In this document: piece by piece, positions 1 to 64,000 of the stretch | Layout of the letters: each line of letters starts with the position of its first letter | Numbering within the stretch: the stretch's first letter is position 1 | Origin: Lingula anatina | Taxonomy: Eukaryota; Animalia; Brachiopoda | Direction of reading: 5' to 3' | Assembly (NCBI GenBank): GCA_051362555.1 | Contig: CM120644.1 | Location: 13,538,567-13,602,566, forward strand | DNA length: 64,000 bases | Made by a program: the position numbers and the translations under genes | Notes under the pieces: generated by a model | Told to the model about the DNA's origin: nothing | Databases searched by the model: none | The model's input: only the letters and a program-made list of their open reading frames with translations

Positions 1-169
1 ACACCATCTTAACCATATTAACTTCGCAGTTTCAGTTTTATGACAATCTTGATTTTGCGTGCAGACATTCAAATATCATATCCTTTTTTTACATTTTAAC
101 CTACAATCGCAGATCTAAATTATAGTTGATGCATACTGTTAAACAATATACTTCACGAAAAGATGTCGG

Positions 170-216
<47 letters not shown>

Positions 217-313
217 GTTCGCAGCAAACCTGTAATGCAAACTATAGCAAGTATTAGAAAAAGGCATAAGTGTAAAGAAACGACAGAAAAAAAGGGTAAC
301 AAACTATACTTAC

Positions 314-416
314 GTGTCAAGTCGATCTTCGGTCGTGACCTATTGCAGAAAGCATCAACATTAAGAATGAAGCAGCAAACGGCCACAAACGCAAGGGAAG
401 CAACTCTTATCTTCAT
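314..416 (-). CDS. First coding exon (signal peptide) of a secreted-protein gene continuing beyond the left edge of the window
   Basis: ATG at 416 gives MKIRVASLAFVAVCCFILNVDA|FCNRSRPKIDLT (basic n-region, hydrophobic h-region, V-D-A cleavage site), followed by a consensus phase-1 donor C|GTAAGT at 313-308. Confidence 0.7.
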
Positions 417-540
417 TTTGTGCCAATGTAAAAGTTACGGGACCTGTCGCTTTTTCCGAAGTTCTTCGGTGCCGGGAAAATCTGGACGGTTCTTGCTTTC
501 GAATGGGTAGAAGTCTGTCTATGATTGATGCCGTAACTTG

Positions 541-580
541 GCTTATATGCTTATTTTAAAACGAACCCTTGACCACGTGA
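541..580 (-). promoter_or_regulatory. Putative core promoter (TATA-like CATATAAG plus CACGTG E-box) of the left-edge secreted-protein gene
   Basis: The minus strand reads GCATATAAGC at 550-541, about 125 nt upstream of the ATG. CACGTG lies at about 574-579. Motif match only. Confidence 0.35.
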
Positions 581-1405
581 GTTAGCAGGCACTCCGTTAG
601 CGTCAGCCCTATTTTTATCTGGTTGATATTTTTAAGTTGGCCTTACTGCACTGATGAATTTTGTGCGTGCTTGATCAAAATTACCCACTCTGTAAGGAGA
701 ATTACTCAAGATGATATTTGATGAATGCTCCCTTTGAAGAAGTGCGCGAGTGTCCGCCAAATCACCTCTCTGACGGGAAACGGCTCAGAAAGCGTACATA
801 AATACTCTCGCGCACGTGCACAAATCCACTTCCTCTTCGCCCGTGATGAATGTTAGGATTGCTGAAAATGTCTGGAATGGGAAAGAAATTTAAGCGAATT
901 ATTTGCTCGTTCCAACCGCACGGAAACGTGAGCGATGTTTCAAGTGTCTCGCAAAGCAGGCTATCTCTAATAGAATTCTCAATGTCAAAATGCCACAGCG
1001 CTTTAAGCACCTTTATACTCGTTTTCGGAGGATAAGGTGAGAGTATATTTAGAACTGTGACGTCGCGGGCATCACGCTCCCGCTGACAGGCTGATGAAAC
1101 ATGCGAATTAATTAGTGAAGGCTATAAATAGGTTGATTTCTGTGTGTTTCCTGCTTACGATTTTTGGCAGATTTCTTTAACGAAATAATACATTCATGCA
1201 AACTGAATAGATCATGAATTAAAGGAAAACAGGTGCAACGGTTATACAGGTCTTTTGCACTAGGGTGTAAAATGTAAAATGTTTACTGCAACATGTAAAA
1301 AAATTGGGAAGGGGAGGTCGACAGAAAAACAAACATCACCTGATAAAATTTTTCACTGCTATTGTGCGAATGAAAAAATGTTCCCATGCAAACCTAAGTT
1401 AGGTA

Positions 1406-1446
<41 letters not shown>

Positions 1447-3842
1447 ATAAAAAAAGGAAACGAACCGAAATTACAAGATGACATTCACAGTAAGTCAGTA
1501 CACCGGCACTTGGTTAGCGTATAATTTATATCGTCAAGGTGTCTGGTGCCTCTCAGCACGTAAACAAATTATTTATACTGGACACATGGTACATACGCCT
1601 CTTTACCGGCATCATCAATTATATTTTGGCTGTTGCAGCCGCTTGTTTATTCATTTTTATACTTTATTCGTTATTCCCAGCATTCTGCATGATTTTTCAT
1701 GGTACCAATTTGAAACTGGTTGTCATTGAATTTTCTACATCTCCCAAAGTTCCAGAGCCAGATCCTGTTTCTATAGTATCCAGCCTCGATTTGAGCAAGA
1801 CAAGACGAAAACTGGATCATTTTCCGAAAAATGCAAAGTACAGTCAATATTGTGGTTCTGTTAGCCTTTAAGTTTAAGTAGATGGATTAAGCGTACCTTA
1901 ACAGAAGTTTGTAAACAACTTGGCGGCTTTACCTTTTCTTAGTGTGTTGCATAATTAGGTTATGCAATGCTTAAAACGTAAACATTTTGTTCACCAGAAA
2001 TATATCCTGTTTACTGATATCATCGTGACTTCCGCTGAAGTATTTCCCATGTGCAGCAATGTTGATTTGATTGATATGGTATTCTCCTTGGCACCCATGC
2101 TAGACAAAACGGATCCAGTCGAGTCGAGATAGCGTAACCTGGGGCACGCCAACGACACGCGCGTTGAAATTCATGTGGTAATAGGAACAAACCGCAATCA
2201 TTTTTCTGATTCTTCAGATTGCTCTCGATCACGCCATCGAATCGTTACTGATATGTTTTGTCTACTCTTTGGTTTCAACTCCTAAAATGGCGCCCCACAT
2301 GTACATAAACATAGTACTCACACAACGGACACAAGGCCTGTTTGTGTCTAGGTGATACTGAATAATTATATTCCTCAGAATTCGAATAGTTCAGGTCCTC
2401 AGCAGTTTTAGGACACTCGAATATTAATTTTACAACGGGAATGTATCTAGCTTGCTGCAAAGTTTTGGTTTTTTATTCAGATTCATGGTATATGAAACCT
2501 GTAAGAAACAAGAGACCACAGAAATGTGGTATGTATAGAATGTTGTCGAGGAATTGAAAAAAATGTTGAAGGGTTTAAGTGTTCTTAACAATTTGCTAGT
2601 GCTTATATATCGATCACCACTTAATCGAGTAGTAAACGCAGAAGTTTAATTCTAATGCACGCTTGTAAGCATCCTTATTCTTTATTAAATAATTCTTTAT
2701 TAACCATTTTATAATTATTTTGATTTTGCGCAGTCAATGAATAATTTTTTTTTTTGTATAAAAATCCAACGTTTAAACATGAACTACAGTGCATGTAGTA
2801 GACGTTTTAATTTTGTTATTTTCAAAAGTTATTTCATGTCTCGGGATAGGGGCTTACATGTACATGTACAAGTAAAAAAAAGTAGAAATAATCTAGTTCA
2901 AATTTCCACTGTAAATTAATGTACCTGTTACTCAATATATACGGGTATTGCATTGTACTGAATAACTTCTTACACCTACATGAAGTAGACCACTTGTCTC
3001 GGTTAAACGTGATATTTGAAAAACACAAGTACCAAGTACTCAAGAGTCTTAAACTATTGGGGGAGTACGTTTAAACATGAACTTTAAATATTAATTACGT
3101 GTCTGATAAAATTCAATTTTCACTCATCCCAACGCCACCACGACATGCTTCAGTGTCATTAACAACCTACCTGATGTATTTGTGGCTAGAAATGTCCCTC
3201 CTGCTATAAACGTCACATTTCGAGGGTGCAGATAGGTGGTTAAAATTTGCCTTATAATAAATCTTCGCCTACGCTTAATCTGGAAAGCTCATTTAATTTG
3301 TTTACGTGAAAATTGTCTCCTACAGGTAACTGTCACTTTTTGAACTGCCACTTTGTTATGTTTTCCTTACCTTGGATTGGTATGTTAAAGGGAATTCAAT
3401 CTCGAAGCTTTTAAACTCTTTTTCCTGTTGTGGAAGAATTCAGTTTAGTAGAAATCCCCACATTGTTAAGCTCTGTTCTACAAATGTGGTGTTTCTACCT
3501 TAAAACAAGCCCAAAATTTCCTGTCTTTCTGTCACCCTGTCTTTCACTCTGTTTTTTTTTTTTAGAAAGAAATCTTTCTTTCAGTCTGCCAGAAGTCATC
3601 TGTCACAGCTATCGCAATGATACAACCAACGATATTAAACTTCGACATTTCTTATATATTTAATAATTTATATATGACAGCGCTGGTACGTGTATGTTCA
3701 GTCAGTTATCTTGTGTGTCTAGGGATTATGCCTTTGAAATCAGCCTGTAAACGACTCAAGTAGTGAAAGTTTCATGGCTTATTCTTTACAAGTGAATATT
3801 TCTGTTATACATGTAGGCCTACATGTAGCTGTACAGCAACTT

Positions 3843-3878
<36 letters not shown>

Positions 3879-4445
3879 TGAGAATGCATAATGGTTCATT
3901 TTGCCTCCTGATTACCACGTCTAAAAATAACTTGATCATTTTCATTATCATTTAAAGATGTTTTTGCACCAAATACAATAACCTTGGTTGATTACGTTTA
4001 AGATTAGATCACTACGGGGGCGAGTGTAGTTCCGTAATTAACCAGATTACACCATTTACATTCCTCCTACAATGATTATCATAATCACCGGTAAATAACT
4101 TTTATTGCAGCATCATTTTTATAAATTGCTTTGCTTTCCACGATGATGTGCCTGTAGTGATGTTTAAGATTCTAATCATCTCAGTGCTCGTATAAAGATA
4201 AAAATATCATCAAGAGTGCGAGGAGCCTGGCATGCTCATTAGTCTTTTCTCAAAATTAAAAAAAAAGTTTTCTGTGTACCTCACCAAGTATTTCTGTTTT
4301 TGGCATAGGCTCTAGACATAGTTGTCTTAGTTTATTTTTACTTAACATTAGCATTTCTATTTATATTGCATATGTCGCCGTAGAGATAATTTATGTGACT
4401 CGATCACGGTTGGATGTGAGTACCCCCAAGTGAGTATGTGTGCAC

Positions 4446-4477
<32 letters not shown>

Positions 4478-5503
4478 TGATACATATATGACTCTACCTT
4501 GGTTTTCTTGGGAGTTTCTGACTATGTCATGACAAGAGAATGAGTTTTGTATCCCCTGCGGTGTAGACAAGCAATAGATTCAAGCTTGCCAACCGAGGCC
4601 ACTATCACCACGGATCCGATTATATTTGGACCTTAAGGTTACGCCTAAGAAATTCATTTGAAAGGTGTGTGGTTTGGATTTGGGTTTTTGTCGTTATTGT
4701 ATTGTATTTGAAACGCAATGAAAACCTTTTTCATGGAGGGAGAGCTGTTATCATTGGATGGATGCATTTCTATTAATATTCATCCAATCGACTTGAAAGA
4801 AAAAAGAAAGAAAGAATCAATACAATAAAAAAAGAAGAAGAGAGAAAAGAAATAAAATATTCCTTAACAAGTTTTGATAATTTTATTATATTGACTTTTT
4901 TGCCAAAACAACAAATTTTATTAGTATTTGGATAAAAATTATCTTTCTCGTACAAATGTAACTAGAAACATTGTGCTTCACGAGACACGTATACCCTGAG
5001 CGTTATTAAGCTAGACACTTTGACGATTTAGCAAATTAATCGTGTTGATCTGATATAAAAAATATAAATACATGACATTGAAAACGTATCTGTTAAGATC
5101 AACTAAAATAGATAAAATGTACCCGAGCTTTCGGCTTGTGTCTCTTCTTCGGGGTCTAAATTTTCAGTCCTTGAAGAAGACGTTTTCCAGTCCTTGAAGA
5201 AGACACTTTTATCTATCTTAATAATTTAATTTATGTAACGTAAAATTATTTAAACTACTATTAATCTTTATACAGTATATGTCACCCTAAGACTTAAGTA
5301 ACAGCTCTCTGTCCCTTAACCCAGGGAGTAATATATCCTTTGCCACTGGCGGTTCCAGATTTGAGGTCAGTGCCCTTTGTGTTTGACGCCGTTATCGCCA
5401 TCTGTACAAAGCCGGAACTGCCTACAGTTGCTTGTCCAGATCAAACGGTAGCCATTTGTAAACCATGGCTATCTGCTGAGGTAGAGTGCCTGGAACCTGT
5501 TGT

Positions 5504-7525
5504 CTAACTATGGCTGGAATGGCCTGTACCTCCGTGACCGGATTGTCCACTGTCTACCTGACCCCCGCTCTTCCCGCCACTAGTTTTGGACACTGACATT
5601 ATTCCAACTAAACCGGGGTAGGGTTTTTGGGGGTATGTGTTCGGGTAGGGCTGAGCATGCGGTTGATGATATGGTTGAGCATGTGGTTGATGATGTGGTT
5701 GAGCATGTGGTTGATGATGTTTTTGAGGATGTGGTTGATGATGAGGTTGAGCATACTGTTGAGGATAAGAGTGAGGATTATGCGCAGGTGCCTTGATGGC
5801 AGGCTGATGGTTGTATCCGTGGTTTGACACCGTTCTGTACGGGTTATACTGTGGTTTCTGTGCTGGAGGCGGGCTGTATTGTACGGGAATGTACACTGGT
5901 TTTTCAACCGGAACGTGGACGACCTGCGGTGGTTGTGGAACAGGAACGTAGTGTGTTTTTGGCGGCGGTGGTGGCGGCGGTTGTGGTGGTGGTTGTGGTG
6001 GCGGATGCGGAGGGTGATAGTGCGGTTTCGTTTCTTCTTTGGAACCTTATGAATAGAGGAATAAATACACGTAAATAAATTAATTATTAAACAGATAGGA
6101 AGAAGAAGGTAGTGTCAGTCTAACAGCATCACACTAATAAAAGAAGGAAATAGAGCGCGCGCGCGTATGTGTGTGTGTGTGTGCGCGCTCCTGCAGCGGG
6201 GAAAACCAATAAGAATTTTGCCAATTTACTCCCCATAATTTCCATAGAAGATATATCCTTAAACTGAAGCAAGATTACATGAATCCCTCCCTTTTACAAA
6301 AACAGGTACATGTAAATGATAAATATTCAGATTTGATGTTTACATTGTGCGTCAAGAGAGAGAGAGAGAGTCGATAGAGAGCGTGTGTCGAGAGAGAGAG
6401 AGAGTGTGTGCGTCAAGAGAGAGAGAGAGAGAGAGTCGATAGAGAGTTTGTCATCGAGAGATGCACAGAGGGGGTATTTACCTTGATCCATTAATCCCTT
6501 TAGTGCGAGCACATTTAAGAAAGCCTCTGCCACAGCGTTGTTGTTGTTGATGACTTTAGTTTCTGTTTTTGGTGCTGGGTGTCCTTCATTGGTAATAAAG
6601 ATTTTCATTTAATAAATCAATTAATATTTTCACTGCATAGCAAAATGATGATGCTAATAATCCTTTGCTGAATTCTCAATTTTAACCAAACGCTTTCATA
6701 AAGATAAGTGGTTTCAAAACAGATGGAAATTGGAATGAACGAATAATACAATACAAAATATAATATAATATAATATAATATAATATAATATAATATAATA
6801 TAATATAATATAATATAATATAATATAATATAATATAATATAATATTTCACTTACCAGTATATACAGTTTTGATTGGCACTATCGGTTGGGGAGGGGGTT
6901 GGTGCACTATAGGGGGTGGGGGTGGCGGTGGTGGAAGTGGGGGTGGTGGTTTTGGTATTGGAGGGGGGTGAAGAATCCGCTTCGGATCTTTGTCCGCTAT
7001 GAATGTAGAAAACATTGTATATCAGTATTTGTATTGTATTGTATTGTATTGTATTCCATTACATCGGGTTGTATTGTTTCATGTTGCGTTGTTTGTATAT
7101 GTATTCTATATTACATTGCAAATCACTACTGCAAAAAAAGTAGAAATATACATACACGAATTCACAATTTTTTATATTGAAACGCTGAAAAAGCTGACAT
7201 TAAGACCAAACTCCCCTTCAAAAACAGAAGAATGTACTTGCATCATCAGACTACCGAAGGAATGGAAAAAATCTCTCTTTGTCATTAAATCGACTGATTA
7301 ACACATTTATGATATAAAGAGACCATTCTTGCTTGCCGATAGCTGTACATTTTTGGCCAATATCATTACAAAATCTACAGATCACCTTTTTGGCACTGGC
7401 TGTTAGTGCATAACCACTGGTAGTTCCGTTTCCTGCTACTGCATATGCTACTAGCCGCCCACCTGAATATGAGGGCTAAAGTGTCCGTTACCTTATAATT
7501 AAAAAAATAGTCATGATAATAAAAA

Positions 7526-7577
<52 letters not shown>

Positions 7578-9318
7578 GAATTTAGAAGATTCCATATTCA
7601 TATCTGTATCTTCTCTAAACAAAATACAAAGTACAACGGGATGAACGTATTAGTAAAGCAGTGAATATGAATGTATATAAACACTGATGAAATTGTGAAA
7701 AGCAATCAATAGACTAATTGGTATTTATGTAGACAACATATAAATATTATCAACGGAGTATAGGTAGCCTAGGTTGGGGAAACAAGAGGGTAAATTAACG
7801 GAGAGACTTATGGGTAATGCATGTTGATACCTTACTTCCGATTCGTGTAAGGATGGAAGAATAAATGAACGACAAAAAAATTTAGGGGGGGGGGGTAAAA
7901 TTTGATCAGGGTACACAAGGTTTCATGGTAAAAGGTCCACCATTTCAGAAAAAGAACACCCCTTTGAAATTGCGGGCCACGGGCCTGGTTTTTCACTAGA
8001 TATTCACAGGTATGTCTCTGGTAAAGTAACGATATTCTCTGCACTGTGCAGGGGCGGATTGAGGCCGTCTTCTGGGTCTTCCGGAAGACGGTCAGATTTT
8101 AAAGTTTACATTGACGTGTATAATTTTTCTAACTTTTTGTCTGTCGGAAGATGGTCAAAAATAGATAAAAGATCAACAAAGATAATTGGAAAGACTGTCA
8201 GAAATTATCTCTGGATCCGCTCCTGCTGTGTCCATTTCCTAAAGCCCCATTTACACTAGACGGCGTCCTCTCTGCGTCCTGTAGTACGACATAGTTTGAG
8301 AGTAAACTGAAAAACTTTGTGCGACAACTGGTCGATCACTGAGCATTCATTCTGCAATAAAGCGAAGCTTGTGCCTCCTTTCTACGACCACAGCGATGCC
8401 AGTTGCATGGTCGCAGAAAGGACGCAGAAAGGACGCCGCCCAGTGTACATGGGGGGGGGGGGGGGGTTAAAAAACCGACGTCATCACTTACCCCTGCTGA
8501 ACCAGTATCTAAGCTGATGGTTGGTAAGCATAGGGCGTCACGGGAATAACAATCTTCTGCAGTGGTGCAGGCAGTGCCGGTGACTGAGAGAAGTGGATGA
8601 TTTCATACAATAATAATCACAATCACAGTTTAGTAAATAAATGAATAAAGTAATTAATTAATTAATTAATTAATTAATTAATCAGATAATACTCATTCAA
8701 ACACGTAGGCAAGCAGGCACAACTTTATTCAGTTGTAACTAACTAACTACAATTGTATAAGTACCTACCGAACAACCTATTACAAATTAACTAAATAATG
8801 TCGTCGCAATGAGCGCATTCCCAGAGATTTAGATCGATCCAACTAGATCGACCTAACTCCCTGGAGGTTCACGCTAAATTGCTGTCAGCGGGCCGCGGAC
8901 CGAAGTTAATTATCCCCTTACAGCTTTTAGTAGGCGGGACAGACATTTAAGCCGGCTAGGCTGACAGTAATCTAGTGAAACTCCCCACGGGGATAGATCG
9001 ATCTAAAATCTCTGTGGGAATGGGGTCAATGACACCATGCCCCTGTAGGTTACTAACTTTGGGAGCAAGACTTGTTCGCCTCGTTCACTCCATTGATGGC
9101 TGCAGTGAAGCCTTGCTGGCATACGCAAAATACCAGAGGACTGCCCCGAACTTCTTCCTTGTGATGGTAGGCAGCGGCGGCTGTAATAAATATATAAAGA
9201 CGAATTTATCCAATTTATTTATCTGATTAAAAGTTTTAAGAAAATCTATTTGAGAAACGGAGATGGATAAGATACCAATTGTTTACGCGCACGCGGGTGT
9301 GTGTGTATGTATGTGTAA

Positions 9319-9362
<44 letters not shown>

Positions 9363-10351
9363 ACTCGCTGTTAGTGCAATAGTTTCCAAGTTATACATTC
9401 TCTTCCCTCTCGCTCCTCTCGAGACGCTTTTTGCAATCTCCCTCTCTATCTCAACCGCCTTAATTGAAGATACATACTGTCCATGTATCAGGCGATATTA
9501 CAGCTGTGTCTAATCCCTGTAAAGTATGCAACTTAATGCTACAAGTTTCTAACGAAATTCGAATAACATCCAGATGCCAAAAAAAAAAAAAAAACACAAA
9601 TCAGTCATTATGTCAACCGATAAACAGCTTTAAAACTGCGCCTTCTTCAATTTTCTGGTCTTCATGTACACGTACTTAACCTTTTCTGTAGTTCATAATA
9701 AAACCAAAAATGAGAGACATAGAAAGAAATTATGACAAAAATGTCTGCGGTGTTGCCCTAAGTTATACTATTCGAAACAATATAGTGATTTTTGTCGGGC
9801 TTAGTGGCAATAATTTGAATCGGAGAAGAGATACAAAGACAGACCTTTCTTGTTCAAATTCCTCCTCTTCAAGCCCGAGAAATTCGGCAGCGGTATTTCC
9901 TCGCAGACGGCTCCCACTCCGCAACTGGATCCGGCCTCTGTGACGGGGCAAGTTTCAAATACTGTAAAGACGGATCAAGATTGGATAAAACTCGTTCCCT
10001 ATCTGGACGATCTGTAGAATTTTCAACCCTAAGTTGTCAATATCCTTGGGGATTCAGATACACAGTGTTCAAACTGATTTATAGGCCTATCTTCTTTTTG
10101 TGCGTGGTGTTATCATTTTCATGTTATTATTTTCATCCTCATTGAAAATACAACGTATAACCATGGCCATTTCTGAAGAAAACCATCACCCAAAATACTG
10201 ACCTTAAAACATTGACCAAAAGATCTTACATGCTAATTATGTAATAAAAGACTTCTAAGTGCAGTAAGTTCTTACGTTCGTCGTTTGGTATGACGGCCAG
10301 GGTGACATAAAAGGAGAGGAAAACGACTGCAAGCGTCCCAGCTGTCTTCAT
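5504..10351 (-). CDS. Secreted protein of about 432 aa: signal peptide, EGF-like and second Cys-rich module, poly-proline region, His/Gln/Pro/Tyr repeat, Gly/Ser/His tail (8 exons)
   Basis: Exons 10351-10276, 9961-9845, 9180-9058, 8583-8492, 7491-7386, 6996-6856, 6583-6482 and 6045-5504 join in frame across GT-AG introns (1299 nt, one stop). Product: MKTAGTLAVVFLSFYVTLA...CPVTEAGSSCGVGAVC...FCVCQQGFT...SC...CTTAEDCYSRDALC...C...CTNSQC...PPPIPKPPPPLPPPPPPPP...QPHHQPHPQKHHQPHAQPHH...SSHS*. A TATA-like TATAAAAAA lies on the minus strand at about 10620-10612. Three acceptors are AAG and one donor is GTCTGT, so some boundaries are less certain. Confidence 0.8.
5648..5760 (-). repeat. Coding 24-nt tandem repeat encoding QPH(A/P)Q(P/K)(H/Y)H-like octapeptides
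   Basis: Repeated ggttgagcatgtggttgatgat-type units on the + strand, about 4-5 copies, inside the last exon. Confidence 0.8.
6757..6845. repeat. (TAATA)n microsatellite
   Basis: Run of AATAT/TAATA pentamers about 10 nt inside the intron from the exon-6 donor. Confidence 0.95.
8049..8225. mobile_element. Short non-autonomous DNA element with CAGGGGCGGAT...ATCCGC(T)CCTG termini
   Basis: Terminal inverted repeats caggggcggat / atccgctcctg. Related ends recur at 11134-11427, about 32349-32362 and 62654 onward. Confidence 0.6.
8244..8466. mobile_element. Palindromic MITE with Harbinger-like ends (GCCCCATTTACAC)
   Basis: Left arm ccccatttacactagacggcgtcctctctgcgtcct pairs with right arm aggacgcagaaaggacgccgcccagtgtacatgggg. 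Confidence 0.65.
8815..9025. mobile_element. Palindromic MITE, CATTCCCA/GATCGATC family
   Basis: Arms cattccca-gagatttagatcgatc and gatcgatctaaaatctctgtgggaatg. The interior resembles 48082-48332. Confidence 0.65.
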
Positions 10352-11133
10352 CTTCGTTTTTATTGATGTCCAAGAGAAAATCAGATTATTTGAATCTGGA
10401 AAACGACAAGTGTGTCGAGAGAGAGAGAGAGTGCGCTTCAATTCATGAACAAAGAGAGATTTTCCTGCTCAATACAAGTGCCAAAACTGTTGACAAATTG
10501 AAAAGTAATTTTCAAATACAGTATAACTCTACCCTTCCGGAATGTAACTGAAAACATCAAATGAACACAATGAAAACCAAAAATCAATTCATAATTTATA
10601 TTTAAAGCACCTTTTTTATACGATGCTAACAAGCGTCGTAGTAATTCAAAGAAAAAAGCTCAAAATGGCATTCATCTTACCATAGCCATGGCCTGCAAGC
10701 ACACACAAATGGGAGGATTTTCCTTTTATATCGACCTCTGTGAACAAGGGGCGGGTCAAGCTCAGCGTCGAAAAGGAGCAAATTATATGTGTAGATATTT
10801 TTTTATTCTTAATGACCCACTGATAATCTGTAGGTCTTGAGGTTTTACCGGACAACATGGTGACACATTGTCATATCTGTATACCTAATCATTACTCGGT
10901 AGTTTGAAGAGTGGGACTATGTTTTTTACCACTGCACCATTGTGTCAAGGTGAAAGCCTGTTTCCAATACAGAAAGACCGGCCAAGCTTTGTGCAACGAT
11001 CCTATGTATGTTGTCTGTTAAGTTTCAGTTCAGAACAGGAAGCAAATATAGCCCTCTCTTTCCATCCCTCTGTCACCTACCTCTACCTCCTCTTCAACTG
11101 AGTTGAGCCATGTGCCGTCAGATTGAACTAATA

Positions 11134-11427
11134 CAGTGACGGATTTAGAGTAGGGGTGTCAGGGAGGGTTGACCGCCCTTCGATATCTGAAAACAAGTCA
11201 CACCAATTGTCCCCTCTTGAAATTAGAATTTTGACTAGCTGAATCATAGTTCTAAACCGTACCAAATGGCACCGTTCGCCCTCTAAAATACCAAAAATTT
11301 TCAGGGCCCTTTAGCGGACACCGAACCCCACACCAAAGGGCACGGGGGGGGGGGGGGGGGGGGGGGGGAGGGGCTCGCATCTACAGACCTCCCCCCCCCC
11401 CTTCAAATAATCCTGGATCCGCCCCTG
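11134..11427. mobile_element. Non-autonomous element ending in CTGGATCCGCCCCTG; a second copy lies inverted at 62654-62945
   Basis: 11216-11310 is close to the reverse complement of about 62830-62927, and both carry the GGGGCGGATCCAG terminus. Confidence 0.65.
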
Positions 11428-13606
11428 AGCTATAATCAGAACACTTTTTAAAAGTCGTCGTGAGGTACGTCGACTCATTCTGACTAGAAATACGACTTCA
11501 TTGCCAAAGCATATTCTTTGATTTTAATCATTATGCACATATTAACGAACGGTGTTCCTTTTTATCCCCACTTATCCTGGACGTTCACGCCCATTCGATT
11601 TTTGTGCTGTTTTAATTTTGAAAATAAAGCATTCTGTGCAAAATTTTTGCATCAAATCTTATTTTCTTCGAGAAAAAAAACAACACTTTTCTCCAACTCA
11701 AGAACAATTGCTTGACTTGCTCCTACACTTGGATGCTATGTTATGTGTCATTTATTTTTGAATAAATTAGTTTTAGGCGAATCATAATTCCTTTACACCA
11801 AAATTCGATCTTGGCAAAGACTTTTAAAATTCAAGTGAAATTTAAAGGGAAGTTGAGTCTTTTCAAGGTCTTTTAACTGTGTCTTAAGATTAGATAGTGA
11901 GTGAGATTAGATCAGTGGTTTTTACTCTCACTGGTGACGATTCCCAATGCAAACAAGATAACCACATCTATTGCGGAATCAATCGCTCAAAAAATCAATA
12001 AATAAATTAATTAAAATATTATTTAAAAAGTCCAACATCTCAGTAGCGACTTACTGTGGTCGGCTATTCGACTATTGTGAAACAAGCCCCGGTGAAATGT
12101 GAGGTAGAGTCCGAAAGACAACACACTTTAAGACTGAGTGTCCGACTGACATCCAGTTTCAAACTAAAAAGTGATATCATTAACGATGTCCGTCTTTAAT
12201 GGCAGGCCGACATACATGTATGCGCCCCAAAAGTATAACATGACCAGTTTGCCTTCGGAATGAACTTTTTTTGTAGTTTCCTGGACTCGTTGAAAAAGAA
12301 ATAAAACAGCTATAACTGCAATTTTGACGAACTACATCGAGTTTGATGTAGATATATATAAGAGTGATGCCAATTGTTTGCTTTATACAAATCAGCATCA
12401 CGGCTTTAAAGATAAGAGCAAACAGAATTAGTGTTGCTGCACTTGGTTCTTCGGTGAAATATTTTTTCCTTGTCCCTTTTATAAAAAACGATGAAATGTT
12501 CTTTAATATTCTTTTGCACATTGTTAAATAGATATTAAAAATATATACATTAGATTAAAATAAAAATAGAAAGGATTCACCTTTTTTGCACAAGATGCCC
12601 TATCGTATTACCGATGTTACGAATAAGAAAAAGGTAATAAGAAAACAATGAACCCCCCCTCCCCCCCTCAAATCATAATTCCCTTAGAATTAATTGATTT
12701 AACTGGGAAATATATTCCGGATAACAGACCACTTGGCATTATGGCTGACAAGCAACCTTGGAGTGACCGTCTACAAAATTGTTATTAGTTTCATCTGTGT
12801 TTTGGTCGGTCAGTGGCTTACACGCACTGTCTCTGGCCAAAAGTGGTCGTTAAAGGAGTCATCGCCAGTCAACATTTGACCGATGGTCAAGGATCATCAG
12901 GGTGAAGAGTGTATATGGCGGCAAACGTATAATTTTGCGTCCATTTATTTAAAACAGTTGCCATTAGTACTGAATTACTGCTATATGAAATGCTAAAGAA
13001 ATTCTAGGTATTCCCCTGTGAAAGTAACTTTTGTTTTGATTAATTTTTTAATCTACAACTGTATTCAGGATATTTTTCCCAAGATATAAAAAAATTAATA
13101 CAGAAAGACGGAAATAAAACACACTTGTCTATCCTAAACCAAATTAAAGCAAATTATTCGTACAGTAAACAACTCCTCGATACTATCAAAGCGGTAAAAC
13201 ATTTTACAATCGTGTCAGTTGACTATAATCATACTGAGATTGACTGTAATCATAACCTAATTTATATATGTATCAAGGTAGCTTAACATCTTAACACCCG
13301 TGCTAGTTCATTGTAAACATAGCTTAAAACGTGTTATGAGTATTCTATAGCTTCCGCCTTTATATCTCAACTCCGATCTGCCCGCCCATGGTAGTTCAAT
13401 TTTTACATTAATTTAAGGAGATTTAAGGGTGCTGTAGCCGTAAATAATAGATAAGTACCCGCATGGTTCACTTAAACACCAAACTACCAAGGAGCATAAT
13501 TTAATAAAAAATGATAATTAGATAAAAGATGATTCCGCATTCTAAAAAACATTGATAACTGAGTGTAAGTATGGCTATTAAGACGCCATTAGCATTTTAC
13601 ATATTA

Positions 13607-13852
13607 GGGCCCATTCCCATTTAAACTAACGTTCTACGTAGATCGATCCAACTCTGTGGGGACTCTAGCTGAATGCAATCAGTTTAACTGGAAGACACGC
13701 CTTTTCTTATTTCCAAACGTTTCTTGTTTCTTGTTTTCTGCATTCTACTCAACGCCAGGAGGAGGCGTGTTTTAGTCTGATTGCATTCAGCGAGAGTCCC
13801 CACAGAGTTGGATCGATCTACGCAGTACGATAGTTTCATATGGAATGGGCCC
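13607..13852. mobile_element. Near-perfect foldback MITE with GGGCCCATTCC termini (PIF/Harbinger-like)
   Basis: Inverted arms of about 85 bp: gggcccattcccat...tacgtagatcgatccaactctgtggggactctagctgaatgcaatcag and ctgattgcattcagcgagagtccccacagagttggatcgatctacg...ggaatgggccc. TTA on the left flank. Confidence 0.75.
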
Positions 13853-16435
13853 TGTGATAGAATACAGTTAACATCAGTTAAGCATTGGCATTAAGATATT
13901 AGGTCTGTCCACAGAGATCACGGGTAGACTCCAATCATAGTTGTTACAAATTACAGGCGTGTTAAGTTCGCAAAATACCTTAACACTCATTGCGGTTAAT
14001 TTTAAAGATGTCTTTAAGCCATTGTAAAAGCGTTCAAGGGAAAAGATAATATTTAAGTTATGACCGCTGATTTTACATCTAAAGCTGGATAATGCGTTGG
14101 CGCCATACTTTGTTAACTATGGCTTGGGTATGAACTTCAACAAGCACGTCCCCCTTCTGCGTTTTTTTTTTTTTTTTTTTTTTTCATTATTTTTGAGCAA
14201 GTACTTATGCTATTCTCTTCGTTACGTGTGTCTAAGGAAGTTTATGTGTGATGCATAACTCTTTTCTTTCCACTGATCAATACGAGAATGCGTTCAGACA
14301 TTTTCCCATTTTTCATCGGAGGCAGGAGACAGGAAGTTTCAAATTGCAGAAATAAAAAAATAAAAATAAAAAATAATAATAAATGGGTATCTTTCTGTGA
14401 CAACTTTCAAAGCCATGCAACAATAGGGAAAATCAGTTTTAGCAAAATCTGATTAGAAATTTTAGATGTATTTCTCTGGGTATCTCAGGTCGGACAATCT
14501 TTTTATTTTTTACCGAATCGAACGCACTTTGGTATGGCAATTATGTCCACTGGAGTACTTCGCCCGTTAAGTCCAATGTCGCATAGTTGTCTATACTATA
14601 CTTAGTCGGCTAAGCAAGCAAAAATTTTACATTTTTTTTTTTGTTGAGTAATGTTAAAACACTTTTTTTTTCTGGAAGAGACGACTCATCGGCACAACAA
14701 TGAAACTTTTGGAGAGAAGAGAACACAAAAGACCCATTGTATCATCATATTTTATTCATCACATTCAAAAACAAGTATTTTCCGCTAAAATACTTTCCAC
14801 AAAATCAGTCAATATTACACAAAATACAAATTTCGTCAGTCTTTTTCGGCACCCACAAACATGCAAAGTCAACTGTTGAATACACAAGAGGTTGTAAGTT
14901 GTGCCCACTGCATCCAAAATTATTTGTTGTGCATATTAAATCTCTAAGAGTAATGAAAAAACTTGACTACAAGTCAAAAGACATTCAAAATTATTTAAGT
15001 TGAAATCCTATATTCAGCAGTAGGTTTGACATAAAAAAACGTGCACTATGTCAAAACAGTGGATACCTATCAAGAGGTATAGCTAGAAAATGTAAATAAA
15101 TAAAACATACGATAATGACTTGAAAAACTGAATATTACAGATACTGTAATTTTATCAGTCATAAATGCTTAGGGTAAGAACATTCCTACTGAGTGGTAGC
15201 AACAAAATGTAAAAGCAAGTCACCCTTTTAGTTCTATTCTGTACAGAAACTATACCAAAAAATGCTGCAAAGAATATAATTTTAATGAATCAAAAATAAT
15301 GTATCTGAAAGATTGATGATTTTTTTCCCCATGGAAATAGAGTCATTACTGTATTTTAAGTCCAAGAGCCACCGCTAATATATGTTACCACAGCATTCCA
15401 ATGGGAATGCAGCAAAATTATAATTAAAGAATGAGAGCACAACAGTCATGACGCTGTTACGATAAATTATTTGAAGACAGTCAAGTCTGCAACCACCTGT
15501 AAGTAAGTCTATGTTAGATACGTAATGAAATATTAGTTACCTGTTTCCCCCAATGTACCATTGGGCATTCTTTCCCCTTCTAAAATTACTTTATTATCAT
15601 TTGTTCTGAAAAACTATTAGATAAATATGTAAATTGTGTCTAAAAGAAAATAAATCTTTTACTGAGGAATTTTGTTCATTACATATTCATTCCTAATTAT
15701 TTAGTTATAAGCAAATGTACATTTTCACTAGTACACACTGAGCAATAGGACAATAAAATATTACTGACATTATTATATATATATCCACAATACTAATGGT
15801 TGATCATATTTGGTATATCAGAACAAACCTTTAATAAAGTTGCCTCATTTTAAATTGAGCTATGGAAGTCACATTTCCACTTTGAAACAAGTTAAAAACT
15901 TCATAATAATACACAGTAATGGTAGTAGTAGCACTCAAAGAGGTAATGAATCATATGATTAATTTGTTCAGCTATTACTTAAACTAATCACTAAAGTATA
16001 CTTTCTTCTGATAAATACTTCTAAAAAAACCAGCTAAATCAACTATACAAAAATAAATCATATTTATTTCTAAATTTTAAAAAAAATGTTGAGCTAAAAA
16101 CTACACAAAAATACATTTCAATCATGCTTTTTTCTATCAAGTTAAAAATTTATTGAAACCCACAGCAAAATTTCAAGTCATATTTCATCATATATAAAAA
16201 GACCAACAAGAAAATATACTGAACATCAATATGAAGTGCCATAAATGCTATATTAAAATATTTTCAAAATTGCATTCAATATTGCTTACACAGTCATTAA
16301 AGATAATGAAGAATTCATATCTAACCCAAAGAACAAATAAAAAAAGAAAGAAAGAAACAATAAATGAATGTATAGTACTTTTTACTATCAATAATTAATT
16401 TCAATTAAATTCTACATGTAAGTCAGACATTCCAT

Positions 16436-19059
16436 AACAAGGCAGCAAAGCTGTCAAATGTACAGACAAAAAGCAGGAAATAACAAAATAGGCTACTGTC
16501 AATTCAGATACAAAAGTACATTATGTTAAACGTACTGCAAATTCAACATCAAATTTTAATTATGCTCAACAGGTAATACCAATGTAAGTAAAATGTGAAA
16601 CAAGCATAAGGCTTCAGGCCCATGGGAGTTCAAGTTCACACTTTGAAAATGTAAAACTTCCAGAAAAAGAAGTCAATTAGACTGCTTTTCCAACTCAGGC
16701 TGCATTTTAGTCCTGTATTTCTTTTTTGAAAGTTTGGCAATCATTGGTAACATGGTTTTCCCATAATGGTCATCATGGCAGCAGCACCCAAAATTGTGTT
16801 TTCTTCTATTCTGATGCAATATTACATAATGGTTAACAGCATAATGACAATCAATTTTTAATAACAAAATATAAGTATCATGGATTTTCAGAAAATGTGA
16901 CTGGCCTGGGTCTTCAAGCCTGTGGAACTTCAAAGTCACACCTTGAAAATGCCAATATGTGAAAAATTAAATTTTTACAAAAAAACTGTTTAACTGGCAG
17001 ATTGCATTGCCTACTGAAGCTGTATTTTAGTCCCATGTTTCTTTCCTGTACGTTTGAGAACAGTAAGTGACATGGTTTTTCTTTTAAAAAGGTAATCATG
17101 GGAGCAGTACCCAAAATAGGTTTTTTTCAAATTTTGATGCAATATTACATAATGTTTAACAGCATAATGACCATCAATTTTTAATAATAAAATATTAGTA
17201 TCATGAATATTCAGAAAATGTGACTAGCAAAGGTCTTCAGGCCCATAAATCACAACTTGTAAATGCCAAAATGTAAACAAGACAGCACTGTTCTGAAATG
17301 TTTTTTTCCCCATTTTTAACATTTTTTAACATAAAATAAAATTAACAGTTTACTGCCATTTTTATATGATCAACTAAGAAAATTGATGAGATGAGAAAAA
17401 TATCAATAGAGCAATGTTAAATGTCCAATTTCTTCCATTCTGAGATTCTGAACATAGTGAATGATTGAATCTGACAAACTGCAATGATATGAATTTATTT
17501 CCATTTTTGAAACTTTATAACACAATACACGATAACATGTTTACCATCATTTTTACAAAATCAACTAACAATGTTGTAAAGATGCAGGAAATGTCAAACA
17601 AACACTTTCACGTATCTTATTAGTTTAATAATGAGACTGTTAACATGCCTAAAAACTGAATCTGAGGAAATGTGAAAAAACAGCATACCTTCTAAAATAA
17701 TGGCATGATTATGCTGATTTACGAACTCAACCTGCATTTTAGTAAAATTGACCACTCCTGTGACTTTCATGACAATTGGCCCATCTGTTTTTCTTATATT
17801 GTGTTTACAGTGTTGCATATATGCTGAAAAGTGTAAAAAACAGCATAACTAGTAAAATAGTGGCCCGATCATGCCGATTTTCGAACTTGACCTGCGTTTT
17901 AGTAAGATTGATTACTCCTGTGAGTTTCATGACAACAGGTCTATCGGTTTTCCTTGAAATGTGTTAACAGTGTTGCATATATGCTGAAAAGTGAAAAAAC
18001 AGCATAAATACTAAAATAGTGGCCCGATCATGCCGATTTTCGAACTTGATCTGCGTTTTAGTAAGACTGATTACTCCTGTGAGTTTCATGACAACAGGCC
18101 TATCGGTTTTCCTTGAAATGTGTTAACAGTGTTGCATATATGCTAACAAGGCAGCAAAGCTGTCAAATGTACAGACAAAAAGCAGACAATAACAATGCAC
18201 AAAATAGGCTACTGTCAATTCTGATGCAAAAGTACATTATGCTTAACTGCAAATTCAACATCAAATTTTAATTATGCTCAACAGGTAATACCAATGTAAG
18301 TGAAATGTGTAACAAGCGTAAGGCTTCAGGCCCATGGAAGTTTAAGTTCACACTTTGAAAATGCCAGAATGAGAAAAATGAAAATTTCACATTAAACTGC
18401 TTAAATTCAATAATAAATGATAACCCATTTGAGCTGGCTTTCTTATTTGAACTGCATGCCAATCCTACAAATCATACTTGTAAGTTGAAAATAATAATAA
18501 GTAATACAGTCTCTTTTCATAATGTTTGTAGTAGCAGTGCAAAAAGATTTTTGTCAATTTTGATGTAACATTACATAATAAATTACAGAATAATTATCAC
18601 CAATTTTTGATTATTGACTATAAATAGCATGGGCATGTAGAAAATTTGATTACCATTTGGCTTTATGGCCATGGGAGCTTCGAGTCCCACAATAAATATG
18701 CCAACATGATAAAAGTGAATATTTTACTAAAATGTATAACTTCCAGAAAAAGAAGCCAATTAGACTGCTTTTCCAACTCAGGCTGCATTTTAGTCTTTAG
18801 TTTCTTTTTTGAAAGTTTGACAATCATAAGTAACATGGTTTTCCCATAATGGTCATCATGGCAGCAGCACCCAAAATTGTGTTTTCTTCTATTTTAATGC
18901 AATATTACATAATGCTTGACAGCAGAATGACCCTCAGTTTTTAATATTAAAGATCTGTATCATGGATTTTCAGAAAATGTGATTAGCATGGGTCTTCAAG
19001 CTCGTGGAGGTTCTTAAGTCACACCTTGAAAATGCCAATAGATAAAAATTAAATTTTCA

Positions 19060-19105
<46 letters not shown>

Positions 19106-20628
19106 AGTTTAACTGCCAGAAAAATTTACCAAACAGACTGCATTGGCCACTGAAGCTTTATTCATGTCCCATGTTTCTATCCTGTAAGTTTGAGAACAGT
19201 AATGACAGGTTTTCCTTAAATGGTCATCATGGGAGCAGTGCCAAAAATAGGGGTTTCTTCAAATTTTGATGCAATATTACATAATGTTTAACAGGATAAT
19301 AACCATCAATTTTTAATAATAAAATATTAGTATCATGGATATTCAGAAAATGTGCCTAGCAAAGGTCTTCAGACCCAAGGAACTTCAAAGTCATACCTTC
19401 AAAATGCCAAAATGTAGACAAGACAGCACTGTCCTGAAATGTTTTTTTTTCATTTTTAACAATTTTTTAACATATAACAAAATTAACAATTTACTGCCAT
19501 TTTTATATGATCAACTTAGAAAATTGATGAGATGGGAAAAATATCAATAGAACAGTGTTTAATGTCCAATTTCCTCCATTCTGAGTTTCTGAACATAGTG
19601 AATGAATGAATCTGACAAACTGCAATGATATGAGTTTTTTTTTTCCATTTTTGAAACTCTATTTTACAATACATGATGACAAGTTTACCATCATTTTAAC
19701 ATAATCAACTAACAATGTTGTAAAGATGCAGGAAATGTCAAACAAACACTTTTACGAATCTTATTAGTTAAATAATGAGACTGTTAACATGCCTAAGAAT
19801 TGAATCTGAGGAAATGTTTAAAAACAGCATAACTTATAAAATAATGGCCCGATTATGCTGATTTTCGAACTTGACCTGCATTTTAGTAAGACTGATTACT
19901 CCTGTGAGTTTCATGACAACAGGTCTATCGGTTTTCCTTGAAATGTGTTAACAGTGTTGCATATATGCTGAAAAGTGAAAAAACAGCATAACTACTAAAA
20001 TAGTGGCCCGATCATGCCGATTTTCGAACTTGATCTGTGTTTTAGTAAGATTGATTATTCCTGTGAGTTTCATGACAACAGGCCTATCGGTTTTCCTTGA
20101 AATGTGTTAACAGTGTTGCATATATGCTAAAAAGTGAAAAAACAGCATAAATTCTTCAATAATGGCCCGATCATGCTGATTTTCGAACTTGACCTGCGTT
20201 TTATGAATATTAGTCAGCTCTGTTAATATAAAACCAAAAAGTAAAACTGTCTTCCACTTATGGTGTTAACGCTGAAAGTGCACGGCGACGGCGACGGCGA
20301 CGGCGACATGATCGGCGACGGCGACGGCGACGACAGACGCAGGTGATGGCAATATGTACAGACACATCTGTGTCTGTACATAAAAAGTGAAAAAACAGCA
20401 TAAATTCTACAATAATGGCCCGATCATGCTGATTTTCGAACTTGACCTGCGTTTTATGAATATTAGGTCAGCTCTGTAAATATAAAGCCAAAAAGTAAAA
20501 CTGTCTTCCACTTATGGTGTTAACGCTGAAAGTGCACGGCGACGGCGACATGATCGGCGACGGCGACGGCGACGACAGACGCAGGTGATGGCAATATGTA
20601 CAGACACATCTGTGTCTGTACATAAAAA
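16436..20628 (-). mobile_element. Non-autonomous Helentron-like element (HINE), family A, outer copy interrupted by a nested copy of the same family
   Basis: On the minus strand: 5' TTTT-ATGTACAGACAC-AGAT-GTGTCTGTACAT hairpin, (GTCGCC)n microsatellite, 159-bp tandem units, then 3' subTIR GTCTGTACAT, stem-loop GACAGC-TTT-GCTGCC and a TTGTT end. No TSD; T-run target. Confidence 0.8.
18145..20385 (-). mobile_element. HINE family A, inner full-length copy
   Basis: It has its own complete 5' end (about 20385) and 3' end (about 18145). Removing it restores tgctaaaaagtgaaaaaacagc, the same sequence seen uninterrupted at 20125-20146. Confidence 0.8.
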
Positions 20629-20671
20629 TTGCAAATGTAAACAATCCTTCAAATGCATACTTTTTAAAACC

Positions 20672-23600
20672 CTAATCACTCTTTTTGTGTGACACACCAT
20701 TTTCATAAACAGACTTTCTGTCTTCCTTTGTATTTTCACAGGAACCATGGACAAAATGAACAATTTCATTGTGGAAGTATCTTTTCTTGATCTGCACAGA
20801 TAAATAACATCCTATAGATGGCGCTATCCAGTAGACCAAGATGTGCCCAATCAAAGAGCTCCCAGCACAGCCAAAACCCTGAGATGAGGCATTGGCAGGG
20901 TTGATATACATCCCTGTCAGTGTCAACCCTGTGAACATAAATATCACATTATTTCATAGATTCAAAACAAACATATTTTTCAATCATATCTGTGAACCAA
21001 TTTTACTATCTAATTAAAATTCAGATTATTTTTCAGTTATTTTTGTTTTTCCATTTCCCGTCTAGTCATTGAACCCTCTTCCCCCCCCCCCCACACACAC
21101 ACATTAACAAATTTTCAGTTGTTCAAAACATGCTAATCAACAGACATACACAAAATCTTCACACAATACAATAAAATGAAGTTTATTTTGTGGCAGAAAG
21201 AATGAAAATATAAACATTAGCTGAGCAGCTATCCACCGATACAAGTCAATTTTGTGTCTTGAGAGAGAGAGAGAGAGAGAGAGAGATAGGGATAGAGAGA
21301 GTATGACTTGCAACAGTCTATCTAGAAAAGAAGAGAGAGAGAGAGAAAGAGATCAACATGGAGTACTCCCTTGATGTTAGCATCTACCTACCTGCTCCAG
21401 TCAGCAGAGTTCCCAGTAAAGCCTGCAGCACCTGCTCACCCCTCTCTCGCCTTGTCCACTGCTTCAACCCAAACACACGGTCAATAAAGCAACCACCACC
21501 TTCTAGAAGCATCCCTTGGAAAACTGTCACCTGAAACAATAATGTTTGTATAATTCAGTTAGTTAGTTGAGCTGACCACTTATTTTTCCCAACTAGAGGA
21601 TCAGAGAGGCGATACCGCCTCCAAATATTGTACCACCAGCTGGAGCAAACGCATTCGTATAGACCCCCACATACACAAAATAAGGGACACAGCCACCAGT
21701 TTTGTGCTTGACAAGCTGTAAAAATGCAATCAACAAGAATTTTTTAACTATTGCAAAAAATATATATGGTACAATCAAATTTAAGTTCTTCGTAAGGTAG
21801 GTCAAGGGTCAATTTCAAGGTCACAGTAAATTGCCAGTATATGACTTCCTATTCAAGTTCAAGAGTAACTATGGACCTATCTCTGTCAAGTTTGAAGTTA
21901 ATGAGAAAGAAATTAGCAGAGTTCAGTTCATGATAAAAAGTAGGTCAAAGGTCAATTTCAAGGTCACACTTAGATTGCCAGTATAGGACTTCCTATTCAA
22001 CTTCAATAGTAACTATGGACCTATCTCAGCCAGTTTTGGAGATAAAAGGGAAGCAAAATTTGCAAAATTCAGTTCATGGTGAAAAGTAGGTCAAAGGTCA
22101 ATTTCAAGGTCACATTTAGATTGCCAGTATATGACTTTCTATTCAAGTTCAATAGTAACTATGGACCTATCTCTGCCAGTTTTGGAGATAAAAGGGAAGC
22201 AAAATTTGCAAAGTTCAGTTTATGGTGAAAAGTAGGACAAAGGTCAATTTTAATGTCACATTTATAATGCCAGTATATGACTTCCTATTCAAGTTCAATA
22301 GTAACTACGGACCTATCTCAGCCAGTTTTGGAGATAAAAAGAAAGCAAAATTTGCAAAATTCAGTTCATGGTGTAAAGTAGGTCAAAGGTCAATTTTAAG
22401 GTCACATTTAGATTGCCAGTATATGACTTCCTTTTCAAGTTCAATAGTAACTATGGACCTATCTCTGCCAGTTTTGGAGATAAAAGGGAAGCAAAATTTG
22501 CAAAGTTCAGTTTATGGTGAAAAGTAGGTCAAAGGTCAATTTTAAGGTCACATATAGATTGCCAGTATATGACTTCCTATTCAAGTTCAATAGTAACTAC
22601 GGACCTATCTCTGCCAGTTTTGGAGATAAAAGGGAAGCAAAATTTGCAAAGTTCAGTTCATGGTGAAAAGTAGGTCAAAGGTCAATTTCAAGGTCACAGT
22701 AAGATTGCCAGTATATGACTTCCTATTCAACTTCAATAGTAACTATTGACCTATCTCTGCCAGTTTTGGAGATATAAGGGACTAAATGTTATAATTTTGG
22801 AGTTACCATAATGTGCCTTAAATTTCGTACAGAAAAAATTAATTAAAATAAAGAAAATGTCATTTTGGTCAAAATTCTTGAAATAGGAGGTGCTCTGAAG
22901 TTTCAGAAGTTCAAATTTGATGAAATAATGTCATTTTTGAACACAAGTTGTCTGCTTTGCCAAGCCTTTTGTTTTATTTTTCCAGAGTTCAAAATTTATT
23001 ATCCATTACCGTACTGCACATTTTGCTTTTACCACCAATATGTACTTTTTGATACAGCATAACTCGAAAACCGTATGGAATACAAAAAAACCGAGACCAC
23101 CTCCAGTGTTGGGCTTTACATGCTCTACAAAATGAAAAAAAGAATGGGTCTCTAGCATTAACGGTTCCCAAATTAGAGACAGTTTTCAGTTTCGGTATCT
23201 TATGGCCGCTACTCCCGTGAAAATGCACCGATTGACCCCAAATTCATGGAGATGAAAGATGACCTGAAGGGTAACATTTTCCAATAATATCATTGGTTAT
23301 GTCTGTGTGGTGTCTGAATAACAGGGCAAAAAAATTTTTTTTTCGTAAAAAATTTCATTTTTTTGAAAATTTTGGCCCATTTGACCTTGAAGTAGAGGTC
23401 AAAGGTCAAATCCAAGGGTATATTTGAAATCTACACATATGACTTTTGGAAAGCCGTCTATAGAAATTTTTCCCATAACTCCTTCCGTAGGGTAGATAAT
23501 TAGCATTTAATTTTGCCATTTTTAGACAAGGGTGCATTGCAATGAGTGCCACACCCAGACCCCAATACCGACAAAGCCCAAATTTTACGTGGAACGAGTT

Positions 23601-24255
23601 GAGATTATAGGTGACCTAAATCCATGAGATGGGTACGGGGGCCCTTACCGTCTAGGAGGAGAAGCGGTAACGGTAGCCGTCCGGCGGAGCCGGCGGAGCC
23701 GGCGGAACGATCCGGACGGGACCGAAACCATGTGTACCGCCAGCGCTAACGCTGGTGGTACAATTATCTTATGTGAGACCCTCATATTTACATGGGTAGA
23801 TTTTTTTTAATAAGCATCCTCTGCATGTGCCGTCGCATTTCACAACTGTCATAGCACAACCTACACACTTCCCTTTTTCAATTTGAAAGCCCTTAATTTG
23901 TGCAGTGACCAAACAATAAGGCTCAGTCTGTTGAAAAAAATTCCATTCACATATGCTAGAAATCATTGAAATAAGAACTATTTTAAAGGTTTTAACTTTT
24001 CCAAACTTTGATTAAAATAATAACTGCAATCATTAAATTTATTAATTTATATAATAAAGAGGATTTGATTGTTTAAACTAAACATCCCTATTATTTCATG
24101 TGAAATCTTTTAAGTTAGGACATTTACCGTGAGGTCAGAGACACAAGGTATAGCCAGGTCTGCCCGGCGTATTGTGTAGGCAGGAGAGAGCTCTAACCAC
24201 CACATACACTGGGCATAATAGAAAGACAGCTGCCCTGAAATAATAGTCAATACTT

Positions 24256-24295
<40 letters not shown>

Positions 24296-24886
24296 TAATA
24301 TAAAATGGTCCAACCACAACATATACTGAGCATATATGAAATAATATTTAACTGAAGTCGACAGAAATACTTCAGTTAGAGTAAAAAATTTTTATGACTC
24401 ATAGAATATGAGCACAAGTTTTCAGAAAACTTCAGAAACTTTTTTATAATTGCCAATTGTTTTTTTTAAGTCTTTAAAAAAACTCGAACAAAATCACATC
24501 CCATTATTCTTACCTGCCAGCATCTGAAGTGTCATGGTAACCAAAACAACCGATAGAGGGCACTCTCCCTGGAAATACTTGGCCAGGTTGGCAATGGGAT
24601 TTGGCGAAGAATCGTAGAAAAAATACTTATACAAGTTCACCAGACAAAAGATCTGGAACAACAGTGCATAAAATCCGTGTGTTCTAAAAGTGAAGCCATT
24701 TTCCCATGTACAGGAACAGAGCTGTAGCGTGGAAATGCAGTCTAATAATACGGAGCGGTAAGGAGCAGGAATGTATCTCCTGGTGACGCCTCGTAGAAGA
24801 TGTCCCAGCAAAGTTGTGACAGCAAGGTAGAAAAATGTCACACCCAGGTGATGCTGCCGAACCTCTTCCTCCAACGCTGTTGCCAT
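20672..24886 (-). CDS. Unorthodox aquaporin (AQP11/AQP12-like), 4 coding exons, about 291 aa
   Basis: Exons 24886-24514, 24234-24128, 21530-21392 and 20928-20672 splice in frame. Motifs: STLQLCSCTWE, deviant first box PNPI, CVSDLTVT..QGMLLEG, second box TGMYINPANA..FGC, VYWIAP. Confidence 0.88.
21591..23766 (-). mobile_element. Non-autonomous Helentron-like element (HINE), family B, in aquaporin intron
   Basis: On the minus strand: 5' ATTGTACCACCAGC-GTTAGC-GCTGGCGGTAC hairpin, CCG-rich microsatellite, central 146-bp tandem array, then 3' subTIR GCTGGTGGTACAAT, stem-loop GGAGGCG-GTAT-CGCCTCT and a CTAGT end. A close copy lies at 34713-38810. Confidence 0.85.
21799..22781. repeat. 146-bp satellite array (about 6.8 units) inside HINE-B
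   Basis: The AGGTCAAAGGTCA-type anchor recurs at 21799, 21942, 22088, 22234, 22380, 22526 and 22672. Confidence 0.95.
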
Positions 24887-25856
24887 TTTCTGTGTACAGT
24901 TTTACCAAAATACCAGCGCGTTTCCAAAACTGCCCAGATGAGATCTCATTCAGTCGGCTCTATCCTGAAACTAAATGTAAAACTACATTTTAATGTACTG
25001 GTATAATATAAATGGATCCAACCACGGAAATGAATTTAAAAATCCTTAAGACTTAAAATGGAAATTGTTGTCAAAGAGACAAAACGGGATTTTTTGACCT
25101 TTAACTTTGAGCCACTGTGTTTTGTCTCCACATCTAAGAGCCTTAATTGATCACAGAAACAAAGACCCTTTTTCCATATGATCATCACACATTAAAAAGA
25201 TGATGACAAACCTATTAATTTCACCGCTCTACCTGTACATTACTTTGGATGCTCCTCTTCTTTATCCAAAATAACACACAGCACAACCTTTGTGTTTTTA
25301 TAAGAATTGATGCACATGACCAAGGTCAAATTCTTTTAAAGACAACAATGGATTAAGTGAGTAAAACACCTGACAGTTGAGACAGCCACATATTTCTACC
25401 TACACCTGTATTAAGCAAGCCAGCTGTGCCATTTGTTACAATGATGTATATACTTGTACTTACTGACTACAGTCATTTTGGTTTCATATTTTCATAAAAG
25501 ATAACATAAAGCCTAAACATAGTGTATTATTCAAAACTCAGCAAGAAAAGACCTGTTTTGTCCAAGTACTTTATATTAGATGTAAGATATGTATTATTAA
25601 CTACAGATTTTTGAGGAAATAAAAAAAGGATTATGAATTGATTTTTTGCTCTATTTTATGGTTATTTTGTTTGTAATTATAAATGCCTTGTTTCATTAAC
25701 TTAAGTATTTTTCAAAGTGTAAATTTAAATAAAATGTCAAGCTTAGGAACTTCAATGCTAGTTGTCCCTCACTCACACACTGGACATTTTTGGCCCAAAT
25801 TCTTTGTTAGCTAAAAAATTATCAAAACCCAAATTAATATGATATATCCAAGATAA

Positions 25857-25857
<1 letters not shown>

Positions 25858-25926
<69 letters not shown>
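25858..25926. repeat. (AT)n microsatellite
   Basis: Pure TA run. Similar runs lie at about 46485-46513 and 52860-52911. Confidence 0.95.
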
Positions 25927-25928
<2 letters not shown>

Positions 25929-27182
25929 AAGATTTTAATCCTGTTTACTCACACTGCACTTAATTCCACATCTTTTTAATGAAACTGTTAACTTACCTAA
26001 TGTACAACACACACAACATACACATGCATTTCTGAGCACACATGTAGCATACACACACACACACACACACACATACAGAATACATACTACATAATACATG
26101 TACAGTGTATATTCAAATCTTGGGGAATTAATTCACTGTACTACATTCACTCATCTGGCATCTCCTAATAAAAATTTCATATTAAGTCAGACTGACACAA
26201 ACTTGAGAGTAGTTATTGACAAAAACTGTTACCTCTGTCAATTATTGGATTTGTGTAGTACATCCACTGCTGACGAGCATATATCCATAAGTAATATCAG
26301 TCTAAGCTATACATGTTCTGTAGGTAGTTCAGTATATATGCAGTGTACATATGCAGTACATAAATATATCAGCTCTGTGTAGAATTAGTATGTTGGTTTA
26401 CCTACATTTGGGGTCAACCTGCACATAATGATTTATAGCATTTATGCTGGTACGCTCCTAATATTAATGTTCTATTTTCAGCATATGTAAGCATTTTCAA
26501 TATATTAAGATATTTGCATCGATCTCATTCTGGGTGATACATGAAGCTCTTATAGAAAAGCGCCAAATTAAGTTGTATCATTTACTGTCATACAATGTCC
26601 TATTATCAGCCATCAATTTCAAAGAAGGTGGCCATGAAGATCTTGTTTTCAAAAAAATATATAATAGTAATAATGATAATAATGATAAAGGGAGGGGGCT
26701 TTTTCCACAAAAACTTGCTGAAGTGTGTTCACAGAACATTAAATAAGATCAAACTTTGATTCAGAGCTGATATTTTCTTTTCAAAAAGGATGGTTTGAGT
26801 GTACCTTCAACCCCCCCCCCCTTCCCAGCCTATGCCCAACTTCCAATATTGCAGTGTACAATACTAGACATACATGATATTTAAAAAAAACTGGTGATTA
26901 TACAAGTACATAGGAAACAAAAGGAGGCATTTCATTAAGTTAAGCTGATTGCACTCAGCAAGAGTCCATGCAGAGTTGGATCGATTTATGTGGACTGATG
27001 GTGTATAGCAACAGGGTCTTAATTATCACATGAAACAACTACAATTAACTGTAAAGGTTTACTTTGAGTAGTCATAACATTTTGCATTTACTCCCTTTCA
27101 CAAATTCTCCACAATTTTGTTTTCTGCTGTTTAGTTAATAAATTGCTCTGCGATGTCCAGTGCAGTTCGTTAAAGTGGAGAC

Positions 27183-27213
<31 letters not shown>

Positions 27214-27589
27214 GAGGAGTAGGGGCTTTGGGGAAGAGAGCTCTATTTAGTTTAGACTTTTACATAGTAGCTAGGCTATTCAGTTGTCAATCATTCAAAG
27301 TGTATCGGTCCAGCTTTAAATGTACAGTACACCTCCATGTGAAAAGGACCCCAGCCTTAAGAGGAAATTCCACAGTAGTGTCCCATTATATAACACATGT
27401 AAAAAACAAGGCCTTAAACAAACAGAACCTTATATTATAGCATGAGTGAGAAGTCCATGTTGATGTGTAGTAGAAGAACAAAATTAAAATAGTACAGTTT
27501 GCAGTATCTGCATGATAATATATATGTTTCAGACTAAATGTTTGTAATTGTTAATTAGTGGGCCTTGCACTAATTTCTACACCTTCATT

Positions 27590-27731
27590 TTCTATTAGCA
27601 TTTTAATTTAAATGCTCTTTCCACTTGGACCAGAGAATGCATGGACATTTATTTCAGTAGCATTTCTATTAAGCATTTTTAAATGCTCTTTCCTCTTGGA
27701 CCAGAGAATGCATGGGCATTTATTTCAGTAG
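27590..27731. repeat. Two-copy tandem duplication of about 70 bp
   Basis: tttctatt(a)agcatttt..aaatgctctttcc(a/t)cttggaccagagaatgcatgg..atttatttcagtag occurs twice. Confidence 0.85.
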
Positions 27732-29477
27732 TCTTTATGTAACTTCATTTTTTCTTTTCTTTTTAGTTGCTCAGGTCCTCCACAAAATGTGTGAATCTGC
27801 TGACTTTTTGGTGGGTAATTATGTAACTTGTGGGAAATAACCCTTTGAGCCACCAAAGAGGGTTTCATCAGTAAATCTCAAGTATAATTCTTATTACTGT
27901 TATAAGTAAATCCTAATTGTAGGGACAACAGAAACAAAACTGGAACAAAACAGATAAGACTTCTGTCAGTAAGTAAATTTAAATGAACCAAAGACCAACC
28001 ACATGCATGAAAATTCCTGAAGATATTCCTCACCTCTAGCTAGCTCAAACTTAAACATAGCATCTGTACATGTTGACAAATATCAATTTTAGATAATGTT
28101 TTAATATATTGTTTGAAATAGCTCGATTATGCAAGACATCAGTTTATGTTAGCTGCTACTGAATTGAAAGATAGGAGTCGTGAGCTGACCGTGCCTGCAA
28201 GACTGCTTGTTTTTGTATATCTTATATATATCTTAAGTAGCTGAAAATAAACTGTTAATCACTATGGCATAAGGTGGGTTCTGCAAAAAAAAAAAAAAAA
28301 AAAAAAAAAAAGAAAAAGAAAAAGAAAAAAAAAACATAACAGGTTTTCTGTTCCAATTAAGGTCAAAGTTCACTATATGCTGTTGTTGCATCTGCTCCTC
28401 TGAAGTCGCATCAGTTAATTTAAGCTTCTAATAATTAACTCTCACCTGAGGACCACTTTTCAGGACCAAAAATATTTTTTTCCACTATAGACATTCACAT
28501 ATAGTTCTCTGGCTACTTCTGTGCAAATGTCTATACTGTGCAAGCGAGACTTTTAATTTGCACAGAAATGACGTTATCACTAAGCTGACCTCTGGTTTAT
28601 ATATATATTGACTACAGTACATACTGTATATATAGAGAGAGTACAGTAAGCTAGCTTATTTAATGTCTGTCTTTATACAGTACCTAAAGATAATGTTACT
28701 TCTCTGACAACACCAGCTAGAATATGAGATAATTTACAAGGGGAAACGTATGAGATTATATAGCACTAGACAGATAATATTAACAGTCCCCCTTGGAGAT
28801 AATAAATAATTTGACAAAGTAGTATGATTGCGATCAATTCCCTCCACACTACCATATTATTTCCTGGTTAAGTAAGATTATTACTGATACATGATAATAA
28901 TGGGTCTTGGTTTTTTTGAAAACCATGATTATTTTTGGTACTTTGACAATTTTTTGCTACCTTTTTGGGGAGGGAGGGGGGGGGGTCACGCACCATAACT
29001 ACTAATATATTAAAATCGCACTCTGAATTTACTGTAAATAAATTCAAAAACAATAATAACAACAAATCAGTCAAGTCTGCTTATAAAAACAAGTAAACAT
29101 ACTGGTTTACTTATAAATCAAATAAGTAGAGACAAAGCAATTAATTACATTTTAAATGATTTTAATTAAAATTAAAAATTTAATAATAAAAGCTAGATGT
29201 GTGAGAAAATCTCACAACACCCAATATCAGATCACAAATGTTTTTAGTTTAGATAATTTCACAGCTGGGATATATGCACGTGGATAGTTATATGACTTAC
29301 GTATAACCTTTGGTATTAGATAGAATTTCCAAGGCTGTAGTGTAGCCTGCAGCGATCATGTTGTCAACGTCGATCCAGTCCAAATGCAGGTCATATTAAT
29401 TAAAACTTCCTCTCCTTTAGTTCTATAGTGTCTATAAGATTATCTAAACTTTAAAAACATCAGCTACTATATATTTT

Positions 29478-29750
29478 ACTCACCCCTTTTCCACGTGGCG
29501 GAAAATAACAACCTCTCGTCCCTACATTTCGATGTTTGACCTACAAAGATAATAAAAACACAAACACGTGCTGTCGTGGACCGGAAACGACACAAGCGAC
29601 TTTTATTTACACTTCTGGGCATGCGCATTGTAGCTGCATTAACTTCCTGTGCACATGTGTTGCTGCAGCCTGTTGAAATGAAATCACTTTTGTTGTAATG
29701 TAACAACATATGGACAACTGATCATACTTGTTTCGTAGAATTTGTCAAAA
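29478..29750. promoter_or_regulatory. Putative bidirectional promoter of DUS3L and the aquaporin, including a non-coding first aquaporin exon
   Basis: CpG-richer patch with NRF1-like GCATGCGCA (about 29619) and ETS-like CCGGAA / ACTTCCTG. A minus-strand donor G|GTGAGT at 29483-29478 could pair with the acceptor TTTCAG at about 24970-24965, just upstream of the aquaporin ATG. Confidence 0.5.
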
Positions 29751-32700
29751 ATGGATCCAACTACTGACTCTGCAAAGTCTGAAGACGTCGGTGAAGGCGC
29801 CAGATCTACCGGACAAGAAGAAAACCCCAAAGAAACTGGAGCTGCAGCCCTTCCGAGACTGGTGAAAGATTACGTCTATGAACCAGGGGTAGCGCGAATC
29901 AAAGCGGAGTATGTTGTGTTTTCTGAAATATTTGCGAGTTTCGTAAATCAGTCTGTTAACATTGGCCCAGGTTTACTGGTATATGAATTTTACGCCAGTA
30001 CCCCATGCAGGTTTATGTTTCTGTCTCCTTTTCCGATTGCCTCCCCCCTCCCCCCATCCCCGAAACACCTCTACACCCACCCCTCCTTTATTTAAAATTT
30101 TACTCTTTTGATTTATACTGGCACTGACGTGTATCTAATTTATTTGGGGATGTAACATTTTCCTTATTCAAAATGTGGATTATCAAGAAGAAATATTCAT
30201 TGCTGTTATATATATTATATATATATATAACTACTGTACCGATACAGGGTGTTACAAGAAACAAACATCAGATTTGTCACATTTCCGCAGATTTTTTTGT
30301 TGACTCAATTCCTGTTGTACTTTCAGATACTTGAATCTGAACTATAAACCCAAAATTGTCACTGAATACTTGCCCCAGGATGTAAAGGAAGAACTATTAT
30401 TGGTTGAACAGAGCAGGGAAAAAGCCAAGAAAAATGACGAAGCATCATCACATGATCCTGATGACTCTTCCCAACCTCCACAAAAGAAGATCAAGAAGTT
30501 GAAAGGCCAACACAAGAAAAGACCAATTGCCAAGCATTCAGATCCTTCCACCAGGCTTTGTCCAGCCTTTGTCACTGAGACACAGTGCTCTTTTGGAGAG
30601 AGGTGTAAATTTAATCACAATGTTGAGGAGTACTTTAAAGCTAAACCAGCTGACCTAGGCTCTCACTGTTATAATTTCGAGACATTCGGTAAATGCCCAT
30701 ATGGCATCACATGCAGATATGCAGGGCAACATATATCAGAAGACTTTAAAAATGTAATGAACGAGGAACTGCACGCACGCACATGTAAAGAGACACAAAC
30801 GCTGAATACTCTGTCAAAAGATGTCCAAACCAAGTTGAGGAGAAGGCAATATGATTTCACGCTAGCAGAGAGCACTTACAAAAACGTTGGGAAAAAGACG
30901 GAGAAGTCAGAGACACAAAGTAACAATGATGTTTTGAAGGCCTCAGTCCCAGAACAGGGTTCTGATTCTTTATCTGAAAATGGTTGCAAAACATCATCAA
31001 ATAGCAAAGAAAAGGAGGAAATCTCTCCCAGCACAATTGAATCAAGTCTGTCAGAAACATTAGCAGATGGTACGTTGAATGATACAACAGCACTGAAGCA
31101 AACAGCGCCCGACAACAGTGACTGTAGTAGCAGCAGTGTTACCGCTGAAAGTGACAAAGGTGCAGAGGCAAAGCCTTTGGCAACAGAGAGTCATGACGGG
31201 CCTGTAAAGCTACGCCCCCAGGAGAGAAAGAAGGTAAAAATTTGTTTCAAGTTATGAAACTCTGGTTGTGTTCACTAAGGATATAGGTTGAATATAGGTT
31301 GATTGAATAAATGTTATTTTAAAGCAGTGAAATAAAATATTTGCTGTTATGTGAAGATTTAACTCCCACTGATATTTGTGTGCATTTTAATAAGTAGTTA
31401 GCTGTGAATAAATAATATAATCAACCCTTTCAGTTGCAATGATCCATTACTTAAAAATGTATTTAATCTTTTTTTTTCTGATTAACACTGTTGAGCTGTT
31501 TTCTTTTTAGATTGATTTCAGGGATAAGCTCTACCTAGCCCCCCTGACCACGGTGAGTTTCAAAAGTATGGTTTAAGTTTAAAGGTGCCTTGTCAATAGT
31601 CTTTGTAAAGTAGAGTAAATCTGAGTGTTAACACATATTACATTCTGTTATCAATTAAAAGTGTAGTTGTATAGCAGATGAATTTGTTGTCGGAGTTTAA
31701 AAAATTCAATTTCTGCTTATACTTCGAAAGCTTTTATCATGTCTGTTAAAACTTCTCATATTAGATTGCTATCTTACTAGGTATAGAAATCAAAAGGCTT
31801 CAGGTATTACACATATAGATTACACCTATTTTTCATTCTGCATCCTTTATTATAATTTGTCGTTTTGTATACGTATGTTCATAGAAAAAAGTTTTTAATT
31901 GCACACAATGAAAATTAATGCAGTATAATGTTAAAAAAATTCATTCAAGTAGTAGTAAAATCTGCAAGATTTTTGTTGCTGACATGCATAATCAGTGCCA
32001 TAATGACAATATCTTCAGGTTGGTAACCTCCCATTCCGTAGAATCTGCAAGGTATACGGCGCAGACATTACGTGTGGAGAGATGGCGATGTCAACCAATC
32101 TGCTACAGGGTCACCAGTCAGAGTGGGCACTTCTCAAGAGACACGCCAGTGAGGACCTGTTTGGAGTCCAGGTATAGTTGTAGCAGTGAAAGTTTCTGGG
32201 TTTATCGGAAAATCCTCGTTGATATTTGGCTGTAGTTCTATTTATGCTTCCCCATACCTCCCCCTCTCTTCCTTTCTCTTATTTGGATGGAGTGTCCTTC
32301 TCTTTCTGATAATTTACAAAGAACTGCAAGACCGTCAGAAAATATCTCTGGATCCGCCCCTGTATATAATATGGGAATTTGACATTGTAAACCAGGGCCC
32401 CGTAACTCTAAAGCATTGCACATTGCGACCGAGCGCAAGCATCTTGATTCCATAACTCGCCCATACTCGCCTCATATAATACAGTGTAGCCTCTGTGTGA
32501 TATCACTGTTCGGAATATGCTATGCTTTCAAGTTACGGGGCCCAGTTTGATCTCTCAGTGTTCACCCTGAGTATCCTGTGTTTCCAGGTGTGTGGAGGCT
32601 ACCCTGATACCATGGCCAGGTGTACCCAGCTTCTGAATGACACCATAGACGTGGACTTCATAGATATTAATGTGGGATGCCCCATTGATATGGTCTTTAA

Positions 32701-35700
32701 AAAGGTATTGTGTTGGTGATTTTTGTTAAAGATGTAAAAAGGATGCAAGCAAGTGCATGTACTCATGCGTGCACATGCACACACACACTCATGCACACAC
32801 GCATGCACTGCTTTAAAGGATATGAAAGGGAGGGTATTTTGTTTTCAAATTTGAGGTGGTGATTGTGAAAAAAGGGCAATATAAGCCATTTTTCTCCTGT
32901 TATAAAACATTATGTCAGGAATGTTTGATAAATAAGTTGTAAGCCAGGTAAATTGTTGAGACAAAAGAAAAATTGTGGTTTTCCTCTGTTTTTCAGGGTG
33001 AGGGCAGTGCACTAATGGGACGACTGAACAGATTTGAGCAAATTGTTAGAAACATGACTGCCATCTCTGATATCCCTGTCACCGTGAAGATGAGAACTGG
33101 AATCTATGAGAACAAGCAGATAGCTCACACTGTGATCCCCAGGGTGAAGGAGTGGGGAGTGTCACTGATGACAGTAAGTACCTCACACTGTGATCTCCAG
33201 GGTGAAGGAGTCGGGAGTGTCACTGATGACAGTAAGTAACTCACACTGTGATCCCCAGGGTGAAGGAGTGGGGGGGTGTCACTGATGACAGTAAGTAGCT
33301 CACACTGTGATCCCCAGGGTGAAGGAGTGGGGGGTGTCACTGATGACAGTAAGTAACTCACACTGTGATCCCCAGGGTGAAGGAGTGGGGGGTGTCACTG
33401 ATGACAGTAAGTAGGTCACACTGTGATCCCCAGGGTGAAGGAGTGGGGGTGTCACTGATGACAGTAAGTAACTCACACTGTTATCCCCAGGGTGGAGTGG
33501 GGGGGGTGTCACTGATGACAGTAAGTAGGTCACACTGTGATCCCCAGGGTGAATTAATGAGTGGTCACTGATTACTTGATTTTCCCAAATGTTTTTCTCA
33601 AAAATCTCTGGTTTAGATCTCTGATCTATGGTAGAATTCCTTACAATTTTCTCACTCAAATGTCTGTCCTGCAAAAATCAGCTGACCACCAAGGGTTTAG
33701 ATTCTATGACACATTTGTAATGAAAGTAATGTAATATTATAATTATTATAGGTTAATGTTATTTTTATTGTATTAATCCCTTTCATTGAGCTAATTTGCA
33801 CCTCATTGCGTATGAGCATGGCATCTTAATTGGTTCGCTGATACTATTTTGTATTTCAGTTACATGGACGGACTCGTGAGCAGAGATACACAAAGATGGC
33901 AGACTGGGACTACATCAACACTTGCTCTAAATTAGCAGATCCAGTGCCTTTCTTTGGTAAGTGAGATATATTTTTATAATTTATTGCACAATAATTTGAA
34001 GCCATGCAGGGAAATAAAGTTTGTAAAATTATTCAGCTACTGCCATCTGTATTATCTATTGCTAAAGTCTTATAAAACCCAGTATTTGAAAAAGCAAAAA
34101 AAAAAAATGATATTAGTCTCTGTTTATGGTTTAGACTGATAGTTTCTTAGACCTTTGTTGCCTGAAGGGCAAGTTGGCAGAAGATTCTTTTTTTTTTTTG
34201 GCACAGTTATTCTGGATCCAAATGTAGTGTTTTAAATAGAATGCAATTGTGGCTCACTGATGCAGAGCTCCTACTTGTATGTGTCTGATCAGGTAATGGA
34301 GATGTGCTGTCATTTGAAGACTACAACCAGCACAGAGAGCAGACTGGGGTGTCAGGGATCATGGTAGCAAGGTAAGGTCAAAGGTCATTTAAGAGGTCAT
34401 ATACCATGGGTCAAAGGTCAAGTTGAAGGTCAAAGTCAATAGTCAGAGTTTTTAATGTTTATTGATAGTTTTGTTCACTTGCTTATTTACCATGTACTCA
34501 TATTTAAGTGGTATATTAACAGGAGAAAAAGGAACATTCTCATCCACTTGTACTGTATGACTCTGTCTCCTGTGGATAATTTCGATTTAACATTTTGGTA
34601 TTCATAAAGATATATTTCTTTACTCTTCTATATTATTTATTAAAATTTGTATTTCATTTATGTTTCTTGTTTATCTTACTTAATTTACATATTTCTCCAG
34701 TAATTGATAAATTAATTGTACCACCAGCGTTAGCGCTGGCGGTACACATGGTTTTAGTCCCGTCCGGTCCGTTCCGCCGGCTCCTGCGGCTCCGCCGGCT
34801 CCGCCGCCATGTTACCGTTACCGCTTCTCCTCCTAGACGGTAAGGGCCCCCATACCCATCTCTTGGATTTAGGTCACCTATAATCTCAACTCGTTCCACG
34901 TAAAATTTGGGCGATGTCGGTATTGGGGTCTAGGTGTGGCACTCATTGCAATGCACCCTTGTCCAAAAATGGCAAAATTAAATGCTAATTATCTACCCTA
35001 CGGAAGGAATTATGGGAAAAATTTCTACAGACGGCTTTCCAAAAGTCATATGTGTAGATTTCAAATATGCCCTTGGATTTGACCTTTGACCTTTATTTCA
35101 AGGTCAAACGGGCCAAAATTTTCAAAAAAATTAATTTTTTTTCGAAAAAAAATTTATTTGCGCTGTTATTCAGACACCACACAGACTTAACCAATAATAT
35201 TATTGGAAAATGTTACCCTTCAGGTCATCTTTCATCTGTGTGAATTTGGGGTCAATCGGTGCATTTTCACGGGTGTAGCGGCCATAAGATACCGAAACTG
35301 AAAACTGTCTCTAATTCAGGAACCATTAATGCTAGAGACCCATTCTTTTTTGCATTTTGTAGAGCATGTAAAGCCCAACACTGGAAGTGGTCTCCGTTTT
35401 TTTGTATTCCATACGGTTTTCGAGTTACACTGTATCAAAAAGTACATATTGGTGGTGAAAGCAAAATGTGCAGTACGGTAATGGATAATAAATTTTGAAC
35501 TCCGGAAAAATAAAACATAAGGCTTGGCAAAGCAGACAACTTGTGGTCAAAAATGACATTATTTCATCAAATTTGAACTTCTGGAACTTCAGAGCACCTC
35601 CCATTTCAAGAATTTTGACCAAAATGACCTTTTCTTTATTTTAATTAATTTTTTCTGTAGGAAATTTATTGCACATTAAGGTAACTCCGAAATTATAACA

Positions 35701-38700
35701 TTTAGTCCCTTATATCTCCAAAACTGGCAGAGATAGGTCCATAGTTACTATTGAAGTTGAATAGGAAGTCATATACTGGCAATCTTACTGTGACCTTGAA
35801 ATTGACCTTTGACCTACTTTTCACCATGAACTGAACTTTGCAAATTTTGCCTCCTTTTTATCTCCAAAACTGGCAGAGATAGGTCCATAGTTACTATTGA
35901 AGTTGAATAGAAAGTCATATACTTGCAATCTAAATGTGACCTTGAAATTGACCTTTGACCTACTTTTCACCATGAACTGAACTTTGCAAATTTTGCCTCC
36001 TTTTTATCTCCAAAACTGGCAGAGATAGGTCCATAGTTACTATTGAAGTTGAATAGGAAGTCATATACTGGCAATCTTACTGTGACCTTGAAATTGACCT
36101 TTGACCTACTTTACACCATGAATTGAACTTTGCAAATTTTGCTTCCCTTTTATCTCCAAAACTGGCAGAGATAGGTCCATAGTTACTATTGAAGTTGAAT
36201 AGGAAGTCATATACTGGCAATCTAAATGTGACCTTGAAATTGACCTTTGACCTACTTTTTATCATGAATTGAACTTTGCAAATTTGGTTCCCTTTTATCT
36301 CCAAAACTGGCAGACATAGGTCCATAGTTACTATTGAACTTGAATAGGAAGTCATACACTGGCAATCTTTCTGTGACCTTGAAATTGACCTTTGACCTAC
36401 TTTTCATCATGAACTGAACTTTGCAAATTTTGCTTCCCTTTTATCTCCAAAGTTACGCTGTATCAAAAAGTACATTTTGGTGGTTAAAGCAAAATGTGCA
36501 GTACGGTAATGGATAATAAATTTTGAACTCTGGAAAAATAAAACATAAGGCTTGGCAAAGCAGGCAACTTGTGGTCAAAAATGACATTATTTCATCAAAT
36601 TTGAACATCTGGAACTTCAGAGCACCTCCCATTTCAAGAATTTTGACCAAAATGACCTTTTCTTTATTTTAATTAATTTTTTCCGTAGGAAATTTATTGC
36701 ACATTATGGTAACTTTAAAATTATAACATTTAGTCCCTTATATCTCCAAAACTGGCAGAGATAAGTCTATAGTTACTATTGAAGTTGAATAGGAAGTCAT
36801 GTACTGGCAATCTTACTGTGACCTTGAAATTGACCTTTGACCTACTTTTCACCATGAACTGAACTTTGGAAATTTTGCTTCCCTTTTATCTCCAAAACTA
36901 GCAGAGATAGGTCCATAGTTACTATTGAAGTTGAATAGGAAGTCATATACTGGCAATCTAAATGTGACCTTTAAATTGACCTTTGACCTACTTTTCACCA
37001 TGAACTGAACTCTGCTTTATTTCTTTCTCTTTTAACTCCAAAACTGGCAGAGATAGGTCCATAGTTACTATTGAAGTTGAATAGGAAGTCATATACTGGC
37101 AATCTAAATGTGACCTTGAAATTGACCTTTGACCTACTTTTTATCATGAATTGAACTTTGCAAATTTTGGTTCCCTTTTATCTCCAAAACTGGCAGAGAT
37201 AGGTCCATAGTTACTATTGAACTTGAATAGGAAGTCATATACTGGCAATCTTACTGTTACCTTGAAATTGACCTTTGACCTACTTTTCACCATGAACTGA
37301 ACTTTGCAAATTTTGCCTCCCTTTTATCTCCAAAACTGGCAGAGATAGGTCCATAGTTACTATTGAAGTTGAATAGGAAGTCATATACTGGCAATCTAAA
37401 TGTGACCTTTAAATTGACCTTTGACCTACTTTTCACCATGAACTGAACTCTGCTTTATTTCTTTCTCTTTTAACTCCAAAACTGGCAGAGATAGGTCCAT
37501 AGTTACTATTGAAGTTGAATAGGAAGTCATATACTGGCAATCTAAATGTGACCTTGAAATTGACCTTTGACCTACTTTTTATCATGAATTGAACTTTGCA
37601 AATTTTGGTTCCCTTTTATCTCCAAAACTGGCAGAGATAGGTCCATAGTTACTATTGAACTTGAATAGGAAGTCATATACTGGCAATCTTACTGTTACCT
37701 TGAAATTGACCTTTGACCTACTTTTCACCATGAACTGAACTTTGCAAATTTTGCCTCCCTTTTATCTCCAAAACTGGCAGAGATAGGTCCATAGTTTCTA
37801 TTGAACTTGAATATGAAGTCATATACTGGCAATCTAAATGTGACCTTGAAATTGACCTTTGACCTACTTTTCACCATGAACTGAACTTTGGAAATTTTGC
37901 TTCCCTTTTATCTCCAAAACTAGCAGAGATAGGTCCATAGTTACTATTGAAGTTGAATAGGAAGTCATATACTGGCAATCTAAATGTGACCTTAAAATTG
38001 ACCTTTGACCTACTTTTCACCATGAACTGAACTCTGCTAATTTCTTTCTCTTTCAACTCCAAACCTGGCAGAGATAGGTCCATAGTTACTATTGAAGTTG
38101 AATAGGAAGTCATATACTGGCAATCTAAATGTGACCTTGAAATTGACCTTTGACCTACTTTTTATCATGAATTGAACTTTGCAAATTTTGGTTCCCTTTT
38201 ATCTCCAAAACTGGCAGAGATAGGTCCATAGTTACTATTGAACTTGAATAGGCAGTCATATACTGGCAATCTAAATGTGACCTTGAAATTGACCTTTGAC
38301 CTACTTTTTATCATGAATTGAACTTTGCAAATTTTGGTTCCCTTTTATTTCCAAAACTAGCGAGTTAGGTCCATAGTTACTATTGAACTTGAATAGGAAG
38401 TCATATACTGGCAATCTTAGTGTGACCTTGAAATTGACGTTTGACCTATTTATAATCATGAACTGAACTCTGCTAATTTCTTTCTCTTTTAACTCCAAAC
38501 CTGGCAGAGATAGGTCCATAGTTACTATTGAAGTTGAATAGGAAGTCATATACTGGAAATTTACTGTGACCTTGAAATTGACCTTTGACCTACCTTACAA
38601 TGAACTTAACTTTGATTGTGCCATTTTAAGTTATATATATATTTTTTGCGTATTTTGAAAATTCTTGTTGACTGCATTTTTACAGCTTGTCAAGCATAAG

Positions 38701-40218
38701 ACTGGTGGCTGTGTCCCTTATTTTGCGTATGTGGGTGTCTTTACGAATGCGCTTGCTCCAGCTGGTGGTACAATATTCGGAGGCGGTATCGCCTCTCTGA
38801 TCCTCTAGTTTTAAAAACATTTTCAGAGGAGCCCTCATTAAGCCATGGTTGTTCACAGAAATCAAGGAACAGAGACACTGGGACATTTCTGCCAGTGAAA
38901 GGCTGGACATGCTGCAGTCATTCACCAACTATGGCTTGGAACACTGGGGCTCTGATGACCAGGGGGTGGACACCACCAGGAAGTTTTTACTGGAGTGGTT
39001 GTCTTTTCTGTACAGGTAATTTGCATAGTTTAAGCACAAACAGAGAGACATACTTCTAGGATAATGTTAAAACAAGTTTCTTTTCATTTCAAGTTGTTGA
39101 ATCTACTTGGTAAAATGTTAGAAGAACTTGATGTTTACTTTTTTCCTCAAACATCGACTCACTAGATACCTTCATCAGTCAGACATGACATGTAGATGTT
39201 GCTGGGGTCACATAATTTCTCACACCCTAATCTTCAACTTGACCCCCCTTACTGCCATGTCGTCTAAATATGTCCATGTTTATTTTTAGGAAAAATATAA
39301 TATAAGATCGTACAACAAAACTTATCATAAGGAAATTATTTAATAGCACACAAAGCCAAGTATATAAACACCATGGGTGAACGTTTTCTGGATTATGCCT
39401 GATTTCAAGATTTTCAGTCTTCATTTTGTCAAATTGATCATTTTGTTCATGTGGTCTAAATGCAGTGACAAATTGCAAGCTAGGTTTTCAGGTTTTTCAG
39501 GTTTTACGACTTAAACCCCATGATAAACACTTAGCCCTGTGTTCCTCTTTGTGTTAGGTATATCCCGGTTGGAGTGCTTGACAGAGTCCCTCAGAAGATT
39601 AACGAGAGGCCACAGCCGTTCTTTGGCCGTAATGACCTGGAGACTCTGATGGCCAGTGGAAACAGTGGAGACTGGGTCAAGATAAGGTGACCAATGATAA
39701 CTATTTATTTATTTATTTTTATTAACATATTTCAATGTGTTTAGATAAAAGGGATAAAATTTCTCCTTAGAAACTTTTTTTATAGATTTGTTTGATTAAA
39801 TAATTTTGATAAAACAACTTTTAAACCCAGAATATGGAAACCCCAACCTTTGTAATTAGCACTTGGATCATAATGTACAGCTCATGAAATTTGCAGAGCC
39901 TTTATTGTATAACTATACAATTAACTAGGAACACTTAGACGCTATGGAACCTCAAATTCCCTTTGGACTATTTGTTGCCTAAGGATAGCAATATATTGCA
40001 ACATCTTATGAGCTAAATAATTTGTAGTAGATGATAAGTTTGATCCGGGAGGGAACTCACAAACACGGTATTTATTTTATTTTAATAATTCATTAATTTT
40101 TTGGCCAATATACAATCTTGAATACTTCCTTTGTTTTTATTCCAGTGAGATGCTTTTGGGACCGGTCAAGCCAGGGTTCACTTTTCTTCCTAAGCACAAG
40201 GCAAACGCATACAAATAG
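29751..40218 (+). CDS. DUS3L: tRNA-dihydrouridine(47) synthase [NAD(P)+]-like, 11 exons
   Basis: Exons 29751-29908, 30327-31233, 31511-31552, 32019-32171, 32588-32704, 32997-33173, 33860-33956, 34293-34371, 38827-39015, 39558-39686 and 40146-40218 splice in frame. Motifs: two CCCH fingers, [63 protein letters not shown]. Confidence 0.96.
33124..33553 (+). repeat. 57-59-bp minisatellite made of the 3' end of DUS3L exon 6 plus its splice donor (7 full units and a partial one)
   Basis: Unit ctcacactgtgatccccagggtgaaggagtgggg(a/g)gtgtcactgatgaca|GTAAGTa. GTAAGT occurs at 33174, 33232, 33291, 33349, 33407, 33464 and 33521. Confidence 0.95.
34713..38810 (+). mobile_element. HINE family B, expanded copy in DUS3L intron 8
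   Basis: Same termini as 21591-23766, in reverse complement. About 18 units of the 146-bp repeat sit in two blocks separated by a duplicate of the array-flanking sequence (36451-36736 matches 35423-35706). Confidence 0.85.
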
Positions 40219-42515
40219 AGCAGAGTAAAGAGACAAACATCAAGTCCTTACATAGTGCTAACTCTTTTGAGGCAAGATTCCAGTTATTTATAGAAAAACA
40301 GGATTTACTAGATACAAAAGTTTTGATGCAGTGACATTGATTTTAGAGGCGTGTATTTTAATATTATGTGGTTTTAGCTAGATTACGAGGAAGATGTCTC
40401 CACATAAGAAAGAAAATGTATAAATATTATTAATATATAGTGATATGGAAGAGAATAAATTTGTCAAATTTTTAAAAAGGAAATATGATTTGTCATCATG
40501 GCATTGCCCCTGTAACATTTAGAAAACACATTCACAGGTATCTCAAACACGCGTAAACTGTAACGAAACCAACAAATTTCCAAAGAGGAAAGTTTGTGAA
40601 GCTTGTCCAACAAAACTGAGATGATATGTGAACAAAATTGTAACATTTCATGTCATTTTTACAAGTCTACAAAGCGCAGATTTTCTCAAGATTCCATCCC
40701 CCTACAGCGTGCACATGGTGAAAAGCTAAAACTCAAGCCCTTTGACAGCAATTAGGATAACTTTTTGTCGAACACGTACAGTGAACAGTAATTGCCCCCC
40801 ACCCCACCCCCCAGAGTACGGCCTGTGGACTTGTGAAAATAATGACGATAAGATGAATGACCTCTAGGCATGTACAGATGGTGAAACAGAAATCTAACGA
40901 TTTGTGTGTATGAGCAACGGAGAAAAGTTCAGATCTTGAGTTTGTAAATATTTGGGTGTTGTACGTCCTTGGGTCCTTCGTAGGTTATAAAAAGTTAACT
41001 GTAAACTGCGATAACTGGGGTCAGCAAGTGTTCCAGATAAACCCAGTGACACTAAGAAAAAACTACAAAAAAAATCTAATTAAAAAACCTGCTTACTGAA
41101 CTTTTGCAGTACGTTGCAAAATATGGTTGAAATCACAAAATCCCTGTCGACTTTTGCGCCGCGGCTTTGTTGAAGACATTGGAGGGGGGGGGGGGGGGTA
41201 ACATTGCCGTACGGAGAGTTTTTATTTATTTCTGTATATTTCATTTAATAAACGATAAAAAATATTTGTCATTAATTTCTTAGACCGAGCGCTTCCTTTC
41301 ACAAAAAAGTTGATAAAAGGAAAGTTTTTTTCAAAAACAAATAAAACGCTCTTCTAATTAAGTAGGACCAACGTTAACTGAGTGTAAGCAAATATATTTC
41401 TGGATAATAATACTGGACACGTGGAAGTTTATTTGTTGAGATCTTGCAAATGTTTATACATCATCGTAGGCCTGGATATAAGGTCGCCTAAATATTGACA
41501 TATTTATTTGTATTGTACAATGTTGAGTACATTTTATCAACTAATCAGCAGATAATCTGCCTAGTGGTAATATATGCTAATATTTATAGAAAGTCTATAT
41601 GGATACGCGCACATCATAAACAATACTATCATTTCATAGCCAGCCCTGTCAACCATGCTGTAATAAGTTTGAACTGTCTCTTTTTGTTTGCGTCGATCTT
41701 TTCACTTGGGCTGTGCTAGCTATTAATTTACACAACGTACTCCGAGACACCAAACAAAAGGTGGTACTATGAAGCCTGTTCAATAAACAGAATTGCAATA
41801 AAGTGTAAAGAAATATGTAATTAATAAAGTAAAAATAAACAGATAAGGGTAAATGTTGGTCATAATTTTCCCTGAGAAAAAAATATCATTTTTAGGGCCA
41901 CTTTCTGCTCCCATAGTTAATGCTATTACATTTCTTAAATACACACATCTATTACCAAGAAAAACACAAGAAAACCAAGGGAATCGATATTGAAAACGTG
42001 AATAATATGCGAATCGTAGCAACCAGGTGCAAGTTCTTGTGACGGAGGTGTCTCGCCTCGTGCATAGCCTCGAACCCTCTCAGTTGTCTAACTTGGTGCG
42101 TAGCCTCGACTCCTCTTATCTCCAATGAACTCAATCGGTGCACTAAAACTACTAGTGCACCTTCTGACCCGCCTTTAACCATCCGCAGTGTGCGCAAGGC
42201 CTTCTCGATCAGACGCAGGTTGATTTGCAGCCAAACTGCGTTTAAATGGCATGTCAAATAAATGTAAGCTGAAATAATTTTTTGAAAAATTACAAAGCGC
42301 ACTTAGTGAAATGCACACTTTTTCTGATGCGTTCATGGTATCGAAAATGCTGATTTTGACTCTCCCCCCACCCTTCCCACTACCACTGTTGATAATGGTT
42401 TTTATATTAAAATTGGGAGTGGGCAAAGAAAACGACTGACGTAATTTTTTTTAAACTTACTGAATACCCGAACGATATTCCAGTGTCAAAATCTCACTAA
42501 AGCACTCCAGCCTAC

Positions 42516-42572
<57 letters not shown>

Positions 42573-44597
42573 GTGCCTTTGACCCCTTTTTAACCTTCAT
42601 AATCTGATGAGCACTAAGCTATCAGACGTGTCAATATCAACCCAGATGTTGGACATCTATGCTATCAAGAATTGGAAAGTAATTTGTAATTTGTAAATAT
42701 CGAAACTTATAAATATTTACATCGAAATCTTATCCGGCTGAAAATGATTTGACATGTACGATAACACACTACGAGAGACCGGTAGCGTTTAAAGGATTCG
42801 ATCGAGCTATTTAAATGGTTTTGCATTCTGCAATAAAAACGTTATGTATATATCCATGCATTTCCCGCCAAATAATTCGTAAAGGGTTTTCCAAGAAAGC
42901 TGAAAGGTGCTATCTAGAAACACGTATGGATGATTATCATCACAAATGAAGAATACCCTTTAGTTATTGGTCGTTTTCACCGTAGACAGGTGTGAATTCT
43001 GTAATCTTTAGATCCTAACGAAACTAGTGTCACGAAACAGCGTTCCAAAATTGCCAGTGACAAATCATTGGATGACCAGTTCTAAAAAGGTGTAGATTTC
43101 ACGCTTTTATAAGACTTTCATTTAAACCCATAAGGTATTTATTTCGCATACGAGGAAAAATTTTCACAATCATAATTAGATTTCATAGGTAAGAAAATGA
43201 ATGACAGTTGATAACCTTATCTGAAAAGCCGACATCTTCAAGCCTCCTCTTAAACTTGTTTTATTAGAATTTTAGATAGACAATGGTTTTTCAGCATTTA
43301 TGCTTTAAACACAATATCACAAATGAAACCAACACTCCAATTTCCGTAGTTTTATCTGTGACGCGTGCTGGATAGTAAAAATTCCCTATGGCTTCATATT
43401 ACACCGCATCTTGGCTCTAAAACTTACCTAGAGCGCCCTGGACCTGAATACAATTAGAAGTTTGACGTTATACAGTTACCAGGCCCCGATGTATTCCGCG
43501 AGGCCGTGTGCTTGCATCCCGTAACGTCACGCGGAGAACGTTATCAGCAAATGTACTAACCAAGTGCAATATACTCGGATCGCTTAAAGTTGCACTGTGC
43601 ATGTGCATAGATAATTATTAGCCAGAACTTTGCACTAATGACTTCACTGTACAGTATTATACATATACCTTTGTGACAGACTGAGTTGAACTGCAGTGCG
43701 ACGAAGGCTCGGGAGAGAAGGCATCGACAGAGAAGAAAGGTAGGCAGTTTCGCTGATATTATTAAGTCTTTAATGAAATGTTATATAATTTAAATACACT
43801 TCTTAGGGACATGTGTTATTGTGACTCATAAGGTAATTTCAATTCATTTATTTTCTTTCGCGAAAAACGCTAGGCAGTGATAAAGGTTTTGTAATCTATT
43901 ATTCGGTTATAACTGGACCGGACGGAGTATGTGTGATGGAGGGGCAGCGTTGTCAGCTAGACTAAATTTTAAGTCAAGAAGTAACAGATTAAAAAACTTC
44001 ATCTATTTAAAGTACGACCAAATGATTACATATATTTTACGCAGTATTACAATACAGTGAGTTCTGTACACCATAAAACGGTACTCACTCTCTTGGTCGG
44101 AACTAACTTGCTATTGTGAATTGGGATTGTACTTTTAATTGTTAAAACGACGCAATACCGAAAATCTCTTGACTTCGACTTTTCGAATTGTAAACCTGCG
44201 CCACATTTCATTCAAATTTTGTTGTTGCAAATTACTATGCGTCGAAGCAATGATCTGCGTGTATGCAAGAGTTGCAGGTAAACGGCCCAAACAAAGCGAA
44301 TATTTCAATCAGCATTTAATTAAAGGTTCACCAAGCCTCTAAGTAAAATCAGCACGCAAATGCTTTGTTTGTGTTTTGCCAGTTTTAGACGACCAAACGT
44401 CCCGTCACCTTAAACTGAATCAGTACACTGTTATATTACCACTAGTAGTACTGCATCGGTTTTTCTTATTTCCCACACCGAACCGAGAAAGTGGAGTTAT
44501 TTATTATCGAGTTATTGGTCTATTTTTGAAAGTAAAAGCCTGTTTTAATGAAATACTAGTTTTCCAGTCGTATTTTACATAAGGGAAGTTTTGAAAG

Positions 44598-44747
44598 TCT
44601 CATACTGGACTTTCGACCTTTGTCGTTGCGTCTCCCTCTCGGAAACTTCAACAGGTCTGTTGAGAATATGGGTAAAATATTCTAATTCTTGTTACGCAAC
44701 TTGCAATAAAGTCAGTTAGACCGAAATGGTAAGTCCAGTATTAGATA
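44598..44747. repeat. Degenerate inverted-repeat element upstream of the first PTCHD3-like coding exon
   Basis: tctcatactggactt pairs with aagtccagtattaga. Confidence 0.4.
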
Positions 44748-44841
44748 AAGAAACGTCATATAAGCATGCTTTATCTGAATTCATGATTTTTAAAAAAATC
44801 TTTTTTAAACAGAACTTGAATTAGACGACAACAGAACAAAG

Positions 44842-45852
44842 ATGACACGCCGCTGGAACTGCGTGGAGAGACCCCTGAGTCGGGTTTTCTATCGTCATGG
44901 GGCGTTTCTCGCAAGGCACCCCTTCTTTTTCTTCCTGGTACCTCTTCTACTCGCCATTGTGCTGTCTACAGGGATGAATCACTTTACTCAGGTAAAGTAA
45001 ATAGTAATTGTATTTCATTTTAAATGATAATTTTTTTTCAAAAACTTCAACCCGTGGGTTGAAATTTTTCATGACTATTATAGAGGGATTCTAATAACGA
45101 AATTGTACATGTATAATAATTCAGAACGTAAAATAGAGATAGCTGGTTACTCGGAACACAAAATAAACCGACACGATTTTAAAAGCGCACTACAGAATGA
45201 CATAAACTGTATAATAATACGTTTGTTGAGCACTAAATGATATAATTACATTTGCAGGCTCACTAGACTACATTATTTACACAATATATAAGGATATACA
45301 TTTATAAATGTTCACATATGCAGTATGCTAAATTACACGTGTTAATGCGTATTATGCTATAAAATAACATATTTATTTGATTTTGGAAATCCAATACACA
45401 AAACATTTACTTGATAATGATTACAACGATATATTGCCCAGCTCTTTCACCATCAGCGCCAATCATTACGAAGTGTATGCTATCCGTCCAGACTGTGTGT
45501 GAAATCAGCATTTCCTATGACTGTTGGACTTTGTACAGGTTTCATTCAATACTCGCGTCTGGTATATTATTAACATTGATTACACGTCGAGCCCACGATT
45601 TTGAGCACTTTCCATCATCAAATGTCAGCATATTATACCCCCCATATCTTTATTTGAACGTTTCTCAGACGTATATCAAAAGAAATTAATATGGCCTTTT
45701 GATTATCCCTCTTTTACTAATTTTCTTTATTCAAATTTGAATAACTGTTTTTCTTTCGCTCGTGTTCGAAACAGACTGTTTAACCTCTATTAAATATAAT
45801 CGTTATGATAAAGCCTGTTGCCCTGTTGCTTTTTAATTTATTCTTTGTATCT

Positions 45853-45897
<45 letters not shown>

Positions 45898-46482
45898 GGG
45901 GGGGGGGGACTTAATGTGGACAACGTGTCAGGGACCACAGTACTGAAAAAAGTTGTAATTAATATTTTCAAAATTTTCATACTAGGTGTGTTATTAATTT
46001 AATCAGTTGAAGTCTGTCTTTGTCTGAGAAAATTCTCACATGGGAAGCTAAGATGTATAAGTAGCTTAGGTAATATTCCACACCCTAGCAGGTCAACTTT
46101 TAATGTCCTTTGTTTCAAGCTCGTAATCCGTTAGGGCTTGATTACATGGAGTTATTGGGAGTGCCCGCCATGACGGGTGGACTTGTGTCTGAAGTAACTA
46201 ATCGGTTTATTAATTGATAAAGTTTAGCATAAAATTCTGTGACCTAAAATTTGGGAGACTAGAGAAAGAGGATTAGATTGAGACTAAGATTGGATCTTTA
46301 TTGTGCCATGTGTCTTTTAAATTAGCAAAATATATATTGTTAAAGTTACAACATGAGGTCGTTTAATTCTTCGTTTAAGATATGGAACCTGGGAATCTCC
46401 GTAATAGTTTTACAGATCGCGTAACGCCGTTATCCAAAGATGTGCGCCCATTCTGCCCAAGTCCTGAGGTTTAATTATAAAG

Positions 46483-46516
<34 letters not shown>

Positions 46517-49500
46517 GTATTTTGTGGGCCGGGATAGTCATAATATAGGGCCCTAACAAGCGGATGTATAAAACCTAAGTCAGATAAGTTTGTGTATTTT
46601 CATGTATTTATCGCATTGGATCTGTAAAAGTATTGTGAGTTCCCGAAAACCCATTTACACTCGGGAATGGACACTTGCCTACCCCCCCCCCCCCCCACCA
46701 CCACCACCCTATCTCTTAGCAAATAGCCCCAAAAAGGTATGACAACCGAAACGAGGCAAGGTCAGATTTTTTTTCAACGCCGTCCTACATAATTTAGTTA
46801 ATTTTCATCGTCTACTGCTTTATTTTTCCCTGGCTTCACTCGCTAAATTTTATCCTATCAACTCTCCCAAGTCAAGCAAAACCCGCCAATGTAAAAATGA
46901 GAAATAACAAATGGACTCTAATTAAGAAAAAAGAGGATTTATCAAGTTGATTTGCAGGTACAATTCTTAATTTAATCCATCTTTCAGGTGTATGACATTG
47001 AGTATCTCTTCACGCCAGAGAACGGACGCGGTAAGCTCGAGCGCACGACGGTGGAGCACCTCTTTCCGACAAACACCACCAAAAACTTCAACGCCCACCG
47101 CCTGAACAGAGAGGGCCGTTACAGTCGTCTAATCATCACCGCCAAAGACGACGGCGATGTCTTGCGTGAGGACATTTTGCGGCAAGTTCTAGAAATTGAC
47201 AAGACTGTCAATAATATCTCCGTTGATGGTTATAAATTTATTGACATCTGCGGGCGATGGGAAGACGCCTGCGCCGTCACCAACCCCTTTCTCGTCGCCC
47301 TGAATTATAACGCTAGTAACATCCGTGGGGTGTCGCTTTCCTACCCAACCTACGATATGCCCATCAGGGTGCCCATCCCAAATACACCGTACCTCAGAAC
47401 CGTCTTTCTGCCGCTGTTTCTAGGAGGTTCTCTCGGAGGCGCCGACGTAGATGAGGAAAAGAAACTCCAAGAATCCAAAGCAATCCAGCTGGTGTACTAC
47501 CTAGACGAAACCGGCAATGGCTCCTTAACCGACGAATGGGAACAGGCCTTCATGCACGAGTTCGAAGAATTGGTGACGTCAGACAAGTTTTCTGACGTCA
47601 ACGTCGCCTACTTTACGTCACAAACCTTGCAGACCGAGCTGGCAAAGAACCGCGAAATGGTGATCCCGCTTTTCACCATCACTATTGCTATACTGGTGTT
47701 GTTCTCCGTTCTCTCCTGTCTGATGTCGGATTGGGTTCGCAGCAAGCCGTGGCTGGGGGTACTGGGGGTGGTTACGGCGGCGCTTGCCATCATTTCTTCC
47801 TTTGGCTTACTGCTACATATTGGAGTGGAGTACAACGACATCGTGGCCGTCACGCCCTTCTTAATTCTAGGTAAGGGTTATATCACGTTTGAAGTGTGTT
47901 TGTGCTTGCGTGTGTGCGCCATTTGTGACATCATCTATTTAAAGCAGTGGCGTAGTCGTCTGTTTCAATTTCATCCTAAACGACGTTTATTGTGGTACGC
48001 ATAGGGGCCTCTAAAATAGTATACAGAATAACAATAATTTATAACAGACCTTGTGGTCAGAGAGTGTTGTCACTGAAACTAAGACTATGTTCCCATGACT
48101 AGATCGATCCATCTGGATCGGTCTAACTCCCTGGGGAGGCTCAGTAAATTGCTATCAACTAACCGGCTTAAATATCTGTCGCGCCTACAGAATCAGCCAG
48201 TAGATAAATTATAAAGCTAATTACTAACAGCTTTACAAGGCGTGACAGATATTTAAGACAGATAAGTTGAAAGCAATTTAGTGAGACTCCCCAGGGAGAT
48301 AGATCGATCCAAATATCTGTGGGAATGGTCCCTAAAACGTGTTAGTACTGTTGGGACAGTAATCTTTAAAGCGATATTCCCTCTAGCCCTTATTTCGTAT
48401 TTAAAAACTACACCGTTATGCGCGATGTTACAGTAGATACTTGGGAGACGTATATGTGTCAGGGGCAAAATTCAAAGATCAAAAAAGGTGTTTATTTTCT
48501 GGATTTCCGTTCACTTCTTCTGTTGTTCATGATTATTTCATTGGACACATATGTCATGTGGCGCTATTAAATGTTTCACTAGCAACTTGCACTATGTGGT
48601 AGGGGCAAAAGTCAAAGACCAAAGAAGAAAAAAATATATGTTTTGTAGGTAGTCATACGAAGGGCAAGTATCAGCGATCAAAGTCGCTGTTTTGAATTCT
48701 TTATCACGATTACTTTATTGAACGAACAACAATGGTTGCATTGTAGTCTTAAGGGTATAGAGTATTCTTGTACACAGCACAATCGCGAGAAAAGGTAATT
48801 TAGAATTTTGTGTGTGTGGGAGGGGGGGGGGATGCTGGCTGGAAAGGTGGGAAGACTCTCCACGTGCCTGTGCTACCTAAAACGTGGGTAAAAAAAAGCC
48901 CCCCCCCCCCACCTCTATGTTTTTATGTACAAAAGGTAAGGCGGTATCATAACAAATATATTTTGTTGACGAGTAGGCCACTGATAGTAGCCCGAATGAT
49001 GACATTTTCCATTAATAGCCTAAATAGTACTCGTTTACAAAAATCATTTTATATAATTATTAAAATATCTCCCCAGTAGTTGGACAATAGGCCTACAAAT
49101 CAACTTTCTTTCACATGACAAACATATGAAACAAAGTAAGAGAGATAGAACGATAATCTGCTTTCCCCAATGATGAGCATAATAAAAAGAATACCTTCAT
49201 GTGACGTTCTGGCAGTAGGGACACTTTGAGCAGTACAAAGTTCAAGGCAATGTCGCGTCTAGGCTCTTGCACACTACCCTTAGGCGGTACATCCAGGAGC
49301 CTTTAACATTGATATCTGGTATATTGATAAGGTTATAAGTCATATATTAGTACTGGCACCTGGGTGTACTGCTTGACATGTAAGCAATCTTTATATACAG
49401 TATATTCGACATTTGTTTGGTTATCGGTCGCGCACTGACTGGCCCTCTGACGGGGTCAGCGGAATCACACGGGTCGTGGACATTACCTTTTCATTTTCGA

Positions 49501-50690
49501 TACTCAATTTGTGGATAGCTTTGACAACTTGGGTTCTATCACAGATTCATGACTGTCTTGATTGAATGAATTTCAGTTTTCTGATCTGCTTTCTCAGCTT
49601 CGCCCAAAGGCTTAAATTGTCTGGAAAAAAAAAAAAAAAGAAAAACGGGAGAGCATCTGGGCATTAATTGTGGCTTTTAAATATGTATATTTTTTCTGTG
49701 TAGTTTTGGTCCTAAAACTTTATCACAACTTTTTTTCGATTTAATTTATTCACCTGTCTAGATTTTCCAACACTGGTTTCTTTATCTTTAAGAATTGACG
49801 TCAATTATCAATACTTAACTGTGCACCGATTGACGTCGCCTCTTGAAATTACGAGCGGGTAACAATTTAGGACTTCCTAAAAGGCATTTCTTTACTGATG
49901 AAAAAGGAAACCGTTTCTAAAAGGAATCTAAATGTGTTTTTCCACCAATAAAGTATAACGCTCCCACCCTTCACTCTATTTTTATCATCATCACACAAGA
50001 CTCAATGTAAAACCTGGTCCATGTCCTCACTGTGTACTTTGATGAACTTACAAGGCACAGTCTGTACACGTGAAAATTAATGTTTTACCTGTAATAAGTA
50101 ATTTATAAGGCCACATCCTTTAAATATATATGTATGACCCTAACCATCTTCCATCGAAAGAATAGGCATAGTTCACGATAAATCACTTGACTTTTGGCGA
50201 CAAAAGCACAAGTGGACGTTTTCATTTATCACAGTATATAATACATTATAAATTGACGTATCCGAAAATAGAGTGACAATTATATCTTAAGTATTTACCA
50301 AAATGGTTGTCAGATATCAGTTTTCTACATAATTACATTTTACTTGTAATTGCCATTTACTTGTAATTAATTTACTTGTTATTGAATATTGTTAAATTGT
50401 TTGAACATGATCTTCAGGAAAACAAATAAAAAAAAAGATTTCTTGGTAGTTTCGAGAGGAACAAAATTGCTCTTATATATTGCATCTTAGAATATTTCAA
50501 GCAAGAAAGGCGTGCGAATGGTAAAAAGAAAGCGAACCAATATATTTACAGTCATTAAGTAGTTCACAAACCTATACTTACATATTTTTTATTGAAAGTC
50601 ATTTTCTTTTTAAAGTTTGACTCGTGTTCCTGTTCTCACACATTTTAGCGTGCACGCACGCACACGCACAAGCACACACACACACACACT

Positions 50691-50722
<32 letters not shown>

Positions 50723-52856
50723 GAGATCACCTTGGTAAAATCGTCAGATTTCTTATAACAATCAAAAGTAATCAGCCAACACTCTCATGTATGGCGTCAA
50801 TAAATTATTCTTCCAGGTATTGGTGTGGACAACATGTTTGTGATGTTGGCCTCATGGCGGGAGACAGACCCTAGAGACAGCGTGGAGAAGAGGATGGCGG
50901 GAACGTTCTCAGACGCTGGCGTCTCTATCACCATCACGGCCATTACGGACGTCGTTTCCTTCGTCGTCGGCTCCATCACTTTCTACCCGTCTGTCCGGAT
51001 TTTCTGTCTTTATGCAGGTATGGAAATAGGTACACTTTAAATAAATAAATAAAAACATAACTGTTGCATAAATAAAAGTATTTGATAGAATAAATGTTTT
51101 TTCAACGATAAAAATATATTTCTAAAGGACCAAATTGTTTCGTGACGTTCAGTATTAAAAAAAAAAAAAACTCGCAAAAGTAGTGGTTTTGCCGATGTAA
51201 TAATTGCAGTACATCAATTTAAGTGCAAGTGAACATATGAAAGAACAGATTGATAAGATGAAATGGAGAGAGGGGAGATGAATGAGTAGATTTACGAAGC
51301 ATAGATAATTATTAATCCCAAAATTATTATTAAAAAGCAACAACACTTTTAGCACAAAAGATGACATAATTTTAAGGGCCACTCGTCTATATTTATCTAA
51401 CATATTCAAATTGAGTTTTACGGTAGTCCAATTTAGAAGTCCTATGATCGGCGCGTGCTTTATTAGAACGGTTACATGTCACGCTCGAGCTTGACAACAG
51501 TCACCAAGGGCAAATCACTACATGTCCCACCACACTGGAGTGCGGAAAGAGAACTTTGGACATTGTGTAATTAGTGGCGACAACGGGGCCTTATCAGGAC
51601 ACGATTGGCCTTCATTGGCGGATGTAGGGTTTTGCTGGGGAAGAGGGGGGGGCACAAGGATGAAAAATAAGATAAGAATTTATTGAGCCAATAAATGTAT
51701 AAAGATACGAGCATCGGGAAGCGTTTTACTTTAAAAGATAAAACTAATATAAATGAGCATTGGAATGTTTATGACTAAGGCTGAAAGGTGGAATTAAAAG
51801 GTCGAATTAAAGGTGGAATTAAAATACTAAAGATTACATACTGCTTAGAGATAAAAATTCATTAAACCCGTTTACTGCCCTTATAGGCAGAAGCGCACTG
51901 TTGCTAGGTAATGATTTAAATGAGGATTTGTTAGATTGGTTGGATCCCCAAAATTCGTTCCGTTGTTTTTTCCATTCTAAGTTTCATGTGGCCACCCAAT
52001 TGAAAAAGATCTCTACCGGTTATTTTACTATGGATACTATTGATATAGTTCTCTTTTTAGAGGTATAACCCAAAGACTGTGCCCCCTCTGGATCAGCTAC
52101 TGACCTTTTACTGGCTTTACGGAAGGGAGAAGGGGTAGGCCTACATCCGAATCTAAAGGGGGGGGGGGAGGTGTCACGTGGTCCACTGTCTCACCCCCCC
52201 CCTCCCCCGGACCCACCACTGCTCCTCTTTCTGGATACGTTTGTCTGTAGATAAAGTGGCCTATCCTTGAACTTACAGCTCTCTTTGCTTCCGAACTTTG
52301 ATAAATAATTGATAGTGACTGATAAATAATTAACTGTGTCCTTGTTCAGTATCTTATTGTCCTTGTGTAGATGTACTGCGCGACACCGAACTTATCGCTC
52401 CTGCAAAGGTTAACAATTTTATTTTTAAATGCCTCTTATAATACAAAAGTGATGTTGATTTTTTATTTCGTTGTATGATACAGTGGTATATTCATTTTAA
52501 TTCAATATTACGTGATATACGTACTTATAAACAATTCCGTTTAAAGAAAGAATATTTTTTGTTCAAAATAATGTGATTTTTAGATTGATTACTTAATGAA
52601 CCGGTGAACTTGGCACTAATGTATTGAACTGTACGGGGTCTTATTGAAGCGCACTATTGATCATCTGCTAGAGAAAAGCGTTCTACTGGGTATAACATTT
52701 GCAAGATTTGACGAGCATGTGTTACCAAAAACCGCGTGAGTTCTTAAAAAACAAAAAAAGTGGTTCATGTAACCCAAAACACAAAAATCTTGAAAATCCT
52801 CAACACTGGCGGCATTATCGTGAGAATTCGGTGAATCCAGAGATTTAGTGTATCTA

Positions 52857-52912
<56 letters not shown>

Positions 52913-55434
52913 CGGTCTAAAGTACGGCGTCTTTCATGCAAAGCTTAAAACATGAATAAAAGCAATTTAAAAAAATAAAACAAAAAAAAAAATAATAATA
53001 ACATAAACGCAGAACCTAATACACTGTGATAAATCACGGACAAGTCGACGTATGTCTGATTATCAAATGATATGATTAAAGTGCGGGCAATGACTGATAA
53101 GTAAACCATTGAACCAAGTGACCGCCATGCCACCGTCCTGGGTCCTACTTTATCAGTTCAAGTATAGCGTCACAGCGGTGGCACGTGTCACTATTCCATG
53201 CACAAGCTACCGTGTGCAAATGGGGGGAGGGGGGGGGTCACCCTGTTTTGTGATAAGAAAATTCATAAGGTAACATGCCTTGTTCTTAAATTAAGCATAA
53301 TTTGAAATTGTTCAATGTCAGTGCAATACATTTGTAAGATGATAACATTAAAAGCAAAAAATGAAAACAAAAACAAAAACAAACAAACAAACAGCAAGCT
53401 ACCTCGTTGATTGCTCATTTTCGACCCTAACATTATAATATTTACTCATGTTCCGTGTCAAACTCGTATATTCCTTGAGATAATTTAATTCAATTGCATC
53501 TTTTGCTGTTTGTTTTCTTAGGCGTGGCCCTTGTGTTTCACTACTGCTATCAAATCACATTCTTCGGCGCCTGCATGGCTTGGATAGGCCGGAGGGAGAA
53601 AGCCAACAGACACTGTATAACTTTATGCAAAGTTATACCCGAGGCTGATGCAGGTAAATATGCTCTATTTTTTAATCGTGGTGGTACACACCCTCTGGTG
53701 CTTCAAATATCAGTTTCAAAAAGCGATAAAACACATGTCCATTATTTACTTGTGGCTTCTTTCATTGTCCTAAGTTTTCTTTCTAATTTTTCTAAGCATT
53801 TGTTATTAGAGCCTAAAGCATGAGGGAAAGTTGTAAAGATGGATATCTTGTACCTTTCATAATCGTTCTTGCTTTTTTACTTTCTAGATCACAAATCCAA
53901 AGCATACCGTATATTCTGCGCCGGTGGTACCCCGGAATCCGTTGAGATCAAAAAGAAAAAGGAACTGAACAAACACCATATTATGATTTTCTTTCGGGAT
54001 TGCGCCGGACCTTTCCTCTCAAAACGTCCAGTAAAGTTTGTCGTGATTGGGATTTACTTGGCCTATTTAGCCGTTGCCCTGTTTGGCTGCACACGTGTGC
54101 GCGAGGGTATCGAATTACGTAACATGCCCGCAGACGACAGTTACGCCGTTACATTCTACGAACTAGAGACCGAATATTTCAAGAAATTTGGACCAAAAGT
54201 TGCCGTCGTGTTCGACCAAAAACTGAACTATCTCAACTCTTCTGATCAGGAACTTATTCAAGGAGTTTTGGAAGAATTTGAAAATGATACGGACTTTTTC
54301 TACAAACAGGAATTCGAATGCTGGCTGACGGATTTCTTGCTATTCGCCAACGAAAGTAACATAGAGTTGACCGAATCGAACTTCATTCCCACTCTGGAGA
54401 ACGCTTTTCTAAAAATGCCTGGAAAGGAAAAATACAAATCTGACATCGTTTACAATGAAAACAGGACAGAAATCATTGCCTCTCGCTGTTTCGTGCAGTC
54501 AACGAACACCAACGACACAGTGCGCGAGAAGGACATGATGATGCACTCTCGCGCCATCGCGGACAACTCAGAGCTCAATGTCACCGTCTACCACCCTGCC
54601 TTTGTCTACTACGACCAGTACGTCACGATTCTCCCTAACATGCTACAGAACGTTGGAATCGCTTGGGGTTCCATGATGCTGGTCGCCTTGTTTCTCATTC
54701 CGGACCCGGTCTGCTCCATGTGGGTGGCCCTCTCCGTCGCCTCCATCGAGGTCGGTGTCATTGGCTACATGACGCTTTGGGGAGTTAACCTCGACTACAT
54801 GTCTATGATCTACGTTATCATTTGTATCGGGTTTTCAGTGGACTTCTCAGCACATATTGCCTACGCGTACGTCACTGCAAAGGGCAAGGCTAAGAAGAGA
54901 ATCAGAAAAGCCCTCTACGTATTGGGCCTCCCAATTCTTCAAGGTGCCCTGTCCACGATATTGGGCGTCTTGGTGTTGAGCCAATCTTCTGCGTACATGT
55001 TCAGAACCTTCTTTAAAATCATCTTCATGGTGATCCTATTTGGTGCTTTCCACGGGCTTGTAATTATCCCTGTGGTGCTTTCTCTTTGCATGAGAGGGAA
55101 ACCAAAGAAACCCGAAAGCACGACGTATAAGCAACATGACTGCACTGAAGAACAGTGGAGTGAACTTTTAGAAAGGCAAAAACAGAACGGCGGTGCTGGG
55201 GATATCACATTGACCAATCTACCTCCTCCCAGCCAGCCATTTCTCACTCGAAAATCCTCTACTTGCCCCGGTGACTTGAACATGGCGTTCAACAATAATT
55301 CCATAAGATCTGCAAATCAGCCACAAACAAAAAAGTTATTCATCGGAGGGGCGGGCGCATGCGTACAAGTGGATTGGGACGAGGAATCTGGATATTCAAC
55401 GTCGACACTCGGAAGCAGTGGAACTGACCAATGA
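44842..55434 (+). CDS. Patched domain-containing protein 3-like (sterol-sensing domain, RND family), about 970 aa, 5 coding exons
   Basis: Exons 44842-44991, 46988-47870, 50817-51017, 53522-53653 and 53888-55434 splice in frame. Motifs: SDWVRSKPWLG, PFLILGIGVDNMF, AGVSITITAITD, YQITFFGAC, IGFSVDFSAHI, FGAFHGL. A probable non-coding exon ends at the AG|GTAGGC donor at about 43740. Confidence 0.92.
48082..48332. mobile_element. Palindromic MITE, CATTCCCA/GATCGATC family
   Basis: ttcccatgactagatcgatcc...ctccctggggag pairs with ctccccagggagatagatcgatcc...tgggaatggtccc followed by TAA. Homologous to 8815-9025. Confidence 0.65.
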
Positions 55435-56420
55435 CAGACGGACTTAGGATTGCTGCAATTTTGTTGCGGCAAATGAAAGTCAATGATAGGTTTGCTGCAG
55501 AAATGAGGCTAAAGAAAGTGTTCGTAAAACAAACGGCATTCAAATGGCCATCAATAAGCCAACATTTCAAGATTATAAAAATGTCGGTAAATTGGAGGAA
55601 AATGAAAGCTAAAGTGCCGTTTGTACATAAGTGAGAAAAAAAAGAGCAAATGCTATTGTAGGATCTCCGCGCCTGTGCATAAATTTGGCGTCGGCGGGCT
55701 TAATACAGATTGGTCGTTTTTACAATGCGAGTTTTTAAACTAAGCTATGTATTACGGAGATATAAGGATATTTTTTTATCTTTCAAGTTTGCAAGATTTC
55801 TTTAACTCCTGCCAAGAACATCCGGGTAACCGTATTTTCACGTTAAAAAGATTTAATGATGCACATACTGTAAGTCTTAACGATTATTTAAGTGTCCAGT
55901 AACGCAAAGCGTCAAAAGGCATCGTGGGGAAAAAAGCAAAACAATGCAATTTTAATGTGTGTTTATTTATATTTATTATAGAATTATTCTTATTATATGT
56001 TTTAGATAAGACTTAACCATGTCTCAAATTTTCAACAAACATGTAGTCTTTAATCAGTAGTAGTAGTAGATTTTTCTGAAAATGAAGAGTGCCAAATTAC
56101 TTGTACTTCAGTCCCTGTTGAAAACTTTTTCTGAACAGATTCAGGTGTAGTTTTATCTTCCTCATACTGATACGAGATATCTTTGTTTTGATTGAAACTT
56201 TTGAAAAAGAGTTAATAACCGGAAAGTCTAAGCACTTTGAGATGTAGGCCCTATATGAAGTATGAAACTTACAAATATCCTTCAATATTATTCTAATTTC
56301 ATTTTCACCTTGGTTGATGCTGGGGAATCAAATTAAGAAAAGTGAAATAAAAATTCATAACAAGTGAACTTTTAAGAAAACGAACACTTAATGCTGTATT
56401 CAGTTAAGATAAATGTCGAA

Positions 56421-57392
56421 TTTAAAATATTCACATATAAGGAAGAATAAAAACTCATGAAATGATGGAAATTAGTTGTTATTGAATAACAATTACACGG
56501 TCAAATTTGTGAAAAGAGAAACTCAGTAGCGAGGATAAAGATATAAGAAGAAGGACATAAGCCTTATTGGAATGATAAAATAAAAATAATCAAAAAACAT
56601 CTTTCCCAATACCGATTTTTAAAGTTAATAGAAAAGAAGCATAATAGACTACGCGGATTTTATGAAAATAACAAGCAATTAGTTGCTTTACTATACCGGA
56701 CTTTTATGCAAAAGGTCATTTGCCGTGACCCACGAGAGCCTGTACAAGTACAAGAGGACTTATTTGAGAAGCCAACACGGACCGTTCCTACATAGATTCC
56801 TTTTTTACGATGATTTTCTTTGTTTTATGCTAAGATTTACTTTGGCTTCAACAATGACGACAAAGAGCACAATGGGACGGTTTTAGTTGTAGCAACCCCG
56901 CTATATTCCGTCCTATTCTGCGCACGCGGTGAAATTCTACATTTTCAGTATTAAATTCTTCCCTCGTAAAATCTCTCAGTACCCATTTGAAGTCCTCGCC
57001 CCCTTTTTCTTCTATCCCTTGGAAAATGATATTGTCCCTCTTTGACCTCGCTTGTAAATCAAAGTGCCGGCTATACTGGTTTTTCATCCGATCCCTTTTC
57101 AGGTGACGATTCTCCTTTTCAGTTTCCTTAAACTTGCGCTTTATTTCCCCCATTCTTTCGTCATATTCTTCACGTTTGCAACTTGAAAATTTCACGCTTT
57201 TGTCCATTTCATTGACAGTTTCAGCAACATTTCAGCTTGTTAAGTATTTGATACTAAAGGCGCCCAAAGTATATGTATCTTTTCAGTTTCGCAGCTAAAA
57301 TCACACACTTATGATTGAAAAAGGTTTTAAAATATTCACATATAAGGAAGAATAAAAACTCATGAAATGATGGAAATTAGTTGTTATTGAAT
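56421..57392. repeat. 67-bp perfect direct repeat (56421-56487 and 57326-57392)
   Basis: tttaaaatattcacatataaggaagaataaaaactcatgaaatgatggaaattagttgttattgaat occurs twice, 905 bp apart. Confidence 0.9.
56848..57207 (-). pseudogene. Degenerate LINE ORF1-like fragment (coiled coil plus RRM, L1/Transposase_22-type)
   Basis: DLQARSKRDNIIFQGIEE..ED...RDF....VEFHRVRRIG, then NRPIV after a frameshift, matches the SRRxNLIFxGIxE...HRIG...RPIV pattern recalled for non-LTR ORF1 proteins. Confidence 0.65.
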
Positions 57393-57553
57393 TGAACTGA
57401 ACTTCGATTAACCTCGGCCAATTCCAGCGCCAGTTTCACCGAAACTCTCTCATGATGTTGTGAGTGTCATCTCAAATTACGTCTTGTCTCTCAAGACAGC
57501 AGATGGTTAAAGTACTGGATATTATATTATCTCTTCTTCATTTTACACGTATT

Positions 57554-60500
57554 TCAAGGTACAGTTGTGTTAGCTCTCCGCAACGTCAATAATCCTGTAA
57601 TGATGTCACTTGGCAACATTTTCACACGAGCGTACTCATCTGCATTGGCATACCTTAACTTGGTATGTGGATCTCTGTAGTTAGCCTGTTAAAAATAAAT
57701 AAATAAATTAATTAATTAATTAATTAATAAATAAACACTTTACCTATATAGTTTCATTTATTGCCTAGTGATTCAGGAACCAATTTCAACAAAATCTGCT
57801 CCATACCTTTATAATTGGAGAACATCTATAATTATATACATTCTAGCATTATTTTACAATTTTTAGCTAAGATATAATGGATAATATCTTTAAGCTGTAC
57901 TTACCATCAACCCTGACAGATCTGAATATTTCTTAACTGGCTTAAAGGTAGGTGGGGCATCTATTGATCCATCTGATATTAAAAAAAAAATAATAATAAT
58001 AACAACAAATTACATTGACAGAAAAACAACTCTGAAAAAACAGAATGATAAATTTATCTTAGAAGATTTCAAGCGATGGCTTTAAGGTAGGTGGAGCATC
58101 TATTGATCCATCTGATATTAACAAAAATAATAAATAAATAAATACATAAAAATAACAAATTACACTGACAGAAAAACAAATCTTAAAAAAAAAAAAAACA
58201 AAAGATAAATTAATCTTAGAAGATTTCACACGATTTACCTGTTTTAAAATCTCATCAGCTGTGTTTAACACTGACACTCGAGAAAGTGAACTTCAAAATC
58301 ATCTCAATTTTAAGTCCATGTATTACTCTTTGCAACATGATAAGATATGTCAAGATTGGGTTTAATATGGATATCTAAAATGAATGGTAAATTGGCAAAA
58401 AAAAAAAAAAAATCAAACTCACAAGTGGGGTCATCTGGTTTCCATTGTAACAGTTTCTCGGCAGCTACAATTTGTTTGAGATTTTTCCAAGTTCTACCTT
58501 TTTTACTAGCTGCTGCTTCCTGCCTGGCTTGCTGCAAAGTAAAAGTGGAAAACACCTGTAGAATTATGCATTATTATATTTTAATTGTATCTTTAAAATA
58601 AATTAAGTAATATATTTATTTATTCCAGGTAATGCAAACAAGCTATGAAATGCTACTTTTACCTTCTTTATATACCAGATGTTAGATCTTTTAATACTGT
58701 CAGACAAACATAAAATACTGTATTTCGTAGTTTTCATAAATAAAACAAAACAAAATACACCCCAAAATCAAACAAATACATAAAATGCACATCTTAAGAG
58801 TACACAAGAGAAAAGTATTAAGATATTTAACAGAAATACTTCACTCAAGTCTATTACGCACTACAAAGTTAGGATCCTTAAAAACTGGGATCTTCTCAGT
58901 GCTGACATCTGGTGGGACTGTGAGAGGGCTAGGTCCTGGAGCTGGCGTGCTACATGCTGATGGAGAAGATGAGTTGGGGTTGGTGGGGATGGGCGTGGCT
59001 GGTGCTGTGGGAACTTCGGACTCCTCTGGGGTCTCCTCTGTTGCTGTGGAGGCAGGCTGAAATATATATGTCATCGGTATCTGTTACATGTTACTATGAG
59101 GAACCATTCCCATAACCCTATCGTACTAGCAGGATCGATCTATCTCTGAGGGGAGTTAGATCTATCCTGCTTGTATGATAGATTTATGTGAACCCTGTCT
59201 AAGATATTTATTGTGTTCAAAAAGATTATCAATCAGTGAGTTGCCCAGTTCAGGAAATTAACATATTTATAGGATTGTTTTAATTTTTTTAATCATTTTC
59301 TGATCAAGTAACATTAAACATGTTCAGTAGTTTTAATATTCTGCTTAACCCGTGTCTGGTTTCAAGAATAAGGCCACATTCAGAATCGTGGATTGACTAA
59401 TCCACGGGTCAAATATGGTGACTCACTAAAAAGTTTGTCGTCTCATCAGCTAATAGACACAATAGATTTCCCGTGGGGAAGTATTCAAGTGGGTCAGCCA
59501 TATTTGACCCTCTGAGTAGTTACTAGTAGTCCACTGTTTTGAAAGCAGCCAAAGATTTCAATGAAGAGTTAAAAGCCCCACGATTTTCTATTCTTAAAAA
59601 GCTTTCCAACTAATATGCACTTAATAAAAGTTTGACGGTGACATGAAGAAACAAGATTGATTCATAACATTAACAATGATGAACAATAGATATGCCAATA
59701 CTGTAATCTTCGTGTGTCTGTGCACATGTGAAAATCAAGTAATCACATTATTTGAAAGAAATGCATCTCAAGTCTTACAACAGTTAACATTGGCATCCAC
59801 TTTGCCATTTCTCCAAAAAATAAAATGATGTAGCATACACTTTTCACCTATTTTGTGTAAAAGTGTGTAAATGTCATGTATTCAGAAATGAAACTGAACT
59901 GAATGGTAGTATTTATTCATCAGTATTTATTCATCACATTATTAAAAAAAAAAAATAATAAAGAAATAGCAGACATTTTTTCAATTATGTTTTGCATGCA
60001 TGGTCTTATGACTTTGCCATTTTTTTCAGTCATAGGAAACTGCAGAAGGGCATAAATTTGTAAGGCAACAACAGATTTTCAAAATCTTGTCAATGTTAGG
60101 CTCACTCTCTCCACTTCTCACTTTCAAATACTCTGCAGGAATATTGTCAAATATTTTGAATTTGCTACAAATAAGTCCAATGAGACGCCCTGTGCGAATC
60201 TTCAAACCAGCAATTTTACGCTTCTTTTTCACATCCAGAGGGCATAACTGTATTTTTCCCGATGTAGTACCTGCCAATTCTGCTTGGTACAAATTAAAAG
60301 ATTCGGCTGTATCAGTAGAAAACCTCTTGTCGATCATAACAAAGTCGCCTGGTTGGAAATTATCGAGCATTCCCGATTCTTCAGCAATTTGTCTATCTGA
60401 GGTTTCAAAGTTACAACTCTCAGAAACGCAAGTAACTGTGCCTTGGGGCGATATCCCTATCAGGTACTTTACTGTATCTGGACATGTGTTACTTGAAAAG

Positions 60501-62517
60501 CCACACACCTTGCTTATATGGGCATTAGGTTTCTCCACACTGAGCTCAAAGCTATCAAAAACAAAGAGAACCTTATCCCCAAAGTCTTCTTTGAAAGTCG
60601 CTGGCATTGAAGCTGTCAGTGTTTCCCTATCTGGCCACTTCACTATGAAACTCAGCCTTTGGTGAAGGAGATTGAGAGTGGAATAGAAATGTCTGTATAC
60701 TGTAACATGTGACACGTCTAACTGATATGCAATGTCTTGGATGGTGTAATTCATTTTTAGTTTTATTAGGCATAACATGAATTGGGCTTCCTTTGTCAGA
60801 CTTCTTGTTTCAGTCATGTACGCTTCTACATAGTCAAAAACAAGTTTCAAGGTTTCGAAACTAGGCAAGCCTGTGTAAAAAGAAATTTTATCAGGATTGT
60901 TCTCGTATGCCTCAAAACTGTATAAACCATGCCGTCCGAAAGGTGGTTTGCTGCCTGCTTCTGCCACTCTAGCTCTGTTATCATTTTCAATATTCTCAAT
61001 GTCTTTTGCGGTTAATTCAGTCTGCGTCTCTTTGGTATTACTTGTACAATTGTGTACTTCTAAATTTGCACCTTGCGGTTCCACTTTAACTTCAACTTCT
61101 GCAATAAGTGAGGGATCTAAACTATTAATGCCATTGATGTGGCTGTTCTCTGCAAGTGTTCCAGATTTCGAAGCAAGTCTAGGTTTCTTTGGGCTTGACA
61201 GTGATGGAGCTGCATCTGATAATTTCTTCCTTTCCTTGCGCTGAACGGCACGCTCGTATCGTCTCATGGCAGATTCTGGGACAGTACATGCTGTGTAGCC
61301 CAGGTTAAGTGTTGGTAGCCAGGAAGGATTTAATCTATCGTGCAGATATGCTTTTTCTCCTGAAAAGAGCAGAGTAATGTTTTCTTAAATCAAATGGAAT
61401 GAAGACCATTAAGGTTAATGAAGGGAACAATTAACTTTGCTTCAGCAGATCTTAGTATTTTCATTGATTAATGGTGAGATAATATGCATTCTGTATTGCA
61501 CTAGTCTCAAGAAGATCAAAGTGGGTAATAAATAGTTATGACAAAGAGCAACATAATAATTGTACTTTGCAAACGTACCAAACAAAGTTAAAGATTATAT
61601 CATGATACTAGTACACTTACCATCTACAAAGTGTTTAGCGCAAAGCGTGGTTCGATCCCACTTCTCCTCCGATCTGATGTCCTTCCTATTTACTGCCGCC
61701 TTCCATAACCGCCGCCTCTCTTCCGATAGTCTCCGTGTCTCTTCCCCTTGGTTTTTGATAATTCTGGGGATTTTGTAAAATCGAAGACCTTTTTCTTTAT
61801 TACTGTTACTTGGACAACCAACGATACCACATATTCGCATGATTCTTTGCTAGGATTTAGTGCGGTAAAACGCTGTAACCCCTCTGCTTATCTAAAGTTT
61901 TTGCAGTTGCACGCTTCAGTACAGCGTTTTCTCATTGCCTTGCTAAACAAGATGGCGGGTACCGGAAGTGAACTAATTTTGATACTTCCGTGAAAACAAA
62001 GGTGTAGTAACTGCTAATTTATAACAAAAGCACGCCGTACAATAAAAAAAAAATTTTAGAACAAATAATATCATTATGATTATATACAATCCAATATCTC
62101 GGAGTCTTTCTTGTAACCTTCGGGTAAGGGGGAGGGGAGGGGGTTTAGTAGCATCTTCAGATGTGCCGATAACCCCCTCGATCTGTCTTCATATTTCCTT
62201 CCTACATCCAAATTTCGAGGTGAGAAACCACCATATCAAAAGATTCAGTGAGTTTTTCACACGGCCAGTTAAATCCTTATCTAAGAAAATCAGGGACGTC
62301 TGGATTTTTGACAGAAGATTTAACGTGTTCAACATTTCAAAGCTATGCATCTCACTCAAAACAGCAATGAAACTATGTTAAAGTGGCTGGGTAGAGTAAA
62401 AGATGTCCCTAGACCTACCGTTCCTGGTCGTTTCTTTCTCGTGCTTGGGGTTGATGACCCAGGGCTGACAGAACGTTTGGTGCTTGCAGCGCGTCGCGGT
62501 CTTGTAGAAGTTGCCAT
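57554..62517 (-). CDS. INO80C: INO80 complex subunit C (IES6 homolog), 5 exons, 200 aa
   Basis: Exons 62517-62419, 59056-58862, 58531-58423, 57972-57905 and 57685-57554 splice in frame. Motifs: FKDPNFV, KKGRTWKNLKQI, YGSIDAPPTFKPVKKYSDLSG, ANYRDPHTKLRY, LPSDIITGLLTLRRANTTVP* (YL1_C domain). Confidence 0.93.
57939..58228 (-). repeat. Tandem duplication of the INO80C exon-4 acceptor and the first half of exon 4
   Basis: 57939-58071 matches 58078-58228. Both copies contain atatcag|ATGGATCAATAGATGC. Confidence 0.9.
59100..59195. mobile_element. Short palindromic MITE, CATTCCCA/GATCGATC family
   Basis: ccattcccataaccctatcgtactagcaggatcgatcta pairs with tagatctatcctgcttgtatgatagatttatg. Confidence 0.55.
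59372..59550. mobile_element. Palindromic MITE with GGC termini and TAA left flank (Harbinger-like)
   Basis: ggccacattcagaatcgtgga...gggtcaaatatggtgactcact pairs with agtgggtcagccatatttgaccc...tccactgttttgaaagcagcc. Confidence 0.6.
60026..61840 (-). CDS. THAP zinc finger + HTH + DDE_Tnp_4-type (PIF/Harbinger-ISL2EU) transposase-derived protein, 517 aa, 2 exons, nested in INO80C intron 1
   Basis: Exon 61840-61621 (CGIVGC...FYKIP...LWKAA...CAKHF, donor G|GTAAGT) joins exon 61359-60026 (acceptor TTTTCAG; WLPTLNLGY, SFYTGLPSF, QFMLCLIKLKMN..QDIAYQLDVS..TV, KWP, MP..F, FDSFE, TVKYLIGISPQG, PGDFVMIDKRF, KIRTGRLIG). No stops or frameshifts. Confidence 0.9.
61949..61992. promoter_or_regulatory. Housekeeping-type promoter motifs (YY1 plus two ETS sites) about 110 bp upstream of the THAP-transposase ATG
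   Basis: AAGATGGCGG at 61949-61958, ACCGGAAGTG at 61961-61970 and ACTTCCG at 61984-61990. Confidence 0.6.
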
Positions 62518-62653
62518 ATTGTAAACAACAACGATTGCGATAGAGAAGACAACGCAACGCAATGAATGTGTAAAAAAAAGTAAGAAATTTTATGAATGAA
62601 ATATGGCTGAAACGTGTGTCTTGTTATAAAACCATGAAAGGAAAAAAGAAACC

Positions 62654-62945
62654 CAGGGGCGGATCCAGGATTATTATTAATATTATTATTATTATTATTT
62701 TTATTTATTTTTTTTTTTTTTGGGGGGGGGGGGTCCGGTTTTTAGGAATGATCGACAGGCCGCGGATGCGAAGCCGACCGATCGCTCCCCCCCCCCCCAA
62801 ATGGGGGGGTTCAGGGCACGCACGTTAAAATGCCCTGAAAATTTGGTGTTTTAGGGGAAGAACGGTGCCATTTGATACGGTTTAGAACTACAGTATGATT
62901 CAGTTAGTAAAAATTCTAATTTCAAGAAGTGATCATTGGTGTGAT
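62654..62945. mobile_element. CAGGGGCGGATCCAG-ended element immediately upstream of INO80C
   Basis: Inverted homolog of 11134-11427. Confidence 0.6.
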
Positions 62946-64000
62946 ATTTTTTCGAAAGGCCTACTATCATTGTCACCAAATCCTTTTTTTAAAGGTAAAA
63001 AAAAAAAAAAAACAGAGAATTGTGTAAAGAGTGGATCTTACTGCAAGTGCTGCTTAACCTGCCACACCCACCATGCATTGGATTTGAAGAAAATAAATAA
63101 TTAAAGTTACCCTTTTACTAACTCGAACATTTTAGAGCAGTTGGTCGTTGCAATTGTATTTGGTGCATTATGTCTGTCTCTTAAACCTCACCAACCTCAC
63201 AAAAATTGTCAGTGTCGCACAAAAGGACGATATTCAGTTGCAGTAAATCTTTATCATGTAAAATAAACAAAGCCACGTGATAAAAGGGTAATATTTCAAC
63301 TCGGAATGCTACTGTAATAACATTGTAACACCTACTGTCATTGGTCGCTTTTCGTGACAGCGGAAGAATATTGTCACCTGCGACCAATCACAGCATGACG
63401 TTTTGACACACTAGGTTATAGATGTCCGTGCTTCGGCAAGGGGCGATGTAAATTGGGTCATGGGGTTTGTTTCGCTATGAAATCACCTTGTAGACACAGT
63501 AAAACGCCCATCGGACGTGTATTACAGGCAATGCAAGCAAATTAGATACACGTTTAACCTCTGAGTTATCACAGGCAGGGAAAAAGATACAGGCGAGCGT
63601 ACTTCTGAGTGTGGTCAAGTCACATTTAACAGGTGGTTGCCTTGAAATGCAGAACTGAACCTACAACAAGCGACTTATTTCCTGGGTACAGCTATGTAAT
63701 CAGCTCGTGCAAGTATGTGATTTGTATTCTACAGCTGGTATACTTCATTGCCTGTCGTCAGATTATAGCCATTCCAGGTAGAACATATACTTTTTTCTGT
63801 CTGTCGGCTGTCACTCATTTGCTTTAAAGCGGTTTTGTGGAGACACTTTCTGTGGACTTGTAAACCAGCAGACTTCACTAGGATTACACGTTTTAAGTTG
63901 TATTCGTTTCCTCAAATCTCTTGATGATTTCAGTGCATAGGACAGTATAAACACTGCACAGATTGTAATACATAGCAAAGAGTTTCTTGTGCCCTTGTTA

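What the first reader, a model, noticed from the sequence alone, without database searches (positions are those of the whole stretch)
60026..61992. Candidate domesticated, catalytically dead THAP-Harbinger/ISL2EU transposase gene nested in INO80C intron 1
Seen: an intact 517-aa ORF with one canonical intron, on the same strand as INO80C. I see no TIRs or TSD around it and no partner ORF, and a YY1/ETS motif cluster sits just upstream. Established: active DDE_Tnp_4 proteins of this group read roughly IDCTE...SxYKxxNT...GGRxSD...ADRGF...RIHVERVIG, and ISL2EU elements normally also encode a YqaJ-type exonuclease. Here the two Asp remain (FDSFE, IDKRF), but the Glu is Gly (KIRTGRLIG) and the YK and GGR motifs are gone (SSNTCPDT, NFETSD). 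The THAP C2CH ligands and the HTH are intact. Inference: the gene is retained as a host DNA-binding or scaffold protein, comparable to plant ALP1/HDP1, which are Harbinger-derived chromatin-complex partners. Its position inside a chromatin-remodeller subunit gene, beside a motif for YY1 (an INO80 partner), suggests co-regulation, but this is unproven.
Basis: partly seen in the sequence, partly recalled or inferred. Interest (0 to 1): 0.85.

Follow-up and report, generated by a model that had tools for sequence, protein, structure and literature searches.

The report
Tamed dead transposase inside INO80C intron
Inside the first intron of a lamp-shell chromatin-remodelling gene lies an expressed, spliced gene descended from a jumping-DNA enzyme; it has lost a key cutting residue but kept its DNA-binding parts, so it likely now serves the host as a DNA-binding regulator, predicted to work in pairs, with no sign of a special tie to the gene around it.

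Summary
Observation confirmed. The 517-codon, two-exon THAP-HTH-DDE_Tnp_4 gene is the Lingula anatina gene LOC106160908 (508 of 516 aligned residues identical). It lies in INO80C intron 1, with triad D/D/G and no TIRs or YqaJ partner found. RNA from three studies covers it, and its intron is spliced in 3 of 4 runs. A diverged Lingula sample carries it beside INO80C exon 1. Against an intact Lingula sister, change is confined to the catalytic domain (60 vs 6 unique residues; THAP 14 vs 6; coil+HTH 22 vs 19), with no stop or frameshift. Listed variants give omega about 0.4-0.5. A homodimer through the HTH region is predicted. Against: constraint is modest, one diverged version fails to align over codons 1-20, one run shows a possible frameshift, a near-identical copy on another scaffold is unresolved, and no ortholog was found outside Lingula. 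The YY1-type motif also sits at the 5' end of related THAP genes, so INO80 co-regulation is unsupported. A 2023 paper's supplement already lists this gene as a transposon-derived factor, and this scan reported the same kind in three other animal genomes. Verdict: probably domesticated; a new member of a known kind.

The parts
61621..61840 (-). Exon 1 CDS: most of the THAP zinc finger (C4, C9, C67, H70 intact)
   Evidence: RNA depth
61360..61620 (-). 261-nt GT..AG intron
   Evidence: spliced reads 10/0/6/7 in four runs
60026..61359 (-). Exon 2 CDS: end of THAP, helix, disordered linker, coiled helix, HTH_Tnp_4 and degenerate DDE_Tnp_4 domain
60554..60556 (-). D342, first catalytic Asp, kept
60329..60331 (-). 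D417, second catalytic Asp, kept (neighbours RG changed to KR)
60188..60190 (-). G464 in place of the catalytic Glu (E in 195 of 220 homologs)
61949..61969 (-). ETS-type plus YY1-type motif at the gene's own 5' end; RefSeq mRNA begins at 61952; read ends pile at 61934
62419..62517 (-). INO80C exon 1 (CDS part)
   Evidence: matches RefSeq INO80C-like protein P0123; joint
58862..59056 (-). INO80C exon 2
   Evidence: joints 59056/62419 and 58531/58862
61763..61765 (-). Cryptic acceptor in the THAP exon, used at low level by the INO80C exon 1 donor; out of frame, stop after 58 aa
   Evidence: 2 and 4 reads in two runs of one study; frame

Best explanation
An ISL2EU-type transposase gene sits in INO80C intron 1 of Lingula, is transcribed and spliced, has lost its catalytic glutamate and shows no transposon ends, and is likely kept by the host as a DNA-binding regulator predicted to dimerise through its HTH region. 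Shown: the anatomy, the expression, the loss of catalytic motifs, the open frame across diverged samples and the rate shift limited to the DDE domain. Inferred: it no longer cuts DNA (one triad residue lost; PMC4671723 reports that one such loss cripples a PIF/Harbinger transposase); it uses its own 5' end rather than INO80C's; two THAP fingers on a flexible linker would bind paired DNA sites; the folded but inert RNase H-like domain would serve as scaffold for host partners. The position in INO80C is likely an accident of insertion: the host splices the whole gene out.
For: Relative-rate test against intact Lingula sister P0002, outgroup P0003: DDE 60 vs 6 unique residues (p 3e-12); THAP 14 vs 6 (p 0.12); coil+HTH 22 vs 19 (p 0.76); outgroup P0020 gives the same pattern. 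Of 101 columns at least 80% conserved among 261 homologs, 34 of 37 are kept in the N-terminal part and 41 of 64 in DDE (Fisher p 0.002). Branch 0.85 vs 0.12 for the sister, yet no stop. Chance of no stop under neutrality is 0.056 counting only the 54 excess DDE changes, 0.004 counting all 102. The three DDE indels against relatives are in frame, as are the coding 15-nt and 3-nt indels between samples, while eight listed intron indels are 1, 2 or 4 nt. Listed coding variants: 14 synonymous, 17 non-synonymous; neutral synonymous share 0.26; omega about 0.42, p 0.015. Window vs RefSeq allele: 0 amino-acid changes in THAP (96 aa) and DDE (182 aa), 6 of 8 in the linker; 5 of 112 nt differ in the 5' UTR vs 0 of 238 in the first coding stretch (read by eye; p 0.003). 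Spliced RNA in 3 of 4 runs. One X10 contig links the gene to INO80C exon 1. Homodimer of residues 180-516: score 0.57, best of 3 controls 0.00; runs share at least 60% of contacts, pLDDT at least 76; the mark was reached by 21 of 30 solved microbial pairs and 0 of 23 single chains, and by 17 of 29 eukaryotic pairs (animals 7 of 16; 1 of 7 without an older solved relative) and 0 of 30 singles.
Against: Constraint is modest: X10 rows alone give 11 syn/16 non, p 0.065 (0.14 at kappa 6), and all 4 listed X10 changes in THAP are non-synonymous. The variant tables were cut to 40 of 311 and 40 of 321 rows. X10 coding pieces differ by 6-12%, little less than non-coding pieces at 7-15%. One of two X10 versions does not align over 61781-62246 (codons 1-20 and promoter; 274 other letters). 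A 1-nt deletion at 60886 shows in 4 of 15 reads (2 starts) of X12 and 0 of 10 in X13. The intron joint was not seen in X15, where depth is 0-4. P0121, 411 of 413 identical, lies on another scaffold; allele or second copy is unresolved. No ortholog with the same losses among 261 homologs (at most 5 of 26 derived residues shared), and organism B gave only one 35-nt piece. No DNA target, partner or phenotype is known.
Confidence: 0.5

Rival explanations
1. It is kept as a repressor of its own parent family: it would bind the ends of intact ISL2EU elements in Lingula, or pair with their transposases and poison them, as truncated THAP-bearing P-element proteins repress P elements.
For: Intact-DDE sisters exist in the same species, each at two annotated loci (P0002; P0003/P0127). 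THAP is 68-69% identical to them against 76% between them. The 10 predicted dimer-interface residues are identical at 8 in P0002 and 9 in P0003. Precedent: P-element 66 kDa and KP repressors (PMC7776569, passages read).
Against: A repressor needs no full-length folded DDE domain, yet 41 of 64 conserved DDE columns and the frame are kept. No heterodimer or TIR binding was tested. The activity of the sisters is not shown.
Confidence: 0.22
2. It is a once-selected or merely slow-decaying transposase remnant, transcribed from its old promoter and now drifting towards loss.
For: Omega only 0.4-0.5; THAP variants all non-synonymous; one X10 version unaligned over the start and promoter; possible frameshift allele in X12; confined to Lingula so far.
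Against: Neutral decay would speed up all domains, not DDE alone, and would break a 1.55-kb frame over a branch of 0.85 changes per site. Coding indels seen are in frame.
Confidence: 0.2
3. It is a partner of, or co-regulated with, the INO80 complex through YY1, or it tunes INO80C output through the out-of-frame splice from INO80C exon 1.
For: Nested position; similar depth to INO80C exons in X12 and X13; minor exon 1 to 61763 joint in 2 of 40 and 4 of 43 listed exon-1 splices of those runs. The YY1-INO80 partnership is recalled.
Against: The motif is shared with other Lingula THAP genes, including an intact relative. Depth is several-fold below INO80C exons in X15 and X18, and the minor joint was not listed there. 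No protein-level evidence.
Confidence: 0.06
4. It is still part of a mobile element, moved in trans or by an atypical active site.
For: A near-identical copy is annotated on a second scaffold (P0121); two versions in X10.
Against: No TIRs or TSD, no YqaJ gene, 23 conserved DDE columns lost. X10 depth fits two versions of about 46-50 each that merge to about 86-115 in shared stretches, as two alleles would.
Confidence: 0.02

Closest known systems
ISL2EU group of the PHIS (PIF/Harbinger-ISL2EU-Spy) DNA transposon superfamily (PMC4482050, PMC9179366; passages read)
   Same: THAP + HTH + DDE transposase in one ORF; nests within a well-supported clade of intact-DDE relatives, two families of them in Lingula.
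   Different: Glu and neighbouring motifs lost; no YqaJ ORF, TIRs or AT target duplication found; fixed intronic site.
LOC106160908 / XP_013393134 in Mukherjee and Moroz 2023 (PMC10027918; passages and supplement rows read)
   Same: This very gene is listed as 'THAP DDE_Tnp_4' among 27 Lingula THAP potential TE-derived transcription factors.
   Different: That list also holds intact-DDE relatives (LOC106181877; La_54716 in the selection matrix); the main text has no occurrence of 'catalytic' or 'inverted repeat'. Catalytic loss, nesting and splicing evidence were not seen in what I read.
ALP1 (PMC4671723, passages read) and HDP1 (PMC5339849, search listing only) of Arabidopsis; insect PIF domestications (PMC9710019, abstract and one methods section); HARBI1 (one passage in PMC4671723)
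   Same: Same superfamily; domesticated nuclease ORF with a broken triad (ALP1 is DGA).
   Different: PIF/Harbinger branch, no THAP domain, often co-domesticated with a Myb/MADF gene; ALP1 is conserved across land plants and has proven PRC2 partners. Here one THAP-bearing gene, so far one genus, no partner known.
P-element 66 kDa and KP repressors (PMC7776569, passages read)
   Same: THAP-bearing, non-catalytic, transposase-derived DNA-binding proteins.
   Different: Different transposase superfamily; truncated rather than full-length; encoded by mobile copies.

Membership tests
ISL2EU transposon (autonomous) | Transposase with THAP, HTH and DDE domains | tested here: met
   Pfam; tree
ISL2EU transposon (autonomous) | Intact DDE triad | tested here: not met
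   D342/D417/G464; 176 of 217 homologs complete at the three columns are DDE
ISL2EU transposon (autonomous) | Second ORF with YqaJ exonuclease domain | tested here: not met
   no hit in 97 ORFs; a gene split into short exons elsewhere in the window could be missed
ISL2EU transposon (autonomous) | TIRs usually starting GG, with AT target duplication | tested here: not met
   searched within INO80C intron 1 only; TIRs as short as 6 bp cannot be excluded
ISL2EU transposon (autonomous) | Dispersed multiple copies | tested here: inconclusive
   no genome held; P0121 on a second scaffold unresolved; X10 fits two alleles
Domesticated PHIS transposase gene (criteria of PMC9710019 section 14) | Intact coding region | tested here: met
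   RefSeq allele; caveats
Domesticated PHIS transposase gene (criteria of PMC9710019 section 14) | No TIRs or TSD | tested here: met
Domesticated PHIS transposase gene (criteria of PMC9710019 section 14) | Purifying selection | tested here: met
   moderate: omega about 0.42, p 0.015 on truncated tables; domain-specific rates
Domesticated PHIS transposase gene (criteria of PMC9710019 section 14) | Conserved synteny and exon structure across species | tested here: inconclusive
   same site and intron in a sample 6-15% diverged but bearing the same species label; no other species with the gene found
ALP1/HDP1-type chromatin-complex accessory protein | Physical association with PRC2, a HAT or another chromatin complex | not testable with these tools
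   needs pull-downs; no INO80 complex prediction was run
ALP1/HDP1-type chromatin-complex accessory protein | Harbinger-type nuclease without own THAP domain, acting with a Myb/SANT partner | tested here: not met
   own THAP domain; no Myb/SANT hit

The most novel reading that the evidence does not exclude
ISL2EU transposases are a recurrent, unrecognised source of host THAP regulators across invertebrates, made by erasing the active site while keeping the THAP finger and an HTH dimer interface; this Lingula gene is a young case that polices its still-intact sister elements by binding their ends or pairing with their transposases.
Probability: 0.2. Interest if true: 0.65.

Novelty: new member of a known kind. 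Interest (0 to 1): 0.36.

Why it matters
It is a young domestication whose intact sister transposases survive in the same genome, so the steps from enzyme to regulator can be compared directly: which residues go first, and whether the first host job is repression of the parent family. It also shows that lists of 'TE-derived THAP factors' mix intact transposases with dead ones, and that a per-domain rate test separates them.

Tried and rejected
No whole genome was held, so copy number could not be counted. A search for short fragments with the degenerate DDE region found nothing. A search with INO80C for a second Lingula copy, to test whether P0121's scaffold is a haplotig, was uninformative because the query's own cluster is not represented by INO80C. 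No indexed RNA holder was listed; raw RNA runs were laid instead. X3 gave mostly holes and paralog pieces, and X11 one 35-nt piece. Four rows at 61679-61693 were dropped from the selection count as paralog-contaminated (3 synonymous, 1 not). My INO80C exon 3-5 boundaries were off, so that translation check is not used. PDB sequence search matched only THAP domains. Foldseek gave weak matches to Mos1 and integrases (best E 4e-5, TM 0.13-0.20 by query), enough only for an RNase H-like fold. The AlphaFold model (pLDDT 83) is of the RefSeq allele and rests on an alignment of mostly intact relatives, so it does not prove the dead domain folds. No Rfam match. Literature searches showed no title or abstract start on ISL2EU domestication, on this locus or on an INO80C-nested transposase; subscription papers are not covered, and bioRxiv supplements were not seen. 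Earlier-finding look-ups by relatives and by sequence were empty. A fusion protein of INO80C exon 1 with the THAP domain was rejected: the joint is out of frame.
Full report
Observation. On the minus strand, exon 1 (61840-61621) and exon 2 (61359-60026) join over a 261-nt GT..AG intron into 517 codons with a single terminal stop. Pfam finds THAP, HTH_Tnp_4 and DDE_Tnp_4 above their cut-offs. The best database hit is Lingula anatina LOC106160908, 516 aa, identical at 508 of 516 aligned residues. The flanking exons match the RefSeq INO80C-like protein, whose family is confirmed by its homologs. The triad is D342/D417/G464. There is no excess of inverted repeats between the two flanks within the intron and no YqaJ or Myb hit among 97 ORFs.

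Expression. Four RNA runs from three studies were laid on 57450-62850. INO80C exon 1 joins exon 2 across the whole gene in all four (38, 11, 5, 39 reads). The gene's own intron is spliced in three (10, 0, 6, 7). In the stranded runs X12 and X13 coding depth is about 10-36 on the expected strand, close to INO80C's first exons; in X15 and X18 it is 0-6, several-fold lower than INO80C. Read ends pile at 61934 in X13 (5 molecules, depth 11), the RefSeq mRNA begins at 61952, and depth between there and INO80C exon 1 is near 1, so the gene likely has its own start. A minor joint from INO80C exon 1 to 61763 (2 and 4 reads, one study) is out of frame and stops after 58 aa.

Origin and rate. In a tree of 40 HTH+DDE sequences the gene falls in a fully supported clade of 21 rows, next to the intact Lingula transposase P0002 (weak support, 88/60), on a branch of 0.85 against 0.12. 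The excess is confined to the catalytic domain. With P0003 as outgroup, residues unique to this gene versus P0002 are 60 vs 6 in DDE (p 3e-12), 14 vs 6 in THAP (p 0.12), 6 vs 2 in the helix after THAP (p 0.29) and 22 vs 19 in coil+HTH (p 0.76); P0020 gives the same picture. Of 101 columns conserved in at least 80% of 261 homologs it keeps 75; P0002 keeps 96 and P0003 94. Of the 26 lost, 23 are in DDE, including Y364, K365, G390-R392, R418, G419, R460, H462 and E464 (Fisher p 0.002). A neutral pseudogene would decay evenly and gain stops. The chance of no stop is 0.056 for the 54 excess DDE changes alone and 0.004 for all 102, and the three DDE indels against relatives are whole codons.

Within Lingula. 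DNA contigs of run X10, far more diverged than the RefSeq allele, cover all 30 bins of 59650-62530. They hold two versions (17 and 30 differences in one 257-nt DDE piece), each at depth 46-50 and merging to 86-115 in shared stretches, which fits two alleles of one locus. One 979-nt contig runs from exon 2 through the intron and THAP exon and, after an unaligned stretch, into INO80C exon 1. Both versions carry an in-frame 15-nt linker insertion, while eight listed intron indels are 1, 2 or 4 nt. No listed row restores a lost catalytic motif, but the tables show only 40 of 321 rows and 40 of 311. The 31 coding rows usable after dropping 4 paralog-contaminated ones are 14 synonymous and 17 non-synonymous: omega about 0.42, p 0.015 at the observed kappa of 2.6, range 0.003-0.045 over kappa 1-6. 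Against the RefSeq allele, THAP and DDE show no amino-acid change and the linker six.

Results against. The X10 rows alone are not significant (11 vs 16, p 0.065) and the four in THAP are all non-synonymous, though two match an intact sister. Coding pieces of X10 are only a little less diverged than non-coding ones. One X10 version has 274 other letters in place of 61781-62246, which spans codons 1-20 and the promoter: a possible null allele, or a failure of alignment. X12 shows a 1-nt deletion at 60886 in 4 of 15 reads from 2 starts, in a run of four T; X13 shows it in 0 of 10. P0121 (411 of 413 identical, annotated without the THAP exon) lies on another scaffold of the reference assembly, and I could not tell haplotig from second copy. 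No ortholog outside Lingula appeared in two protein searches or in organism B. The domestication is therefore young or thinly sampled, and constraint is moderate.

Mechanism. AlphaFold models the RefSeq allele with mean pLDDT 83 and a disordered linker at 128-183; the alignment was mostly intact relatives. A two-copy prediction of residues 180-516, folded without the alignment, scored 0.57 against 0.00 for the best of three controls. Runs shared at least 60% of contacts, pLDDT was at least 76, and the mark was reached by 17 of 29 solved eukaryotic pairs (1 of 7 without an older solved relative) and 0 of 30 single chains. The interface (217-234, 275-285) is in the HTH region, whose rate did not change, and is identical at 8 and 9 of 10 positions in the two intact sisters. 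The most likely reading is a dimeric, non-cutting DNA-binding protein acting on host genes (0.50). A repressor of the parent family, like the P-element 66 kDa and KP proteins, is the main functional rival (0.22). Slow decay remains possible (0.20).

The INO80 link. CCGCCATCTT is unique in the window, while the ETS-type 8-mer is at chance level. A CGCCAT(A/T)TT motif lies near the 5' end of 4 of the 7 other Lingula THAP mRNAs visible in the supplement part read, including the intact-DDE LOC106181877 (by eye). It is most simply the element's inherited promoter. Nothing here ties the protein to INO80 or PRC2 (0.06).

What is known. ISL2EU elements are defined by a THAP-HTH-DDE transposase, a YqaJ ORF, GG-starting TIRs and AT duplications; only the first is met. 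Domestication of Harbinger-superfamily nucleases with broken triads is established (ALP1; insects). This gene is already listed as 'THAP DDE_Tnp_4' among potential TE-derived factors in the supplement of PMC10027918, alongside intact relatives. My searches showed no paper on ISL2EU domestication as such. This scan's earlier, unchecked notes report the same kind in three other animal genomes, and 41 of 217 homologs complete at the triad columns are not DDE (fast alignment, many may be pseudogene translations).

Verdict. Real, expressed and probably domesticated; a new member of a known kind. Interest 0.36.

Noticed in passing
window 58077-58146 vs 57938-58007: Partial tandem duplicate (84% over 70 nt) of the acceptor and first half of an INO80C exon; RNA depth is 0 over the duplicate in all four runs, so it seems unused.
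   Followed up: partly
window 59099-59192 and 59441-59522: Two repeats in INO80C intron 1 with RNA on both strands and many loose read ends; a 40-bp-arm hairpin at 59107-59192. They look like small non-coding transposon pieces.
   Followed up: no
window 61935-61888 (-): Upstream ATG in the 5' UTR opens a 15-codon uORF; in the RefSeq allele its stop is absent, so it would overlap the main start out of frame. The read-end pile at 61934 falls within this ATG (read by eye).
   Followed up: partly
proteins P0019, P0161, P0301, P0302 (unnamed records): An independent fast-evolving lineage in the same clade (branch 0.48), with the RIHV part of the RIHVE motif lost, the Glu kept and tandem 12-aa repeats in the linker; a possible parallel domestication.
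   Followed up: partly
proteins P0120 (Nothobranchius) and P0095 (Patiria): Annotated full-length relatives with broken triads (EGQ, DSE); further candidates for domestication.
   Followed up: no
window 56848-57231 (-): 127-codon frame that resembles a LINE ORF1-type fragment (recalled resemblance); no significant Pfam hit.
   Followed up: no
window 46976-55434 (+) and 30304-33236 (+): Neighbouring ordinary genes: a Patched/sterol-sensing domain gene facing the INO80C 3' end, and a DUS3L-like gene.
   Followed up: no
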